From positions 1 to 59,213 of the forward strand of contig JAZKIS010000011.1 in NCBI GenBank assembly GCA_040384725.1: a DNA stretch of 59,213 nucleotides, in the 5' to 3' direction. A program made the translations under genes and the position numbers. Below, piece by piece: positions 1 through 59,213 of this stretch. This DNA is from Patescibacteria group bacterium. GTDB taxonomy: Bacteria; Patescibacteriota; Minisyncoccia; Phycocordibacterales; Phycocordibacteraceae. Below the pieces are notes generated by a model, which saw nothing but the letters and a program-made list of their open reading frames with translations, was not told the DNA's origin and did no database searches. Positions within the stretch are counted from its first letter, which is position 1. Every line of letters starts with the position of its first letter.

Positions 1-160
1 ATCGCACATAGCACCCTCTAGGCAAGGCTTGACGGCTTCAGGGCGTTTCCCCAAGGACCATTTGGTACCGCGCTTGTTCGCGGCTCGCTGGATGCATCCT
101 CAGGCGACTCGTCCGCCTTTCCATTGCGGAAAGGAGTGCCTGGAGGGTACTGCGCACGAT
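1..160. ncRNA. Candidate structured ncRNA, rod-like and 6S RNA-like; may extend beyond the window start
   Basis: ACCCTCTAGGCA (13-24) pairs with TGCCTGGAGGGT (137-148) and extends imperfectly to positions 1/160. Internal stems GACG/CGTC, AGGGcGTtTCC/GGAtGCaTCCT, CCGCG/CGCGG and CCTTTCC/GGAAAGG. No credible ORF. Confidence 0.35.
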
Positions 161-180
161 CTCGAGAGAAGGCACAGGAA

Positions 181-208
181 CAAAACGCACGCTACGGCGT
201 GCGTTTTG
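181..208. terminator. Bidirectional intrinsic terminator
   Basis: CAAAACGCACGC-TACG-GCGTGCGTTTTG inverted repeat just after the pilB-like stop. Confidence 0.75.
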
Positions 209-210
209 CG

Positions 211-1884
211 TTAATCTCTCGGCAAATCAACAACTCTAAACACTTCGTCGAGCGACGTATAGCCGGACAGTGCTTTCAGTACGCCATCTTGTGCCATTGT
301 TAGGAATCCTTGGCGACGGACCGACTTCGCGATGTCTCCTTCGCTCGGATTCTCACGAAGAAGGTTCCCGAGCTCGTCATCCATGAAGATGGCTTCGTGC
401 ACTCCCGAGCGTCCCTTGTATCCGGTCTCTTCCTCGCTCTTCGGGTCAGGTATCCACACCATATCGAGCGATTCGGGAAGAAGACTCTTGTCTTCGACGG
501 TCGAGAGAACCTTTTCCATGATTCTCTTTTGCTCATCAGTGGCAGGAACCTGCTTCTTCGCGTCGGGATCAAGCTTACGAACGAGACGCTGTGCCATAGC
601 GACGGAGATCGCAGACGCGAACGTCTTCGGATCAACCCCGAGGTCAACGAGACGGGGGAAGGTGCCCGCGGCATTGTTCGTGTGGAGCGTCGAGAAGACG
701 AAGTGTCCGGTTAGCGCAGCCTGCACCGCGGTCTCGGCGACCTCGCTATCTCGCACCTCGCCGACCATGATCACGTCGGGGTCCTGGCGGAGCACGGAGC
801 GGAGTCCTGAGGCGAAGGTGTACTGCTTCCCGTCGGTCTGGGTCTGCACGATTCCCGGGAGATGGTACTCAACCGGATCCTCGATCGTAACGATCTTTAT
901 CTCCGGGGTATGGATGTGACGGAGGAACGCATAGAGGGTCGTCGTCTTTCCGGATCCGGTCGGTCCCGTAACGAGGAGCATGCCGGTCGGGCGGGTGATC
1001 TCGCTCTTGAGGCGCTCAAGAAGGTTGTCTCGGATACCGAGCTTCTCGAAGGAGACGCCAAGGATTCCCGGATCAAGGATGCGTAACACAAAAGACTCGC
1101 CGTACGCGCCCGGGATAAGCGAAGTACGGATCTCCACCTCGCTTTCGCCGACCGGAACGGAGAAGCGGCCGTCTTGCGCGCGGTCCCTAATATTTATCTT
1201 GAGCCCTGAGAGGAGCTTGATGCGGGACGCGAAGAGGTTGTAGGTATGCGCGTCGAAGGTATACGCATCGATAAGGGAACCATCAACGCGCAGACGGAGC
1301 CTGATGCCCGTCTCTTCCGGCTCGATGTGAATGTCGGACGCCTTAAGAGCGAATGCCGTCGCGAGGATGAACTCGAGCACGCGCGACACCTGCGCGCGAG
1401 CGCCTGCCTTAAGGGTCTCGTCGAGCTGGGCGCGAAGCGCAGCCAGGCTCGTGAGCGTGCCGCGGAGCTCATGGAGTTCCTCGCCCCTGATATCGAAGAC
1501 GCCCGCTTTCGATTCGCTCGCGAGCGAGAGCTCGGCGTATCGTCCGTACGCCTTGTCGAGGGATTTCTTTGAGACGAGGAAGCGCGAGAGTATGAATCCC
1601 TGGCTCTCGAGTGCATGCTCGATCTGCGCGAGCGTGATGTTGCTTGGATTCCTGAGCGCAACAGAGACATGCTTCCCGGTCTTCTCGAACGCAACCACCT
1701 CGGCCTCGCGCGCCTCTTTCTCGGGAATGAGCCGGAGCGCATCCACGTTGAGCGGCATGATGGTGAGGTCGGTATAGGTCAGTCCGTATTTCTCGGACAG
1801 GACGCGCGCCAGGTCCTCCTCTTCCTGTTCACGCAGGGACGCGAGCTTCGCGTCCTCAGCGTCGGTATCAAAATGTGCAGGCAT
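211..1884 (-). CDS. pilB: GspE/PilB family type IV pilus/T2SS assembly ATPase
   Basis: ASDIHIEP, Walker A GPTGSGKTTT, TIEDPVEY, LRQDPDVIMVGEVRD, GHFVFSTLHTN, GYKGR. Start at ATG 1884, 7 nt after TATTAT; alternative start 1893. Confidence 0.9.
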   Translation of the reverse strand: MPAHFDTDAEDAKLASLREQEEEDLARVLSEKYGLTYTDLTIMPLNVDALRLIPEKEAREAEVVAFEKTGKHVSVALRNPSNITLAQIEHALESQGFILSRFLVSKKSLDKAYGRYAELSLASESKAGVFDIRGEELHELRGTLTSLAALRAQLDETLKAGARAQVSRVLEFILATAFALKASDIHIEPEETGIRLRLRVDGSLIDAYTFDAHTYNLFASRIKLLSGLKINIRDRAQDGRFSVPVGESEVEIRTSLIPGAYGESFVLRILDPGILGVSFEKLGIRDNLLERLKSEITRPTGMLLVTGPTGSGKTTTLYAFLRHIHTPEIKIVTIEDPVEYHLPGIVQTQTDGKQYTFASGLRSVLRQDPDVIMVGEVRDSEVAETAVQAALTGHFVFSTLHTNNAAGTFPRLVDLGVDPKTFASAISVAMAQRLVRKLDPDAKKQVPATDEQKRIMEKVLSTVEDKSLLPESLDMVWIPDPKSEEETGYKGRSGVHEAIFMDDELGNLLRENPSEGDIAKSVRRQGFLTMAQDGVLKALSGYTSLDEVFRVVDLPRD

Positions 1885-1943
1885 TAGCACCATAATACCG
1901 CGCCCTGGAGCGCGTTCCTATGCTGCTTGGTACAATGAAGAGC

Positions 1944-2384
1944 ATGAGACCGGCACGGACGATACAGGACCTTGCGGACCTCGAAGTAGAGGCAGGCGCG
2001 TTCGTGTCCATGCTTCATCCGAAACAGGACGGCGCCATGCTCGTTACGCTTTCCGGAAACCTCGGAGCCGGAAAGACCGCGTTCACCCAGGCGATCGCAC
2101 GAACGCTCGGCGTCCTCGAGCCCGTTACGAGTCCTACCTTCGTGCTCGCGAAATCGTACGAGCTTTCCGGAAAAGAATTCTCGAAGCTCGTCCATATAGA
2201 TGCGTACCGGCTCAAAGAAGGGAAGGACCTTCAGGCGCTCGATTTCGCTCATACGCTTGAGGACTCACGGACGCTCGTGGTACTCGAGTGGCCGGAGATG
2301 GTGGAGGACGGGCTCCCGTCTGCGGACGTCGCCATTACCCTTAGTGTGCGGAGCGATACTGAACGCGATGTAACCTATGCCTAA
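1944..2384 (+). CDS. tsaE: tRNA threonylcarbamoyladenosine biosynthesis ATPase TsaE
   Basis: LSGNLGAGKTAF, VTSPTF, HIDAYRL, LEWPE. Confidence 0.93.
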   Translation: MRPARTIQDLADLEVEAGAFVSMLHPKQDGAMLVTLSGNLGAGKTAFTQAIARTLGVLEPVTSPTFVLAKSYELSGKEFSKLVHIDAYRLKEGKDLQALDFAHTLEDSRTLVVLEWPEMVEDGLPSADVAITLSVRSDTERDVTYA

Positions 2385-4758
2385 GAACGCGAATACAACC
2401 CGGCTCGTCCTTCTTGATTCGCATGCGATCATCCATCGCGCATATCACGCGCTCCCTGACTTCACTGCGCCTGATGGGCAGCCCACCGGCGCTCTCTACG
2501 GGTTGTCTTCGATGCTTCTACGCATCGCAACCGACCTGAAGCCTGATTACATCGTTGCGTGCTACGACCTCGCGGGCCCCACGGTGCGCCATGAAGCGTA
2601 TGCGGAATATAAAGGGACGCGCTCGTCGATCGACGACGCGCTCATCACGCAGCTGAACACGTCGCGTAACGTCTTCAAGGCTTTCTGCATACCCATCTAC
2701 GAGAAAGCGGGATTCGAGGCGGACGATATCCTCGGTACCATTGTCGAGAAGCTCAAGGACGATCCTTCAATCGAGATCATCATCGCGTCGGGCGATATGG
2801 ATACCATGCAGCTCATCGAGGGAAAGAAGGTGCAGGTCTATACGCTTAAGAAAGGCTTGAACGATACGATCCTCTATGACGAGAAGGCGGTGGAAGAGCG
2901 GTACGGGTTCCTGCCTGCCTTGATCGCGGACTACAAGGGCCTTCGTGGCGACCCTTCCGACAACATAAAGGGCGTGCCCGGCATCGGCGAGAAGACCGGC
3001 ACGGAACTCATCCAGAAGTTCGGATCCGTCGAGGATATATACAAGGCGATTAAGAAAGACGAGGCGGCGGTACTTGCTGCCGGCATAAAGCCGCGCATCG
3101 TGAACCTCCTTAAGGAGCATGAAGAGGATGCGCTCTTCTCGAAGTCCCTCGCGACGATCCGTCTCGATGCGCCGATAACCTTCGCGATGCCGGCGAAGGT
3201 CTGGAAGGAAACCATCTCAACCGAGAAGCTGCTCGCGCTTTTCGACGAGCTCGGCTTCCGCTCCTTGAAGCCGCGCGTCCGGTCGCTCCTCGGAGGGGAG
3301 GATGACATGGAAGACGAAGAGATGCCCGAAGAAGACGCTGAGGAAGACATCCCGCTCGATCGTCTTCAGGAAGCGAAGGTGATGCTCTGGCTTCTGTATT
3401 CTGATTTCACGAACCCCACTCTCGACGACATCCTCGCATACACCAAAGCGAAGGACTTTGATGAGGCGTATGCAGCGCTTGAAAAGGGTCTTGCTGAGAC
3501 AGGCCGGCTCAAGGAGCTCTACGACTCGATCGAGAAGCCGCTCGTTCCGATCTTAGAAGAAATGAAGCAGTGCGGGGTGCGTATAGACACGAAGGTGCTT
3601 GAGACCCTTCGGAAGACGTACCGCAAAGAGCTCGAGGCGATAGAAGCCCGCGTTTACAAGGCTGCAGGGCACGATTTCAACATAAGCTCGCCGAAGCAGC
3701 TGGGCGACGTGTTGTTCGACGAGATGGAGCTCACCGCCAAGGGACAGAAGAAGACCGCAACAGGCCAGCGTTCAACAAAGGAATCAGAGCTCGAGAAGAT
3801 ACGGGATCTCCATCCGATCGTCTCAAACGTGCTCGAGTTCCGCGGCCTTCAGAAGCTGCTCTCTACCTATATAGAAGCGCTCCCGCCGCTTCTCGACGAG
3901 GGAAATCGCCTCCATGCGCAGTTTCTGCAGACGGGTGCCGTTACGGGCCGCATGGCGAGCCAGAATCCGAATCTTCAGAACATCCCGATACGTACGGATA
4001 AGGGACGCGCGATCAGGACCGCCTTCATTCCGCGCGACGGCTACACGCTCGTCGGTATCGACTACTCGCAGGTTGAGCTGCGCATCGCCGCCATACTCTC
4101 AAAGGACGAGAAGCTTGAGGCGATATTCAAGAGCGGACGCGACGTGCACACCGAAGTGGCGGCGGCGGTCTTCAAGGTTGCGACTGAAGACGTCGATCGG
4201 GAGATGCGCCGTCGCGCGAAGATCATCAACTTCGGCATCCTCTACGGCATGGGCGTGAACGCGCTCAAGACGCAGCTCGGCACCTCGCTCGCAGAAGCCC
4301 ACACCTTCTATGACGACTACTTCGCCACGTTCGACACGCTCGCGAAGTATCTCGAGTCGACGCGCGGCTATGCGCGGAAGCACGGGTACACGGAAACCCT
4401 GTTCGGAAGAAGGCGCCAGTTCCCAGAGATGAAGTCGTCGCTGCCATACGTACGCGCGCAAGCCGAGCGCATGGCGATCAATGCGCCGATACAAGGCACC
4501 CAAGCGGACCTGATAAAGCGCGCCATGGTCGAAGTGGATCGAGTGCTTCGCGAGACCGGAGACCGCGAAGACGCACACCTCCTTCTCCAGGTACATGACG
4601 AGCTCGTGTACGAGGTTCGCACGGAACGAGCCAAGGAGCTCGGCATACGCATCAAGGACGTGATGGAAGAAGCGTTTCCGAAAGAGCTTACGAACGGCGT
4701 CCCTATTCTCGCGGACGCGAAGCAGGGAGAAAACTGGGGCGACATGCAGCCGCTATGA
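2377..4758 (+). CDS. polA: DNA polymerase I (5'-3' exonuclease + polymerase; 3'-5' exonuclease domain largely absent)
   Basis: LLDSHAIIHRAYHA, EADDILGT, GDPSDNIKGVPGIGEK, PNLQNIP, DYSQVELR, NFGILYG, QVHDEL; only 793 aa. Confidence 0.96.
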   Translation: MPKNANTTRLVLLDSHAIIHRAYHALPDFTAPDGQPTGALYGLSSMLLRIATDLKPDYIVACYDLAGPTVRHEAYAEYKGTRSSIDDALITQLNTSRNVFKAFCIPIYEKAGFEADDILGTIVEKLKDDPSIEIIIASGDMDTMQLIEGKKVQVYTLKKGLNDTILYDEKAVEERYGFLPALIADYKGLRGDPSDNIKGVPGIGEKTGTELIQKFGSVEDIYKAIKKDEAAVLAAGIKPRIVNLLKEHEEDALFSKSLATIRLDAPITFAMPAKVWKETISTEKLLALFDELGFRSLKPRVRSLLGGEDDMEDEEMPEEDAEEDIPLDRLQEAKVMLWLLYSDFTNPTLDDILAYTKAKDFDEAYAALEKGLAETGRLKELYDSIEKPLVPILEEMKQCGVRIDTKVLETLRKTYRKELEAIEARVYKAAGHDFNISSPKQLGDVLFDEMELTAKGQKKTATGQRSTKESELEKIRDLHPIVSNVLEFRGLQKLLSTYIEALPPLLDEGNRLHAQFLQTGAVTGRMASQNPNLQNIPIRTDKGRAIRTAFIPRDGYTLVGIDYSQVELRIAAILSKDEKLEAIFKSGRDVHTEVAAAVFKVATEDVDREMRRRAKIINFGILYGMGVNALKTQLGTSLAEAHTFYDDYFATFDTLAKYLESTRGYARKHGYTETLFGRRRQFPEMKSSLPYVRAQAERMAINAPIQGTQADLIKRAMVEVDRVLRETGDREDAHLLLQVHDELVYEVRTERAKELGIRIKDVMEEAFPKELTNGVPILADAKQGENWGDMQPL

Positions 4759-5408
4759 TCTACCTCTTCCATGGAACCGATACCGGAAAGGCGCGTGCCA
4801 AGGCGTTCACCTGGATCGCTGCCGCCCGTGCGAAAGCGCCTGACGCGGCGTACATCAGGCTTCAGGGAGCTCAGATAACGGAAGAGGCGCTGCGCGATGC
4901 CATCAGCGCGCAGGGACTGTTCTTCGCGAAGTCCCTGATACTCCTCGACGAACCTTTTTCTGACGAGAGCGCGGGTGAGACGGTGCTTTCGATGCTCGAC
5001 GTGCTAACCGCGTCTGAGAACCCAGTCGGCATACTCGCACCGAAGCTGCTTGCCGCTCGTGCAAAGAAGCTCGAGGCGGTCGCCACGAAAGTCTTCAAGG
5101 AAGATGCCGTACCTAAGCGCGATAGGGGATTCAACAGCGCGCTTGTTAATGCGCTCGGTTCTAAAGACGGAAAGACGCTCTGGAAAGAGCTCGTGAAAGC
5201 CGAGCGTCTGGGCGACGTGCCGGAGATAACGCACGGCCTGTTGCACTGGAAGGCGCGCGACATGATGCAGAAAGGGAATACGAAATGGGGGAAGGAAGGA
5301 GCACGTGCGCTATCCGTCTCGCTCATCGAGCTTCTCTCTGATGCGCGATCCGGAGATATACCGCTCGGACCGTCGCTTGAGCGCTTCGCGCTCTCTTTAA
5401 ATAATTGA
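4755..5408 (+). CDS. Hypothetical protein, probable short DNA polymerase III delta (HolA)-like
   Basis: N-terminal MIYLFHGTD and 'GLFFAKSLILL' resemble HolA; start overlaps the polA stop (ATGA). Confidence 0.55.
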   Translation: MIYLFHGTDTGKARAKAFTWIAAARAKAPDAAYIRLQGAQITEEALRDAISAQGLFFAKSLILLDEPFSDESAGETVLSMLDVLTASENPVGILAPKLLAARAKKLEAVATKVFKEDAVPKRDRGFNSALVNALGSKDGKTLWKELVKAERLGDVPEITHGLLHWKARDMMQKGNTKWGKEGARALSVSLIELLSDARSGDIPLGPSLERFALSLNN

Positions 5409-5432
5409 CAATTCGTAATTGTATATTACTCT
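5405..5432 (+). promoter_or_regulatory. Sigma70 promoter with a palindromic operator-like site
   Basis: TTGACA (5405) ... TACTCT (5427); ACAATT-CGT-AATTGT palindrome at 5408-5422; SD AAGGAGG at 5458. Confidence 0.5.
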
Positions 5433-5469
5433 GAAATCAGTCCACACACCCTAATCAAAGGAGGCTCTG

Positions 5470-7290
5470 GTGCAGTACCTTGCCAGTACTAAAGAATCCT
5501 TCCGTGAGCTCTCCGTATCGGTGGGAAATGTACTGCGAGATGCTTGGCGCGACAATAAGCGCCAGCTCCTCATAGTCCTCTCCTTGTCGATGCTGCTCGC
5601 GGCAATGCCCTATATCGAACGCGGTATCCAAGCCCTGCTTCTCAATCACCTGGTACAGATCGCAAAGACGCGCTATTTCGATTCGCTTCTGATCATGCTG
5701 CTCGGCGCTTCGGCCTGCGCGCTCTTCTTCCGCGAAGCGGTACGAAGCGGCGTGTCGTACGTACGTCGAGTGTACTGGTTCGAGCGAAGGAGCCGGTACG
5801 AGCTTGAGTACGGCGAGAAGCTCGCATCGCTCGACACCGCAACCCATGAGGATCCGAAGTTCCGCGACAAGGTTCAGGTTCTACAGGAATACGGGTCAAG
5901 CATGGCGGTCGCCAGCTTCTTCGATTCGGTGATCGACAATGGTGAGAATATCGTCGGCTTCGGCTCGGCCTTCCTCATCGTCCTCTTCGCCGACTGGCGC
6001 CTCGCGGTGCTCATACTGCTCGCGGCCGCGCCGCAGCTCTACGTCGAGCTGCGCTACGGAAAGGGCATCCAGTCTGCCTACGAGAACAACTCGGCAAGCA
6101 GGCGCCTGTATCAGGAAATGCGGCGCCATACGCAGACGCCGGGCGGTGTTCGTGAGATGCAAACGTTCCAATCGGTACCCTACTTCCTGAAAAGGATGAA
6201 GGAATCCTTGGGCACGTTTATATCCGCGCAGGTCGCCGAGGACAAGAAGAAGGTCGGTCTCCAGATCGTGTGCGAGCTCATACTCGCGATCGCCCTGGTA
6301 ATCGCCCTGGTGGTGCTCGTCACGCGCGTGCTTTCGGGCGCGCTCGAGATAGGCACCTTCGTGTTCGTCTTCGGGGCGGTTATCAGCCTCGACGGTGCCG
6401 CGAGTTCGTTCCTCACGAACCTCGCGCACCAGCGCCGAGAGGCGAGGACGGTGAGTTCCTACTACGACATCATGGCCCTAGAGCCAGTGATCAAGAGCCC
6501 GATTCTCGGTGCCACGCTCAGCAGTGAACGAGCCCCGCGCATCGAGTTCCGGAACGTAACGTTCGCGTATCCAGGCCGGCCTGAAGAGGAAGTCCTGAAA
6601 AACTTCTCTCTCACGATTGAGTCTGGCGAGCGTCTCGCGCTCGTCGGAGTGAACGGGGCCGGGAAATCGACCCTCGTTAAGCTCCTCTGCAGGTTCTACG
6701 ATCCGACGGAAGGAGCGATCCTTCTCGACGGCATCGATCTCAGGGAGATCACTCTCGAGAGCTGGTACGAGCATCTCGCGCTCCTCGCGCAAGACTTCGA
6801 AACATACCAGATTCACGTGTCCGAGCTCATTTCGCTCGGACGCATGAGCGACAACGTATCGATTGCCGATATCACGCGGGCAGCGCATCGTTCTGAATCG
6901 GCGTCGTTCATCGAGAGGTGGCCGAATCGGTACGATCAGCAGATTGGCGTCATGTTCGCCGGAGGGATCGATCCCTCCGGCGGCCAGAAACAGAAGCTCG
7001 CGCTCGCGCGAGCCCTGTATCGGGATGCTCTCGTGAGCGTCCTCGACGAGCCAACCGCGCATGTTGATGCGGGCGCAGAACAGGAAATCTTCGAGCGGCT
7101 TGAATCCGAGCTCCGGCCCGAACAAACGCTCATCCTGATCTCGCACCGGTTCTCAACGGTCCGGAATGCAAACCGCATCTGCGTCATAAAAGACGGGACC
7201 GTTCATGAGCTGGGTTCCCATGCGGAGCTCATCGCGCTTGACGGTACCTATGCGGAATTGTTCCAGAAGCAAGCGGAAGGATATCGCTAA
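5470..7290 (+). CDS. ABC transporter, fused permease/ATP-binding (multidrug/peptide exporter type)
   Basis: N-terminal TM helices; Walker A GVNGAGKST, signature PSGGQKQK, Walker B VLDEPT, ISHR. Confidence 0.92.
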   Translation: MQYLASTKESFRELSVSVGNVLRDAWRDNKRQLLIVLSLSMLLAAMPYIERGIQALLLNHLVQIAKTRYFDSLLIMLLGASACALFFREAVRSGVSYVRRVYWFERRSRYELEYGEKLASLDTATHEDPKFRDKVQVLQEYGSSMAVASFFDSVIDNGENIVGFGSAFLIVLFADWRLAVLILLAAAPQLYVELRYGKGIQSAYENNSASRRLYQEMRRHTQTPGGVREMQTFQSVPYFLKRMKESLGTFISAQVAEDKKKVGLQIVCELILAIALVIALVVLVTRVLSGALEIGTFVFVFGAVISLDGAASSFLTNLAHQRREARTVSSYYDIMALEPVIKSPILGATLSSERAPRIEFRNVTFAYPGRPEEEVLKNFSLTIESGERLALVGVNGAGKSTLVKLLCRFYDPTEGAILLDGIDLREITLESWYEHLALLAQDFETYQIHVSELISLGRMSDNVSIADITRAAHRSESASFIERWPNRYDQQIGVMFAGGIDPSGGQKQKLALARALYRDALVSVLDEPTAHVDAGAEQEIFERLESELRPEQTLILISHRFSTVRNANRICVIKDGTVHELGSHAELIALDGTYAELFQKQAEGYR

Positions 7291-7351
7291 GTACTGAAAA
7301 CACTCGAACCGCGTCAGGCATGTCCTGGCGCGGTTTCTTCTTACCTGATCA

Positions 7352-7427
7352 TGGTGCGCCCGCCTGGGCTCGAACCAGGGACCGTCTCCTTAAAAGGGAG
7401 CTGCTCTACCGACTGAGCTACGGGCGC
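7352..7427 (-). tRNA. tRNA-Lys(TTT), CCA encoded
   Basis: Cloverleaf; anticodon loop CTTTTAA; T-loop GGTTCGAGCCC. Confidence 0.95.
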
Positions 7428-7446
7428 ATGTTCGCACGTTATACCG

Positions 7447-8373
7447 CTAATACGTATAGAGGTCTACCGTGCGTCCCTCTGTATCGAGGAGCTTCACGGC
7501 ATCGCGAGAGGATTTCCATAATTCGTCGGACCTGCCCCGCGAGTTCTCGTACTCGAGATAGATCCGCCAGGTATCGCCTGCGAAGTCCGAATCAGTCTTG
7601 TGGTGCTCGACGCAGCCGTTATAGGTGAGGTAGTCGTCGATGAGTGCGGTACACGCATTCGAGACGCCGCTATCGCTTGGCGTGCGGCACGAGGTGCTGC
7701 TACGCATCAGGGTGTAGCACTTATCGTCACGGAGCTCGTTCCCACTGTAATGCTTCTCGAATTCCTGATACGGGCTCGGGCACTGATTCGAGAGGCTCGG
7801 ATAGAACTCTTGGCGACTCATGAAGTATCCCGTGCACTTGTTCTCTTTGAACGAGACGCCTGTGGGTGCTTCGCCGGTAACGACGATCGCCTCGTCCCCG
7901 GGATTAAGCACGATGCGTCCGGTATCGTTCACGCGTCCTGAGCGGGGGAGTGCCGCGCCCTCGGGAATGCGGGCACCGCGGCCGGACGCGCCTGACACGA
8001 GTCGCCAGCCGGTTATGTCGATGCTGTCCGTTCCGGATACGCGAAGTGTGACGTACTCACGTTCCGGGTCTTCGCTCCCTGTCCCGCCGGTTCCTGACAC
8101 CCGGACCTGTCCTCGGTACGGAGAAGGGTTACTCACGCCACCAAGGTTCGCGCCGCCTGAGAAACTGCCGCTCATGAGATTAGACCAGACGCTGCCGGAC
8201 CGGAAGTCTACGGTAGGCGTGTCGCCGTACCCTTGCTGAACGCTATCAATATCGGTTATCGGCGTGATGTAGGGACCGGCGAACGATATGGGCTTCGTGG
8301 GTCCGCCGGTCGCGAACCAGAGGATGAAGAAGAACGCGAGCACGCCAAGGAAGAAGATTCCGTCGCCTTTCAT
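7447..8373 (-). CDS. Membrane-anchored protein with a lamin-tail-like Ig domain and a Cys-rich insert
   Basis: N-terminal TM; EYVTL...IDITGWRL...LNPG...VKLLDTEGRTVD pattern typical of lamin tail domains. Confidence 0.6.
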   Translation of the reverse strand: MKGDGIFFLGVLAFFFILWFATGGPTKPISFAGPYITPITDIDSVQQGYGDTPTVDFRSGSVWSNLMSGSFSGGANLGGVSNPSPYRGQVRVSGTGGTGSEDPEREYVTLRVSGTDSIDITGWRLVSGASGRGARIPEGAALPRSGRVNDTGRIVLNPGDEAIVVTGEAPTGVSFKENKCTGYFMSRQEFYPSLSNQCPSPYQEFEKHYSGNELRDDKCYTLMRSSTSCRTPSDSGVSNACTALIDDYLTYNGCVEHHKTDSDFAGDTWRIYLEYENSRGRSDELWKSSRDAVKLLDTEGRTVDLYTY

Positions 8374-8392
8374 GCACGTATAGTAGCAAGTC

Positions 8393-9658
8393 CTACTTCA
8401 GTTTCGTAAGTTCTTCGCGCACTACCTGCGCATCGCTCCAGGGCGTACGCGTGTCGTTCGCCTCCATGATGTAGGGATCGGTACCCTTGCCGGTTATGAG
8501 TACGGCATCGCCGGCGCGCGCGAGCGAGAGCGCATGCATGATCGCTTCGCGGCGATCCATGATTATCAGCGGCTTCTTCTCCATCCCGTCCGCCATGGCG
8601 TCAACGATCGCGCGCGGGTCTTCCTCATACGGGTCCTCGTTCGTGAGGATTACGGTGTCGCAGTACGTCTCTGCGATCTTTCCCATCTCAGGCCGCTTCC
8701 AAGTATCGCGTCCACCGCCCGTGTTCCCGAGGACGCAGATCTTCCGGACAGGATACGCCTCATAGAGCGCTTTCAGCGAGTCTGGCGTATGCGCGTAGTC
8801 GACGATCGCCTGGAAGTCCTGGCCTCCTTCGATACGCTCGGTGCGTCCGGGGATACGCTCAAGCGCAGCAAGACCGTCAGCGATGTCCGTAAGGGGAACC
8901 CCGAGGAAGCGTGCCGCGCGAATAACGGCGAGTGCGTTCATCACGCTGAAGCTTCCGGGGAGTTTCAGATCGAAGCGAACGTCTTCGTATGTAAACGCGA
9001 CGGTTCCCGGTCCATGCACGACATCAGACACCGTGTCGTACGAGAAGGGGAGCTTCTCCTCCACCGGAAGCGCAAGATACGGTGCGCTGCGCTCGTCGTC
9101 CGCGTTCGCGATCATAGCGCGCGGACGCTTCGGGGAGCGTGCGAGCTCTTTGCCGATCTCGAGCTTCGCCGCGGCGTAGTTCTCGAACGAGCCGTGCGAC
9201 TCGATGTGCTCTTTCTGAAGGTTCGTGAAGACGAGGCCATCGAGGAACAGATACCGATGCCTATGCTGCCTGACGCTCTCAGAGGTAAGCTCCACAACAG
9301 CATGCGTTACGCCTTCCTTCCGGGCGCGCGCAAGGAACGCGTGGATGAAGCCACGTCCTGGCATCGTCATCTTGAAGAGATTCGGTTCCGATACGTCCTT
9401 GATCGCAAAGCGGATGGTGCCTGCGACTGCTGCCGGGTATCCCGCGTGATGCAGGACGGTGAAGAGCATGTCGGAGACGGAGGATTTTCCCTTGGTGCCC
9501 GTAACGCCGATAACCGTCATATGCTTGGCAGGGAAGCCATAGCTCGCGGCGAGCGCGTACGCCATAACGCGGTGATAGAGGGGAAGGAGCGGGCGCACGA
9601 GCGCTACGGGCAGGAACCGCTTAAGGATACTGATTGTCTGATTGAGAATCTCGTACAT
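8393..9658 (-). CDS. murE: Mur ligase, MurE-like (UDP-MurNAc-tripeptide synthetase)
   Basis: GVTGTKGKSS, FTNLQKEHIESHG, PGRTE, VDYAHTPD, GGGRD, LITGKG. Confidence 0.88.
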   Translation of the reverse strand: MYEILNQTISILKRFLPVALVRPLLPLYHRVMAYALAASYGFPAKHMTVIGVTGTKGKSSVSDMLFTVLHHAGYPAAVAGTIRFAIKDVSEPNLFKMTMPGRGFIHAFLARARKEGVTHAVVELTSESVRQHRHRYLFLDGLVFTNLQKEHIESHGSFENYAAAKLEIGKELARSPKRPRAMIANADDERSAPYLALPVEEKLPFSYDTVSDVVHGPGTVAFTYEDVRFDLKLPGSFSVMNALAVIRAARFLGVPLTDIADGLAALERIPGRTERIEGGQDFQAIVDYAHTPDSLKALYEAYPVRKICVLGNTGGGRDTWKRPEMGKIAETYCDTVILTNEDPYEEDPRAIVDAMADGMEKKPLIIMDRREAIMHALSLARAGDAVLITGKGTDPYIMEANDTRTPWSDAQVVREELTKLK

Positions 9659-9659
9659 G

Positions 9660-10205
9660 CTATTTGCCGCTCAGTGCTGCCTTAAGGCGTGCATCTTTCC
9701 CGGTAATGCTCGCCGGGATTTTGCTCAAGGTTGCGCGAGCTTCGCGCTCCGTGTAGCCGAGTGCTACGAGCGTATCGAATACTTCGGAATCGTCTGCGTC
9801 AGGAGCCTGACCCTGACCGACTTTCTCCGAGAGCTCGACCATGAGCTTTTCTGCTGCTTTCTTGCCGAGACCGATAACACGGGTGAGGTAGTCGAGGTCG
9901 CGCTTCCCGATAGCGCCCTCGAGCGCTTCGCGAGGTGCGCGCCTCAGTATCGAGAGGGCAGTCTTTGGACCAACCCCCGGAACGCCGAGCAAAAGCTCAA
10001 AGAAGCGTCTCTCTTCCTCGTTCGGAAAGCCGTATAGGTCCATCCCGTCCTGCTTTACGGCAAGGTACGTCTTCAGGGTGATTTCCGTACCTTCTTTATA
10101 GGTATCAGGACTCGCTACATTGACGAGCGCTCCCCAGCCGGCCACGTCGACGACGATGCCGCCTGCCTCGCTCCCGACAACGGTCCCTCGTATCTGCCGA
10201 ATCAT
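9660..10205 (-). CDS. ruvA: Holliday junction branch migration protein RuvA
   Basis: MIRQIRG, LYGF, VPGVGPKTALSIL HhH, GLGKKAAEKL, LVALGY. Confidence 0.95.
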   Translation of the reverse strand: MIRQIRGTVVGSEAGGIVVDVAGWGALVNVASPDTYKEGTEITLKTYLAVKQDGMDLYGFPNEEERRFFELLLGVPGVGPKTALSILRRAPREALEGAIGKRDLDYLTRVIGLGKKAAEKLMVELSEKVGQGQAPDADDSEVFDTLVALGYTEREARATLSKIPASITGKDARLKAALSGK

Positions 10206-10263
10206 ACGCGTATCCTAGCATTTCTTGCGCATATTCCCGGAATGCCGTACTATCCGGTCTACA

Positions 10264-10527
10264 ATGGCAATCACGAAGAACGCAAAGAAGGCGCATCGCG
10301 CATCCCTCAAGAAGCACGTTTTCAACGTGCGCCGCAAGCGCACCCTCGCCGACACCACCAAGGTTGTCCGCAAGGCCATCGCTACCGACGTGAAGGAGGC
10401 TGAGAAGTCCCTTTCTGCAGCCTACAAGGCTATCGACAAGGCAGCGAAGACCGGCGTTATCAAGAAGAACGCGGCATCCAGGAAGAAGTCCCGTCTCGCG
10501 AAGGCGATCGGGCGCGCGAAAGCGTAA
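10264..10527 (+). CDS. rpsT: 30S ribosomal protein S20
   Basis: MAITKNAKKA...IDKAAKTGVIKKNAASRKKSRL. Confidence 0.96.
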   Translation: MAITKNAKKAHRASLKKHVFNVRRKRTLADTTKVVRKAIATDVKEAEKSLSAAYKAIDKAAKTGVIKKNAASRKKSRLAKAIGRAKA

Positions 10528-10575
10528 CGAAGATAAGGAGAAGGCCCGCTTAAGCGGGTCTTCTCCTTTATAGGG

Positions 10576-10647
10576 TGCTCCTGGCAGGAATCGAACCTGC
10601 ATCTATTCCTTCGGAGGGAATTATCCTATCCATTGAACGACAGGAGC
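10576..10647 (-). tRNA. tRNA-Arg(CCG)
   Basis: Cloverleaf; stem ATTCC/GGAAT, loop CTCCGAA. Confidence 0.93.
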
Positions 10648-10763
10648 TGAGGGTTGTATTGAAGCACGGCCTAAGGGATCCCGCATTTTCCTAACTCATT
10701 GACAGCGCCCGCCGAGTTACCTATAAGGAGGGTAGTACTGAACTTTTTTCGCTGGAGGCGAAC

Positions 10764-11309
10764 ATGGACTTCTTAGATCGGCCCATTGCGGTCACTGACA
10801 CCGAACTGACCGGGCTCGACCCGGACGTCCACGAGATCATCGAGATCGGCCTCGTGCTGCTCGACCCAGTTACGCTCGACCCGATCTGGCGCTATGACAC
10901 CAAGGTGATCCCGGAACACATCGAGACCGCGAGCCCGGAGGCCCTCAAGATCAACGGCTATAGCGAAGAGGAATGGCGTGACGCTATCCCGCTGCGTGAT
11001 GCGCTTGAGGCCTACAGCACCATCGCTGCGGACGGCGTCTTCCTCGCTCACAACATGGCGACCGACTGGGCGTTCATGCGAGCGGGATTCAAGAAGACTG
11101 GCGTGCCTGACCGGCTCGACTACCACCGGATCGACCTGTTCTCAACCGCATTCGCGCTCCTTCACGAGTCCGAACTCACCGAGTTCAAGCTCCTGATGCT
11201 CGCAAGGCATCTGGGTGTACCGGAAGAACCCCTGCCGCACCGGGCCATGGGCGGCGCAGAATGCGCGTACCAAATCTATCGGAGACTCATGCAAATGTCG
11301 CGAGACTGA
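10764..11309 (+). CDS. DEDDh-family 3'-5' exonuclease
   Basis: DTELTG, EIIEIG, AHNMATD, HRA motifs; SD GGAGG. Confidence 0.85.
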   Translation: MDFLDRPIAVTDTELTGLDPDVHEIIEIGLVLLDPVTLDPIWRYDTKVIPEHIETASPEALKINGYSEEEWRDAIPLRDALEAYSTIAADGVFLAHNMATDWAFMRAGFKKTGVPDRLDYHRIDLFSTAFALLHESELTEFKLLMLARHLGVPEEPLPHRAMGGAECAYQIYRRLMQMSRD

Positions 11310-11352
11310 CGCGAAAGAGGCGGGACCAACATCCCGCCTCTTCCTGTTTTAG

Positions 11353-11424
11353 TGCTCTTGGATGGAATCGAACCATCATTACAACTTCCGCAAAGTTGCG
11401 TCCTATCCATTGAACGACAAGAGC
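11353..11424 (-). tRNA. tRNA-Arg(GCG)
   Basis: Cloverleaf; stem CAACT/AGTTG, loop TTGCGGA. Confidence 0.92.
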
Positions 11425-11457
11425 GTATGAGGACTCTACCGCACCAGGCCCACTAAA

Positions 11458-11931
11458 TCAAAGGCGCAGGAGGTCGATCACCCGATCGACTATCGACTCG
11501 TCATGCCGTCCTTCCTCCACGTGATCGGCGAAGAACTCATAGATCTCTACGGGATCGTGCCCCACGATAGGAAGAAGGAGATGCGGCGCGAGAAGGTAGT
11601 GCGTGCGGATAGAGAGGGCAGGAGGGCGCGCCGGATCGATATACTCGAGCACTGAGAACGAGACGATGCGCTCGTACTCGTAGAGGTTCTCGTCGATCAT
11701 CACGCCCTCGTCTGTGATACGGAAGCGATGGAGCTGCGGACGCTTCATGGTCGTAAGCGCGAGCACGCCTGACGCGACGATGATGAGGAGCGCCAGGATC
11801 ACGTTCCCGAAGAGAATGCTCGCAACCGCGGCTGCAACCGCGATGATTCCGAGAGCCCAATACCAATCAGCGCTCTTCTCTTCGAAGACGTATCCATCTG
11901 CTTCCCATTCGAAGAACACAGCGCGTGCCAT
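11458..11931 (-). CDS. Hypothetical membrane protein (two TM helices + soluble beta-rich domain)
   Basis: WEA...EKSADWYW followed by a hydrophobic hairpin; TATCAT -10 upstream. Confidence 0.7.
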   Translation of the reverse strand: MARAVFFEWEADGYVFEEKSADWYWALGIIAVAAAVASILFGNVILALLIIVASGVLALTTMKRPQLHRFRITDEGVMIDENLYEYERIVSFSVLEYIDPARPPALSIRTHYLLAPHLLLPIVGHDPVEIYEFFADHVEEGRHDESIVDRVIDLLRL

Positions 11932-11980
11932 AGATAGGAGAATGATAGCACTCACTCTCACACGAATTAACACTTCTTAG

Positions 11981-12065
11981 CGGAGGAGGTGAGATTCGAA
12001 CTCACGGTGCCTTGCGACACTCTTGTTTTCAAGACAAGCGCGATAGACCACTCTGCCACTCCTCC
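11981..12065 (-). tRNA. tRNA-Ser(TGA)
   Basis: Long variable arm; loop CTTGAAA; discriminator G. Confidence 0.95.
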
Positions 12066-12151
12066 CTGTCTATGAGTTTTACTCTTTTGAGGCAGGCGGC
12101 GCAACTCTCACGGATATAGCCCGCAAGGGAAAGGCCGTGTAGCATGGATCT

Positions 12152-12550
12152 ATGCGCTACATGGGAATAGATTTCGGCACGAAGAAGATAGGCATCGCCC
12201 TCTCGGACGAGGCGGGCTCTATGGGGTTCCCGCATTGCATCATCCCGAACGACGGGCGTTTGATCGACGAGATACTCGCGCTAATCGAACGCAAGAACGT
12301 CGAGGCGATCGTGATAGGGGAGTCGATGGGCATGGACGGTACCGAGAACAAGGTCGACAAGCTCGCGAAGGAATTCGCGATGCTCCTTGAGCGACGGTCG
12401 GGTATCCGACCGTTCTTCGAGCCTGAGATGTACACCACCCAGGAGGCGAGGCGCGATTTCGAAGGCGTGCGCATGCCAGGCAGCCCTGACGTCGACGCAT
12501 CCGCTGCCGCCCTTATCCTTACCAGCTACCTCACCCGTACCCATGGCTGA
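12152..12550 (+). CDS. yqgF: YqgF/RuvX family nuclease (pre-16S rRNA maturation)
   Basis: GIDFGTKKIGIALSD, IVIGE, DASAAALIL. Confidence 0.92.
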   Translation: MRYMGIDFGTKKIGIALSDEAGSMGFPHCIIPNDGRLIDEILALIERKNVEAIVIGESMGMDGTENKVDKLAKEFAMLLERRSGIRPFFEPEMYTTQEARRDFEGVRMPGSPDVDASAAALILTSYLTRTHG

Positions 12551-12887
12551 CGACAACCGCATTTCCATAGAGGAGTTCGCGAAGATCGAAGTGAAGGTCG
12601 GCACGGTGCGTAGCGCCGAGCTCGTACCGGAGACCGACAAGCTGCTCCGCCTTTCGGTCGATTTCAATGAAGAGGGAGGACCGCGTCAGATCGTTTCGGG
12701 CATTCGTGCATATGTGAACGAACCAGAAGACCTCGTTGGTCGCCAGCTCGCGTTCGTGACGAACCTCGCCCCGAGAAAGATAAAGGGGCTCGAGTCAAAC
12801 GGGATGCTCTTCGCTATCGGCCAAAACGACACGTTCGCGTTCCTTACGCCCGATCGCGACGTACCGCCCGGAACGACTGCGCATTAG
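12543..12887 (+). CDS. Stand-alone tRNA-binding OB-fold protein (Trbp111/MetRS C-terminal-like)
   Basis: ISIEEFAKIEVKVG, DKLLRL, RQIVSGI, NLAPRKIKGLESNGM. Confidence 0.88.
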   Translation: MADDNRISIEEFAKIEVKVGTVRSAELVPETDKLLRLSVDFNEEGGPRQIVSGIRAYVNEPEDLVGRQLAFVTNLAPRKIKGLESNGMLFAIGQNDTFAFLTPDRDVPPGTTAH

Positions 12888-12928
12888 CCCTGCTTCATGT
12901 TCAGGTGCGCGGTATACTCTGCGTACGT

Positions 12929-14017
12929 ATGGCTAAGAACGCACTCGCTCGTCTCACGCGCATAGAATTCGCTCCGCCGAAGTATCTCTCGTTCCCTACG
13001 GCAGGCATCGATGTCTCTGCGAGCGGCGTGAAGCTGGCGGTACTCGAGGAGCGTCTGCATGGGCTCGAGCTCGTCGCGTTCGGCGAGGAGCGCCTTCCTA
13101 TGGGTGCCGTAACCGGTGGCGAGATGACGGACCGCGCAGCGATCGTCGCGGCCGTGCGCACGCTCGCTAAGAAGCATCACGTACGCTTCGCGAACATCGC
13201 GCTCTCCGAGTCGAGGAGCTACCTGTTCGAGGCTCAGGCTCCCGGAAAGGAGAGCAAAGAATGGCGGACGGCCATAGAGCAGCGTCTCGACGAATACGTG
13301 CCGCTCCCGCCGTCCGAGGTTGCGTTCGATCTCGTCTCCTCAGGAATGGTGGGGGACCAGACGCAGGTGCTCGGCGTAGGTTACGCACGCCGCGTCATCG
13401 AGGAATCCTTGTCCGCGTTCGACGAGGCGAATGTCACGGTCCGCGCGGTCGAGAACGAGATGTTCTCCATGCCTCGCGCGCTCCTTCCGGTAGGGGATCA
13501 GGAAACGGTCCTTCTCATCGATATCGGCAAGACGACCACGAAGCTCGCGGTTATCTCGCGCCGGGTACCGCGCTTCGCGACGACGCTCGACGTGGGCGGA
13601 CACGCGCTCACGCTCGCCGTACAGAAGCACTTCGGCGTAACCGAGGAGGAAGCCAAGCGCGTGAAGGCCGAGCATGGGCTCGTCGTCACCGATTCGGACC
13701 CGGGGTATCTCGAGGCCATGCTCTCCACGGTCTCTGTTATTCGCGAAGAGATCGTACGCAGGCTCGATTATTGGCAGTCGCGCTCGGCAGCAGGCGGCGT
13801 GCATGAGCCTGTGACGCGCGCGATCCTTGCCGGCGGGAATGCAACCGTGCGCGGTCTTCCGGAGTATCTTGAGACCTCCCTCAAGATTCCGGTGGAGCTT
13901 GGCGACGTGTTCGTGAATCTGGCGCCGCGCGAGTCGTGGCTCCCGCCGCTCGATTATCTCGAGTCGCTCGCCTATGGGACCGCGATCGGTCTCGCCCTAC
14001 GAGAATATGGAACTTGA
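12929..14017 (+). CDS. pilM: Type IV pilus assembly protein PilM
   Basis: Actin-like fold: GIDVSASGVK, LIDIGKTTT, GGHALT, LAGGNA, AIGLALR. Confidence 0.9.
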   Translation: MAKNALARLTRIEFAPPKYLSFPTAGIDVSASGVKLAVLEERLHGLELVAFGEERLPMGAVTGGEMTDRAAIVAAVRTLAKKHHVRFANIALSESRSYLFEAQAPGKESKEWRTAIEQRLDEYVPLPPSEVAFDLVSSGMVGDQTQVLGVGYARRVIEESLSAFDEANVTVRAVENEMFSMPRALLPVGDQETVLLIDIGKTTTKLAVISRRVPRFATTLDVGGHALTLAVQKHFGVTEEEAKRVKAEHGLVVTDSDPGYLEAMLSTVSVIREEIVRRLDYWQSRSAAGGVHEPVTRAILAGGNATVRGLPEYLETSLKIPVELGDVFVNLAPRESWLPPLDYLESLAYGTAIGLALREYGT

Positions 14018-14564
14018 ACTCACCAATCTTCTTCCCGAAGAGCGCATACGCTCGCTCCGTCGCGTCTATTTCATCCGGCTAGCCGTCGTGGCGGTGCTCC
14101 TTCTTTCCGGTGTGACCCTTGTGCACGGCGTGCTGCTGCTCCCATCCTTTATGTACTTGCGGAACCAGGTGGGAGAGCGTACGGCGTCCCTCGCGGCGCT
14201 TACCACGACGCTTGCGGGAAGCGAGGAGAAAGAGATCAGTGCACGTGTCGCCACTCTCGCAGAAGACTCCGCGCATCTTGCCCGGCTCTCGTCCGTACCG
14301 AAAGCGTCCGCTGCGATCCGGGCCATCTCGGCACTCCCGCGTTCCGGTATCAGGCTTACCGGATTCTCGTTCGCACCGAAAGAGGGTGCCGAAGCGGAGA
14401 TGTCAGTCTCGGGTGTCGCAACGACCCGCGAGGCGCTTCGAACCTTCGAGCAGTCTCTGGCGGACCAGCCGTTCATTACGTCCGCTGACTTGCCGATTAG
14501 CGCGTACGCAAAGGAACGGGACATCTCGTTCACCATTAGCCTCATAGGACCCTTTACGCTATGA
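14007..14564 (+). CDS. pilN: PilN-like pilus assembly protein
   Basis: NLLP motif, single TM, coiled coil, C-terminal ferredoxin-like segment; follows pilM. Confidence 0.75.
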   Translation: MELELTNLLPEERIRSLRRVYFIRLAVVAVLLLSGVTLVHGVLLLPSFMYLRNQVGERTASLAALTTTLAGSEEKEISARVATLAEDSAHLARLSSVPKASAAIRAISALPRSGIRLTGFSFAPKEGAEAEMSVSGVATTREALRTFEQSLADQPFITSADLPISAYAKERDISFTISLIGPFTL

Positions 14565-15091
14565 AGCGCATCTCCCTGATCCAGCTCGCTATCGCGCTCG
14601 TTATATTCGCGGGCGTACTCGGCGCGTACGGTTTCTGGTACTCGCTCGTGGGCAAGTCGAGCGTCGAGGCAGCAGCCCTTACGGAAGAGATCCGCACGAA
14701 GAGCCAGGACTCGGCACGGGTCGCGGCAGCGAAGGTGGCGCTCGAGTCCCTCGCGGAAGACGAGGCGGCTATGCGCGCGTACCTGGTGCGCGAGCAAGAC
14801 ATCGTGCCGTTCCTTGGGACGCTCGAAGACACGGGCGCGACGCTCGGATCGAGCGTTCAGGTAGTATCCGTCTCTGCGGAATCCAAAGGAGAACGGAGCC
14901 AGCTCCTGCTCTCGTTGAAGATAACCGGATCGTTCGATGCGGTGCTCCGTACGCTCGGCGCTATCGAGTACGGACCCTACGATATCGCTATCCAGTCCGT
15001 GACGTTCGATACGGCCCCGGTAGAGGGAGCCGCTTCAGCATGGACCGCGGCAGCAACCTTCTCGCTCGGAACCCAGTCAAAGAAACCATAA
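14561..15091 (+). CDS. pilO: PilO-like pilus assembly protein
   Basis: TM + coiled coil + 'ITGSFDAVLRTLGAIE'; operon position. Confidence 0.65.
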   Translation: MKRISLIQLAIALVIFAGVLGAYGFWYSLVGKSSVEAAALTEEIRTKSQDSARVAAAKVALESLAEDEAAMRAYLVREQDIVPFLGTLEDTGATLGSSVQVVSVSAESKGERSQLLLSLKITGSFDAVLRTLGAIEYGPYDIAIQSVTFDTAPVEGAASAWTAAATFSLGTQSKKP

Positions 15092-15093
15092 GT

Positions 15094-15396
15094 ATGAAAA
15101 CGTCACTCAATCTCGGTCCGATCCTGAAGAAGTTCTCCTACGGGAGCACGGTGCATCCGGCGCGCGACTGGTTCTACCTGCTCGTTGCCATGACCCTCCT
15201 CGTTGCGCTCTCTATCGGCTGGAACGTGTGGCTCCTGCGGAGTGTCGAGAAGGGAGGGACGATAGGAGACGAGAATGCTCAGGTCGAGTCGTTCGACGAG
15301 GCACCGATCGAATCGGTACGGGCGGTCTTCGAAGCGAGGCGCTCGGAGCAGCTTCGGTATCGTCAGGAGTACCGGTTCGTTGACCCGTCCCTCTAG
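15094..15396 (+). CDS. Hypothetical single-TM protein, fourth gene of the pilMNO operon
   Basis: One TM helix, ends in DPSL; occupies the PilP position. Confidence 0.6.
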   Translation: MKTSLNLGPILKKFSYGSTVHPARDWFYLLVAMTLLVALSIGWNVWLLRSVEKGGTIGDENAQVESFDEAPIESVRAVFEARRSEQLRYRQEYRFVDPSL

Positions 15397-15414
15397 GACC
15401 GCTACTGTACTAAA

Positions 15415-15486
15415 GCCCCCATAGCTTAATGGATAAAGCTGCGGACTTCTAAGCCGTCGATCTTGGTTCGATTCCAGGTGGGGGCA
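15415..15486 (+). tRNA. tRNA-Arg(TCT)
   Basis: Cloverleaf; loop CTTCTAA. Confidence 0.92.
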
Positions 15487-15500
15487 CAAGCAGAAACACT

Positions 15501-15582
15501 GCGCACGTGGCGGAACTGGTATACGCGTACGTCTCAGAAGCGTATGGAGCAATCCTTGGAGGTTCAAGTCCTCTCGTGCGCA
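15501..15582 (+). tRNA. tRNA-Leu(CAG)
   Basis: Loop CTCAGAA; variable arm. Confidence 0.94.
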
Positions 15583-15630
15583 CACTAATAGAATCGGCCC
15601 GGATGCTTGGATGGCATCCGGGCCGAAAGG

Positions 15631-16440
15631 CTATGCGTATTTCCTGAACAACGCTTCGACGGTACGGCGCTGGCGACGAGAAGCGAGAATCAGGTCCCTT
15701 CGTTCCTGATCAGACTTGCGGTTCTGGTTCAGGCGTTTCCTCAGGAAGCAACGTACACGACGGTATGCTCGATGCCCGTTGTCATTGGTCGAGTAGAAGA
15801 GCAGATCCCCGCTAACGTCGAAGAGTCCACGTCCGTATACCGGGAACTCGACCCGGAACACGAACCTTCCTCGTCGCAGAGTGGCGACGCCGGCCGTGTT
15901 CTGTGCAAGCGAATCGAGCAGCTCGCTACGTGCCGTCTCCTTCGTAAGCGATAAGGCGTAGGCTATTGCGCTTGCCGCCATATCGAGACGGATGCTGCTG
16001 TTGCGGAAGTGCCGTTTCAGCCGTCCATTCGCACCGGCGTGTGCCGGAGCGTTCTTGAGCTTTCGGTGCGTGCCGCGCGTCCGCGCTGCCTGCTCCTGGC
16101 TTTTCCGTATCGCAATACAGAGGCTCTCGCGAGCATTGAGCCTGGTTACGAGCATCTCCGTATCTGACGAGGAGCCCGCAATCCACAGCCGATAGGTCTG
16201 TTCGTTCGGAACGATCGTGCAGGTGAATCCGAGCAGGTTGCCCGGATGGCGCCTTGGATAGGTATAGGTACAGGCGCCAGTATATTTCAGGGTACTCGCG
16301 AGATGCCGGGTCACCCCGTTTCCCCTCGCTTTCCGATCAAGCAGTGCGCTTATAGCGCTCACCACATGACCGAAGGTGGAGAAGCCTCTTCCTTTGAAGA
16401 GCAGCTCACGTTCTAACTCATGACCAGTTACGGTATACAT
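15631..16440 (-). CDS. Hypothetical basic (Arg-rich) protein, accessory
   Basis: 269-aa ORF with SD GGGAGG between tRNA-Leu and tRNA-Val; no recognisable motif. Confidence 0.55.
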   Translation of the reverse strand: MYTVTGHELERELLFKGRGFSTFGHVVSAISALLDRKARGNGVTRHLASTLKYTGACTYTYPRRHPGNLLGFTCTIVPNEQTYRLWIAGSSSDTEMLVTRLNARESLCIAIRKSQEQAARTRGTHRKLKNAPAHAGANGRLKRHFRNSSIRLDMAASAIAYALSLTKETARSELLDSLAQNTAGVATLRRGRFVFRVEFPVYGRGLFDVSGDLLFYSTNDNGHRAYRRVRCFLRKRLNQNRKSDQERRDLILASRRQRRTVEALFRKYA

Positions 16441-16545
16441 CTAAGCCTCCCTCATGAGGATTCATCTTTCGGCATCATTGCTTACTAGTGAGTAAGTTGC
16501 AAGGAATAGAAAAGAGCCAGCAATTCGCTGGCTCTTTTCCTAGTG

Positions 16546-16619
16546 TGGGCGATGGAGGACTCGAACCCCCGGCCTACCCGGTGTAAACGGGTTGCTCTAA
16601 CCAACTGAGCTAATCGCCC
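16546..16619 (-). tRNA. tRNA-Val(TAC)
   Basis: Loop TTTACAC; terminator hairpin at 16510-16538 downstream. Confidence 0.95.
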
Positions 16620-16692
16620 GTAGCGCCTAGAGTAGCGCATAACGCGGATATTTTGAAGTAACCTCGCTCCGGCATGCTACGTTCTTATCTGT

Positions 16693-16968
16693 ATGCATGA
16701 ACGCCTCGAAGCCGTTGTCTCCGGAAGAGTGCAGATGGTTATGTACCGGGACTTCGCTCAGCGGAAGGCAAAACGTCTAAAGCTTGTAGGTACCGTCGAG
16801 AATCTCTCGAACGGAACGGTCCGGGTTATCGCAGAGGGTCCGCGCGATGTGCTCGAACAGTATGTTGCCCGTCTTGAGGGAGGACCACTCCTTGCGCATG
16901 TCGAAGGCGTTACACCTCTGTGGCTTCCCGCGATCGGCGGCTTCCGCAGTTTCGACATCATCTACTAG
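16693..16968 (+). CDS. acyP: Acylphosphatase
   Basis: VSGRVQMVMYR, GTVENLSNGTV, GGP. Confidence 0.9.
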   Translation: MHERLEAVVSGRVQMVMYRDFAQRKAKRLKLVGTVENLSNGTVRVIAEGPRDVLEQYVARLEGGPLLAHVEGVTPLWLPAIGGFRSFDIIY

Positions 16969-16969
16969 C

Positions 16970-17647
16970 ATGAGCACCTTGCGATCCATCGGCATCATCA
17001 TGGACGGCAACCGTCGCTGGGCGAAAGAGCGCGGACTAGAGACGCTCGAGGGACATAAGGCTGGTGCTGAAAAGATATTCGAGATCGTGCGTTGGGCGCA
17101 TGAGGCAGAGGTTCAAGAAGTCATTCTCTATGCGTTCTCAACAGAGAACTGGAACCGCGCAGAAGAGGAGGTGGGATATTTGATGCGCCTTGCCGGGAAG
17201 CTGTTCACCGAACAACTTCCACGATTTAAGGAGTCGGGCGCGAAGCTCAGGTTCATCGGCGACCTGTCGCGAGCGAGCGAGCGCATCCAGAGCATGATTA
17301 AGAAAGCGGAAGAGGAGACCAAGGACGGAGCGAAAGGAACGCTCGTCTTCGCGTTCTCATACGGAGGGCGTCCCGAGATTCTCGCTGCCATAAACGAACT
17401 GCTTAAGGAAGGGAAGGAGAGCGTTGGCGAAGAGGAATTCTCTGGAACGCTCTGGAGCGCGGGACTCCTTGACCCTGATCTCATACTGCGCACCGGAGGC
17501 GAGCGTCGGCTCTCGAACTTCCTTCCGTGGCAGTCGGTCTACAGCGAGCTCTTCTTCACGGATACGAAGTGGCCGGACCTCTCAAGAGAGGAATTCGATG
17601 CGGTGCTCGCGGAGTACCACGAACGCGAGCGAAGGCACGGAAAATAA
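16970..17647 (+). CDS. uppS: Undecaprenyl diphosphate synthase
   Basis: IIMDGNRRWA, YAFSTENWNR, SYGGR, DLILRTGGERRLSNFLPWQ. Confidence 0.96.
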   Translation: MSTLRSIGIIMDGNRRWAKERGLETLEGHKAGAEKIFEIVRWAHEAEVQEVILYAFSTENWNRAEEEVGYLMRLAGKLFTEQLPRFKESGAKLRFIGDLSRASERIQSMIKKAEEETKDGAKGTLVFAFSYGGRPEILAAINELLKEGKESVGEEEFSGTLWSAGLLDPDLILRTGGERRLSNFLPWQSVYSELFFTDTKWPDLSREEFDAVLAEYHERERRHGK

Positions 17648-17669
17648 CGATGCGTGCTAGGGTATCTCC

Positions 17670-18404
17670 ATGGAACTCCCGGTTATATACGAAGACGACG
17701 AGATCGTCGCCATAGCGAAACCCGCCGGCGTCATGACGCATCCGGACGGACACTCGACGGATGAGACGGCGAGCGACTGGTTCGCGCGTACCTATCCTGA
17801 CTCCAAGGAAGTAGGGGAGACGCAGCGCCTCAAGGACGGGACCGAGATCGCGCGCCCGGGCGTCGTGCATCGCCTCGATCGCGATACGTCAGGCGTGCTC
17901 GTGTTCGCGAAGACGCCAGACGCGCATGCGCGCCTCAAGCTCGCATTCCAGAACAAGCAGGCGAAGAAGACCTACCTGGCTATCGTGTACGGCACCCTCA
18001 AGGAAGAGAAGGGGATGATCAACTTCGCTATAGGCCGGAGCCGGAAGGATTTCAGGCTTAGGAGCGCACAGCCGAAAGCCAAGGGCCTCATGCGTGAGGC
18101 GCTCACGCGATTTTGGGTTGTGGGGGACATCGAGACGCACTCCCTGGTTCGCCTTATGCCAGAGACCGGAAGGACTCATCAGATCAGGGTCCATCTCAAA
18201 GCGATCCATCATCCGGTTGTCTGCGACCCGCTTTATGCCCCAGGGCGTCCCGCTGACCTGGGTCTCACACGCCTCGCGCTCCATGCCTATTCGCTCGAGG
18301 TTCCGCTTGCTTCAGGACGGATTCTCATAACCGCTGAGGTGCCAGACGACATGAAAAAGGCGGTCTCCGGCTTCCCGGGAAGCGAGGCCTTCGTTGCTCC
18401 GTAG
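17670..18404 (+). CDS. RluA/RluD family pseudouridine synthase
   Basis: [29 protein letters not shown]. Confidence 0.93.
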
Positions 18405-18432
18405 AAACGGCTGTGATACAGTGCGCAGGCTT

Positions 18433-18978
18433 ATGAACGTAGTACATACACCCGTCGCTCAGGATGAGCGCACCAAGCTCGGCATCCGACCGGGCGACAC
18501 CGTCCGTGTCCACCAGAAGGTGGTCGAGAAGGGTAAGACCCGTCTCCAGGTATTCGAGGGCCTCGTCCTCGCGGTTAAGCACGGCACCGAGGCAGGCGCG
18601 ACCTTCACGGTCCGCGCTACGATGTCCGGCATCGGCGTCGAGAAGATCTTCCCGCTCTACAGCCCGGTTATCGACAAGATCGAGATCACTCGTCGCTCGA
18701 AGGTCCGTCGCGCGAAGCTCTACTTCATCCGCGAGAAGGTTGCCCGCGAGGTCCGTCGCCAGCTCCGCAACATGCGCATGGTTAACCTCTCTACAACCGA
18801 CTTCAAGGAAGAAGAGAAGCCAGAGGAGATCGCCGACGAGGTTGATGAGGCAGTCGACGCTCCAGAGGAGGTTGTCGTTGAAGTCGACACCGTTCCCGAG
18901 GGAGACACCGGCGAGGTTACTCCTGAAGAGGTAGCGGCCGAGGAGTCCCGCGAGGACAAGAAGAACGAGGAAGCGTAG
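18433..18978 (+). CDS. rplS: 50S ribosomal protein L19 with an acidic C-terminal tail
   Basis: [36 protein letters not shown]. Confidence 0.96.
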
Positions 18979-19044
18979 AGAATTTGTAAATACCAGCAAG
19001 GCCCGCTATAGTAAGCGGGCTTTCCTGTTAGGGAAGCGATGCCT

Positions 19045-19129
19045 GCCCGGGTGTTGAAATTGGTAGACAAGCATCCTTGAGGTGGATGTGCCGCAAGGCG
19101 TGGAGGTTCAAGTCCTCTCTCGGGCACCA
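19045..19129 (+). tRNA. tRNA-Leu(GAG), CCA encoded
   Basis: Loop TTGAGGT; variable arm. Confidence 0.95.
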
Positions 19130-19197
19130 GAAAGATGAGCCGCACCATATGGTGCGGCTCATCTTTTTACAGTAAACGTGCTATAACCCATCTACAT

Positions 19198-19271
19198 GGC
19201 GGCCTTAGCTCAGCTGGTAGAGCATCGGTTTGTGGTACCGACGGTCATGGGTTCGAGCCCCATAGGTCGCC
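19198..19271 (+). tRNA. tRNA-His(GTG) with encoded G-1
   Basis: Loop TTGTGGT; G-1:C73. Confidence 0.95.
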
Positions 19272-19288
19272 CTAAATAAAGAACGGAT

Positions 19289-19687
19289 ATGAAATCATTC
19301 CTCTCAGAGTTCAAGAAGTTCGCTCTTCGCGGAAACGCGATCGATCTCGCGATCGGTGTCGTTATCGGTGCGGCGTTCACGGCGATTACGAACTCGCTCG
19401 TGACCAACATCATCACGCCGCCCTTGTCGCTCCTCACGCGCGGCATCAACTTCGCTGACCTCGCGTTCGCGATACCGACGACCGATGCGTCTATCCAGTA
19501 CGGCCTCTTCATCCAGGCAGTGATCGCGTTCATCATCACCTCGTTCGCGCTCTTCCTTCTCGTCCGTCTCATCAACCACCTCACGATGCTCGCGCGCCGA
19601 GAGCAGGAGGCAGGGAACACCCCGCTGTCCGAGAAGAGTGCTGAACTCATGGTGCTCGAGGAGATTCGCGATTCCTTAAAGAAATAG
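19289..19687 (+). CDS. mscL: Large-conductance mechanosensitive channel
   Basis: EFKKFALRGNAIDLAIGVVIGAAF...LEEIRD. Confidence 0.96.
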   Translation: MKSFLSEFKKFALRGNAIDLAIGVVIGAAFTAITNSLVTNIITPPLSLLTRGINFADLAFAIPTTDASIQYGLFIQAVIAFIITSFALFLLVRLINHLTMLARREQEAGNTPLSEKSAELMVLEEIRDSLKK

Positions 19688-19692
19688 CAAAC

Positions 19693-20361
19693 ATGAAGCA
19701 GCTCCTCGCCGGCATCGTCATACTGTTCGTGGTCGGCTTTGGCTCATTCTTGTATCGGAACACCGTTGAGCGCTCTGGAATAACGGCAACACAGCCCGAG
19801 TGCACGATGGAGGCGAAGATCTGCCCGGACGGCACGAGCGTCGGGCGCACGGGTCCTTCCTGCGCATTCGCGTCGTGTCTACTCCCGAACGTAGAGATCC
19901 CGGATGCAGGAGCAAGTTTCGCCATACCCCCAGGATACGCCGCGGATGAGAATGCATACGGAGCGGACACCCGTCTCCTCGCGGCGTTCGTAAAGTCTTC
20001 CTTGTCCGGGAATCCGCAGCATACGATCGTTGTGTATCGGTACCAGATTCCAGAAGGGAAGACCGGAAACGACGTGATCCTTGAAAACACGAGGTATCAA
20101 CCTGCTGACTTGAGCGCCGAAGACTTCAGTCAATTCCGAGATCTATCAGTGAACGGAAAGACATTCCGCGAGACGACTATCGAGCGCTTCGAGGCACTGG
20201 TTCACAGCTCATACTTCCTCGTGCGCGAGAATGACGTACTGAGATTTGATATCACGGAGCACGACGTAACGAGCTGGATGGAGCCAGGACTCGTTATTGC
20301 GCAGCTTCCAGAGCATGCGGCATTCCTCGGCACGCTGCGCACGCTCCAGACGACCCCGTAA
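19693..20361 (+). CDS. Hypothetical membrane-anchored protein with a small Cys motif
   Basis: N-terminal TM then CTMEAKICPDGTSVGRTGPSCAFASC. Confidence 0.7.
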   Translation: MKQLLAGIVILFVVGFGSFLYRNTVERSGITATQPECTMEAKICPDGTSVGRTGPSCAFASCLLPNVEIPDAGASFAIPPGYAADENAYGADTRLLAAFVKSSLSGNPQHTIVVYRYQIPEGKTGNDVILENTRYQPADLSAEDFSQFRDLSVNGKTFRETTIERFEALVHSSYFLVRENDVLRFDITEHDVTSWMEPGLVIAQLPEHAAFLGTLRTLQTTP

Positions 20362-20418
20362 GGAACGGGCGTTTTATACGTCGTGCTACCATAGTGCCAC
20401 TCACCTAATAGAATCATC

Positions 20419-21213
20419 ATGAATCAGTTTGTAAACGAACTTAGCAGCAACCGCACCGCTCGTATTGCGGTAGTCGCGGTACTTATTCTGCTCGCCCTGT
20501 TCCTCCTCGCAAAGACCTGGGACGCAGTATTCGGACGCGACATGAACGACCCGTATAACACGATCACCGTGGAGGGTACCGGCAAGGCCGCCATAGTTCC
20601 TGACACTGCACGCATCACGTTTACGGTCATGGAGTCAGCCGCCCAGGTAGGCGCCGCTCAGGACGCTGCAACGAAGCGCACCGACGACGCGCTCGCGTCG
20701 CTCGAAGAGATGGGTATCGAGGAGCGCGACGTGAAGACCGTTTCGTACAACGTCTCTCCGAAGTACGAGTACAGCCAGCAGCCCTGCTACCCGGGCATGA
20801 TCTGCCAGAGCGGTACTCCTCGAATCGTTGGATACGACGTATCTCAGACGGTCGAGGTTAAGGTGCGCGACACCGCGAAGGCGGGCGACGTGCTCGCCGC
20901 CCTCGGAGGACTGGGTGTCCAGAACATCTCGGGCCCTGAATTCGTCGTTGACGACGAGAGCACCGTCTCGGCTGAGGCTCGTGCCGAAGCGATCGAAGAA
21001 GCCCGTGAGAAGGCGAAAGAGCTCGCGAAGGAACTCAACGTTCGCCTCGGCGATGTTGTGTCCTTCACCGAGGGGCCAACCAGCGACTTCTATGGCTACG
21101 GAAAGGGCGGTGACATGATGATGTCTGAGGCATCTATGAGCCGCGCTCCGAGTCTTCCGGTAGGGGAGAACGAGACCGAGATCACGGTGATGATCACCTA
21201 CGAGATTCGCTAG
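20419..21213 (+). CDS. SIMPL (DUF541) domain protein
   Basis: TITVEGTG...PDTA, AIEEAREKAKELA, V...YEI. Confidence 0.88.
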   Translation: MNQFVNELSSNRTARIAVVAVLILLALFLLAKTWDAVFGRDMNDPYNTITVEGTGKAAIVPDTARITFTVMESAAQVGAAQDAATKRTDDALASLEEMGIEERDVKTVSYNVSPKYEYSQQPCYPGMICQSGTPRIVGYDVSQTVEVKVRDTAKAGDVLAALGGLGVQNISGPEFVVDDESTVSAEARAEAIEEAREKAKELAKELNVRLGDVVSFTEGPTSDFYGYGKGGDMMMSEASMSRAPSLPVGENETEITVMITYEIR

Positions 21214-21331
21214 TGTAGCGACCCGTAGACACAGCCCCGCACTCGCGGGGCTGTGTTCGTTTGACACAGTATCCAGGCCGTACTATCATGCATACATACA
21301 AGGCCCGCGGGGCTTTTTTATTTACAGGACC

Positions 21332-21520
21332 ATGAAATCACTCTTCACCTACCTCAGGAACGTTCGCGGCGAACTCGCCCATGTCGTCTGGCCAGATCGC
21401 AAGCAGGCGATGGTGCATACCGTACTCATTATCCTCGTGTCGGCAGTGGTCGCGATCTACCTTTCTGGTCTCGACTACGTGTTCACGGGCGTCGTGAACC
21501 GCGTCATCACGGGCTATTAG
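21332..21520 (+). CDS. secE: Preprotein translocase SecE
   Basis: ELAHVVWP + TM; precedes nusG. Confidence 0.93.
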   Translation: MKSLFTYLRNVRGELAHVVWPDRKQAMVHTVLIILVSAVVAIYLSGLDYVFTGVVNRVITGY

Positions 21521-21542
21521 TCCTTTCTAAGATTCTCTCATT

Positions 21543-22109
21543 ATGGAAATGAACGCACCTCAGTTCGGCGAAGATGCTGCAGACCAGACCCCGCGCTGGT
21601 ACACCATCCACACGTACGCAGGCTACGAGAACGCCGTCGAGCGCAACCTGAAGCAGCGCATCGAGTCTCTCGGCATGGAGAACAAGATCTTCGAGGTAGT
21701 GGTACCAACTGAGAAGAAGATCCGCGTTAAGGCAGGGAAGCGCATCGTTGAGGAAGAGAAGATCTACCCGGGCTACATTCTCGTACGCATGGTCGTGGAT
21801 GAAGACTCGTGGTTCGTGGTCCGTAATACTCCAAGGGTAACGGGCTTCGTCGGTGCCGGGAACACGCCGGTCCCTATGGACGAGCACGAGGTGTCGACGC
21901 TCATGAAGCGCATGGGCCAGGAGGCGCCGAAGCATCGCATCGACCTCATGAAGGATGACCCGGTTGTCATCGCGGACGGCCCGTTCAAGGACCTCGAGGG
22001 CAAGGTGGGGGAGATTGATGAGGATCGCGGCAAGGTGAAGGTTATGGTGGCCATGTTCGGCCGCGAGACCCCCGTCGAGCTCGATTTCTTGCAGATAAGG
22101 AAGCTATAA
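21543..22109 (+). CDS. nusG: Transcription termination/antitermination factor NusG
   Basis: WYTIHTYAGYE, PGYILV, VTGFVG, KOW DGPF, MFGRETPVEL. Confidence 0.97.
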   Translation: MEMNAPQFGEDAADQTPRWYTIHTYAGYENAVERNLKQRIESLGMENKIFEVVVPTEKKIRVKAGKRIVEEEKIYPGYILVRMVVDEDSWFVVRNTPRVTGFVGAGNTPVPMDEHEVSTLMKRMGQEAPKHRIDLMKDDPVVIADGPFKDLEGKVGEIDEDRGKVKVMVAMFGRETPVELDFLQIRKL

Positions 22110-22132
22110 CGTAGAGTCTCTAAGCAATTCAT

Positions 22133-22552
22133 ATGGCAAAGGCAATTAAGAAGATCAAGCTCCAGATCCCTGGAGGCAAGGCAACCCCGGCTCCTCCGGT
22201 GGGAACCGTGCTCGGCCCTGCCGGCGTGAACATTGGCGACTTCGTCAACAAGTTCAACGAGCAGACCCGCGACCAGATGGGCGTCATCATTCCGGTTGAG
22301 ATGACCGTCTATGACGACCGCACCTTCACGTTCGTCCTCAAGGTGTCCCCGATGTCCCGCCTTATCCTCAAGGCCGCGGGCGTCGAGAAGGGATCCGGAA
22401 AGACGCCGATGTCCAAGGCCGGTTCTATAACGAAGGCGCAGGTAACGGAGATCGCCGAGACTAAGATGCCCGACCTGAACGCAGGAAGCATCGAAGCCGC
22501 AGAGCGCATGGTTGAGGGCACAGCCCGATCCATGGGCATCGCGATCAAGTAG
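22133..22552 (+). CDS. rplK: 50S ribosomal protein L11
   Basis: [23 protein letters not shown]. Confidence 0.97.
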
Positions 22553-22567
22553 AGTATTCGATACGAG

Positions 22568-22600
22568 AAAAAGCCCGTCGGTTTCCCCGACGGGCTTTTT
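22568..22600 (+). terminator. Intrinsic terminator after rplK
   Basis: AAAAAGCCCGTCGG-TTTCC-CCGACGGGCTTTTT. Confidence 0.8.
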
Positions 22601-22616
22601 CGTTTACAGTCAGCGG

Positions 22617-23351
22617 ATGGAACTCACTCCTTTTCATATAGAGACACTCGTTCCTCCTAAGGATGATCTTCGTGCGAAGATACGTGCATCCGCGCTTACC
22701 CTCGAGGAGCATGATGTTATCGCCCTCTCGACGAAGGTGGTGAGCATCGGCCAGGGACGATGCGTGCTCAGAGAGGGTACCGATCTCGATAGGCTCATAC
22801 GGTCTGAGTCCGAGAGGTATCTCGAGCGCGCAGAGACGCCCGGAGGATTCGTGATGCACACCATAGCGAACGGCACGTTCATGGCGAACGCAGGCATCGA
22901 TCCCTTCGCGGGATACTTCGTACTCTGGCCGGAAGACCCTCATGGGACTGCTGCGGACCTGCTTGCGTGGTTCAAGCAGGAGTATGGAAGGGAGCATCTG
23001 TATCTCGTGCTCACGGACTCCCGGAGCGTCATTCTGCGACGGGGTGTCATAGGAATGGCGGTCGCGTGGGCCGGGTTCGAGCCCGTCTACGACAACCGGA
23101 TGCGCACGGATCTGCTCGGCGTTGCGAGCGCCGGAAGTCAGACGAACATCCCTGACGCGCTCGCCGCGAGCGCGGTCTATGTCATGGGCGAGGCGAACGA
23201 AGGGACGCCGCTCGTACGCATCCGGAACGCGCCATACGTGAAAGAATCCCAGACTGACAGAAAGAAGGAATTCAATACTTACACGTTCTCCCCTGAGGAG
23301 GACATCTTTGCACCGTTCCTTACGAGGGTGTCGTGGCAGGAGGGAGGGTAG
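22617..23351 (+). CDS. CofE-like gamma-glutamyl ligase (F420-0:Glu ligase family; putative folate glutamylase)
   Basis: DVIALSTKVVSIGQGR, ANAGID, LTDS, DALAASA..VMGEANEGTP. Confidence 0.8.
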   Translation: MELTPFHIETLVPPKDDLRAKIRASALTLEEHDVIALSTKVVSIGQGRCVLREGTDLDRLIRSESERYLERAETPGGFVMHTIANGTFMANAGIDPFAGYFVLWPEDPHGTAADLLAWFKQEYGREHLYLVLTDSRSVILRRGVIGMAVAWAGFEPVYDNRMRTDLLGVASAGSQTNIPDALAASAVYVMGEANEGTPLVRIRNAPYVKESQTDRKKEFNTYTFSPEEDIFAPFLTRVSWQEGG

Positions 23352-23910
23352 GGCGCACGCGATCCAAGAAGGAGCGGAACAGCTCGTCCCCGTAGGTTTC
23401 GTCGCACATCTTTTCAGGATGGAACTGGAACCCGTACTGGGGTTTCGTGCGGTGCCGAATAATCTCAGGGCCCATGTGAGAGGACGCGAGAAGTTCGAGC
23501 TCCGTAGGGATCGTATCGATAACCCACCGATGGGCTTCGTATACGTCGAAGGTCTTTCGATCAAGGAATAGCGGATCCTCAACGACGACCGTTATTTCAT
23601 AAATACCCTTCTCCTTGTGCTCGGTGTCGCGCAAGGTTCCCCCGTAGGCAACCGCAAGGAGCTCGGCACCGAAACAGACGCCAAGAAGCGGGGAACCGCA
23701 TTCCCGGATGAGTTTCAGTTCCGGCTCGAGCACTTCGAGGTTGTAGAGAATAGGGAACCGGCTGCTTCCTGAAAGGATCACCAGATCATACGTGCCGCAC
23801 AGAGCCTCGTCCGCCCGCTCGAGCGGATACTGGTCGACCGTGTCATGTGCAAGAAGGGCGAGCAGTTTCTCAGGCTCCTTGGTGCCGTTGTTTATAAGGG
23901 CAACATGCAT
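23320..23910 (-). CDS. Class I glutamine amidotransferase-like protein
   Basis: LSGS, GVCFG (nucleophile), QFHPE (His-Glu). Confidence 0.88.
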   Translation of the reverse strand: MHVALINNGTKEPEKLLALLAHDTVDQYPLERADEALCGTYDLVILSGSSRFPILYNLEVLEPELKLIRECGSPLLGVCFGAELLAVAYGGTLRDTEHKEKGIYEITVVVEDPLFLDRKTFDVYEAHRWVIDTIPTELELLASSHMGPEIIRHRTKPQYGFQFHPEKMCDETYGDELFRSFLDRVRPTLPPATTPS

Positions 23911-23917
23911 AGTGTTA

Positions 23918-24427
23918 TTAGGAGCGCTCGAGATCTAACCAAACGTATTTGAATCCTTCGTACTCATGCTCCTCACGCAGGGTCTCTTTTGAGAACTGGT
24001 CCTCGTATGCCGGAAAGAACGCGTCGCCATCCTTCTCTTCGTCGACGAGCGTGAGGTAGAGGTTCGTCGCGAAGGGAAGCGCGCACTCGTATACCTGCTG
24101 GCCTCCAATGGCGAAGATTTCCTCGCTCCCTTCAGCGTCGCGTGCACGGGAGAGCGCCTCGGGGAAGGACTGTGCGAGTACCGCGCCTGGCGCGTCGTAC
24201 GAGCTGTCACGCGTAATAACGATGTTCGTGCGTCCCGGGAGCGGGCGGAACTTCTCCGGGATCGATTCCCAGGTCTTTCGTCCCATGATAACGGGGTGTC
24301 CGGTCGTGAGCTTCTTGAAGCGCGGGAGGTCGCCCGGAATCTGCCACAGAAGCTGGTTGTCTTTGCCGATCGCGCGGTTACGGCTCAGTGCCGCGATGAC
24401 GCTTATTTTTTCGGCTTCCTGTGCCAT
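23918..24427 (-). CDS. folA: Dihydrofolate reductase
   Basis: IGKDNQLLW, DLPRFK, MGRKTWES, PLPGRTNIV, IGG, GDAFFP. Confidence 0.96.
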   Translation of the reverse strand: MAQEAEKISVIAALSRNRAIGKDNQLLWQIPGDLPRFKKLTTGHPVIMGRKTWESIPEKFRPLPGRTNIVITRDSSYDAPGAVLAQSFPEALSRARDAEGSEEIFAIGGQQVYECALPFATNLYLTLVDEEKDGDAFFPAYEDQFSKETLREEHEYEGFKYVWLDLERS

Positions 24428-25110
24428 GTCTGTACTTTCTTAATGTCGCGGTCTGCCCAGAGCTTCGGGAGCATCATCTCGGGCTTCCAGGTCTTCTTAA
24501 GCTCGGAAAGGTTCGTGGAGGAGGCGTACTTGCCGGACTTCGAGTAGTCCCGCGCGCGGATCGGTCCCGTCTCGAAGAAGATGATCTGCGCGATGCGGCG
24601 TCCAACGACGAGCGGGATGATGTAGTTCTTCGAGTTGTTCGTGATCTCCATGGTCCAGCGGTTCACGTACCCGACGTCGCCCCAGCCGGCGCACTTACAG
24701 ACCTCGATGAACTGGCGGCCCGTAGAAGAGCGGGCTTTCATCATGGTGGTGATGTGGTCCTTGCCGCCGATGAACTCCTGCGTGTGCGCGAGGATCGTCT
24801 CGCCAGGCCTGAGCACGATAACCTTGTCGTCCGGGTGGATGCCGCCGTCCCAGTTGAAGTTGTACTTCTTGAACGCTTCCGAAGCCTTCACGGCACGCTG
24901 CACGTCGTCTGCGCCCCATACGTGGCGGGTGTGCTCCTCGCTCCAGATGTTGTAGAGACTGTGATTGTATTTCGGTGGCTGCTCGCGGTAGAACCACTCG
25001 CCGAGGGTCACGTCATAGCTCGAGGTCGCGAGCTGCTCGTCATTAAAAGGGGAGATCACTATGTCGCCCTTCTTCATCTCTTCGAGGATGCGCGTATCTG
25101 AAAGTGCCAT
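24403..25110 (-). CDS. dcd: dCTP deaminase family protein
   Basis: LSD, SYDVTLG, ARSSTGR, AGWGDVGY, TMEITN, IAQI. Confidence 0.88.
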   Translation of the reverse strand: MALSDTRILEEMKKGDIVISPFNDEQLATSSYDVTLGEWFYREQPPKYNHSLYNIWSEEHTRHVWGADDVQRAVKASEAFKKYNFNWDGGIHPDDKVIVLRPGETILAHTQEFIGGKDHITTMMKARSSTGRQFIEVCKCAGWGDVGYVNRWTMEITNNSKNYIIPLVVGRRIAQIIFFETGPIRARDYSKSGKYASSTNLSELKKTWKPEMMLPKLWADRDIKKVQTWHRKPKK

Positions 25111-25137
25111 GATTGAAAGAGTGTACTAGTGTCTTCG

Positions 25138-25968
25138 CTAAACTGCCATCTTAGCCTTGATGGTCTCGTGAGACTGATAGTCCTCGAGCCGGATGTCGTC
25201 CATGGTGAAGGAATCGATATCCGTCACGTCCGGATTGAGCCAGAGTTTCGGGAAGGGTAGCGGCTCTCGAGCGAGCTGCTCCTTCACGGCATCGAAATGA
25301 TCGTGATAGATATGCGCGTCGTTCAGGGTGAGGACGAGCTCATGTGGCGTCTTTTCCGTGACCTGTGCCACCATCGCAAGGAGGAGTCCGTACGAGGCGA
25401 TGTTGAACGGTACACCGAGGAACATGTCGCAGGAGCGCTGCACCATGTGAAGTGAAAGCTTGTCGCCGGCGACGAAGAACTGGAACATCATGTGGCAGGG
25501 AGGAAGCGCCATCTGATCGATTTCGCCCGGGTTCCATGCGGAGACGATCAAACGGCGGTCCGTAGGATCGTTCTTGATCTTGTCAACGACGCGCGCAATC
25601 TGATCGACGACAGAACCGTCCGGAGACTGCCACTTCCGCCATTGCACGCCGTACACGCGTCCGAGGTCTCCGGGGAACGTTGCCTTAGGGGTCCAATAGT
25701 CGGCTTCCGCATTCGCGGTCCAGATGGTCTTCTCAGAGCTATTCAGTTCCTTAAGGCGGTTGTCGTCGCCCGAGCCTTCAAGGAACCAGAGAAGCTCGCT
25801 CTTAACCGCCCTAAAGGCGAGCTTCTTGGTTGTGAGCGCAGGGAATCCGTCCTCGAGATTGCAGCGTATCTGACGCGCGAAAAGCGCGCGGGTGTCCCCG
25901 TTGCGGCCTGTCCGGTCGACCCCGTTCTCCATGATGTTCTTGAGGGCGTCGAGGTAGGCGTGCTCCAT
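25138..25968 (-). CDS. thyA: Thymidylate synthase
   Basis: [43 protein letters not shown]. Confidence 0.97.
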
Positions 25969-26073
25969 GTAGCCAGTATACAGGGACGGTATCTCGACCC
26001 CCGGGCTGGGGAGAGCGGGGATAACCCCGTGCTAGGGTATGCTGAGATCAATGTTCAAAGGGGCATAGAAATC

Positions 26074-26751
26074 ATGACACAAGAACCAAGGAAGGGCGTG
26101 TTCATAGCCATCGAGGGCGGAGACGGCGCAGGCAAGACCGACCAGATCCGTCTCCTCCAGGAGCGATGGGAGAGCCTGTTCACGGGATGGAATGTCGTGT
26201 TCACGAAGGAGCCGGGCGGCGGTTCGGTATTCTCTCACGACATCCGGCAGCTCGCGCTCAATCACGAGGACGCGGGCAGTGCGGAACCAGGGACCCTGTT
26301 CGGCCTCATGACCGCATCGCGTTTCGAGCATCTCGGAAAGCTCATCACCCCGCATCTTGCAAAGGGTGACGTGGTGATCTGTGATCGGTTCGAAGCCTCC
26401 ACCTACGCCTATCAGGTGAAGGGAATGGGCGCGGACTATCTGCGAGGATCCTATCTCGAGCATCGAGCGTCGGTCCGTGCCCTCCTCGGGGAGCATGCAT
26501 ACCGCACCATCGTTCTCGATGTTGATCCTGATGTGGCTATGGGGCGACTTGCCGCGCGCAAGCTGCGTCAGGGCGATCAAAACCACTTCGACCTCCGTCC
26601 TCGCGTATTCCACGAGACGGTGCGCGAGGCCCTCAAGGAGTACTGCAGCACCATAAACCCGACCGCGATCCGCATTGACGGCAATCCTGGTCCGGAAGAG
26701 GTGCACAGCCTGCTAGAAGAGCAGATCCGCTTGATTCTCGCCAACAAGTAA
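26074..26751 (+). CDS. tmk: Thymidylate kinase
   Basis: FIAIEGGDGAGKT, TKEPGG, CDRFEASTYAYQ. Confidence 0.94.
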   Translation: MTQEPRKGVFIAIEGGDGAGKTDQIRLLQERWESLFTGWNVVFTKEPGGGSVFSHDIRQLALNHEDAGSAEPGTLFGLMTASRFEHLGKLITPHLAKGDVVICDRFEASTYAYQVKGMGADYLRGSYLEHRASVRALLGEHAYRTIVLDVDPDVAMGRLAARKLRQGDQNHFDLRPRVFHETVREALKEYCSTINPTAIRIDGNPGPEEVHSLLEEQIRLILANK

Positions 26752-26835
26752 GACACGTCCCCGCTTCGGCGGGGACGTACTTTTGGCATACGCGTCAGGA
26801 GAGGTACTATAGAAACAACATATAAGGCATATGAG

Positions 26836-26885
26836 ATAAGGTCACTGGCGAGCACGCGTTTACTACTACACGGAACTGACCTATG
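26836..26885 (+). promoter_or_regulatory. Candidate riboswitch-like leader of glyA (resembles the 5' half of the ZTP/pfl aptamer)
   Basis: AGGTCA (26839-44) pairs with TGACCT (26877-82), enclosing ACTGGCGA...GGAA; abuts the ATG. Confidence 0.3.
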
Positions 26886-28184
26886 AATCCTTACGACCAT
26901 ATCAAGAACGAAGACCAGGACGTCTTCAACGCCATAACCGGAGAAGAGACGCGCGAGGCGGAAGGCATCGAGCTCATCCCGTCGGAGAACTACGTTTCCC
27001 AAGCCGTCCGCGAGGCGATGGGAAGCGTATTCACGAACAAGTACTCGGAAGGCTACCCCGGCAAGCGCTACTACGGCGGCCAGGAGTTCACCGACCAGGT
27101 GGAGACGCTCGCTATCGAACGCGCGAAGACGCTCTTCCATGCGGACCATGCGAACGTGCAGCCTCTCGGGGGTGCTGCGGCGAACATCGCGGCGTACTTC
27201 GCATGGCTCGAGCCCGGCGACACTATCCTCGGCATGGACCTCGCGCATGGCGGACACCTCACGCACGGCTCGCCCGTGACGTACATGACGAAGCTCTATA
27301 ACTTCGTGCGCTACGGCATGAAGGACGTGGACACAGGAGAAATCGATTACGACCTGATGCTCGAGACCGCGAAGCGCGAGCGCCCGAAGATCATACTCGC
27401 CGGATTCTCGGGCTACCCGCGTACGCTCGATTGGAAGAGGATCGCCGACATCGCGAAGGAGGTGGATGCGGTTGCGATGGCGGACGTCGCGCACATCGCG
27501 GGCCTTATCGCGGGCGGCGCACTTGAGAACCCGCTCGACCATGGGTTCCAAGTCATGACCACCACCACGCATAAGACGCTTCGCGGACCGCGCGGCGCGA
27601 TGATCCTCTCGAAGGGAACCGTCTCGAGTCCGCTTCGGGCGCCCGAGAAGACTATCGAGAACCTGCCTACGCTGATCGATCGCAGCGTGTTTCCCGGATT
27701 CCAGGGCGGCCCGCATATGCATCAGATCGCCGCGAAAGCTATCGCGTTCAAGGAGGCGTCGACACCAGCCTTTAAGGAGTATGCGCATCAGGTTATTAAG
27801 AACGCGCAGGCGATGGCAGAAGTGTTCACCACCGGTGGTGTGCGCCTCATAACGGGAGGCACCGACAACCATCTCATCCTTGCGGACGTGTACGGCTCGC
27901 TCGGCATCAGCGGGGGAGAGGCTGAGACGCTTCTTGATCGTGCGGGCATGACGCTCAACAAGAACTCGATCGCGAACGACACCCGTAAGCCGTTCGATCC
28001 GTCCGGCATCCGCTTCGGCACGCCTGCCATGACGACGCGCGGCCTTTCCCAAGAAGACTCACGCGAGATCGCTACGATCATGCTCGACGTGCTCGACAAG
28101 CGGGACGACGCAACCGTCGAGAAGGCAAAGGAGCAGGTCCGAACGATAGCGCTCGCGCATCCGGTGCCGGAATCGTTCGTGTAG
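26883..28184 (+). CDS. glyA: Serine hydroxymethyltransferase
   Basis: LIPSEN, NKYSEGYPGKRYYGG, GGHLTHG, TTTHKTLRGPRG, GIRFGTPA. Confidence 0.97.
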   Translation: MNPYDHIKNEDQDVFNAITGEETREAEGIELIPSENYVSQAVREAMGSVFTNKYSEGYPGKRYYGGQEFTDQVETLAIERAKTLFHADHANVQPLGGAAANIAAYFAWLEPGDTILGMDLAHGGHLTHGSPVTYMTKLYNFVRYGMKDVDTGEIDYDLMLETAKRERPKIILAGFSGYPRTLDWKRIADIAKEVDAVAMADVAHIAGLIAGGALENPLDHGFQVMTTTTHKTLRGPRGAMILSKGTVSSPLRAPEKTIENLPTLIDRSVFPGFQGGPHMHQIAAKAIAFKEASTPAFKEYAHQVIKNAQAMAEVFTTGGVRLITGGTDNHLILADVYGSLGISGGEAETLLDRAGMTLNKNSIANDTRKPFDPSGIRFGTPAMTTRGLSQEDSREIATIMLDVLDKRDDATVEKAKEQVRTIALAHPVPESFV

Positions 28185-28255
28185 CATCACGCCTGCTTCA
28201 GGTTCGCTGTGGTTAGATGCCTCCATTAGCAGAGGGATACGTAACCGCAACGCAT

Positions 28256-28372
28256 ATGCAAACTCTTGGAAAGACACTTCTCGAATCAGCAGCGGTACTC
28301 GCCGTCGGCCTCTCGATAATCGGGTTCATGCTCTACGCGTTCTCACAGAACACTGCGCTCTACGGCGTGTAG
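28256..28372 (+). CDS. Small single-TM protein (38 aa), not in the ORF track
   Basis: MQTLGKTLLESAAVLAVGLSIIGFMLYAFSQNTALYGV*, followed by a terminator at 28394-28420. Confidence 0.55.
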   Translation: MQTLGKTLLESAAVLAVGLSIIGFMLYAFSQNTALYGV

Positions 28373-28486
28373 GAAAATGAAGGGCAGCTAAAGAAAAGCC
28401 GCGCACATGCGCGGCTTTTCTTGTAAGGCTACTTAGTTCAAGACGTCTGTATAGCTGTGACGCTTATCCATAGCACGCACATTCCT

Positions 28487-29026
28487 ATGAATAGAACGAT
28501 GAAATCCGTACTCGCTTCGACTGCTATCCTTGCGGTCGGGCTCGCCGCAGTCGGTGTCCTCATGTTCGCGTTCGTGCAGAACGCGGAGGCTCGCAATAGC
28601 GGACCGCACGCCGTAGGCTCTAAGCTCGAGGTCGCCATAAGCGACAACGGCCGCGTCATCGTACGCGGCGCCGAGGTAACCGAGATATCGGGTGATACTA
28701 TCCGTGCCCGTACCGAGTGGGGCGCAACCGCGCTCACCTGGACGATCCGGACCGATGGCGATACCGACTTCGTTACGAAGGGCGGTTCGGGCTCTGGCCT
28801 CGATGACGTATCGACCGGAGACTATGTAAGCTTCTCCGGACAGGTCCTCGAATCCGAGAGTGCGTTCACTGTTGACGCTGACGCGGTTAGGAACTGGTCG
28901 CTCGAGAGCGATAAGGACGACTCCCATGTTCGTGCCGAAGCGAAGGTAGAAGCGAAAGCTCGCTGGGACGAGTGGAAGAAGTTTCCAATCTTCAACTGGT
29001 TCAAGGGCAAGGACGATTCTCGCTAG
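28487..29026 (+). CDS. Hypothetical secreted beta-rich (OB-fold-like) protein
   Basis: Signal/TM segment; VTEISGDTI...GDYVSFSG...A..VR pattern. Confidence 0.65.
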   Translation: MNRTMKSVLASTAILAVGLAAVGVLMFAFVQNAEARNSGPHAVGSKLEVAISDNGRVIVRGAEVTEISGDTIRARTEWGATALTWTIRTDGDTDFVTKGGSGSGLDDVSTGDYVSFSGQVLESESAFTVDADAVRNWSLESDKDDSHVRAEAKVEAKARWDEWKKFPIFNWFKGKDDSR

Positions 29027-29093
29027 AGCATTCTCCTAACAGAAAACAGCCCGCTCCTCACAGAGCGGGCTGTTTTCTGTTACTATCCGCCTA

Positions 29094-30770
29094 ATGGAAG
29101 AGACGCTCAAAACCGCGATTCGCGAGGCCCTCGTGTCGATGGGTGCCGAGGACGTTACGTTCGCCGTTGAATGGCCAGCAGACCTCGCTCATGGAGACTT
29201 CGCAACGAATGCCGCACTCGCCGCAAGCAAGTCGCTCGGGCGCGCTCCGCGTGACATTGCTGATGAGCTCGTAACCCTCCTTACTAAGTCTCTCGGAGAC
29301 GACGTCGCTTCGATCGAAGCGGCAGGTCCGGGGTTCGTGAACATAACGCTCGCGCACGACGCCATTGCCAGAGTCCTTGGCGGAGCCTCCTCTCTTGAGT
29401 GGGGGAAGGGGGACATGCGTACGGGAGAGCGGATCGCGTTCGAATACTCCTGCCCGAATCCGTTCAAGGAGATGCATGCCGGCCACCTCATGAGTACGGT
29501 GATAGGCGAAGCAGAGGTGCGGCTTCTTGAGAATCAGGGAGCACGCGTGCTGCGCGATACCTATGGAGGCGACGTCGGACCCCATGTAGCGAAAGCGCTC
29601 TGGGCACTTCAGAGGAACGGCCTGGATGAGCCTGCAACCTCAAAGGAGATAGGCGATGCCTATGCGCAGGGAAGTCGCGCATACGAAGAGAGCGAGGATG
29701 CGAAGGCAGAGATCGACGCGCTCAACACCCGGCTCTACGTAGCGCTCGCAAAGCCTGAGGACGAGCGCACGGAAGAGGATCGAAGCCTCCTTGAAGCCTG
29801 GCGTCACGGACGTGACGTGTCGCTCGATGCCCATCGTGTTGTGTGGGACGCGCTCGGCACGCACTTCGATTACGTCATACACGAGAGCGAGACAACGCCG
29901 ATAGGGAAGGAGAAGGTCCTCGAAGCACTGTCGCGCGGCGTGTTCAAGGAAAGCGAGGGCGCCGTTATATACGACGGAGAGAAGAAAGGTCTCCATACGC
30001 TCGTCTTTCTGACGTCGAGAGGGAATCCGACCTATGAAGCCAAGGACGTCGGGCTCGCGTTTCTGAAGGAAGAGCGTATAGGTCCGCTCGACCATTCCTA
30101 CATAACAACCGCGAGCGAGCAGAGCGGACACTTCGCGGTATTCCTTGCAGCGCTCGGAGAATTTGCTCCCGAGCTCGCGAACAAGACGGTGCACGTCCCG
30201 CACGGATTCCTAAGGCTCTCGACGGGAAAGATGTCATCGCGCGAAGGGAACGTCGTTACCGCTGCTGGTCTCATCGAGGAGGTCATAGGAAAAGCGCTGG
30301 AGAAGAATGAGGACCCGCTCGTTGCGCACGCGGTTGCGATCGGCGCGATCAAGTACATGATCTTGCGCCAGGCTCCTGGCGGCGATATCGTGTTCGATCC
30401 CGAAACGTCACTATCTTTGGATGGCGACTCGGGACCGTACCTCCAGTACGCGCTCGTGCGCGCCAAGTCTGTCCTCGCGCAGTCTGAGCTGACGCCCGAC
30501 ATGTCACAGATGCCCGAAACCATCTTCGACATCGAGCGACTCCTCATCCGGTATCCCGAGGTCGCCAAGCGTGCAGAGGCCCAGCGCGCGCCGCAGCAGG
30601 TAACGCAGTACCTAACGAACCTGGCAGGGGAATGGAACTCGTTCTACGCCGTCGAGCGTATCCGCGGAGGAGAGTGCGAAGCGTACAAGCTTCTCATCGC
30701 CGCTGCGTTCGTCACCACCATGGAGAACGGACTCGCGCTTCTCGGCATCCCGGTTCCGGAACGGATGTAA
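29094..30770 (+). CDS. argS: Arginine--tRNA ligase
   Basis: HGDFATN, GPGFVN, EYSCPNPFKEMHAGH, KMSSREG, GPYLQY. Confidence 0.96.
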   Translation: MEETLKTAIREALVSMGAEDVTFAVEWPADLAHGDFATNAALAASKSLGRAPRDIADELVTLLTKSLGDDVASIEAAGPGFVNITLAHDAIARVLGGASSLEWGKGDMRTGERIAFEYSCPNPFKEMHAGHLMSTVIGEAEVRLLENQGARVLRDTYGGDVGPHVAKALWALQRNGLDEPATSKEIGDAYAQGSRAYEESEDAKAEIDALNTRLYVALAKPEDERTEEDRSLLEAWRHGRDVSLDAHRVVWDALGTHFDYVIHESETTPIGKEKVLEALSRGVFKESEGAVIYDGEKKGLHTLVFLTSRGNPTYEAKDVGLAFLKEERIGPLDHSYITTASEQSGHFAVFLAALGEFAPELANKTVHVPHGFLRLSTGKMSSREGNVVTAAGLIEEVIGKALEKNEDPLVAHAVAIGAIKYMILRQAPGGDIVFDPETSLSLDGDSGPYLQYALVRAKSVLAQSELTPDMSQMPETIFDIERLLIRYPEVAKRAEAQRAPQQVTQYLTNLAGEWNSFYAVERIRGGECEAYKLLIAAAFVTTMENGLALLGIPVPERM

Positions 30771-30859
30771 ACACGATCTTATTGCATATTTGCGTGCAGG
30801 GAGGTAGGGTGGCTCTCAGACTGTACATATCGTGCGGTTGGTAGAGGGAGGAAATACGA

Positions 30860-31201
30860 ATGCTGTCACAATCGGTGATGCAGGCAGTAGGCGACCGCAA
30901 TCCGGTCATTCTCGCGGCCAAGGTCCACGGTTTCAATACCGACGTCGATTTTCTGAGTGACGTGGCCAGCAAGAAGAATATCGGTGACGACGTGGCTGCG
31001 TCGCACATCACGGCGTACGTCGAGACCCGGGACGATCCCAAACGAAAGATCCCGTTCTTCGCTATCGCCGACATCGAAACTGCATTCCCGAGCAAGCTGG
31101 CCGAGCAGGGCGAGAAGGCGCGCGCCGTGCGCGCGCCGAAGCCGCCGGCGAAGGTGACGAAGAAGGAACCGCCTCGTCGGTGCCAATCGTCCCGCCGCTA
31201 G
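30860..31201 (+). CDS. Hypothetical protein, accessory
   Basis: SD GGGAGG; own downstream hairpin at 31222-31250. Confidence 0.55.
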   Translation: MLSQSVMQAVGDRNPVILAAKVHGFNTDVDFLSDVASKKNIGDDVAASHITAYVETRDDPKRKIPFFAIADIETAFPSKLAEQGEKARAVRAPKPPAKVTKKEPPRRCQSSRR

Positions 31202-31284
31202 AGCCAGCAGCATGAGACCAAGACCCGGCGCGAAAGTGCCGGGTCGTTTCTTTTTAGTACGCAAAACGCTAGGATGAGGAGACT

Positions 31285-34200
31285 ATGGCTGATACAGAGA
31301 AATCAGAAGTCTCAAGGCGCGAGGAAGCAGTCCTCGCTCTCTGGAATGAGAAGGGGATTTTCGAGAAGTCCCTCACAAAGCCCTCTCCCAAGGGGGAGTT
31401 CGTGTTCTACGATGGTCCGCCGTTCGCGACTGGTCTGCCGCATCATGGTCATATTCTCGCGAGCACCATAAAGGATGCGATCCCTCGTTACAAGACGATG
31501 TCCGGCTTCCACGTACGCAGGCGTTGGGGATGGGACTGTCACGGCCTGCCGCTTGAGAACATCATCGAGAAAGAGCTCGGGGTAAAGACCAAGCGTGACA
31601 TCGAGGAGATGGGCGTCTCCACGTTCAATGATGCGGCGAATAAGGCGGTGCTCCGCTATGCGGATGAATGGAAGCAGATCATCCCGCGCATCGGACGCTG
31701 GGTCGATATGGAGGATGACTACAAAACCATGGACACCCCGTATACCGAGTCGGTCTGGTGGGCGTTCAAGACGCTGCACGAAAAGGGTCTCGTAGAGGAG
31801 GGCTACAAGGTCATGCAACTCTGCCCGCGCTGCGGCACGACGCTCTCAAACTTCGAGGTGAGCCAGGGCTACAAAGATATCAAGGACCTCACCGCGGTAG
31901 CGAAGTTCGAACTCGCTGACGAGCCTGGTACCTACGTTCTTGCGTGGACCACGACGCCGTGGACGCTTCCGGGCAATGTCGCGCTCGCGATAGGAGAGGG
32001 AATCGAATACGTAAAATGGACGGATGAGAAAGGAAGCTACATCGCCGCGAAGCATTTCCATGAGGTTAAGGGTATCGAGGCGCAGGCAACGCCGATCGCA
32101 GCAGCAGAGCTCCTCGGGCGCCGGTACCTGCCGATTTTCCCCGGAGTCATCGATACGATTGTTGCGGGGACAGAGCGTGACAAGCTCGGTGCGGCATTCA
32201 GAATCCTCTCGGGCGAGTTCGTCACCACTGACGAAGGTACCGGTATCGTGCACATCGCTCCAGCATTCGGCGAGGAGGACCTTGGTCTCGCGCGTACGCA
32301 CGGACTGCCCGTCGTACATCACGTTGACCGCGATGGGCGCATGCTCGAGGCCGTTCCGGTAGTCGGCGGCCGACTTGCGAAGCCGAAGGGTGACTGGAAG
32401 GAGACCGATAAGCTCATCGTCGAGTATCTCGGTGAGAAGGTCTATCGTGCGGAAGAGAAGGAGCACAGCTATCCGCATTGCTGGCGCTGCGATACGCCGC
32501 TCCTTAACTACGCGTCGAGCTCGTGGTTCGTAACGGTGCCGAAGTTCAGGGACCAGCTTGTTTCCGAGAACCGGAAGATAGGCTGGGTGCCTGATGCGAT
32601 CGGACAGAACCGCTTCGGCGACTGGCTCAAAAATGCCCGCGACTGGTCTATATCACGCAGCCGCTACTGGGGTGCCCCGATACCAGTCTGGAAGAATGAG
32701 CTCACGGGAGCCCTCTCCTTCATAGGATCGATTGAAGAGCTTACGAAGCGTGCCAAGCGAAGCGGGAACCAGTACTTCGTGATGCGTCATGGCGAATCCA
32801 CCAATAACCTCACGGAGACCAACAGTACGGTACTTGAGGGAGCTCAGAAGGAACATCATCTTACCGATACCGGAAAGGCAGTAGTACGGGAGAGTGCGGA
32901 AGCCTTTAAGAACAGTGGGTTTGATCTCGTCTTCGTATCGCCTTTCACGCGCACGCTCGAGACCTCTGCGATCGTTAAGGAGGTGCTTGGGCTGTCAGAC
33001 GAACAGGTGATCGTCGAGCCACGATTGCGAGAGATCGCAGCAGGCGTTCTCGAAGGCAAGACCTATACGGATTACCGAAGCTCGTTCAGCTCGTTCGGCG
33101 CACGGTTCACCACTGCTCCTGAGGGAGGAGAGACACTGACGCAGGTCCGTCATCGAGCAGGTGAGTTCATGTACGAGCTTGAGAGGAAGCATGAAGGGAA
33201 GCGGATCCTTCTTATCACGCATGGAGATGTTTTGTGGATGCTGAACCTTCTCGCTCAGGGAGATTCAAAGGACACTGCGTTCTCTATGGAGGATCCGGAG
33301 CGAGGGGTAATCAATGGCCTGCCGTTCATGCCCCTTCCTCACAACGGAGATTACGAGCTCGATCTCCATAGGCCCTACATAGACGACTACGAGCTCATTG
33401 ATACCGATGGTGCGCCTCTTCGTCGTGTGACGGATGTGTTCGATTGCTGGTTCGAGTCAGGATCGATGTCGTATGCGCAGGACCACTATCCCTTTGAGAA
33501 GGCCGCCTTCAATCCAGAAACCGGACTCTTTAAGAAAGCGAAAGGATATCCGGCCGATTTCATAGCAGAAGGACTCGACCAGACTCGAGGCTGGTTCTAC
33601 TCGCTTCTCGTGCTCGGCGTGGCGTTGTTCGGGAAAACGCCATACAAGAATGTAATCGTGAACGGCCTTATCCTTGCGGAGGATGGCCGTAAGATGTCGA
33701 AGAGCTTGAAGAACTATCCTGAGCCTATGGAGATTGTCGAGAAGTACGGTGCCGATGCGCTTCGGTACTATCTCCTGTCGTCTCCTTTGATGCGCTCTGA
33801 GGATCTACGTTTCTCTGAACGAGGGGTAGCTGAAGTAGCCACCAAGGTCTTCGGACGTCTGATGAATATGCTGAGCTTCTACGAGCTGTATGCGTCAGAA
33901 GGCGCGGAACCGAAGGAGGGGAGTACGGATGTTCTTGATCGTTGGGCACTGAGTCTCGTAGCGAAGGCAACAGAAGAGATGACAATCGGATTTGAACGGT
34001 ACGAGCTCGATCGTGCGGTGCGTCCGCTCGCTACGCTCATAGACGATCTCTCGACCTGGTATGTCAGACGATCACGCGACCGTTTCAAGGATTCTCCTGA
34101 AGCGCTCGGTACGCTACGTCGCATACTTCTCCAGAGTGCTGTTCTGTTCGCACCGGTAGCACCGTTCGCAGCCGAGCATATCTATCAGACGCTTCGACGA

Positions 34201-34653
34201 GACAACGATGTTGAAAGCGTGCATCTCTTATCGTGGCCGGTTGCGGAAAAAGCAGATGAGGCACTGCTCGTGTCTATGGCTGAAGTACGGGCCCACGCGT
34301 CAGTCGCGCTTAAGCTCAGGCAGAAAGCTGACATCAAGGTGCGCCAACCTCTCGCATCACTCTCTATTCCAGGGACCCTTCCTTCGGAGCTCATCACCAT
34401 TCTTGCGGACGAGGTGAACGTAAAGGAGATAAGGACGAATGTCGCTGAGATGACACTCGATACGGTGCTTACTCCCGCACTCGTCGCTGAGGGTGACGAG
34501 CGAACGCTCGCACGTGCCGTTGCTGAAGCGAGGAAGACCGAAGGCCTCTCGCCGAAAGACACGGTCTCGATCGAGAAGAGAGAAGACGGGACGTACGTCG
34601 CAGAGCTCTCTACCGGACCGGTACGATTCTCTCTCGTTCGCAATGCGGCATAA
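31285..34653 (+). CDS. ileS: Isoleucine--tRNA ligase (IleRS2 type) with an inserted histidine phosphatase domain
   Basis: DGPPFATGLPHHGH, GWDCHGLP, WTTTPWTLP, GTGIVHIAP, DWSISRSRYWG, DLHRPYID, DQTRGWFY, KMSKS; RHG domain at about aa 495-680. Confidence 0.95.
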   Translation: MADTEKSEVSRREEAVLALWNEKGIFEKSLTKPSPKGEFVFYDGPPFATGLPHHGHILASTIKDAIPRYKTMSGFHVRRRWGWDCHGLPLENIIEKELGVKTKRDIEEMGVSTFNDAANKAVLRYADEWKQIIPRIGRWVDMEDDYKTMDTPYTESVWWAFKTLHEKGLVEEGYKVMQLCPRCGTTLSNFEVSQGYKDIKDLTAVAKFELADEPGTYVLAWTTTPWTLPGNVALAIGEGIEYVKWTDEKGSYIAAKHFHEVKGIEAQATPIAAAELLGRRYLPIFPGVIDTIVAGTERDKLGAAFRILSGEFVTTDEGTGIVHIAPAFGEEDLGLARTHGLPVVHHVDRDGRMLEAVPVVGGRLAKPKGDWKETDKLIVEYLGEKVYRAEEKEHSYPHCWRCDTPLLNYASSSWFVTVPKFRDQLVSENRKIGWVPDAIGQNRFGDWLKNARDWSISRSRYWGAPIPVWKNELTGALSFIGSIEELTKRAKRSGNQYFVMRHGESTNNLTETNSTVLEGAQKEHHLTDTGKAVVRESAEAFKNSGFDLVFVSPFTRTLETSAIVKEVLGLSDEQVIVEPRLREIAAGVLEGKTYTDYRSSFSSFGARFTTAPEGGETLTQVRHRAGEFMYELERKHEGKRILLITHGDVLWMLNLLAQGDSKDTAFSMEDPERGVINGLPFMPLPHNGDYELDLHRPYIDDYELIDTDGAPLRRVTDVFDCWFESGSMSYAQDHYPFEKAAFNPETGLFKKAKGYPADFIAEGLDQTRGWFYSLLVLGVALFGKTPYKNVIVNGLILAEDGRKMSKSLKNYPEPMEIVEKYGADALRYYLLSSPLMRSEDLRFSERGVAEVATKVFGRLMNMLSFYELYASEGAEPKEGSTDVLDRWALSLVAKATEEMTIGFERYELDRAVRPLATLIDDLSTWYVRRSRDRFKDSPEALGTLRRILLQSAVLFAPVAPFAAEHIYQTLRRDNDVESVHLLSWPVAEKADEALLVSMAEVRAHASVALKLRQKADIKVRQPLASLSIPGTLPSELITILADEVNVKEIRTNVAEMTLDTVLTPALVAEGDERTLARAVAEARKTEGLSPKDTVSIEKREDGTYVAELSTGPVRFSLVRNAA

Positions 34654-35194
34654 GTACGATACGACCGCGCTCGTCCTCGCCCGTACCCCGCTCAAGGAAT
34701 CGGCAGCGCTCGTCACGCTCCTCACGGAAGAGTTCGGGTTGGTGCGTGCTCGTGCCGAGGGACTCCGGAAGCCTGGGGCAAAGCTCGCACATGCGCTCCA
34801 GACCTTTGACCGCTGCGACGTAACCTTGGTACGCGGGAAGGAGGGGTGGCGGCTATCCGGAGCGATTCTCGAGGAGAGCTGGTTCAAGAGACTGAAGCGT
34901 CATGAGCGCTTACGTGCAGGACGCGTTGCAGGACTCCTTCTTCGCATGGTGCATGGGGAAGCGAACGACCCATCTCTTTTCGTACTATTCACTGAATTCC
35001 TGGAAGCCTTGCCCGAGCTTCCTGAAGAAGCACAAGATACCGCAGAGATCATGACGGCCCTCCGTGTCCTTGCGGTGCTCGGCCTCGATGTCGGGGTGCT
35101 CCCGCAGGTCGGTATCTATGAGTCGCTCCTGCCGGAACAGAGGCGAGAGCTCGTTATGCGGGTGAACCGGGGTATCGCCGCTTCGGGCCTGTAG
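34643..35194 (+). CDS. recO: DNA repair protein RecO (short form)
   Basis: LVL.R...ES...TLLTEEFGLVRARAEGLRKPGAKL N-terminal OB domain. Confidence 0.8.
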   Translation: MRHKYDTTALVLARTPLKESAALVTLLTEEFGLVRARAEGLRKPGAKLAHALQTFDRCDVTLVRGKEGWRLSGAILEESWFKRLKRHERLRAGRVAGLLLRMVHGEANDPSLFVLFTEFLEALPELPEEAQDTAEIMTALRVLAVLGLDVGVLPQVGIYESLLPEQRRELVMRVNRGIAASGL

Positions 35195-35217
35195 CAGACT
35201 TGCTATACTTGGGAGCA

Positions 35218-37116
35218 ATGCCTCCGAATACGCCAGACGACACGAGTACGCTCGAGCGATTGCGACAGAAACTATACTCGTCTCAAGCGCCTGCGAGTTT
35301 TCCTGCGCCGGCGCTTTCGCAGACACCCCTGCCCCCGGTTCCGGCAGAAGAGGGATGGGCAGCGCCTACTCCTCAGGTGTTCACGAAGAAGCCACGCGTG
35401 TCATGGGCAGCACTGTTCCTTGGTGTCGCTGCCGTGTTCTTCATCCTTGCGGTAGCGGGAGCCGCATACTTCCTCGTCTTTGGCGGACGCTCCGTATCGA
35501 CCGACCGCATCACGATCCTGGCGGATGGCCCTACTTCGATCAGTAGTGGGGACGAAGTGACGATTCTCGTGTCTATCGAGAACCGCAATCCCGTAACCGT
35601 GATGAGTACGACCCTCACGGCAGAGTTTCCAGACACGACACGGTCTCCTGACGACGAGGAGCAACCATTCACGCATTACGAGGACACGGTCGGCGACATC
35701 ATCTCCGGCGAGACGGGCACGAGGTCCATCCGCGCGCTTATATTCGGCAGCGAGGGCGAGCGCGTCGTTGTGCCGATCAGATTCGAGTACCGCATCGAAG
35801 GCTCGAACGCCGTGTTCGTGAAAGAAGCGGAGTATGAGGTACAGATAACCTCGTCCCCGATATCCGTTCGGGCTGAAGCGGTATCCGAAGCTGCCGTCGG
35901 GCAGCCGCTCACCTTCGCAGTGACGGTCCGTTCGAACGCGAAGGAGCCGATCGAGAACGTCGCGGTCTTTGCGCAGTACCCGTTCGGCTTCACAGCACGT
36001 CGCGGCGAAGGACCGGTGTTCCCTGTAGGAACGCTCGCGCCAGGCGAGGAGCGTACGATCACGGTTACCGGTACCCTCACGGGTGAGAATAATGACGAGC
36101 GCGTATTTAGGTTTACGGGTGGCATCCGTCGCGGGGAAGAGACGAGCGTGCTCGCCGTATCGTATTCGACAGCCCTCGCGTCAGTAACCCTCGCGAAGCC
36201 TTTCCTCTCAGCGAGCCTCTCCCTCAACAGGGACACGAGCAGTACGCCCGTTATTGAAGCCGGCGCTGCGGTCCAAGGCATCGTCTCCTGGGTGAATACG
36301 CTCGCGACGCCAGTGCTCGATGGACAGGTCTCTGTAACGCTTTCCGGCAGCGCTCTCGATACGTCGACCGTAAGTGCGTATGGCGGCTTCTATCGTTCTT
36401 CTGACACGACGATCATCTACTCGCGCGAGACCAATAGCGGCCTCGGGAACCTGGCGCCGGGAGCTACCGGAAGCGGCACTTTCAATTTCAAGACAAAGCC
36501 TGCGGTGTCGCTTGCAACCATGAAGAACCCGACCATCGTCGCGACGATCTCGGTCGCCGGTCGCCGGGTAGGAGAGAGTAACGTGCCGGAGACCATCTCG
36601 TCGTCCGTAACGCGCACGATAAAGGTGGGGACTGATCTCGCCCTTACCGCCAAGGCGCTCTACAGCAGCGGAGCATTCAAGAATACGGGCCCGTGGCCGC
36701 CTGTCGCTGATCAGGAGACAACCTATACGATCGATATGTCGCTCACGAACACTGTTAATTCGGTTGCCGATACCGTCGTTACAGGCGTGCTGCCGTCATA
36801 TGTGCGCTATGTGGGCGCGACAAGTCCTGCGGACGGATCAGTTTCCTACAACGCGGCGACCCGTACCGTCACTTGGCGCGCAGGCGAGATCGCCGCAGGC
36901 ACGGGCTTCGGCTCGGCAGCGCGTTCCGCCGCCTTCCAGATCGCACTGTTGCCAAGCGCGTCACAGCGCGGTACAAGTCCTATACTCATGTCCTCGGTCA
37001 AGGTTACGGGCACTGACCGCTTCACGCAGAAAGCGCTCTCCCTGACTCGCCCCGAGATCACGACCCAGACCGTTTCTGACCCTAGCTTTGTGCAAGGGAA
37101 GGGAGAAGTCCGCTAA
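35218..37116 (+). CDS. Large single-TM surface protein with tandem Ig-like (CARDB/DUF11-like) domains
   Basis: TM near aa 60-85; repeated 'G.L.PG' beta-sandwich motifs. Confidence 0.7.
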   Translation: MPPNTPDDTSTLERLRQKLYSSQAPASFPAPALSQTPLPPVPAEEGWAAPTPQVFTKKPRVSWAALFLGVAAVFFILAVAGAAYFLVFGGRSVSTDRITILADGPTSISSGDEVTILVSIENRNPVTVMSTTLTAEFPDTTRSPDDEEQPFTHYEDTVGDIISGETGTRSIRALIFGSEGERVVVPIRFEYRIEGSNAVFVKEAEYEVQITSSPISVRAEAVSEAAVGQPLTFAVTVRSNAKEPIENVAVFAQYPFGFTARRGEGPVFPVGTLAPGEERTITVTGTLTGENNDERVFRFTGGIRRGEETSVLAVSYSTALASVTLAKPFLSASLSLNRDTSSTPVIEAGAAVQGIVSWVNTLATPVLDGQVSVTLSGSALDTSTVSAYGGFYRSSDTTIIYSRETNSGLGNLAPGATGSGTFNFKTKPAVSLATMKNPTIVATISVAGRRVGESNVPETISSSVTRTIKVGTDLALTAKALYSSGAFKNTGPWPPVADQETTYTIDMSLTNTVNSVADTVVTGVLPSYVRYVGATSPADGSVSYNAATRTVTWRAGEIAAGTGFGSAARSAAFQIALLPSASQRGTSPILMSSVKVTGTDRFTQKALSLTRPEITTQTVSDPSFVQGKGEVR

Positions 37117-37128
37117 TTACCTTATTTT

Positions 37129-38508
37129 ATGTCCGTCACGCTTGAACAGATCGTCTCACTCGCCAAACGGCGCGGCTTTATCTTTCCGGGTTCCGAGATC
37201 TATGGCGGACTCGCGGGAACATTCGACTACGGCCCGCATGGCGTGGCGCTCAAGAATAATCTGAAGGCGCTCTGGTGGAAGCGCTTCGTCGAGGAGCGTG
37301 ATGACATGTATGGCGTCGATGCGTCCCTCATCATGCCAGCACGCGTGTGGGAAGCATCGGGACATACCGAGACGTTCAATGACCCGCTCGTATCTGACGC
37401 GAAGACTGGCGAGCGGTACCGTCTTGATCATGTGCTTGAAGCGGCCGGCATCGATCCAGTTGGCTTGAGCCTTGAGGACATGTGGAGCGCGCTTCAAGAG
37501 AAGGGGCTCAAGACGCCTGCCGGAAACGCGTATGAGCAGCCGATGACGTTCAATCTCCTGTTCCCGGTAACGATGGGTGCCTCGAAGGACTCCGCGACGC
37601 TCGCGTACCTGCGTGGCGAGACCGCGCAGGGCATGTTCGTGAATTTCAAGAACATCATCGACGCGTACCACCCGAAGCTTCCGTTCGGCATGGGGCAGAT
37701 CGGCAAGGCATTCCGGAACGAAATCGCACCGCGTGAGTTCGTCTTCCGATTGCGCGAGCTTGAGGCCATGGAAGTCGAATACTTTATTTCACCAGAATCA
37801 TGGAAAGAATCATTCGAGGAATGGCGAATGATTATGCGTAATTATGCTGTTGAGATCGGACTTCCTCTCGAGAAATTACACGAGAAGGAGATCGGAGACG
37901 AAGACCGTGCGCATTACAGCGAGCGCACTATCGACTTTGAGTATGAGTTCCCGACGGGCACGAAGGAGCTTTGGGGTCTCGCGTACCGTACCGATTACGA
38001 CCTGTCTCGCCATGGAGAGTACTCCGGAACCCCGCTCGTCTATATCGACGAGGAGAAGAAGGAGAAGGTGGTTCCGCATGTTATCGAGCCTGCTCTTGGC
38101 GTCGAGCGCACCATGCTCGCAGTGCTTGCTGCAGCGTATGACGAGGATGAGCTCGGAGGAGAGACGCGCATCGTGCTGCGTCTTCAGCCGAAGGTAGCGC
38201 CAGTGAAGGCGATGGTCTCGCCACTTTTGAAGAATAAGCCCGAGCTCGTCGAGAAGGCGAAGGAAGTGCGGGCGCTCTTGAAGAAGGTTCACCCCGCTAT
38301 CGCGTGGGATGATAACGGAAACATCGGCAAGCGCTATCGCCGGCAGGACGAGATCGGCACCCCGTTCTGTATCACGATCGATTTCGACACGCTCGGCGAG
38401 ACTCCGGACCTGAAGGACACCGTCACGCTCCGTCATCGGGATACCGGAGAGCAGGAACGCCTCTCGATTGAGGAGGTCGCAGAGAGAATTCGTACCGTGC
38501 TCGCATAA
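37129..38508 (+). CDS. glyS: Glycine--tRNA ligase (alpha2, archaeal/eukaryotic type)
   Basis: KRRGFIFPGSEIYGG, LRGETAQG, FRNEI, IGKRYRRQDEIGTPF. Confidence 0.96.
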   Translation: MSVTLEQIVSLAKRRGFIFPGSEIYGGLAGTFDYGPHGVALKNNLKALWWKRFVEERDDMYGVDASLIMPARVWEASGHTETFNDPLVSDAKTGERYRLDHVLEAAGIDPVGLSLEDMWSALQEKGLKTPAGNAYEQPMTFNLLFPVTMGASKDSATLAYLRGETAQGMFVNFKNIIDAYHPKLPFGMGQIGKAFRNEIAPREFVFRLRELEAMEVEYFISPESWKESFEEWRMIMRNYAVEIGLPLEKLHEKEIGDEDRAHYSERTIDFEYEFPTGTKELWGLAYRTDYDLSRHGEYSGTPLVYIDEEKKEKVVPHVIEPALGVERTMLAVLAAAYDEDELGGETRIVLRLQPKVAPVKAMVSPLLKNKPELVEKAKEVRALLKKVHPAIAWDDNGNIGKRYRRQDEIGTPFCITIDFDTLGETPDLKDTVTLRHRDTGEQERLSIEEVAERIRTVLA

Positions 38509-38570
38509 GGCTTGACGCAAAGGGCAGGGAAGCGCATGCTCGCGTAAGCCTGTTCCATTGGAGAGACGAG

Positions 38571-38963
38571 ATGCGTGCATTCGCGATGCTTATGTTTTCG
38601 TTCGTGCTCCTTACGGGTGCGGACGCCCGGGCGCAGGAAGCGCTCACCATTACCACCCCTCCGGGGAAGCCGTTGGTCTGGGACCCTGAGTTCACGGTCC
38701 CGAGCCATAACACTGAGACGGAGATGGTTGCGTTCCGACTCCTGCCGTTCGCGGAAGATTCGGCTGATGTGCCGTTCTTCGTCGATCGGACGGGTATCGT
38801 TATCCCGAAAGCCGGTGCTGACGTGACCGTGGAAGTGCTCGCTGAGGATGCGCAGTTCGTCGTCCTCTTGTGCTCGTTTCCGGAACTCGGACCTTTCAAC
38901 GTCGCCCTTCCGGGAGTCCGGTCCCAATACTGCATCCTTCGACGCGTAGAGCGGCAGCCATGA
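38571..38963 (+). CDS. Hypothetical secreted protein, accessory
   Basis: Signal peptide ending ARA-Q; SD GGAGAG; TTGACG upstream. Confidence 0.55.
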   Translation: MRAFAMLMFSFVLLTGADARAQEALTITTPPGKPLVWDPEFTVPSHNTETEMVAFRLLPFAEDSADVPFFVDRTGIVIPKAGADVTVEVLAEDAQFVVLLCSFPELGPFNVALPGVRSQYCILRRVERQP

Positions 38964-39003
38964 TACTGGCTGCCGCTTTCCCGTATGTGGTACCATTTCC
39001 GCT

Positions 39004-40065
39004 ATGAATAAGAACGTCTCCATCACCATTACCCCGGGCACCATGATCATGGCTCTTGTTATAGGGGCCGTCGCCTATGCGCTCTGGCTTCTTCGCGATA
39101 TAGCGCTCCTCGTCCTTACGGCCATCGTGATCGCCTCGGCGATCGAGCCCGGGGTCGTGTTCTTCACGAAGCGCCGCATCCATCGCATCGTCGCCGTTAC
39201 GGTGATGTACCTGGCCGTGTTCGGATCGCTCTTCGGTCTCGTGTACTTCTTCCTCCCCCCGATACTCGCCGAGACGCAGAGCTTCCTCTCAACCGCGCCG
39301 CAGTATCTGGATACGCTCAACCTGCCGTCGACCATCACGGGCCTCACTGAGACCGCGCGTAACGCAGCGTCCGCTGAGCAGTCCCAATCTATCTTCGACA
39401 CGCTGTTCGCGTTCCAGTCCGCGTTCGCGGATACGTCAGGCGGCGTCGTGCGGATCGTGTCGACCTTCTTCGGCGGCATCTTCGCGCTCTTCCTGGTTAT
39501 CGTGCTCTCGTTCTATTTCGCGGTGCAATCGACCGGCGTCGAGGACTTCATCCGTCTTCTTAGCCCTGCCAAGCACGAGCAGTATGCGACAGGCCTCTGG
39601 CTCCGTGCCCAGCGAAAGATCGGACAGTGGATGCAGGGTCAGCTTCTGCTCTCCTTGATCTCAGGAACGATCACCTACCTCGGTCTCCTTATCCTTGGCG
39701 TGCCCTACGCGCTCCTCCTCGCGGTGCTCGCTGCCGTTATGAACCTCGTGCCCGTCTTCGGATCCCTCATCGCCGGCGTGTTCGCGACCATCGTTGCGCT
39801 CGGATCGGGAGGGTTCGCGCTCGCGCTCATGGTTGCGGGCCTCTTCATCATCATCAACCAGATAGAAGGGAACCTCCTGTACCCGCTCGTGGTAAACAAG
39901 GTGGTGGGTATTCCGCCGCTCCTCGTCATCCTCGCGCTTCTCGTCGGTGGCAGCCTTGCAGGCTTCCTCGGGGTCGTGCTCTCCATCCCGCTCGCTGCCG
40001 CGTTCCGTGAGTTCCTCTCCGATCTCGAGAAGAACAAGCGAATGAAGGCCGTTGCTGAGGTCTAG
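39004..40065 (+). CDS. AI-2E family (PerM/UPF0118) transporter
   Basis: Multi-TM; W.QGQ, P..G, QIEGNLLYP, G..G.VLSIP. Confidence 0.9.
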   Translation: MNKNVSITITPGTMIMALVIGAVAYALWLLRDIALLVLTAIVIASAIEPGVVFFTKRRIHRIVAVTVMYLAVFGSLFGLVYFFLPPILAETQSFLSTAPQYLDTLNLPSTITGLTETARNAASAEQSQSIFDTLFAFQSAFADTSGGVVRIVSTFFGGIFALFLVIVLSFYFAVQSTGVEDFIRLLSPAKHEQYATGLWLRAQRKIGQWMQGQLLLSLISGTITYLGLLILGVPYALLLAVLAAVMNLVPVFGSLIAGVFATIVALGSGGFALALMVAGLFIIINQIEGNLLYPLVVNKVVGIPPLLVILALLVGGSLAGFLGVVLSIPLAAAFREFLSDLEKNKRMKAVAEV

Positions 40066-40069
40066 TGCC

Positions 40070-41512
40070 ATGGCTCGTTACATAACCACAACGCTTCCGT
40101 ACGTGAATGCCGATCCGCATATCGGCTTCGCGCTCGAAGTAATCCAGGCAGATACGCTTTCGCGCCTCTGGCGTCTTCAGGGAGAGGAAGTTTTCTATTT
40201 CCTAGGCACCGACGAGCACGGGCAGAAGGTCTGGGAGGCTGCTGAGGCAGCAGGTGTCGACGTACAGGCGTACACAAAGCAGTACGCGGAAGAAGTACAG
40301 AAGCTTACCGGCGCGCTCGCGCTCAACATAGACGCGCGCATGCGCACGAGCGATACGGCGCACTATACGGCTGCGCAGGAGATGTGGAGACAGTGCGAAG
40401 CAGCAGGGGACATCTACAAGAAGAATTACACCGGCCTCTATTGCATCGGATGCGAAGCGTATAAGACGAAGAAAGATCTCGACGAGCAAGGGAAATGCGT
40501 GCTCCACCCATCCCTTACGCCACAGGAAATCAGCGAAGAGAACTATTTCTTTAGGTACAGCAACTACGGCGAACAGCTTCTCCAGTACCTCTCGGACGAG
40601 AGCGTGATCCTGCCCGATTGGCGGCGAGAAGAAGCGATTGCGTTCGTAAAGGGAGGACTCGAGGACTTCAGCATCTCGCGCGAGAAAGCGAAGCTCTCAT
40701 GGGGCGTCCCGGTGCCTGGCGACGAGTCCCAGGTTATGTACGTCTGGTTCGACGCGCTCACGAGCTATATATCCGTGCTCGGGTGGCCTGCGGAGAAGGA
40801 ACGCTTTGAGAAGTTCTGGGAGAACGGCCGTACGCTCCAGATGGGAGGGAAGGACCAGGTCCGTTTCCAGTCCCTCATGTGGCAGGCCATGCTCATGTCC
40901 GCAAAGATCAAGAATACCGAGCAGATCTTCTACCATGGTTTCATCAACTCCGGAGGCCAGCGGATGTCGAAGTCTCTCGGGAACGTGATTAGCCCGTACG
41001 ACCTCGTGGAGAAGTACGGTACCGATGCGACGCGCTACCTTCTCCTGCGCCATGTGCATCCGGCAGAAGATTCTGACGTAACATGGGAGCGCCTTGATGA
41101 GTGGTATTTAGCCAATCTCGTGAACGGCCTGGGGAATCTTGTTGCGCGCGTCATGAAGCTCGCGGAAGACAATCTCACTGGCCCGGTTCAGTTTGTGAAG
41201 GGAGACATGGACATTGACCCTGCGTTTACGTCGCATCTTAACGAGTTCCGTTTCAACGAAGCGGTCGATTACATATTCGCCATCATCGGCGAGTGCGACG
41301 CGTACATGACGGCGAAGGAGCCGTACAAGAAGGTGAAGAGCCCGGACGACGGCATCGCGAACGAGGGAAGGGAGGACATCACGTTCCTGGTCCGAAAGCT
41401 CGCGCTAATCGGTACGCATCTTGCGCCCGTAATGCCGGCAACGAGCGAAAGGGTCCTGAACGCGGTTCAAGGCAATACAAAGCCCGAGAATCTTTTTCCT
41501 CGTTTGACATAA
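40070..41512 (+). CDS. metG: Methionine--tRNA ligase (short, no C-terminal tRNA-binding domain)
   Basis: YVNADPHIG, GTDEHGQK, YVWFDAL, RMSKSLGN, LFPRL. Confidence 0.95.
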   Translation: MARYITTTLPYVNADPHIGFALEVIQADTLSRLWRLQGEEVFYFLGTDEHGQKVWEAAEAAGVDVQAYTKQYAEEVQKLTGALALNIDARMRTSDTAHYTAAQEMWRQCEAAGDIYKKNYTGLYCIGCEAYKTKKDLDEQGKCVLHPSLTPQEISEENYFFRYSNYGEQLLQYLSDESVILPDWRREEAIAFVKGGLEDFSISREKAKLSWGVPVPGDESQVMYVWFDALTSYISVLGWPAEKERFEKFWENGRTLQMGGKDQVRFQSLMWQAMLMSAKIKNTEQIFYHGFINSGGQRMSKSLGNVISPYDLVEKYGTDATRYLLLRHVHPAEDSDVTWERLDEWYLANLVNGLGNLVARVMKLAEDNLTGPVQFVKGDMDIDPAFTSHLNEFRFNEAVDYIFAIIGECDAYMTAKEPYKKVKSPDDGIANEGREDITFLVRKLALIGTHLAPVMPATSERVLNAVQGNTKPENLFPRLT

Positions 41513-41563
41513 GGTAGCGAGGGCCGCATCCTGGCCGCAGAGTTCTCAAGAAGGGATCATTTA

Positions 41564-42037
41564 ATGTTCAGGTATCTTCTGTTTCCGCTTGCAGGGTTTT
41601 TTCTCATCCTGTGGGCCGCGTTCTCTTCAGGTGTCATCACGCGAGAGGCGCTCGAAGGAACGCATGGCATCGCGCTACTCATGGTCACCATCAGTTCTAT
41701 GGCCGTCCGCGGGATCCATGGCTCTGATGTGTCCAAGTCGACCGTATTCGTCGTCTGGTTTACGACTACGGCTGTAATCATCGGCAGCTATAGCGTCATT
41801 GACCAGTCGTGGTGGGTCGGGATGCTGCTCGCCATAACGTTCCTGATAGCGATCAGCATCATCGGATTCGTCTATGCCTGGTTCAGGCCGACATCTCCCG
41901 ACTATTCGTATGGCTACCATCATCCGAAATGGGGCACCTGTAACATCTCAACGAACGGCCGCTCCTTGCATGAGACGGAAAAGGAAATCCGCGCGATCTG
42001 TCGTGAAGCGCGTGCGGAACTTTCTGCAAAGGCCTGA
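41564..42037 (+). CDS. Hypothetical membrane protein, accessory
   Basis: About four TM segments; TTGACA upstream; terminator at 42046-42071. Confidence 0.6.
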   Translation: MFRYLLFPLAGFFLILWAAFSSGVITREALEGTHGIALLMVTISSMAVRGIHGSDVSKSTVFVVWFTTTAVIIGSYSVIDQSWWVGMLLAITFLIAISIIGFVYAWFRPTSPDYSYGYHHPKWGTCNISTNGRSLHETEKEIRAICREARAELSAKA

Positions 42038-42091
42038 CAAAGGCAAAGGCCCGTCCGAGGACGGGCCTTTTTGTGTGCTACGGTATCCCAC

Positions 42092-42883
42092 ATGAAGTAT
42101 TTCGATGCGCACTGCCACGTACAGTTCGATCCATATGATGCGGACCGAGCTGCTGTTATTAGCGCTATGCAGGACAAGGAAGTCGGAGGAATGGTTGTGG
42201 GAGTTGACCTTGATTCGTCAGTGAAGGCACTCAAGCTTGTTGAGAACCTTCCGAACTTCTACGCTTCCGCAGGCCTCCATCCGAACTACGTACTCGACGA
42301 GCGTTTCGACGAGGATTCGTTCCGTGCGATCTTGAGGCATCCGAAGATGAAAGCAGTAGGGGAGTGTGGGCTCGATAACTTCCGACCGGCAGATGTAGAG
42401 GTCTCGAAGGTAGAGCAGCGCAGAGTATTCGAGAAGCACATCGAGCTCGCGGTGGAAGCCGATAAGCCGATGATGGTCCATTCTCGTCCGTCGAAAGGGA
42501 CGCAGGATGCATACCGGGACATGATCGATATCCTTCGCGCCTATAAGCAAGAGCACGGAGACCGTCTCCGAGGCGACATACACTTTTTCGTGGGTAGCAT
42601 CAAAGAGGCGCGTGACTTTGTCGACCTCGGATTCACGATGTCCTTCACTGCAGTGCTGACCTTCGCTCGGGACTATGACGAGGTGGTCCGTTTCTTGCCG
42701 CTTTCGAGCATCATCACGGAGACCGACTCGCCGTACGTGGCACCGTCACGTATCCGGGGCCAGAGAAACGAGCCAGTGTCCGTTATTGATGTGGTGGGCG
42801 CGCTCGCACAGATACGGAGCGAGGAGGAAGACGTGGTCCGTGAGGCGGTGCTCGCGAACACGAAAGCTCTGCTCTCGCTTTAA
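42092..42883 (+). CDS. tatD: TatD family nuclease
   Basis: DAHCH, GLHP, GECGLD, H.R, ETDSPY. Confidence 0.95.
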   Translation: MKYFDAHCHVQFDPYDADRAAVISAMQDKEVGGMVVGVDLDSSVKALKLVENLPNFYASAGLHPNYVLDERFDEDSFRAILRHPKMKAVGECGLDNFRPADVEVSKVEQRRVFEKHIELAVEADKPMMVHSRPSKGTQDAYRDMIDILRAYKQEHGDRLRGDIHFFVGSIKEARDFVDLGFTMSFTAVLTFARDYDEVVRFLPLSSIITETDSPYVAPSRIRGQRNEPVSVIDVVGALAQIRSEEEDVVREAVLANTKALLSL

Positions 42884-42926
42884 ACAAAGACGAAAGGCGC
42901 TCCCCGAGGGAAGCGCCTGACTAGGC

Positions 42927-43466
42927 TTACATGCCTAGTTTTCGAAGACTTATTCTGTTTACGATCCGAGCAACGAATTCTCGGAGTACGCGGTCAAAGA
43001 AACTGGCCGGCACTTCGTGGGTTTCGTATCGGACAGGAACGGCGATGCGCTGAGCCTTGAAGATTGCTTCTACGTTGATCATGAGACGCTCTTTGTGCCA
43101 TGACTTAACGACGAAGATAACCTCCTCGATCTCCTCCGACCTGCACTCGCAGAAGCGGATAAAATCCGCAGTTGCCATAACCTCGCCCCGGGTAGTGAAG
43201 GACGGAGCCTCGTTATAACGGAGCGCGAGCGCTGGGTGCCGCTGGGCAATGTGCGCGATCATCACCCCGGCCATAAGGATATGATCCCACGCCGGACCCG
43301 CACGAGTTGGGGTTAGCAATATTTCGCTCCCCGGGCACGTGAGAGCAATGGCGGCCGCGTGGTCGCATGCCTCTCTCGTGCCCGGGCCGCATATGATTGC
43401 ATTGTTCGTGTCCCGATCGAGTTTCCACGCGATAGGAACGATAAGTACTTTTCTTTGAGTCTCCAA
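42927..43466 (-). CDS. Hypothetical protein, weakly YdcF/DUF218-like
   Basis: TTG start with SD GAGGGGG; 'TTRGE' and 'VKSWHKER' resemble DUF218 motifs. Confidence 0.45.
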   Translation of the reverse strand: METQRKVLIVPIAWKLDRDTNNAIICGPGTREACDHAAAIALTCPGSEILLTPTRAGPAWDHILMAGVMIAHIAQRHPALALRYNEAPSFTTRGEVMATADFIRFCECRSEEIEEVIFVVKSWHKERLMINVEAIFKAQRIAVPVRYETHEVPASFFDRVLREFVARIVNRISLRKLGM

Positions 43467-43578
43467 TGAAACCCCCTCAGCTAAATGAGACGCTCTTTCG
43501 TGATACTACGACATATAAAATATTTATCAAGATTAGAATTGTCTGACCCTCATTGCTGTGGTACAGTGCGCGGGTTAT

Positions 43579-44067
43579 ATGAACACAGACATCGAACACG
43601 GTGCAGGCAGCACCGAGCAGGAGCTTGAAGCGGGATATAACGAATCCCGTGTATATGAGCTCGGCTTCCATATCGATCCTGAACTGCCGCAGGAAGAAGT
43701 GAAGAAGACCTACCAGTCCCTTCGTGAGAAGGCTTCGACGCTCGTCGCTGAAGGCGAGCCGCAGAAGATCCCGCTCGCGTACACCATCTCTCAGAAGGTG
43801 CAGGGGGGTGGCCGTCGCGACTTCGACACCGCGTACTTCGCATGGTTCGCCTATGAGGCGGATAGCGCGGAGCACGAGGCGATCGTCGAGGCAGCGAAGG
43901 CAGAGGGTCGTCTCATCCGCTTCATCGATCTCCGCACTGACAAGGAGACTGCGAAGCATGCGGCAGAAATGCACGAGATCTACGCCAAGATGGGCGAAGC
44001 GCAGCAGACTGAGGGCGAGGTATCTGATACCGAGCTCGATGCAGCGCTCAAGGAGGCAGGTGTGTAA
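43579..44067 (+). CDS. rpsF: 30S ribosomal protein S6 with terminal extensions
   Basis: YELGF, LAYTI, AYF, IRF; rpsF-ssb-rpsR synteny. Confidence 0.88.
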   Translation: MNTDIEHGAGSTEQELEAGYNESRVYELGFHIDPELPQEEVKKTYQSLREKASTLVAEGEPQKIPLAYTISQKVQGGGRRDFDTAYFAWFAYEADSAEHEAIVEAAKAEGRLIRFIDLRTDKETAKHAAEMHEIYAKMGEAQQTEGEVSDTELDAALKEAGV

Positions 44068-44087
44068 GGGGTATATACTAAACGTAT

Positions 44088-44555
44088 ATGTACCTAAACA
44101 AAGTCCTTCTCTACGGAAACCTCACCCGCGACCCGGAGCTTAAAGCGCTTCCGTCAGGTCAGCAGGTTGCATCGTTCGGTCTCGCTACTAACCGCTCCTT
44201 CAAGAACAAGGAAGGCGCTCAGCAGGAGCAGACAGAGTTCCACAACATCGTTGCGTTCGGTCGCACGGCAGAAGTCATGGGCCAGTACCTCAAGAAGGGA
44301 CGGCCTATCTACGTCGAAGGCCGCATCCAGACCCGCTCATGGGATAAGGACGGGGTTAAGCAGTACCGTACCGAGATCGTGGTGGACACCTTCCAGTTCG
44401 GCGCGCAGGCAGGAGGCGACGGTCAGCGTTCTGGCGGTTATGCCGCAGGTCCTGCACAGACCGAGAGTGCTCCTCAGCAGCAGGCACCTAGCGACCCGGG
44501 CGCAGACATCCAGTATCCCGAGGAGGAGATCAATCCCGAAGACATTCCATTCTAG
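44088..44555 (+). CDS. ssb: Single-stranded DNA-binding protein
   Basis: NKVLLYGNLTRDPE, EGRIQTRSW, C-terminal DIPF. Confidence 0.97.
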   Translation: MYLNKVLLYGNLTRDPELKALPSGQQVASFGLATNRSFKNKEGAQQEQTEFHNIVAFGRTAEVMGQYLKKGRPIYVEGRIQTRSWDKDGVKQYRTEIVVDTFQFGAQAGGDGQRSGGYAAGPAQTESAPQQQAPSDPGADIQYPEEEINPEDIPF

Positions 44556-44575
44556 TTTTCAGTTAAGCAATCACC

Positions 44576-44782
44576 ATGGCACATCAATCAGATCGTGAAG
44601 AGATAGAGCACAAGAAGTTCGTAGACTACAAGGACGTACAGTACCTCCGTATGTTCATGAACCCGCACGCGAAGATTCTCGCGAAGAAGCGTACCAACGT
44701 GCAGGCAAGCCGCCAGCGCGAGATCGCACTCGCAATTAAGCGCGCACGTTTCATGGCGCTTCTTCCGTACCTCGCCGCGTAA
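44576..44782 (+). CDS. rpsR: 30S ribosomal protein S18 (no Zn-binding Cys)
   Basis: DYKD, AIKRARFMALLPY. Confidence 0.95.
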   Translation: MAHQSDREEIEHKKFVDYKDVQYLRMFMNPHAKILAKKRTNVQASRQREIALAIKRARFMALLPYLAA

Positions 44783-44896
44783 GCCTAAGAGGGAAGAGAC
44801 AAGACCCGCCTTGAGCGGGTCTTGTCGTTTGCGTGGCAATGTGGTTTCCTTCCATTCAGAGAGACTGCTCCTGCAGTCTTCGAAAGGGAGAAATCC

Positions 44897-45088
44897 ATGA
44901 GCAAGCCGCAAAAAGACAACGGCTTCAGAACGTTCGTTAACACCGTCAGCGTGCTGGCATTCCTCGTCCTTGCGGCCTGTATTATCTTCGGTCGCAATAA
45001 TTCGAACGATCCTGCACCGGTCGACGCTGTGATTGTGCCGCCGGCCACGCAGGACGCAGCCTACAAGGCTGCAGATCGTTTCGGTTGA
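44897..45088 (+). CDS. Small single-TM hypothetical protein
   Basis: SD GGGAG; 63 aa with one TM. Confidence 0.55.
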   Translation: MSKPQKDNGFRTFVNTVSVLAFLVLAACIIFGRNNSNDPAPVDAVIVPPATQDAAYKAADRFG

Positions 45089-45246
45089 TCAGCCTTTGAC
45101 GCATCAAACTCTGAAGAGCCCGACCTCGAAAGAGAGCGGGTTTTTCCTTTAGATACACGTACTATTTTGAGAAAAGCTGCTCTCGTGATTATATATATGA
45201 GCGACGGAATGGGCCGTCGCATTTCTGTTCCTTCTAGGGGTACTAC

Positions 45247-45432
45247 GTGTACGAAACGCATAATAAGAAACTTTCGATTTCGAAGAGCGAACGAGCGTTC
45301 GCAATATTCGGGGGCATCTGCGTCGGCGTGTTCGGTGTCATCTTGTTGATCGGCACCATAGAGCACATGATCAAAACATCCTATCTGGGTGCACCCGAAA
45401 CTCCGGTCGAGCGCCCCTTAACAGGGCACTGA
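45247..45432 (+). CDS. Small single-TM hypothetical protein
   Basis: GTG start with AGGGG; one TM; terminator at 45456-45482. Confidence 0.5.
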   Translation: MYETHNKKLSISKSERAFAIFGGICVGVFGVILLIGTIEHMIKTSYLGAPETPVERPLTGH

Positions 45433-45482
45433 CCAACCACGCGCAGAATGCGCGAGGCCCCCTCGATGAGGGGGCCTTTTTC

Positions 45483-46058
45483 TTATGCTTTCTCAACGCG
45501 CTCTACGTATTCTCCGGTATCCGTGTTGATACGGAGGATGTCTCCTTCGTTGATGAAGAGGGGAGTGGTGATAGAAGCACCGCTTTCTAGCACTACTTTC
45601 TTATCGCCGCCCGTCGCGGTGTCGCCCCGTACCGCAGGAGGCGCCTCTTTCACTTTGAGTTCTACCTTGATAGGGATCGCGATCGTCATAGGGTTGTCGT
45701 TGTAGAGGAGCACTTCAACCGGTGCGTTCTGTACGAGCCACTGCACCTTCTCGTGCACCGCGTTCTCCGGGAACGCGAAGCGGTTCTTCGGGTTTCCTGA
45801 CTCGGTGAACCATGATTCGCCACGGTTCGTGTAAAGATAGGTCGCCTGCATCTTGCCGATATCTGCCTCGGGAACGGTTTCCGACTGATGGAAGGAGATC
45901 TCGAGCACTTTCCCGGAAATGAGATGCTTCAGTTTCGTCTGGTTTACCGGCTTCCTCTGCTGCATGCGGAACACATGGGAGGAGAGGACTTCGTACGGCT
46001 CGTTGTTGTAGACGATAACCTTCTTCTGGGTGATCTCGTTGTAGGAAAGGATTGCCAT
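45483..46058 (-). CDS. efp: Elongation factor P with an atypical tip loop
   Basis: PAVRGDTA, LESG, PLFINEGD..RINTDTGEYVER. Confidence 0.93.
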   Translation of the reverse strand: MAILSYNEITQKKVIVYNNEPYEVLSSHVFRMQQRKPVNQTKLKHLISGKVLEISFHQSETVPEADIGKMQATYLYTNRGESWFTESGNPKNRFAFPENAVHEKVQWLVQNAPVEVLLYNDNPMTIAIPIKVELKVKEAPPAVRGDTATGGDKKVVLESGASITTPLFINEGDILRINTDTGEYVERVEKA

Positions 46059-46137
46059 AGGGAATGTAACGAGGAGAGCCTTCAGCGCGTTATAAAAAAT
46101 GCCGGGCTCCCGGATAGGGGGTATGATACAGGACACC

Positions 46138-46719
46138 ATGCCGGAAGCAACCACATCCCTGGAGCTGTCTGACGAAGAGATCCTGCGTCAGTGTCGTAAG
46201 GACCCGGAAGTCTTTGCGCAGCTTGTGGCCCGGTACGAGGCCGCCTTCCTCCGAAAGGCTCGTTCCATCGTCTGGTCCCCCGAGGACGCGGAGGAGGTAG
46301 TCCAGGACGCCTTCACGCGCATCTATCTCTATGCGGACCGGTACGAAGCCATGGAGGGCGCCTCGTTCTCGTCCTGGGGCTATATGATCCTCACCCGGCT
46401 TGCGTTCACTCGGTATCAGAAGCTAAAGACCAAGAACGCTCGGTTCTCAGACCTCGATCCGGAGACCTATGAGCGGCTCCCGGAAGAAGGTACGTTCCTC
46501 GAGGATTTGACGATCAGGGACGAGCTGCTCATGGCGCTCGCCAAGCTTCCCGACGCTGCGCAGAGGGTGCTCTCGCTCCAGTTCCTTGAAGGGAAGACCC
46601 AGGAAGAGATCGCCAGCAGTGAGGGAAGCACGGTACCAGCCGTTAAGACCCGGGTGCACCGTGCGAAGAAATTACTCAAAGACGCCCTAGAACAGAATGC
46701 AAAACCTTATGATTCCTAA
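46138..46719 (+). CDS. ECF RNA polymerase sigma factor
   Basis: SDEE, DAEEVVQDAF, FSSW, region 4 EEIA..GSTVPAVKTRVHRAK; alternative start 46099. Confidence 0.92.
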   Translation: MPEATTSLELSDEEILRQCRKDPEVFAQLVARYEAAFLRKARSIVWSPEDAEEVVQDAFTRIYLYADRYEAMEGASFSSWGYMILTRLAFTRYQKLKTKNARFSDLDPETYERLPEEGTFLEDLTIRDELLMALAKLPDAAQRVLSLQFLEGKTQEEIASSEGSTVPAVKTRVHRAKKLLKDALEQNAKPYDS

Positions 46720-47038
46720 CTCATCGATTTCTCGTACGGTTATGCGCCGCGTTCGCATCATGCACGCAACGCGCGCCTACGCCCCCATGCTCGTGGCGAG
46801 CGTCCTTTTCATAGTCGCCGTCTGGGAGATTGCCAGGGAAGTATGGGTCGCCAGAGTGTTCGAGAACATGCCGTCCTATGCTGACGTGCCCGCACTCCTT
46901 AACTTCTTTGCGGATGCATTCGTTAACACGGAGATAGTCGTACAGGTATTCTCCATACTTGCTCTCGGTGCGCTTGTCTGGCTTGCACGCAGCTTCGCAT
47001 TCGCGATAGGGGAATCGCTCTCGATGCGGCGTATCTAA
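46709..47038 (+). CDS. Small membrane protein, putative anti-sigma factor
   Basis: Overlaps the sigma 3' end; 'VMRRV' followed by two TM helices. Confidence 0.55.
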   Translation: MIPNSSISRTVMRRVRIMHATRAYAPMLVASVLFIVAVWEIAREVWVARVFENMPSYADVPALLNFFADAFVNTEIVVQVFSILALGALVWLARSFAFAIGESLSMRRI

Positions 47039-47049
47039 GGCGCAAGGCT

Positions 47050-48111
47050 CTAGTCTTGTGCGAGCTTCTCGCGGATCTGCTTGAGGATCTCGTTCGCAAC
47101 CGGCTTGTTCTCCCTGAGGAAGGTACGCGTCGCGTCATATCCGCGGCCGATAGAGTTCTCCTTGTACTTGTAGCTTGAGCCGGACTTCTGGAGGATGTCG
47201 TACTTCTCGCCGAGCGCGATGATCTCGCCCTCCCTGGAGATGCCCTCATTATAGAGAAGATCAAACTCCGTGGTCTTGAAGGGGGCTGCTACCTTGTTTT
47301 TCACCACCTTCACGCGGACCCTGCCCCCAACGATCTCTTCGCCCTTCTTGATCTGGGCGATGCGACGGATATCGAGACGGACCGAAGTGTAGAATTTCAA
47401 AGCCTTGCCGCCGGTGGTGGTCTCCGGATTCCCGAACATAACCCCGATCTGCATGCGGATCTGGTTGATGAAGATGATGATGGTGTTCGACTTCGCGGTG
47501 ATCGCCGTAAGCTTCCTGAGCGCCTGGCTCATGAGGCGCGCCTGCTTACCCATCTGGGCCGAGCCCATATCGCCCTCGATCTCATCCTTCGGGGTGAGTG
47601 CCGCGACAGAGTCGACGACGATGACGTCGATAGAGTTTGCGCGTACGAGCGATTCGACGATCTCGAGCGCCTGCTCGCCGGTGTCTGGCTGCGAGATAAG
47701 GAGCTCTGGGAGCTTCACGCCGATCTTGCGCGCGTATTCAGGATCGAGCGCGTGCTCAGCGTCGACGAAGGCGCAGATGCCGCCCTTTTTCTGTGCTTCT
47801 GCGATTACGTGAAGCGCGAGCGTCGTCTTGCCGGAAGATTCTGGACCGAATATCTCGATGATGCGGCCGCGGGGGAGTCCGCCGATACCGAGCGCGGCAT
47901 CAAGGCCCAGAGAGCCGGTAGGGATCGATTCGATCGCCGCTACCTTGCCGCTGCCGTAGGTCATGATCGATTCGTCGCCGAACTTAGTCTGGATCTCTTT
48001 GATCGCGAGGTCTATCGCGCGCTGCTTGGTGTCAGCAGCGCTCGCTCCTTCGACAACCTCATTAGGCGCGAGGGTCTTCGGGGCTTTCTTGGCTGGTTTC
48101 TTTGCAGGCAT
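47050..48111 (-). CDS. recA: Recombinase A
   Basis: [35 protein letters not shown]. Confidence 0.98.
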
Positions 48112-48122
48112 GGTAGGGAAAG

Positions 48123-48449
48123 TTAATTAACGAATACGGATCGCCGTTCGGTTATCTCGCGTCCGAACCGATCGGTTGCGGTTAAGGATAGTATAGCGCC
48201 CCCTGAAGGAAGGGTGAGTGAAGCGCTAAAATTGCCTGCCTCATCCATAAGAAGGGGTGCACCGTTGAGCCACAGGGTCTCGGTGTGGAGCGCCCGGCCT
48301 TCGATGCGGGTCTGGCCGTTCGCGAGCATCTCCTCGCTCGCGGGAGAGACGATGGCGATCTGGGGGCCAGCGATAAGCGGCCATGCTGCGACGGCGCCAT
48401 AGGCAAGGAGCGCAAGAAGGAATACGGCGGCGATGGAGCGGGTAGGCAT
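48123..48449 (-). CDS. Small membrane-anchored Ig-like protein
   Basis: TM then GP.I.I.SP...IEG...ATDRFG. Confidence 0.65.
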
Positions 48450-48452
48450 AGC

Positions 48453-50600
48453 TTATAGCTCGTCTTCGTCGCCGTCGTTCGATCCTCCGGCGTTACTCAA
48501 GACTTCACGGGGACGGGAGCCGTCTGCAGGACCAATCACACCCTTTTCTTCAAGAAGATCCATAAGGCGTGCGGCCCGGGAGTAGCCTATGCGGAGCTTC
48601 CTTTGGAGATAGGAGGTTGAGGCACGACCCGCTTCTTCCACTGCCTCGCGCGCTTGTCCGTAGAGGTCGTCGTCCACATCATCGTCCTCGCCCGCAAGCA
48701 TAATCGCGTCGTTCGCTTCGTGAACGCCTGTTCCACCGGTACCCGTGCCAAGATCGAGGCTCGAGAGGGAGCCAGCGTTGTGCTCCTTAAGGAAACTCAC
48801 CACCTTCTTCACCTCCTGCTCGCTGATGTAGGCGGTCTGGAGACGGACAGGCTTCTGCATGTCTGCAGACTGGTAGAGCATATCGCCGGCACCAAGAAGG
48901 AGCTCTGCACCTGAGGCGTCGAGAATAGTGCGTGAATCGATCTGGCTCGCTACCTGGAGCGCGAGTCGGGTAGGGACGTTCGCCTTGATGAGGCCCGTAA
49001 TGACGTTGACCGACGGACGCTGGGTCGAGAGGATGAGGTGGATACCGACGGCGCGCGACATCTGCGCGAGTCGGACGATAGCGCTCTCGAGTTCGCGCGG
49101 GTAGCTCTGCATGATATCCGCGAGCTCGTCGATAACGATAACGACGTACGGCATGGCTTCAGGAATCTCCTTCGCCTTACGCTTCTTCGCCGGCTCGACG
49201 ATAGTCGTGTGATATGACTCGACGTCGCGTACCTGCCGCTCCTCGAGGATGCCGTATCGTCGATCCATCTCCTTTGCGGCCCATTTGAGCGCGAAGATCG
49301 CTTTCTTAGGATCGGTGATAACCGGCGTCAGAAGGTGGGGGATACCGTTATAGAGGGTGAGCTCCACGCGCTTCGGATCGATCATGATGAACCGAAGCTG
49401 GTTCGGGCCATTCCTGAAGAGGAGGGAAGTGATAACCGCGTGGATGGCAACCGACTTTCCGGAGCCGGTGGCACCCGCGATGAGACCGTGCGGCATCTTT
49501 GCGACGTTCACGTAATGAGGCGTACCAGTGATATCGCGGCCAACAGCGGCAAGAAGCGGCTTCTTCGATGCCGACCACTCGGGTGCGCCGATTACGCCGC
49601 CAAGACCAACCATAGCTTTCGATGCGTTAGGGACCTCGATACCTACGAGGGACTTTCCTGGAATCGGAGCTTCGATACGGACCGGATGCGCGGCGAGGGC
49701 GAGCTCAAGGTTCGTCTGGAGCCCGACGATCTTCTGGAGGCGAACACCTTCCGCCGGCTTGATCGCGTAACGGGTAACGGTAGGACCGACCGACACCTCG
49801 TCCATCTCGACCGAGATACCGAAGTTCTGGAACGTACGCTTAATGATGTTCGCGTTCGCCTTGATGTCTCCAACACCCGGCTTGCCCTTGTCTTCCCCGA
49901 GAAGGGAGAGGGGAGGAGCCTCGTACTCAGCATCGAAGTTAGGGATAGACGGGTCCGTGCTCACACTCGATGCTTGATTGAACATGGTTACGGTAGGTTC
50001 CTTTTCCGGAACTTCTTCGTCTTCGGCGGCAGGTTCTTCGGCTTCTTCTTCGACCTCTTCTTCCACGCCAGCATCCTTCTTCTGAGAGAGCTGCGGAAGT
50101 TTCACCGAGGATATCTTCTCGCTTGCGGTATCGGCTGCCTCCTTTAATACGCGCAGGAGCGCAACGACGTCGGTTGCGATGATAAGTCCAATCGCAATGA
50201 TCGCGAGCAGGATGATGATTGCTCCGGCGACACCGAAGAGTTCTGCTGCAGCCTGTCCGAGAGATGTTCCTGCAGCGCCTCCGAGTGCATCGGTGATGAT
50301 GCCGAGGAAGGTAAGAGTGGCGATGATGATGAGTACGATGCCGGTTGCGGTGAGAGGTGCAAGGAAGGATCGCTCAAGCATGATGGAAAGCCCTACACCT
50401 ATAAGGAGTACCGGTAACAAGAATGCTGCGACCCCAATCACGCTGAATCCGAAACCAAAAATTGCGGTCCCTGCGAGGCCGGCTAGGCCAAGGCAGGCGA
50501 GCGCGAAGATGAGTCCAAAGGCGATGAGTACGATGCCCGTCGTCCACTTGGCGAGAGCTTTATAGTTGTCCGCATCGCGGCGCTTCCGGCGCTTTTTCAT
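48453..50600 (-). CDS. ftsK: DNA translocase FtsK/SpoIIIE
   Basis: N-terminal TMs, RIEAPIPGK, AGATGSGKS, IDELAD, TQRPS, gamma domain LQRKLRIGYSRAARL. Confidence 0.97.
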   Translation of the reverse strand: MKKRRKRRDADNYKALAKWTTGIVLIAFGLIFALACLGLAGLAGTAIFGFGFSVIGVAAFLLPVLLIGVGLSIMLERSFLAPLTATGIVLIIIATLTFLGIITDALGGAAGTSLGQAAAELFGVAGAIIILLAIIAIGLIIATDVVALLRVLKEAADTASEKISSVKLPQLSQKKDAGVEEEVEEEAEEPAAEDEEVPEKEPTVTMFNQASSVSTDPSIPNFDAEYEAPPLSLLGEDKGKPGVGDIKANANIIKRTFQNFGISVEMDEVSVGPTVTRYAIKPAEGVRLQKIVGLQTNLELALAAHPVRIEAPIPGKSLVGIEVPNASKAMVGLGGVIGAPEWSASKKPLLAAVGRDITGTPHYVNVAKMPHGLIAGATGSGKSVAIHAVITSLLFRNGPNQLRFIMIDPKRVELTLYNGIPHLLTPVITDPKKAIFALKWAAKEMDRRYGILEERQVRDVESYHTTIVEPAKKRKAKEIPEAMPYVVIVIDELADIMQSYPRELESAIVRLAQMSRAVGIHLILSTQRPSVNVITGLIKANVPTRLALQVASQIDSRTILDASGAELLLGAGDMLYQSADMQKPVRLQTAYISEQEVKKVVSFLKEHNAGSLSSLDLGTGTGGTGVHEANDAIMLAGEDDDVDDDLYGQAREAVEEAGRASTSYLQRKLRIGYSRAARLMDLLEEKGVIGPADGSRPREVLSNAGGSNDGDEDEL

Positions 50601-50656
50601 ATACGTATTCTAGCATCGCGCTCGATTCGATGCGTGCCGGAAAGCCTTTCGTTTGC

Positions 50657-51428
50657 TTGTCCGATAACGTTGTTGCGATGATGTCTTATGGGACATATAC
50701 TGACCTTGACGCAATAAAGGACACTATGAGCGATAAAGGACAGAACAGGGATTCGCATGCGATGAAGGCATACAAAAATAATGCCGATCTTACTAATTTT
50801 GTCCTTGATAAAGCGATATTTTCAGGAGTATTTGAAAAGGACATTCGCCGCGTGTACCTCTACAAGAAAGCTGAGCGACTTGCGAAAGCGATCCATCTGA
50901 TTAGCCCCGCCTTCCTGGAGTCGCCGGCGTTGAAAGATCGAATGGAGCGTATCGCACTCGGTCTCGTCGATGCATCTGTCCTTCCTCCCGTGGCTTCCCG
51001 CGAAGCACTCTCACGAGAATTGCTCGCTCTCTCAAGTATTCTTTCAATCGCGCGTACTGGTGGCATGTTGTCATCGATGAACGCAGAACTCATTGTACGA
51101 GAAGCCCATCTCCTACTTTCTGAGATTGTGGGCTACGAAGAACCACGTCTCGTGCTCGATGAGATTCCATCGCTCGCATCGCTCGCGAAGGCTTCTGCCG
51201 TGAGCGAATCACGTGAGCGGAATGGTCTGCGATCGGTCGCACGCGTCACCTACGACCCGGCCCTTGATGTGCACGATATTGTAGAGGATAAAGGACAGTC
51301 TAAAGGACAAGTAAAGGACATATCCAGGTCAGCTGCATCTATGGGTGAAAAGGGGAGTAATAACATGGAGCGTCGCGAGAGCATCCTTGCCGTGCTGCGT
51401 TCGAAGGGCCCTTCCTATATAAAGGATA
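50657..51428. repeat. Dispersed TAAAGGACA DNA repeats
   Basis: Exact copies at 50715, 50734, 51289, 51301, 51312; variants at 50687, 50835, 51420 (+) and about 50658, 50800, 50977 (-). Confidence 0.85.
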
Positions 51429-51550
51429 TCTCCATGATCGTGCGGGACGTAAGCGAGAAGACCATACAGCGCGAGCTTTCTGCTCTCGTCGCTGAAGGGC
51501 TCGTGAATAGGAAAGGGGATCGTCGCTGGACTACCTACGAGGTCGCTTAA
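50726..51550 (+). CDS. Putative DNA-binding protein: N-terminal helical bundle + C-terminal DeoR-like winged HTH
   Basis: C-terminal RRESILAVLRSKGPSYIKDI...VSEKTIQRELSALVAEGLVNRKGDRRWTTY. Confidence 0.8.
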   Translation: MSDKGQNRDSHAMKAYKNNADLTNFVLDKAIFSGVFEKDIRRVYLYKKAERLAKAIHLISPAFLESPALKDRMERIALGLVDASVLPPVASREALSRELLALSSILSIARTGGMLSSMNAELIVREAHLLLSEIVGYEEPRLVLDEIPSLASLAKASAVSESRERNGLRSVARVTYDPALDVHDIVEDKGQSKGQVKDISRSAASMGEKGSNNMERRESILAVLRSKGPSYIKDISMIVRDVSEKTIQRELSALVAEGLVNRKGDRRWTTYEVA

Positions 51551-51676
51551 ATCCACGTGAAGGCTTCATTGACGAAAGCCTCAAATAAGCTTATTATACT
51601 GAGCGTGGTAACCGCTGGGAGCCAGACGTTCTAAAAGGCCGGAAACGGCCTGTTTTGCGTTTAGCTGAAAACACGG

Positions 51677-51685
51677 TTATCCACA
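51677..51685 (+). promoter_or_regulatory. Consensus DnaA box
   Basis: TTATCCACA, upstream of the TATACT -10 at 51719. Confidence 0.5.
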
Positions 51686-51730
51686 TCACTTTCACAGGGT
51701 CTACAGCAAGTATCTCTGTATACTAGGTAT

Positions 51731-52118
51731 ACGCCCGCGCGTCCGGAATCGTTCTGGTGCGCGGGATTCTGAAACGGCTGATACGACCCTGGAAGAAGGG
51801 ATCCTTGATAAAGGAATAGTGAACCAAAGTCCTGCGGTGTAAGAACCAGCAGGCACGCCCGTCTTCATGAACAGACGGGCGCCTGAAACGGATGCTTTTG
51901 ATAGAACATGGATGAACGAAAGAATGACTGATCATTCGCCAACTAGCCGATGGGACGCTCGTCGATAGTGCGCCCTGTCGGATAGTGTGAACCGTTCGAA
52001 AACTCACTCCCTTCCTCTCGGGGAGGGGAGGAGATTACAAAGAGAGATAAAAGGTGCGTACGCGATACGAATTATTACTAGCCGTAGCGCGCACGTACTT
52101 CAACTACTTACAAAAAAC
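51731..52118 (+). ncRNA. Long, highly structured 5' leader or candidate ncRNA
   Basis: TATACT at 51719-24, then at least eight hairpins before ATG 52119. Confidence 0.55.
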
Positions 52119-53966
52119 ATGATTGCAACTAGCAACACAATGACCGCGAAGATTTTCGCAGCTCTTGCTGTCGCAGGACTCGTTGTATCGTCGGTTGCCG
52201 CATTTGCTCCAACAGCAGGTGCTCAGACTACGACTACTACGACCACCACGACTTCAGCATCGGTTACGTTCTCTCGTGATCTTACAATCGGTTCTACAGG
52301 TGCAGACGTTACTGCGCTTCAGAACTGGCTCATCAGCAAGGGTCACGCTATCGCAGCTGGCGCAACCGGATACTTCGGTGCACAGACGCAGGCGGCTCTC
52401 GCTGCTTACCAGGCAGCAAACGGAATTTCTCCAGCAGCTGGTTACTTCGGCCCGATCACTCGCGCTAAGGTAAACGCTGGTGGTTCTACTTCCGGCGGCA
52501 CTGGCACAGGTACTGGCACCGGTTCTACTGGTGGCGACCTTTCCGGTGGCGAGGCAAACCTCTCCGACTTCGACTTCATCGCAGAAGATTCTTCTGGCGA
52601 CGAGGGTGAGGAGGGTGTAGAGATCGCAACTGCAGAGTTCGATGTTGAGGACGCTGACGCTCGTGTTGAGCGCGTTGAGCTCACCTTCGATGCTGCATCT
52701 TCGACTCTCGACCAGAAGCCTTGGCAGTACTTCGACACCATCTATGTTTGGGCTGATGGTGACGAGATCGCTGACATCGACGCATCTGACCGTGACGAGT
52801 GGGATGAGACCACCGACGACGTTTACGTTATTTCCATCTCTGGACTTGACTACGACGTTAGCGAGGGCGACATGGCATCTCTCACGTTCTCTGCAGACAT
52901 CGCAGGTTCCATCGATGAGTCTGACCAGGATCAGTCCTTCGATGTATACGTCGATGACGAGGGTATCCGCGCTGTAGACGGCGATGGTATCCAGCAGTAC
53001 ATCGGTGACGATGAGGATGAGATCGACTTCGACTTCGGTGCTCAGGACAACGGTGATCTTCAGGTCAAGTCTTCTAGCGAGGACCCTGACTCTACGATCC
53101 TCGTTGCTGATGAGAACGACGAGTCTGAGGACTACACTGCATTCGTATTCGACATCGAGAACGATGGCGATGCAGATGCATTGATCACTGACATTACTCT
53201 CCGCACCGCGACAACTTCGGCTACCCTCACGAACATGGTTCGTACGGCTACCCTCGTTGTTGATGGCGATGAGTACGATGGTGATATCAACTTCAGCACT
53301 GGCGCTATCGAGTTCGAGGACATTGACCTCGAGATCGCTGGTGACGATGAGGTAGCGTTCGAGCTCATGGTCTCCCTCAAGGAAGACGCATCGACTGGTA
53401 CGGTTACCTTCTCGGTTGCTAACGCAGACGTAGATGCAGAAGGTGTTGACTCTGGTGATGACACCACAGTTACCGGTTCCGCTACAGGTAGTGCACACAC
53501 CGTTGCTCTTACGGGCATCGCTGTTGAGGCAGTATCGACGAGCGAGACCGTTGTCACCCCTGGTGATAGCTCCGCAAACACCTACGCAACCTACACCATC
53601 AAGTTCGACGTAACGGCTCTCTCTGACGATGCTTACATCGCATCTACGACTGACGCTACAGCGGCTGGATTCGAGGGTGTAACCTACACTGTCTACCAGG
53701 ACGGCGCGGCAACCACTACCTTCGCAGGTAGCGCGGTTCTCAGCTCGACTGCAGACACGTCATCCGGCTTCTTCGTAGTCGATGAGGGCGACACTGAGAC
53801 ATTCACTCTCACGGTCACTCTCAACCCTACGGCTGCTGGTACGTACGAGGTTGATCTATCAACGATCAGCTTCAACGATGAGGTCGCTTACTCGGGCGAG
53901 ACGGTCTTCACGATCGACACGAACGACGACGACTTCAAGACGAACCCAACATACATCGCTAACTAA
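52119..53966 (+). CDS. S-layer-like surface protein: signal peptide, peptidoglycan-binding domain, very acidic beta-rich body
   Basis: RDLTIGSTGADVTALQ..GYFGAQTQAALAAYQAANGI..GYFGPITRA; Thr and Gly/Thr linkers; codon choice like the ribosomal-protein genes; alternative start 52140. Confidence 0.8.
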   Translation: MIATSNTMTAKIFAALAVAGLVVSSVAAFAPTAGAQTTTTTTTTTSASVTFSRDLTIGSTGADVTALQNWLISKGHAIAAGATGYFGAQTQAALAAYQAANGISPAAGYFGPITRAKVNAGGSTSGGTGTGTGTGSTGGDLSGGEANLSDFDFIAEDSSGDEGEEGVEIATAEFDVEDADARVERVELTFDAASSTLDQKPWQYFDTIYVWADGDEIADIDASDRDEWDETTDDVYVISISGLDYDVSEGDMASLTFSADIAGSIDESDQDQSFDVYVDDEGIRAVDGDGIQQYIGDDEDEIDFDFGAQDNGDLQVKSSSEDPDSTILVADENDESEDYTAFVFDIENDGDADALITDITLRTATTSATLTNMVRTATLVVDGDEYDGDINFSTGAIEFEDIDLEIAGDDEVAFELMVSLKEDASTGTVTFSVANADVDAEGVDSGDDTTVTGSATGSAHTVALTGIAVEAVSTSETVVTPGDSSANTYATYTIKFDVTALSDDAYIASTTDATAAGFEGVTYTVYQDGAATTTFAGSAVLSSTADTSSGFFVVDEGDTETFTLTVTLNPTAAGTYEVDLSTISFNDEVAYSGETVFTIDTNDDDFKTNPTYIAN

Positions 53967-54148
53967 TAGCCTTTCGAGATACGTCTCGATAGCTACTAGG
54001 GAAGATGTAGTCTAGGGAAACCTAGGAAAGCAAAACCCCCGCATACGTGCGGGGGTTTTGCTATTTGTCTGTTGATAACACGCGTCCCTTCGATTAAAGC
54101 GAGTATGCTTGCAGTAAGGGCAATTATTCTCGTACCTAACCCATTACC

Positions 54149-55654
54149 ATGAAAAGACTATCAACCACGAACGCGTGGATGGCGCCTATCGCCATTCTTG
54201 CGATCACCGTAATGCTTCCAGGTCAGGTCCTCGCCGCTTCACTTGCGGCAACCGAAACCGTTGCGAACGTTGCGGTAGCATCCGTTCCCGCCATCACCAC
54301 CGCAGGCGGGGCAGCGGCCGTTAGCGCAACGTCAACCATCACGTTCCCGGCAAAGGCGAGTATCGTAAACAACGATTACTTCATCCTTACCGACGCGGCA
54401 ACTGCAGGAGATGCCGTTTGTTTCTACTTCGATATTAACAATTCGCTTGCAAGCGATGCGGCAACCGCTGCCGCTTGTCAGGCCGCAGACGGAGTAGCGG
54501 GCGGTGTGGAGCTTGCCGTCAGCGCAGCAACGGACGCAGCGAGCGTCGCACTTATCGCTCACACAGCGATCAATGCCCAGTTGGGAACCTTGCTCGTTAC
54601 TTCAACGAACAATCTTGACGGAAGCCTTTTGCTTACTCATGACACCGCAGGTACTGCAGGCAACATTGCCCTCAATGCCGCGTACATGACTGAAGCAATC
54701 GCTACGGGCGGCGCGCTTACCGCGCTCACGGGCGGTGCAGCAGCGACAGCCGCATCCGTAACCATCGCCATCACAGGCGCATTGGTTGCAGCAGCAGCTG
54801 ATCAGACCGTTAACATCGATGCGCTTGGCGACATCGCACTTGGTGCGGTTGCGCAAACTGCTGCAGAAGTTGCAGCAACCATCCGCGCAGGACTTACCGG
54901 TGCAGCTGGGTACGCCGCAAAGGATTACGGCGTAACGGGCGCAGGAGCAAACATCATCTTCACACGGGAATCTACCGGAACTGCTGGAAACGCAGCTATC
55001 ACCATTACGGACGGTAGTTACAGCAGCAAGGCACAGGTCGTCGTGTTCACGCCCTCTGATGTCGATGGGGATGATTCGTACAGCGTTACCATAGATGGTA
55101 CTGAGTACGTTCAGAACCGTGGCGCAGATAACGTAAGAGAAGTGGTTGACCGCCTAGCTGAGCTTATGGCTTCCGACACGGTAGTGAGCTGTTCTGAGGA
55201 CGACACCGCCCTTACGTGTACTGCGCGTACTGCTGGCACTGCATTCACGTACAGTTCTGGCGTCACAAAGATCAGCCAGTCCTCGAGTGGTAGTGGTAGC
55301 GGAGGTGGGGGAGGAGGCAGTTCTCGTCGCGAAACTGCGAGATCAAACGCTTCCGCCACGGTAGCAAGCACGCCAGCAGCAACGAATGCGGCATCCACTG
55401 CGTCAGCGAGCATATTCGCTCGAGACTTGACGGTAGGTGCTACTGGAGAAGACATCCGTTCTCTCCAGGTGTATCTGAATGCGAAGGGCTTCACGGTCTC
55501 GGCATCAGGTGCTGGTTCCGCTGGTAGCGAGACCACGATGTTCGGCGGTCTTACTCGCGCGGCACTCGCGAAGTTCCAGGCAGCACACGGCATCATGCCG
55601 AGCGTTGGCTACTTCGGTCCGAAGACGCGTGCGTACGTAGCCGCGAACCCGTAG
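54149..55654 (+). CDS. Ala/Thr-rich secreted protein with a C-terminal peptidoglycan-binding domain
   Basis: Signal peptide; Ser/Gly linker; RDLTVGATGEDIRSLQ...FGGLTRAALAKFQ..GYFGPKTRA. Confidence 0.8.
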   Translation: MKRLSTTNAWMAPIAILAITVMLPGQVLAASLAATETVANVAVASVPAITTAGGAAAVSATSTITFPAKASIVNNDYFILTDAATAGDAVCFYFDINNSLASDAATAAACQAADGVAGGVELAVSAATDAASVALIAHTAINAQLGTLLVTSTNNLDGSLLLTHDTAGTAGNIALNAAYMTEAIATGGALTALTGGAAATAASVTIAITGALVAAAADQTVNIDALGDIALGAVAQTAAEVAATIRAGLTGAAGYAAKDYGVTGAGANIIFTRESTGTAGNAAITITDGSYSSKAQVVVFTPSDVDGDDSYSVTIDGTEYVQNRGADNVREVVDRLAELMASDTVVSCSEDDTALTCTARTAGTAFTYSSGVTKISQSSSGSGSGGGGGGSSRRETARSNASATVASTPAATNAASTASASIFARDLTVGATGEDIRSLQVYLNAKGFTVSASGAGSAGSETTMFGGLTRAALAKFQAAHGIMPSVGYFGPKTRAYVAANP

Positions 55655-55722
55655 TTTCAAGAGAATCGATAGCACGAAGCCCCGCGAGAGCGGGGCTTCG
55701 TGCTATCCTCTTCGTAACGTCT

Positions 55723-55818
55723 ATGGAGTACTTCTACCACTTCCTGAAGTTCCTCGCGGTCTTCGCCATGATCATCGGCCTCTCACTCTTCGGGATGCAG
55801 TTCGTAGGGACCGCCTAA
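55723..55818 (+). CDS. Small single-TM protein (31 aa), not in the ORF track
   Basis: MEYFYHFLKFLAVFAMIIGLSLFGMQFVGTA*; TGcTATCCT extended -10 upstream. Confidence 0.5.
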   Translation: MEYFYHFLKFLAVFAMIIGLSLFGMQFVGTA

Positions 55819-55857
55819 GTTGCCCAAAACAGGGAGCCAGGGTAGAGTACCGGGGTA

Positions 55858-56006
55858 CGGACCGAAGACAGCAGGCACTTCATAAGCCCTGCCGAGGAAC
55901 GAAAGGGGATCGCCATTATTCTAATTGGCGCGAACCGGTCGAATCTCTCCTCACAACGGTCCCTTTAGGGGACTGTTGTCCGTTTCGTACGAACCAAACA
56001 CACAGC
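55858..56006 (+). promoter_or_regulatory. Ribosomal protein L10 leader
   Basis: CCGAAGACAGCAGG...CCTGCCGAGG core (55862-55897) upstream of rplJ matches the L10-leader pattern. Confidence 0.7.
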
Positions 56007-56501
56007 ATGGCAATCACCAAAGCAAAGAAGCAGGAAGTCATCGAGAAGATCGCTGAGTCCGTAAAGGACGCGGCATCGGTCGTCTTCGTGCACTTCAAGG
56101 GCCTCTCGGTAGGGGACACGAGCGCTATGCGCAAGAGTCTTCGCGAGGGCGGGGTCGGCTACTACGTGGCCAAGAAGACCCTCATCCGCAAGGCGCTTTC
56201 CGACAAGGGATACCAGGGAGAGATTCCTGAGCTCCCGGGCGAGGTAGCGATCGCGTGGAGCCGCGAGGACGCGACACAGGCGGCTCGAGATATCTTCGAG
56301 CATGGCAAGAAGCATAAGGGAGCGCTCTCTATCTTGGGCGGTATCTTCGACGGGAAATTCACGGACGCGGTTGGCATGAACGCCATCGCGACCATCCCTC
56401 CGGTACCAGTACTCCGTGGCATGTTCGTCAACGTGATCAACAGCCCTATCCAGGGTCTCGTTATCGCGCTCGACAAGATCGCCGAGAAGAAGGCAGCGTA
56501 A
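56007..56501 (+). CDS. rplJ: 50S ribosomal protein L10
   Basis: KAKKQE, FKGLSV, VAKKTL, GGIFDG, IATIP. Confidence 0.95.
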   Translation: MAITKAKKQEVIEKIAESVKDAASVVFVHFKGLSVGDTSAMRKSLREGGVGYYVAKKTLIRKALSDKGYQGEIPELPGEVAIAWSREDATQAARDIFEHGKKHKGALSILGGIFDGKFTDAVGMNAIATIPPVPVLRGMFVNVINSPIQGLVIALDKIAEKKAA

Positions 56502-56531
56502 GCATTAGACTAAAACCTAACCGTAGTATTT

Positions 56532-57011
56532 ATGGCTGAAGACGATGTAAAGCAGGAGGAGACCGTAGAAGAAACGGCTCCTGCAGTAGAGGAGGCGGCA
56601 GCCCCAGCTCCCGTAGCTGAGGAGGCTTCCGTAGAGGTTCCTGAGAAGTTCAAGAAGATCGTCGCCTCAATCGAGGAGATGTCCGTTCTTGAGCTCTCTG
56701 AGCTCGTGAAGGTATTCGAGAAGAAGTTCGGCGTATCGGCTTCCGCAGTTGCGGTCGCGGGTCCTGCGGCAGGAGGCGCAGCTGGCGGCGAGGATGCGAA
56801 GAGCACCTTCACTGTCGAGCTCTCTGACGCTGGCGCAAACAAGATCCAGGTTATCAAGGCCGTGAAGGAGATTCTCGGACTTGGTCTCAAGGAGGCAAAG
56901 GACCTCGTTGACGGTGCTCCTTCCGTCGTGAAGGAGAACGTCGGCAAGGACGATGCAGACGCCCTCAAGGCGAAGATCGAGGAAGCAGGAGGCAAGGTTA
57001 CCCTCAAGTAA
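56532..57011 (+). CDS. rplL: 50S ribosomal protein L7/L12 with an acidic N-terminal extension
   Basis: [43 protein letters not shown]. Confidence 0.97.
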
Positions 57012-57116
57012 CACCCCCTTGTTCCTAGGGAAAAGCACCCGTTTCGCGGGTGCTTTTCTCGTTATCCGTCAAGGTTGCGCCTTCCCTAGAAGAATAGGTA
57101 CAATGCCGCAACAACC

Positions 57117-57704
57117 ATGGACTCCCTCGCAAAACTCTTCGGTTCCACCGCGCGGGTAAAGCTCCTGCGACTCTTCCTCTTTAATGACGACCTGACCTTC
57201 TTGGCTGCAGACGCTGCATTCCGCGCACGTCTCACGAAGGACATAGCGCGCAAAGAACTCACCCAGCTCGTGAGTGCTGGCATTCTCCGCAAGAAGACCG
57301 GCAAGAGCCCGGTAGGGTACAGCGCGGACAAGCGCTTCCCGCACTACGATGCGCTTCGCGTATTCCTGCGCACGACCACCGATGTGAGCGACTCAGCGAT
57401 CGTGACTTCGTTCAAGAAGGCCGGTACGGTAAAGCTCGTGGTGCTTTCAGGACTCTTCACCGGTGCGCTTGAGTCGAAGCTCGACGTGCTTATCGTGGGC
57501 GACCGCATGGAAGAGCGTCCGCTCGCAACCGCGATCCACGCGCTCGAGGCGGAGCTCGGAAGGGAACTCAGGTACGCGTGCTTCACCTCAGAGCAGTTCA
57601 AGTATCGTCTGGGCGTCTATGACCGCCTCCTCAGGGATGTATTCGACTACCCGAACCGGGTTATCGTCGACAAGATCGGCCTCGCAACGACAAAGACCGG
57701 CTAA
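57117..57704 (+). CDS. Winged HTH + degenerate nucleotidyltransferase-like domain protein
   Basis: LFGSTARVKLL..F HTH; LSG.F....KLDVLIVGD...GREL.Y. Confidence 0.65.
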   Translation: MDSLAKLFGSTARVKLLRLFLFNDDLTFLAADAAFRARLTKDIARKELTQLVSAGILRKKTGKSPVGYSADKRFPHYDALRVFLRTTTDVSDSAIVTSFKKAGTVKLVVLSGLFTGALESKLDVLIVGDRMEERPLATAIHALEAELGRELRYACFTSEQFKYRLGVYDRLLRDVFDYPNRVIVDKIGLATTKTG

Positions 57705-57820
57705 GGAGCCGGTCTTTCGCGTTTTCCGGACTGTCCACATACCCCCCTTCCTGAAGGCTTCACCTTGCTACACTTAGGGTATTAACGGAATTATGCCGCT
57801 AATTCGATAACCCACATCCT

Positions 57821-58498
57821 ATGTTTCTAACCACTTGGGCAGATGTCCTGACACAGTCCTTCCAGAACTTGTTCTACGGGCTCGTCGCGTTCATCCCTAA
57901 CTTAGTAGTCGCGCTCGTCATCTTCGTGATCGGCTGGCTCGTCGGTGCCGGCATCGGCCGCCTCGTCGCGCAGGTCGTCGGTTCGCTCCGTGTCGATCAG
58001 GCGCTCCGCGCTGCAGGCGTTGAGCGTGTCGTTGATCGCGCAGGATTCACCCTCGACTCGGGTGCGTTCCTCGGCTTCCTCGTGAAGTGGTTCTTCATCA
58101 TCGTCTTCCTCGTGGCAGCCCTTGATGTGCTCGGCCTCACGCAGGTAACGGCGTTCCTCACGGGTGTCGTGCTTGGCTACCTTCCGCAGGTTATCGTCGC
58201 GGTGTTCATCCTCCTCGTGGCTGCGGTCATCGCAGAGGCTTCCCAGCGCGTTGTTGCGGGAGCTGCACGTGCCGCTGGTATCCGCGCTGCGAACCTTCTC
58301 GGTGCGGTTGCTCGCTGGGCTATCTGGATCTTCGCGATTCTCGTTGCTCTCGAGCGCCTCGGTGTCTCGCCATTGATTCAGACCCTGTTCACGGGAATCG
58401 TCGTAGCGCTCGCGCTAGCGTTCGGTCTCGCGTTCGGTCTGGGTGGTCAGGCAGCCGCTGCGAAGTACATCGAGCGGGTACAGAACGAGATCAAGTAG
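57821..58498 (+). CDS. CmpX/MscS-associated TM-helix repeat protein
   Basis: Two P.(L/V).VA..I...G/A repeats; ALAFGLAFGLGG. Confidence 0.8.
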   Translation: MFLTTWADVLTQSFQNLFYGLVAFIPNLVVALVIFVIGWLVGAGIGRLVAQVVGSLRVDQALRAAGVERVVDRAGFTLDSGAFLGFLVKWFFIIVFLVAALDVLGLTQVTAFLTGVVLGYLPQVIVAVFILLVAAVIAEASQRVVAGAARAAGIRAANLLGAVARWAIWIFAILVALERLGVSPLIQTLFTGIVVALALAFGLAFGLGGQAAAAKYIERVQNEIK

Positions 58499-58566
58499 TA
58501 CTCAGTACTCACGTTTAAAGCCCCGCGCATTGCGCGGGGCTTTTCGTTTTGAGCATCTCTCGGTCT

Positions 58567-58806
58567 TCAGGCGTCCTGCCGCACCAGGAGGGCACCGGAC
58601 ACCAGCACCTGAGGATCCCTGCTTTCGAGCAGCATGACCTGGCTGTGCTCGATCGAGACCATGAGGTCCGGGGGAGTGTTCTCGATCTTGTGGATCTTGA
58701 AGGGCCCTTTCCCGTGCCGGCGAACGCTCTGGCGCCGCCTTGTCCGGGACAGACCCGGTCTCCAGCTCACCGTGTCGCTGTCTTTAAAGATCGTCTCTAC
58801 TTCCAT
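58567..58806 (-). CDS. Small hypothetical protein, accessory
   Basis: AGGG SD; promoter TTGACT-N17-TATGAT on the minus strand at about 58843-58871. Confidence 0.45.
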   Translation of the reverse strand: MEVETIFKDSDTVSWRPGLSRTRRRQSVRRHGKGPFKIHKIENTPPDLMVSIEHSQVMLLESRDPQVLVSGALLVRQDA

Positions 58807-58920
58807 AGCCCTGTGCTTCCGTTCTGATGACTGGTAAGGGCAATCATATTGATTTTTCTAATAAAGTCAATCCTTTCATTGCGACCAGGTCTAGGGAGGG
58901 AGTGCCTTTTCGGATCAATG

Positions 58921-58949
58921 TTGACAGCGATTTGCCGCCCGCGTATACT
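58921..58949 (+). promoter_or_regulatory. Near-consensus sigma70 promoter
   Basis: TTGACA-N17-TATACT. Confidence 0.75.
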
Positions 58950-59213
58950 CCTTTTACGTGTTTAAAGCCAAGAAATTACTAACCAAACGGAGCGGGTAAC
59001 GACTGGGTCTCACGACTTGGCCATACCGCCCCGGAAGGGGCTTTTTTCTTGCCGGGACACGTAGGTCGTTGACAGACGAATATGCAAATAGGTAATCAAC
59101 GCCGTTAGGTGTGTGCGTTCGCGTACACCCTAACGGAATGAATATTGCAGAATCACACAATCGTTAGAAAGTGGTGTTCAGGTTTCCGCACAGGAGACAT
59201 GAAGGGTGCACGG

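Follow-up and report, generated by a model that had tools for sequence, protein, structure and literature searches.

The 9-bp word TAAAGGACA is under nucleotide-level selection and clusters at two loci per genome, one of which is always the gene of a protein with a winged helix-turn-helix (wHTH) domain. We think that this word is most likely the recognition site of the wHTH protein. We give a probability of about 60% to the reading that the protein is an autoregulated repressor with auxiliary operators inside genes and a regulon of two promoters. The gene was noticed in a stretch of 59,213 nucleotides (the window) from a Patescibacteria group bacterium, where the original prediction had described an array of iteron-like sites in and before it.

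Five exact copies of TAAAGGACA are present at the locus (50715, 50734, 51289, 51301 and 51312), all on the + strand, just as predicted, and the window holds no further exact copy, which the prediction had judged by eye. The number expected in the 59-kb window is 0.12, and none of 100 shuffles reached five. When one mismatch was allowed, 18 sites were found in the window against 5.6 expected, and eight of these fall in 50715-51428, including those at 50800 (- strand), 50835 (+) and 51420 (+). As to the shorter cores GGACA/TGTCC, 10 of the 97 in the window lie in 50600-51550, which is 1.6% of its length. The sites of the locus form two clusters, 50715-50843 and 51289-51428.

The word is not common in the genome, a point on which the prediction depended. 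That is, 11 exact copies were counted in the 740,799 bp (13 contigs) of this assembly (G000): five at the wHTH gene, four in C6:423-3896 and two single copies. Clusters of the motif occur in G000 at two loci only, the wHTH gene and, on another contig, cca-xth. In the complete relative G017, clusters were found at the wHTH gene and at cca-xth, plus one weak cluster. TAAAGGACA is therefore not unique to the wHTH locus, as there is one second target locus.

The wHTH gene (50726..51550, + strand) encodes a protein of 274 aa. Its start was taken from alignment A1 and the position of the promoter; a longer ORF of 306 aa from 50630 would enclose the promoter. The first exact site (50715..50723, +) is noncoding and Shine-Dalgarno-like (AAGGA) and begins 11 nt before the likely start ATG at 50726; that one copy lies upstream of the start had been noted. 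The second (50734..50742, +) occupies codons 3-6 (DKGQ). They are followed by the one-mismatch site TCAAGGACA (50800..50808, -), which is found at the same position in the close relative L011, and by the one-mismatch site AAAAGGACA (50835..50843, +), which lies in the codons for EKDI. Of the 30 loci, 15 have a counterpart of the latter in the corresponding position, which is +103 to +109 or, if the match in the alignment begins further on, +40 to +55; in 12 of them it is exactly AAAAGGACA. The three remaining exact sites (51289..51320, +) follow each other at steps of 12 and 11 bp, the spacing originally read, and code for DKGQSKGQVKDI in two frames. This peptide corresponds to residues 188-199 of a disordered linker, inside a segment with pLDDT below 50. 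The last one-mismatch site, TAAAGGATA (51420..51428, +), codes for IKDI at the start of the wHTH domain, and six orthologues (L020, L021, L024, L025, L027 and L034) have exact TAAAGGACA at the equivalent place. The sites at 50835 (EKDI) and 51420 (IKDI) are also conserved in the protein, so the level at which selection would act on these two is ambiguous. In agreement with the prediction, the exact copies are read in two frames, at offsets of 2 and 1 from the ATG, and in the third frame TAAAGGACA would open with a TAA stop.

The motif was then compared across 30 orthologous loci, where the counts overstate the support because related loci are not independent: 200 of the 212 sites with at most one mismatch lie in or just before the gene, and 28 of the 30 loci have at least one exact copy in the gene region, including families with 26-34% protein identity. 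One locus (L033) has no site with at most one mismatch inside the gene. It had been proposed that the constraint acts on the DNA rather than on the protein, and the comparison bears this out, since the motif is kept in different frames, on both strands, in noncoding DNA and in orthologues with as little as 26% identity. The peptide K-G-[HQ] is written AAAGGACA in 33 of 37 cases in 28 orthologues, as against 3 of 40 in the other long ORFs of G000, and the synonymous base that precedes AAAGGACA is T in 31 of the 33. It follows that selection acts on nucleotides. Arrays in the linker are found in the orthologues as well; their position and number vary, and the 9-mer is constant. Of 56 distances between successive sites on the same strand, 12 are of 11 bp and 8 of 12 bp, and these are the peak values. 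Among 19 orthologues from other orders, 8 have a drifted word in three or more copies, at the 5' end, in the linker or, in five of the eight, at both places. Seven of these drifted words are 8-mers (AATGGACA, ATAGGACA, AAACGACA, ATTGGACA and others), and the eighth is the 6-base core AGGACA only; a repeated 8-mer is absent in 11 of the 19 class-level orthologues. We infer that the peptide motif KG[HQ]/[IV]KD of the linker is probably a by-product of carrying DNA sites.

The AF2 model of the protein has a bundle of four long helices (residues 40-135, pLDDT above 90), a helix at 150-166, the disordered linker at 167-210 and one wHTH domain at 211-274. In 34 sequences the recognition helix SEKTIQREL and the wing G[ED]RRW are conserved, with Gly264, Arg266, Arg267 and Trp268 of the wing invariant, and the linker is hypervariable. 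The domain had been called a DeoR-like wHTH at the C terminus. Its place at the C terminus is seen in the model, but membership in the DeoR family is not supported: HTH_DeoR gave 15.0-15.3 bits with the window's protein against a curated cut-off of 21, its matches in 32 of the 34 members are weak (best E 2e-5), and no match of DeoRC to the helical bundle was found. DeoR regulators possess an N-terminal HTH and a C-terminal sensor, whereas here the wHTH domain ends the protein. The other weak Pfam matches of the window's protein (HTH_5, TrmB and Penicillinase_R) also stay below their curated cut-offs. The C-terminal 60 residues superpose on small wHTH proteins (MecI/BlaI, ArsR-like, DsrD, Z-alpha and AspA of pNOB8) with TM 0.6-0.9 on the target, at weak Foldseek E values of 0.01-0.1, but none of these proteins has an N-terminal bundle and a long linker like those seen here.

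The N-terminal helices had been likened to the bundles of the IVP/Avd type. The likeness may hold for the fold: the model shows a four-helix bundle, and IVP structures are among its best fold matches; 2gsc and 2rld, of the IVP or 'S23 ribosomal' family (PF05635, which includes Avd), reach TM 0.66-0.72 on the target at Foldseek E 0.03-0.12, for a bundle that is a common, generic fold. It does not extend to the sequence: at a limit of E 1, PF05635 matched neither the window's protein nor one of the 34 members in the alignment, and a profile search of the PDB gave no IVP entry. Avd is a pentamer and belongs to diversity-generating retroelements. No ParB domain was found in the wHTH protein, and Pfam and NCBIfam gave no match to Rep_3 or another initiator family. 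By profile and domain layout, membership in the IVP, DeoR, Rep and ParB families was rejected. The 1534 homologues are without family annotation and, where named, are called hypothetical or, automatically, 'ArsR family'; in the Atlas the protein falls in clusters of hypothetical proteins only. It is present in 78 of 151 sampled genomes of the class. In those texts that a full-text literature search could reach, nothing was found on the protein or the motif in these bacteria.

The gene ftsK (48453..50600, - strand) is the divergent neighbour and has a control region of 125 bp in common with the wHTH gene. The divergent ftsK, which formed part of the prediction, lies upstream of the wHTH gene in all 30 orthologous loci (tblastn). 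All promoters described here are consensus matches, and that of the wHTH gene is TTGCGA-17-TATACT (50673..50701, +; 9/12 matches in the consensus scan). The inverted pair TGTC-N6-GACA is present at 50682..50695, as first read. It lies in the spacer of this promoter, abuts the -10 element and is the presumed operator. In L011 the pair reads TGTCC-TATG-GGACA, in L038 and L039 TGTCC-N10-GGACA encloses a TATAAT-like hexamer, and 18 of 28 orthologues have a -10-like hexamer joined directly to a site or half-site. Putative sites overlapping the predicted promoter of their own gene are what an autoregulator should have, and two clusters per locus with a spacing of 11-12 bp would fit an oligomeric binder with autoregulation.

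We think that the wHTH protein may repress its own promoter through the sites overlapping the -10 element and the 5' end, and that the array in the linker-coding stretch may serve as an auxiliary operator. This array would raise the local occupancy through cooperative binding of neighbouring wHTH domains on one face of the DNA (11-12 bp), and perhaps also by forming a loop with the promoter sites, which lie about 570 bp away. One other promoter, between xth and cca, would be under the control of this protein. It seems to read towards cca through an unannotated transcription unit of about 0.3 kb, and its auxiliary array would be the one inside cca, about 1.4 kb downstream. Auxiliary operators that lie within coding DNA are known for the repressors of lac (O1/O2), gal (OE/OI) and deo. 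As in those systems, a primary site over the promoter would be paired with a second site or array hundreds of bp downstream in the gene, and this pairing is seen twice, within the regulator's own gene and from the xth-cca promoter to the cca array. In contrast to those systems, the array here lies in the coding sequence of the regulator itself, in the part for the flexible linker, and consists of 2-4 direct repeats at 11-12 bp; the operators are predicted ones, and the protein family is unrelated.

Downstream of the wHTH gene, a promoter-plus-terminator unit of about 50 nt (51569..51651, +; TTGACG-17-TATTAT, 10/12; terminator 51636-51651) forms an sRNA-like neighbour. Such a unit is found in most orthologues, and Rfam gave no match to it. 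It is followed, 33 nt before the hexamer TATACT (51719-51724) that heads the long leader of the next gene, by the perfect DnaA box TTATCCACA (51677..51685, +); the genome contains just 5 such perfect boxes. The nearby DnaA box of the original prediction is conserved, in that 26 of 28 orthologues have a perfect box at 46-354 nt beyond the stop, but it is not a part of the site array; it belongs to the next downstream promoter. RNA contigs from three studies, derived from relatives that are 90-95% alike, cover 51,628-52,300, that is, the leader and the next gene. In the wHTH gene they comprise one 35-nt piece (51,364-51,398), which is uninformative on its expression. The whole stretch was found in one sequencing run only, presumably its source, and other DNA and RNA runs contain small shares of it. 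Rfam was searched by E-value with 51450-52250 and with 3380-3930 of L009, and by gathering score with the window, L009 and another 20 loci; tRNAs and chance-level matches were all that it gave. ARAGORN found no tmRNA in L009.

The position on the chromosome was read from the GC skew of G017, the complete relative, in place of G000 itself. The cumulative minimum is at 780,371, beside dnaA (781,965), and the orthologous wHTH gene is at 872 kb. Mapped against the skew, as had been suggested, the gene is 92 kb from the minimum at dnaA, which rules out the locus as oriC or terminus.

At this second locus, a composite between xth and cca is made up of a site, a perfect DnaA box, two further sites and a -10 element, in this order, and looks like a promoter. 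It faces a parS-like cluster, and a further array lies inside cca, where four sites in all three frames fall within 64 bp; the two clusters of this locus in G000 are at C6:2333-2506 and C6:3831-3902. Among 401 genomes of the order, 36 have a single copy of the exact form of the composite, TGTGGATAA-N1-3-TGTCCTTTA, and none has the reversed control. In 18 of 20 genomes that were retrieved, the composite is situated past the 3' end of cca. A -10-like hexamer comes after it, and further downstream a conserved terminator, GGCGGTTTTT, closes the sequence. Rfam gave no match for this transcription unit. The gap between xth and cca has no ORF that is conserved: of 80 ORFs of at least 25 aa there, only two pairs match, and these come from close relatives. 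With an exact convergent pair, which is an overly strict criterion, 4 of the 151 genomes of the class were found, all of them among the 78 with the protein. At both presumed target loci a second cluster lies at a distance from the first, and this arrangement is conserved in relatives.

The motif clusters at cca-xth, which lie outside the window, add something to the centromere-like or chromosome-organising role of the original prediction, an explanation that we regard as rather unlikely. That is, the protein might be an architectural, chromosome-organising or centromere-associated one, whose arrays bracket or insulate parS at cca-xth as boundaries of ParB spreading or as loop anchors, with the arrays of its own gene by ftsK as a second anchor across the origin. 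ParB is encoded in the genome, elsewhere (C4:17325). With an assumed parS consensus, which weakens the argument, the region C6:2534-3645 between the two motif clusters holds all four full palindromes TT[CT]CACGTG[AG]AA of G000 and 7 of its 19 parS-like matches (at most 4 mismatches), and a comparable arrangement was seen in G017, G024, G003 and G025. The motif clusters bracket the parS-like cluster in some genomes and adjoin it in others. Of 20 further genomes with the composite, 11 have at least three parS-like sites close to it and 9 have fewer than three; in G040 the parS-like sites lie upstream of cca and not between the arrays. At the wHTH gene no parS with at most 4 mismatches was found, and parS sites were rejected there. 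In G017, G024 and G003 the two loci flank dnaA on opposite sides (26-57 kb and 63-90 kb off), ftsK adjoins the gene in 30 of 30 loci, and the wHTH fold weakly resembles the centromere binder AspA (E 0.05). However, a conserved gene order in one genus is expected anyway, and the sites are set precisely around -10 elements at both loci, which is the need of a transcription factor. ParB/parS itself uses a parS palindrome of 16 bp, whereas an unrelated 9-mer stands here beside parS-like palindromes at cca.

We consider it unlikely that the motif is bound by another factor, for which the wHTH gene would be no more than one of two targets. The DnaA box in the composite does make at least one other protein expected there. 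But the association of gene and motif in 28 of 30 loci survives the drift in other orders, as expected of a cognate pair but not of an unrelated target, and wherever the motif does not vary, the recognition helix does not vary either.

It is quite improbable that the sense copies act at the RNA level, in mRNAs, either bound by an RNA-binding protein or serving for pausing or entry in the manner of a Shine-Dalgarno sequence. The copies inside genes are nearly all on the sense strand, a bias that coding constraints in a hydrophilic linker could cause too, and the motif contains AAGGA and in copy 1 sits 4 nt before the ATG. Against this, exact copies on the opposite strand are found upstream of predicted starts, and in noncoding DNA they flank the DnaA box, and pairing with the anti-Shine-Dalgarno sequence leaves the conserved T1 and C8-A9 unexplained. 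In addition, a Shine-Dalgarno-like AGGA precedes only 67 of 576 long ORFs; the 3' end of the 16S rRNA was not found in the assembly.

An iteron-type replicon, in which a Rep-like initiator would use the repeats as iterons and the inverted pair as operator, with the DnaA box in a secondary or ancestral origin of the plasmid type, is very unlikely in our estimation. The layout of iteron plasmids and the site placement of lambda O and ori lambda speak for it. The plasmid initiators RepA, RepE and pi have two winged helices and repress themselves through an inverted repeat over the promoter; the present locus resembles theirs in the winged-helix protein, the direct repeats at helical phasing, the inverted repeat over its own promoter and the nearby DnaA box. 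It differs in that the model has a single winged helix, no initiator family was matched, the sites are of 9 bp and not 17-22 bp, and the gene is chromosomal and away from the origin, as the skew of G017 indicates. Moreover, the DnaA box lies at a fixed distance before a -10 element and heads an mRNA leader covered by RNA contigs, and a gene order fixed across an order argues against a mobile replicon. In phage lambda, the iterons of ori lambda lie inside the O gene and are the replication origin. There, as presumably here, an array of the protein's own binding sites lies in the coding stretch of an interdomain linker and a DNA function shapes the peptide, but the skew origin here is at dnaA, 92 kb off in the complete relative, and the two proteins are unrelated in sequence and fold.

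It is scarcely credible that the triplet, for all that it is tandem and in a low-complexity linker, is a recent duplication of a peptide by replication slippage with no DNA function, since the 11-bp step shifts the frame, copies lie in noncoding DNA and on both strands, the codon choice is fixed in 33 of 37 cases against 3 of 40, and the arrays of orthologues differ in position and number with the same 9-mer.

The preferred reading, that of an autoregulated repressor with two target promoters, gives a testable pairing of regulator and site, with a conserved unannotated protein, a 9-bp motif, two target loci and exact predicted operators. To our knowledge, almost nothing is known of gene regulation in the Parcubacteria (Paceibacteria), which cannot be grown alone. 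In a hypervariable, disordered linker the sole conserved feature is a presumed binding site in two frames, and this is a clear natural case in which DNA-level selection overrides the freedom of the protein. The second target unites a perfect DnaA box, presumed operators, a parS-like cluster and an unannotated transcription unit, and points to a possible link between replication, segregation and transcription. We speculate, as an idea with a small chance of being right, that a class-specific regulator may couple replication status to segregation and division; together with DnaA it would gate a promoter directed into the parS region, the loops or roadblocks formed by its paired arrays would shield the parS cluster, and its own gene, likewise with paired arrays, would stand across the origin, back-to-back with ftsK. 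If this is true, it would be a new kind of origin-region organiser in bacteria lacking most known cell-cycle regulators, and a protein whose linker sequence is set by its own operator array.

The five exact copies of TAAAGGACA noted in and before the winged-helix (wHTH) gene, at 50715, 50734, 51289, 51301 and 51312, were confirmed, all of them on the + strand. Only 0.12 copies are expected in the window, and none of 100 shuffles gave five. Sites with one mismatch were added at 50800 (-), 50835 (+) and 51420 (+), and 10 of the window's 97 GGACA/TGTCC cores fell inside the 951-bp stretch 50600-51550, which holds this gene. The TGTC-N6-GACA inverted pair at 50682-50695 was found as well. When we searched the source genome (740,799 bp in 13 contigs, 97.75% complete, with the window as contig C11), TAAAGGACA occurred 11 times. 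Five of these copies belong to the wHTH gene, four lie in C6:423-3896 and two are single copies. When clusters were scored across the genome, four emerged: two in the wHTH gene, a third inside cca, the gene of the CCA-adding enzyme (C6:2333-2506), and a fourth at C6:3831-3902, where a gap separates the convergent cca and xth. In the relative G017, whose genome is complete, the same set recurred together with one weak cluster, and the two cca-xth clusters were also found in the related genomes G024, G003, G025 and G040.

The wHTH gene can be read from 50630 (306 aa) or from the ATG at 50726 (274 aa). We took the latter as the start, because of the orthologue alignment and because a promoter-like site lies within the extension of the longer ORF. 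This site, TTGCGA-17-TATACT at 50673-50701, was obtained by a consensus scan; the inverted pair sits in its spacer and abuts the -10 hexamer. In 18 of 28 orthologues, a site or half-site is directly joined to a -10-like hexamer (e.g. TATACTGTCC), and in two distant loci a TATAAT-like hexamer is enclosed by a TGTCC-N10-GGACA palindrome. Among 56 distances between successive sites on the same strand, 11 bp was the commonest (12 cases), followed by 12 bp (8 cases). The divergent neighbor is ftsK in all 30 loci; since its -10-like hexamer is at least about 65 bp from the nearest site, ftsK could be under the same control, although nothing points to this.

An AlphaFold2 model of the protein, built on 34 sequences (mean pLDDT 74), showed a four-helix bundle modeled with confidence (residues 40-135), a further helix (150-166), a disordered segment (167-210) and a wHTH (211-274). 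The triplet of sites at 51289-51320 encodes residues 188-199, within the disordered segment. The proposed C-terminal wHTH was borne out by the model, by Foldseek matches to the small winged helices of Z-alpha, AspA, MecI/BlaI and DsrD (all E >0.01), and by Pfam/NCBIfam matches, which were all sub-threshold, of the wHTH type and at the C-terminus. In the alignment, the recognition helix SEKTIQREL is invariant and the wing G[ED]RRW is conserved, with Gly264, Arg266, Arg267 and Trp268 invariant, and the linker is hypervariable, with KG[HQ] / [IV]KD as its sole recurring feature. As for the suggested resemblance of the bundle to IVP/Avd proteins, Foldseek placed it near the IVP-family structures 2gsc and 2rld (E >0.01), but no member of the alignment matched the IVP profile. 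A PDB profile search gave no relevant match, and on the features tested the protein does not qualify as a member of the IVP, DeoR, Rep or ParB family. At E <= 0.001 the database yielded 1534 homologues, and a precomputed Pfam domain was present in none of the 120 listed. Among the matches listed, which were Parcubacteria/Patescibacteria records, the names, where given, were 'hypothetical' or the automatic 'ArsR family regulator'.

The gene was present in 37 of 41 related genomes, and we fetched 30 loci of about 3.6 kb each (one, L029, is incomplete, and another, L033, has no site inside the gene). As shown by these loci, 200 of 212 sites with at most one mismatch lie in the gene region, that is, from 400 nt upstream to 150 nt downstream of the gene, and 28 of 30 have at least one exact copy there, so that the motif does persist in orthologues. 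Since the relatives are not independent of one another, the counts should be read as descriptive, not as a statistical test. In 28 orthologous genes, Lys-Gly-His/Gln was encoded as AAAGGACA in 33 of 37 cases, compared with 3 of 40 in other long ORFs of the source genome, and the synonymous base before AAAGGACA was T in 31 of 33. A sense-strand copy is limited to two frames, because reading in the third would begin with a TAA stop. In seven loci from other families (26-34% protein identity), the copies differ in position and number, and both strands are used. The fixed codon choice, the two frames and the use of both strands in distant orthologues uphold the original prediction that the constraint acts on DNA. 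In the related genome G029, which has no protein match and 386 N bases, motif copies are nevertheless clustered at C2:104445-107471.

Outside the order, 20 orthologues from the same class were examined, and the wHTH could be located in 19 of them. Eight of these have a drifted word in at least three copies: in seven it is an 8-mer (AAAGGACA, ATAGGACA, AATGGACA in two, AAACGACA, ATTGGACA and AAAGACAA), and in the eighth only the core AGGACA is repeated. The copies sit at the 5' end of the gene, in the part of the linker that adjoins the wHTH, or at both places, the last in five of eight. The architecture accordingly predates the exact motif.

At the second target, four sites inside cca of the source genome are packed into 64 bp and occupy all three frames. 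Beside the xth stop we found a composite of TAAAGGACA, 1-3 nt, TTATCCACA (a perfect DnaA box), 2-5 nt and TGTCCTTTA, usually with a third site and a hexamer resembling TATAAT/TATACT after it. The TAA that starts a TAAAGGACA site on the minus strand doubles as the stop codon of xth (3888-3896 in L009, the cca-xth locus of the source genome), and likewise in G017. A search of 401 genomes of the order for the exact composite form (18 specified bases) found it in 36, a single time in each, and its reversed control in none. Of 20 composite-bearing genomes that were fetched, 18 have cca within 6 kb, with the composite always beyond its 3' end across a gap of 297-983 bp; xth adjoins the composite in 16. 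The strand bearing the -10 reads towards cca, and in 16 aligned gaps a conserved terminator-like sequence, GGCGGTTTTT, ends the unit before the cca stop. The gap contains no conserved ORF and no Rfam match. We infer that it holds a transcription unit lacking annotation, roughly 230-330 nt long as estimated by eye from the gap alignment; three presumed operators and one DnaA box would overlie its promoter. The gap (L009 3414-3893; L040-L044 and L097-L116 in relatives) is conserved and noncoding, with the apparent unit antisense to cca; apart from a boxA-like GTTCTTTGA near the unit's 5' end and the terminator, the primary sequence is poorly conserved.

Direct repeats GGGGACA, GATAAAGGACA and TAGGACA were also seen on the minus strand between two tRNA genes (C6:400-470, in L009), and three exact sites adjoin a tRNA-like stretch at C1:238199-238235 of G040. 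Such sites beside tRNA genes or tRNA-like sequence may be a minor third class of target.

The second locus coincides with the parS region in many genomes. With TGTTTCACGTGAAACA as the parS consensus, 7 of 19 matches with at most four mismatches in the source genome fall in C6:2534-3632, and the interval between the two motif clusters holds all four full TT[CT]CACGTG[AG]AA palindromes of the genome (C6:2536-3645). The genome's sole cluster of parS-like palindromes (TTTCACGTGAAA type) lies within the 3' two-thirds of cca and the gap after it (C6:2534-3645), about 26 kb from dnaA, with several sites within coding sequence. In G017, 5 of 32 matches are at the equivalent place and five other loci have 4-6 each; in 20 further genomes, three or more parS-like sites (at most three mismatches) lie near the composite in 11 and fewer in 9. 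ParB is encoded elsewhere. The coincidence with parS leaves some room for an architectural role of the protein and its arrays at a centromere boundary, which we consider unlikely. The cumulative GC skew of G017 (993,452 bp) reaches its minimum at 780,371, beside dnaA (781,965), and peaks near 255,329, which places the orthologous wHTH gene (872 kb) and cca-xth (724 kb) at neither origin nor terminus. Both are origin-proximal, on opposite sides, and the order cca, dnaA, wHTH gene is also kept in G024 and G003. The last 13 kb of G017 (980,001-993,452; L096) has a skew of -0.23 against about ±0.05 elsewhere, and may be an atypical insert or stem from the assembly.

Of only five perfect DnaA boxes in the source genome, one lies 127 nt past the wHTH stop, without flanking TAAAGGACA. 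Such a box occurs 46-354 nt past the stop in 26 of 28 orthologues; of the other two, one has a one-mismatch box and one, L022, has runs of N about 80-130 nt past the stop, exactly at the expected place. Some 30 nt beyond the box (33 in the window) comes a TATACT, at 51719-51724, which heads a long leader (about 400 nt, with strongly conserved blocks) of the next gene, a secreted protein with a likely start near 52140. The leader, covered by RNA-library contigs of relatives (three studies, 90-95% alike; 51,628-52,300), carries a boxA-like CCTTGATAA at 51803-51811 and has no Rfam family; it may be structured or act as a riboswitch. The combination of TTATCCACA and, 28-33 nt further on, a TAnnnT hexamer recurs intergenically at C8:16252 and C11:51677 of the source genome, and at 413915, 724379 and 872806 in G017; in this lineage, promoters may regularly have a DnaA box as an upstream element. 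Directly after the wHTH gene, at 51569-51655, a TTGACG-17-TATTAT promoter and a terminator, AGGCCGGAAACGGCCT then Ts, frame a transcript of about 50 nt. This unit has no Rfam match, recurs in most orthologous loci in a similar form ending in ggccggaaacggcc, and may encode a small RNA.

Taken together, the evidence best fits a predicted cognate pair of regulator and operator. Most likely, the wHTH protein would repress its own promoter and the xth-cca promoter, and the intragenic array downstream of each would serve as its auxiliary operator. That varied spacing and orientation are tolerated would be explained by the flexible linker joining the wHTH to a putatively oligomerizing bundle; DNA binding, the oligomeric state and looping are all inferred. 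An element acting at the RNA level, an iteron-type replication origin, and slippage are weaker explanations. In regulatory logic the system resembles repressors whose auxiliary operators are intragenic; in the placement of its sites, the lambda O gene; and in layout, iteron plasmids.

A survey-level full-text literature search returned nothing on the protein or the motif in these bacteria. The family is without annotation in the sources searched and has an apparently self-targeting operator array of unusual clarity in coding sequence, together with a predicted two-locus regulon that would be tied to a DnaA box and parS.
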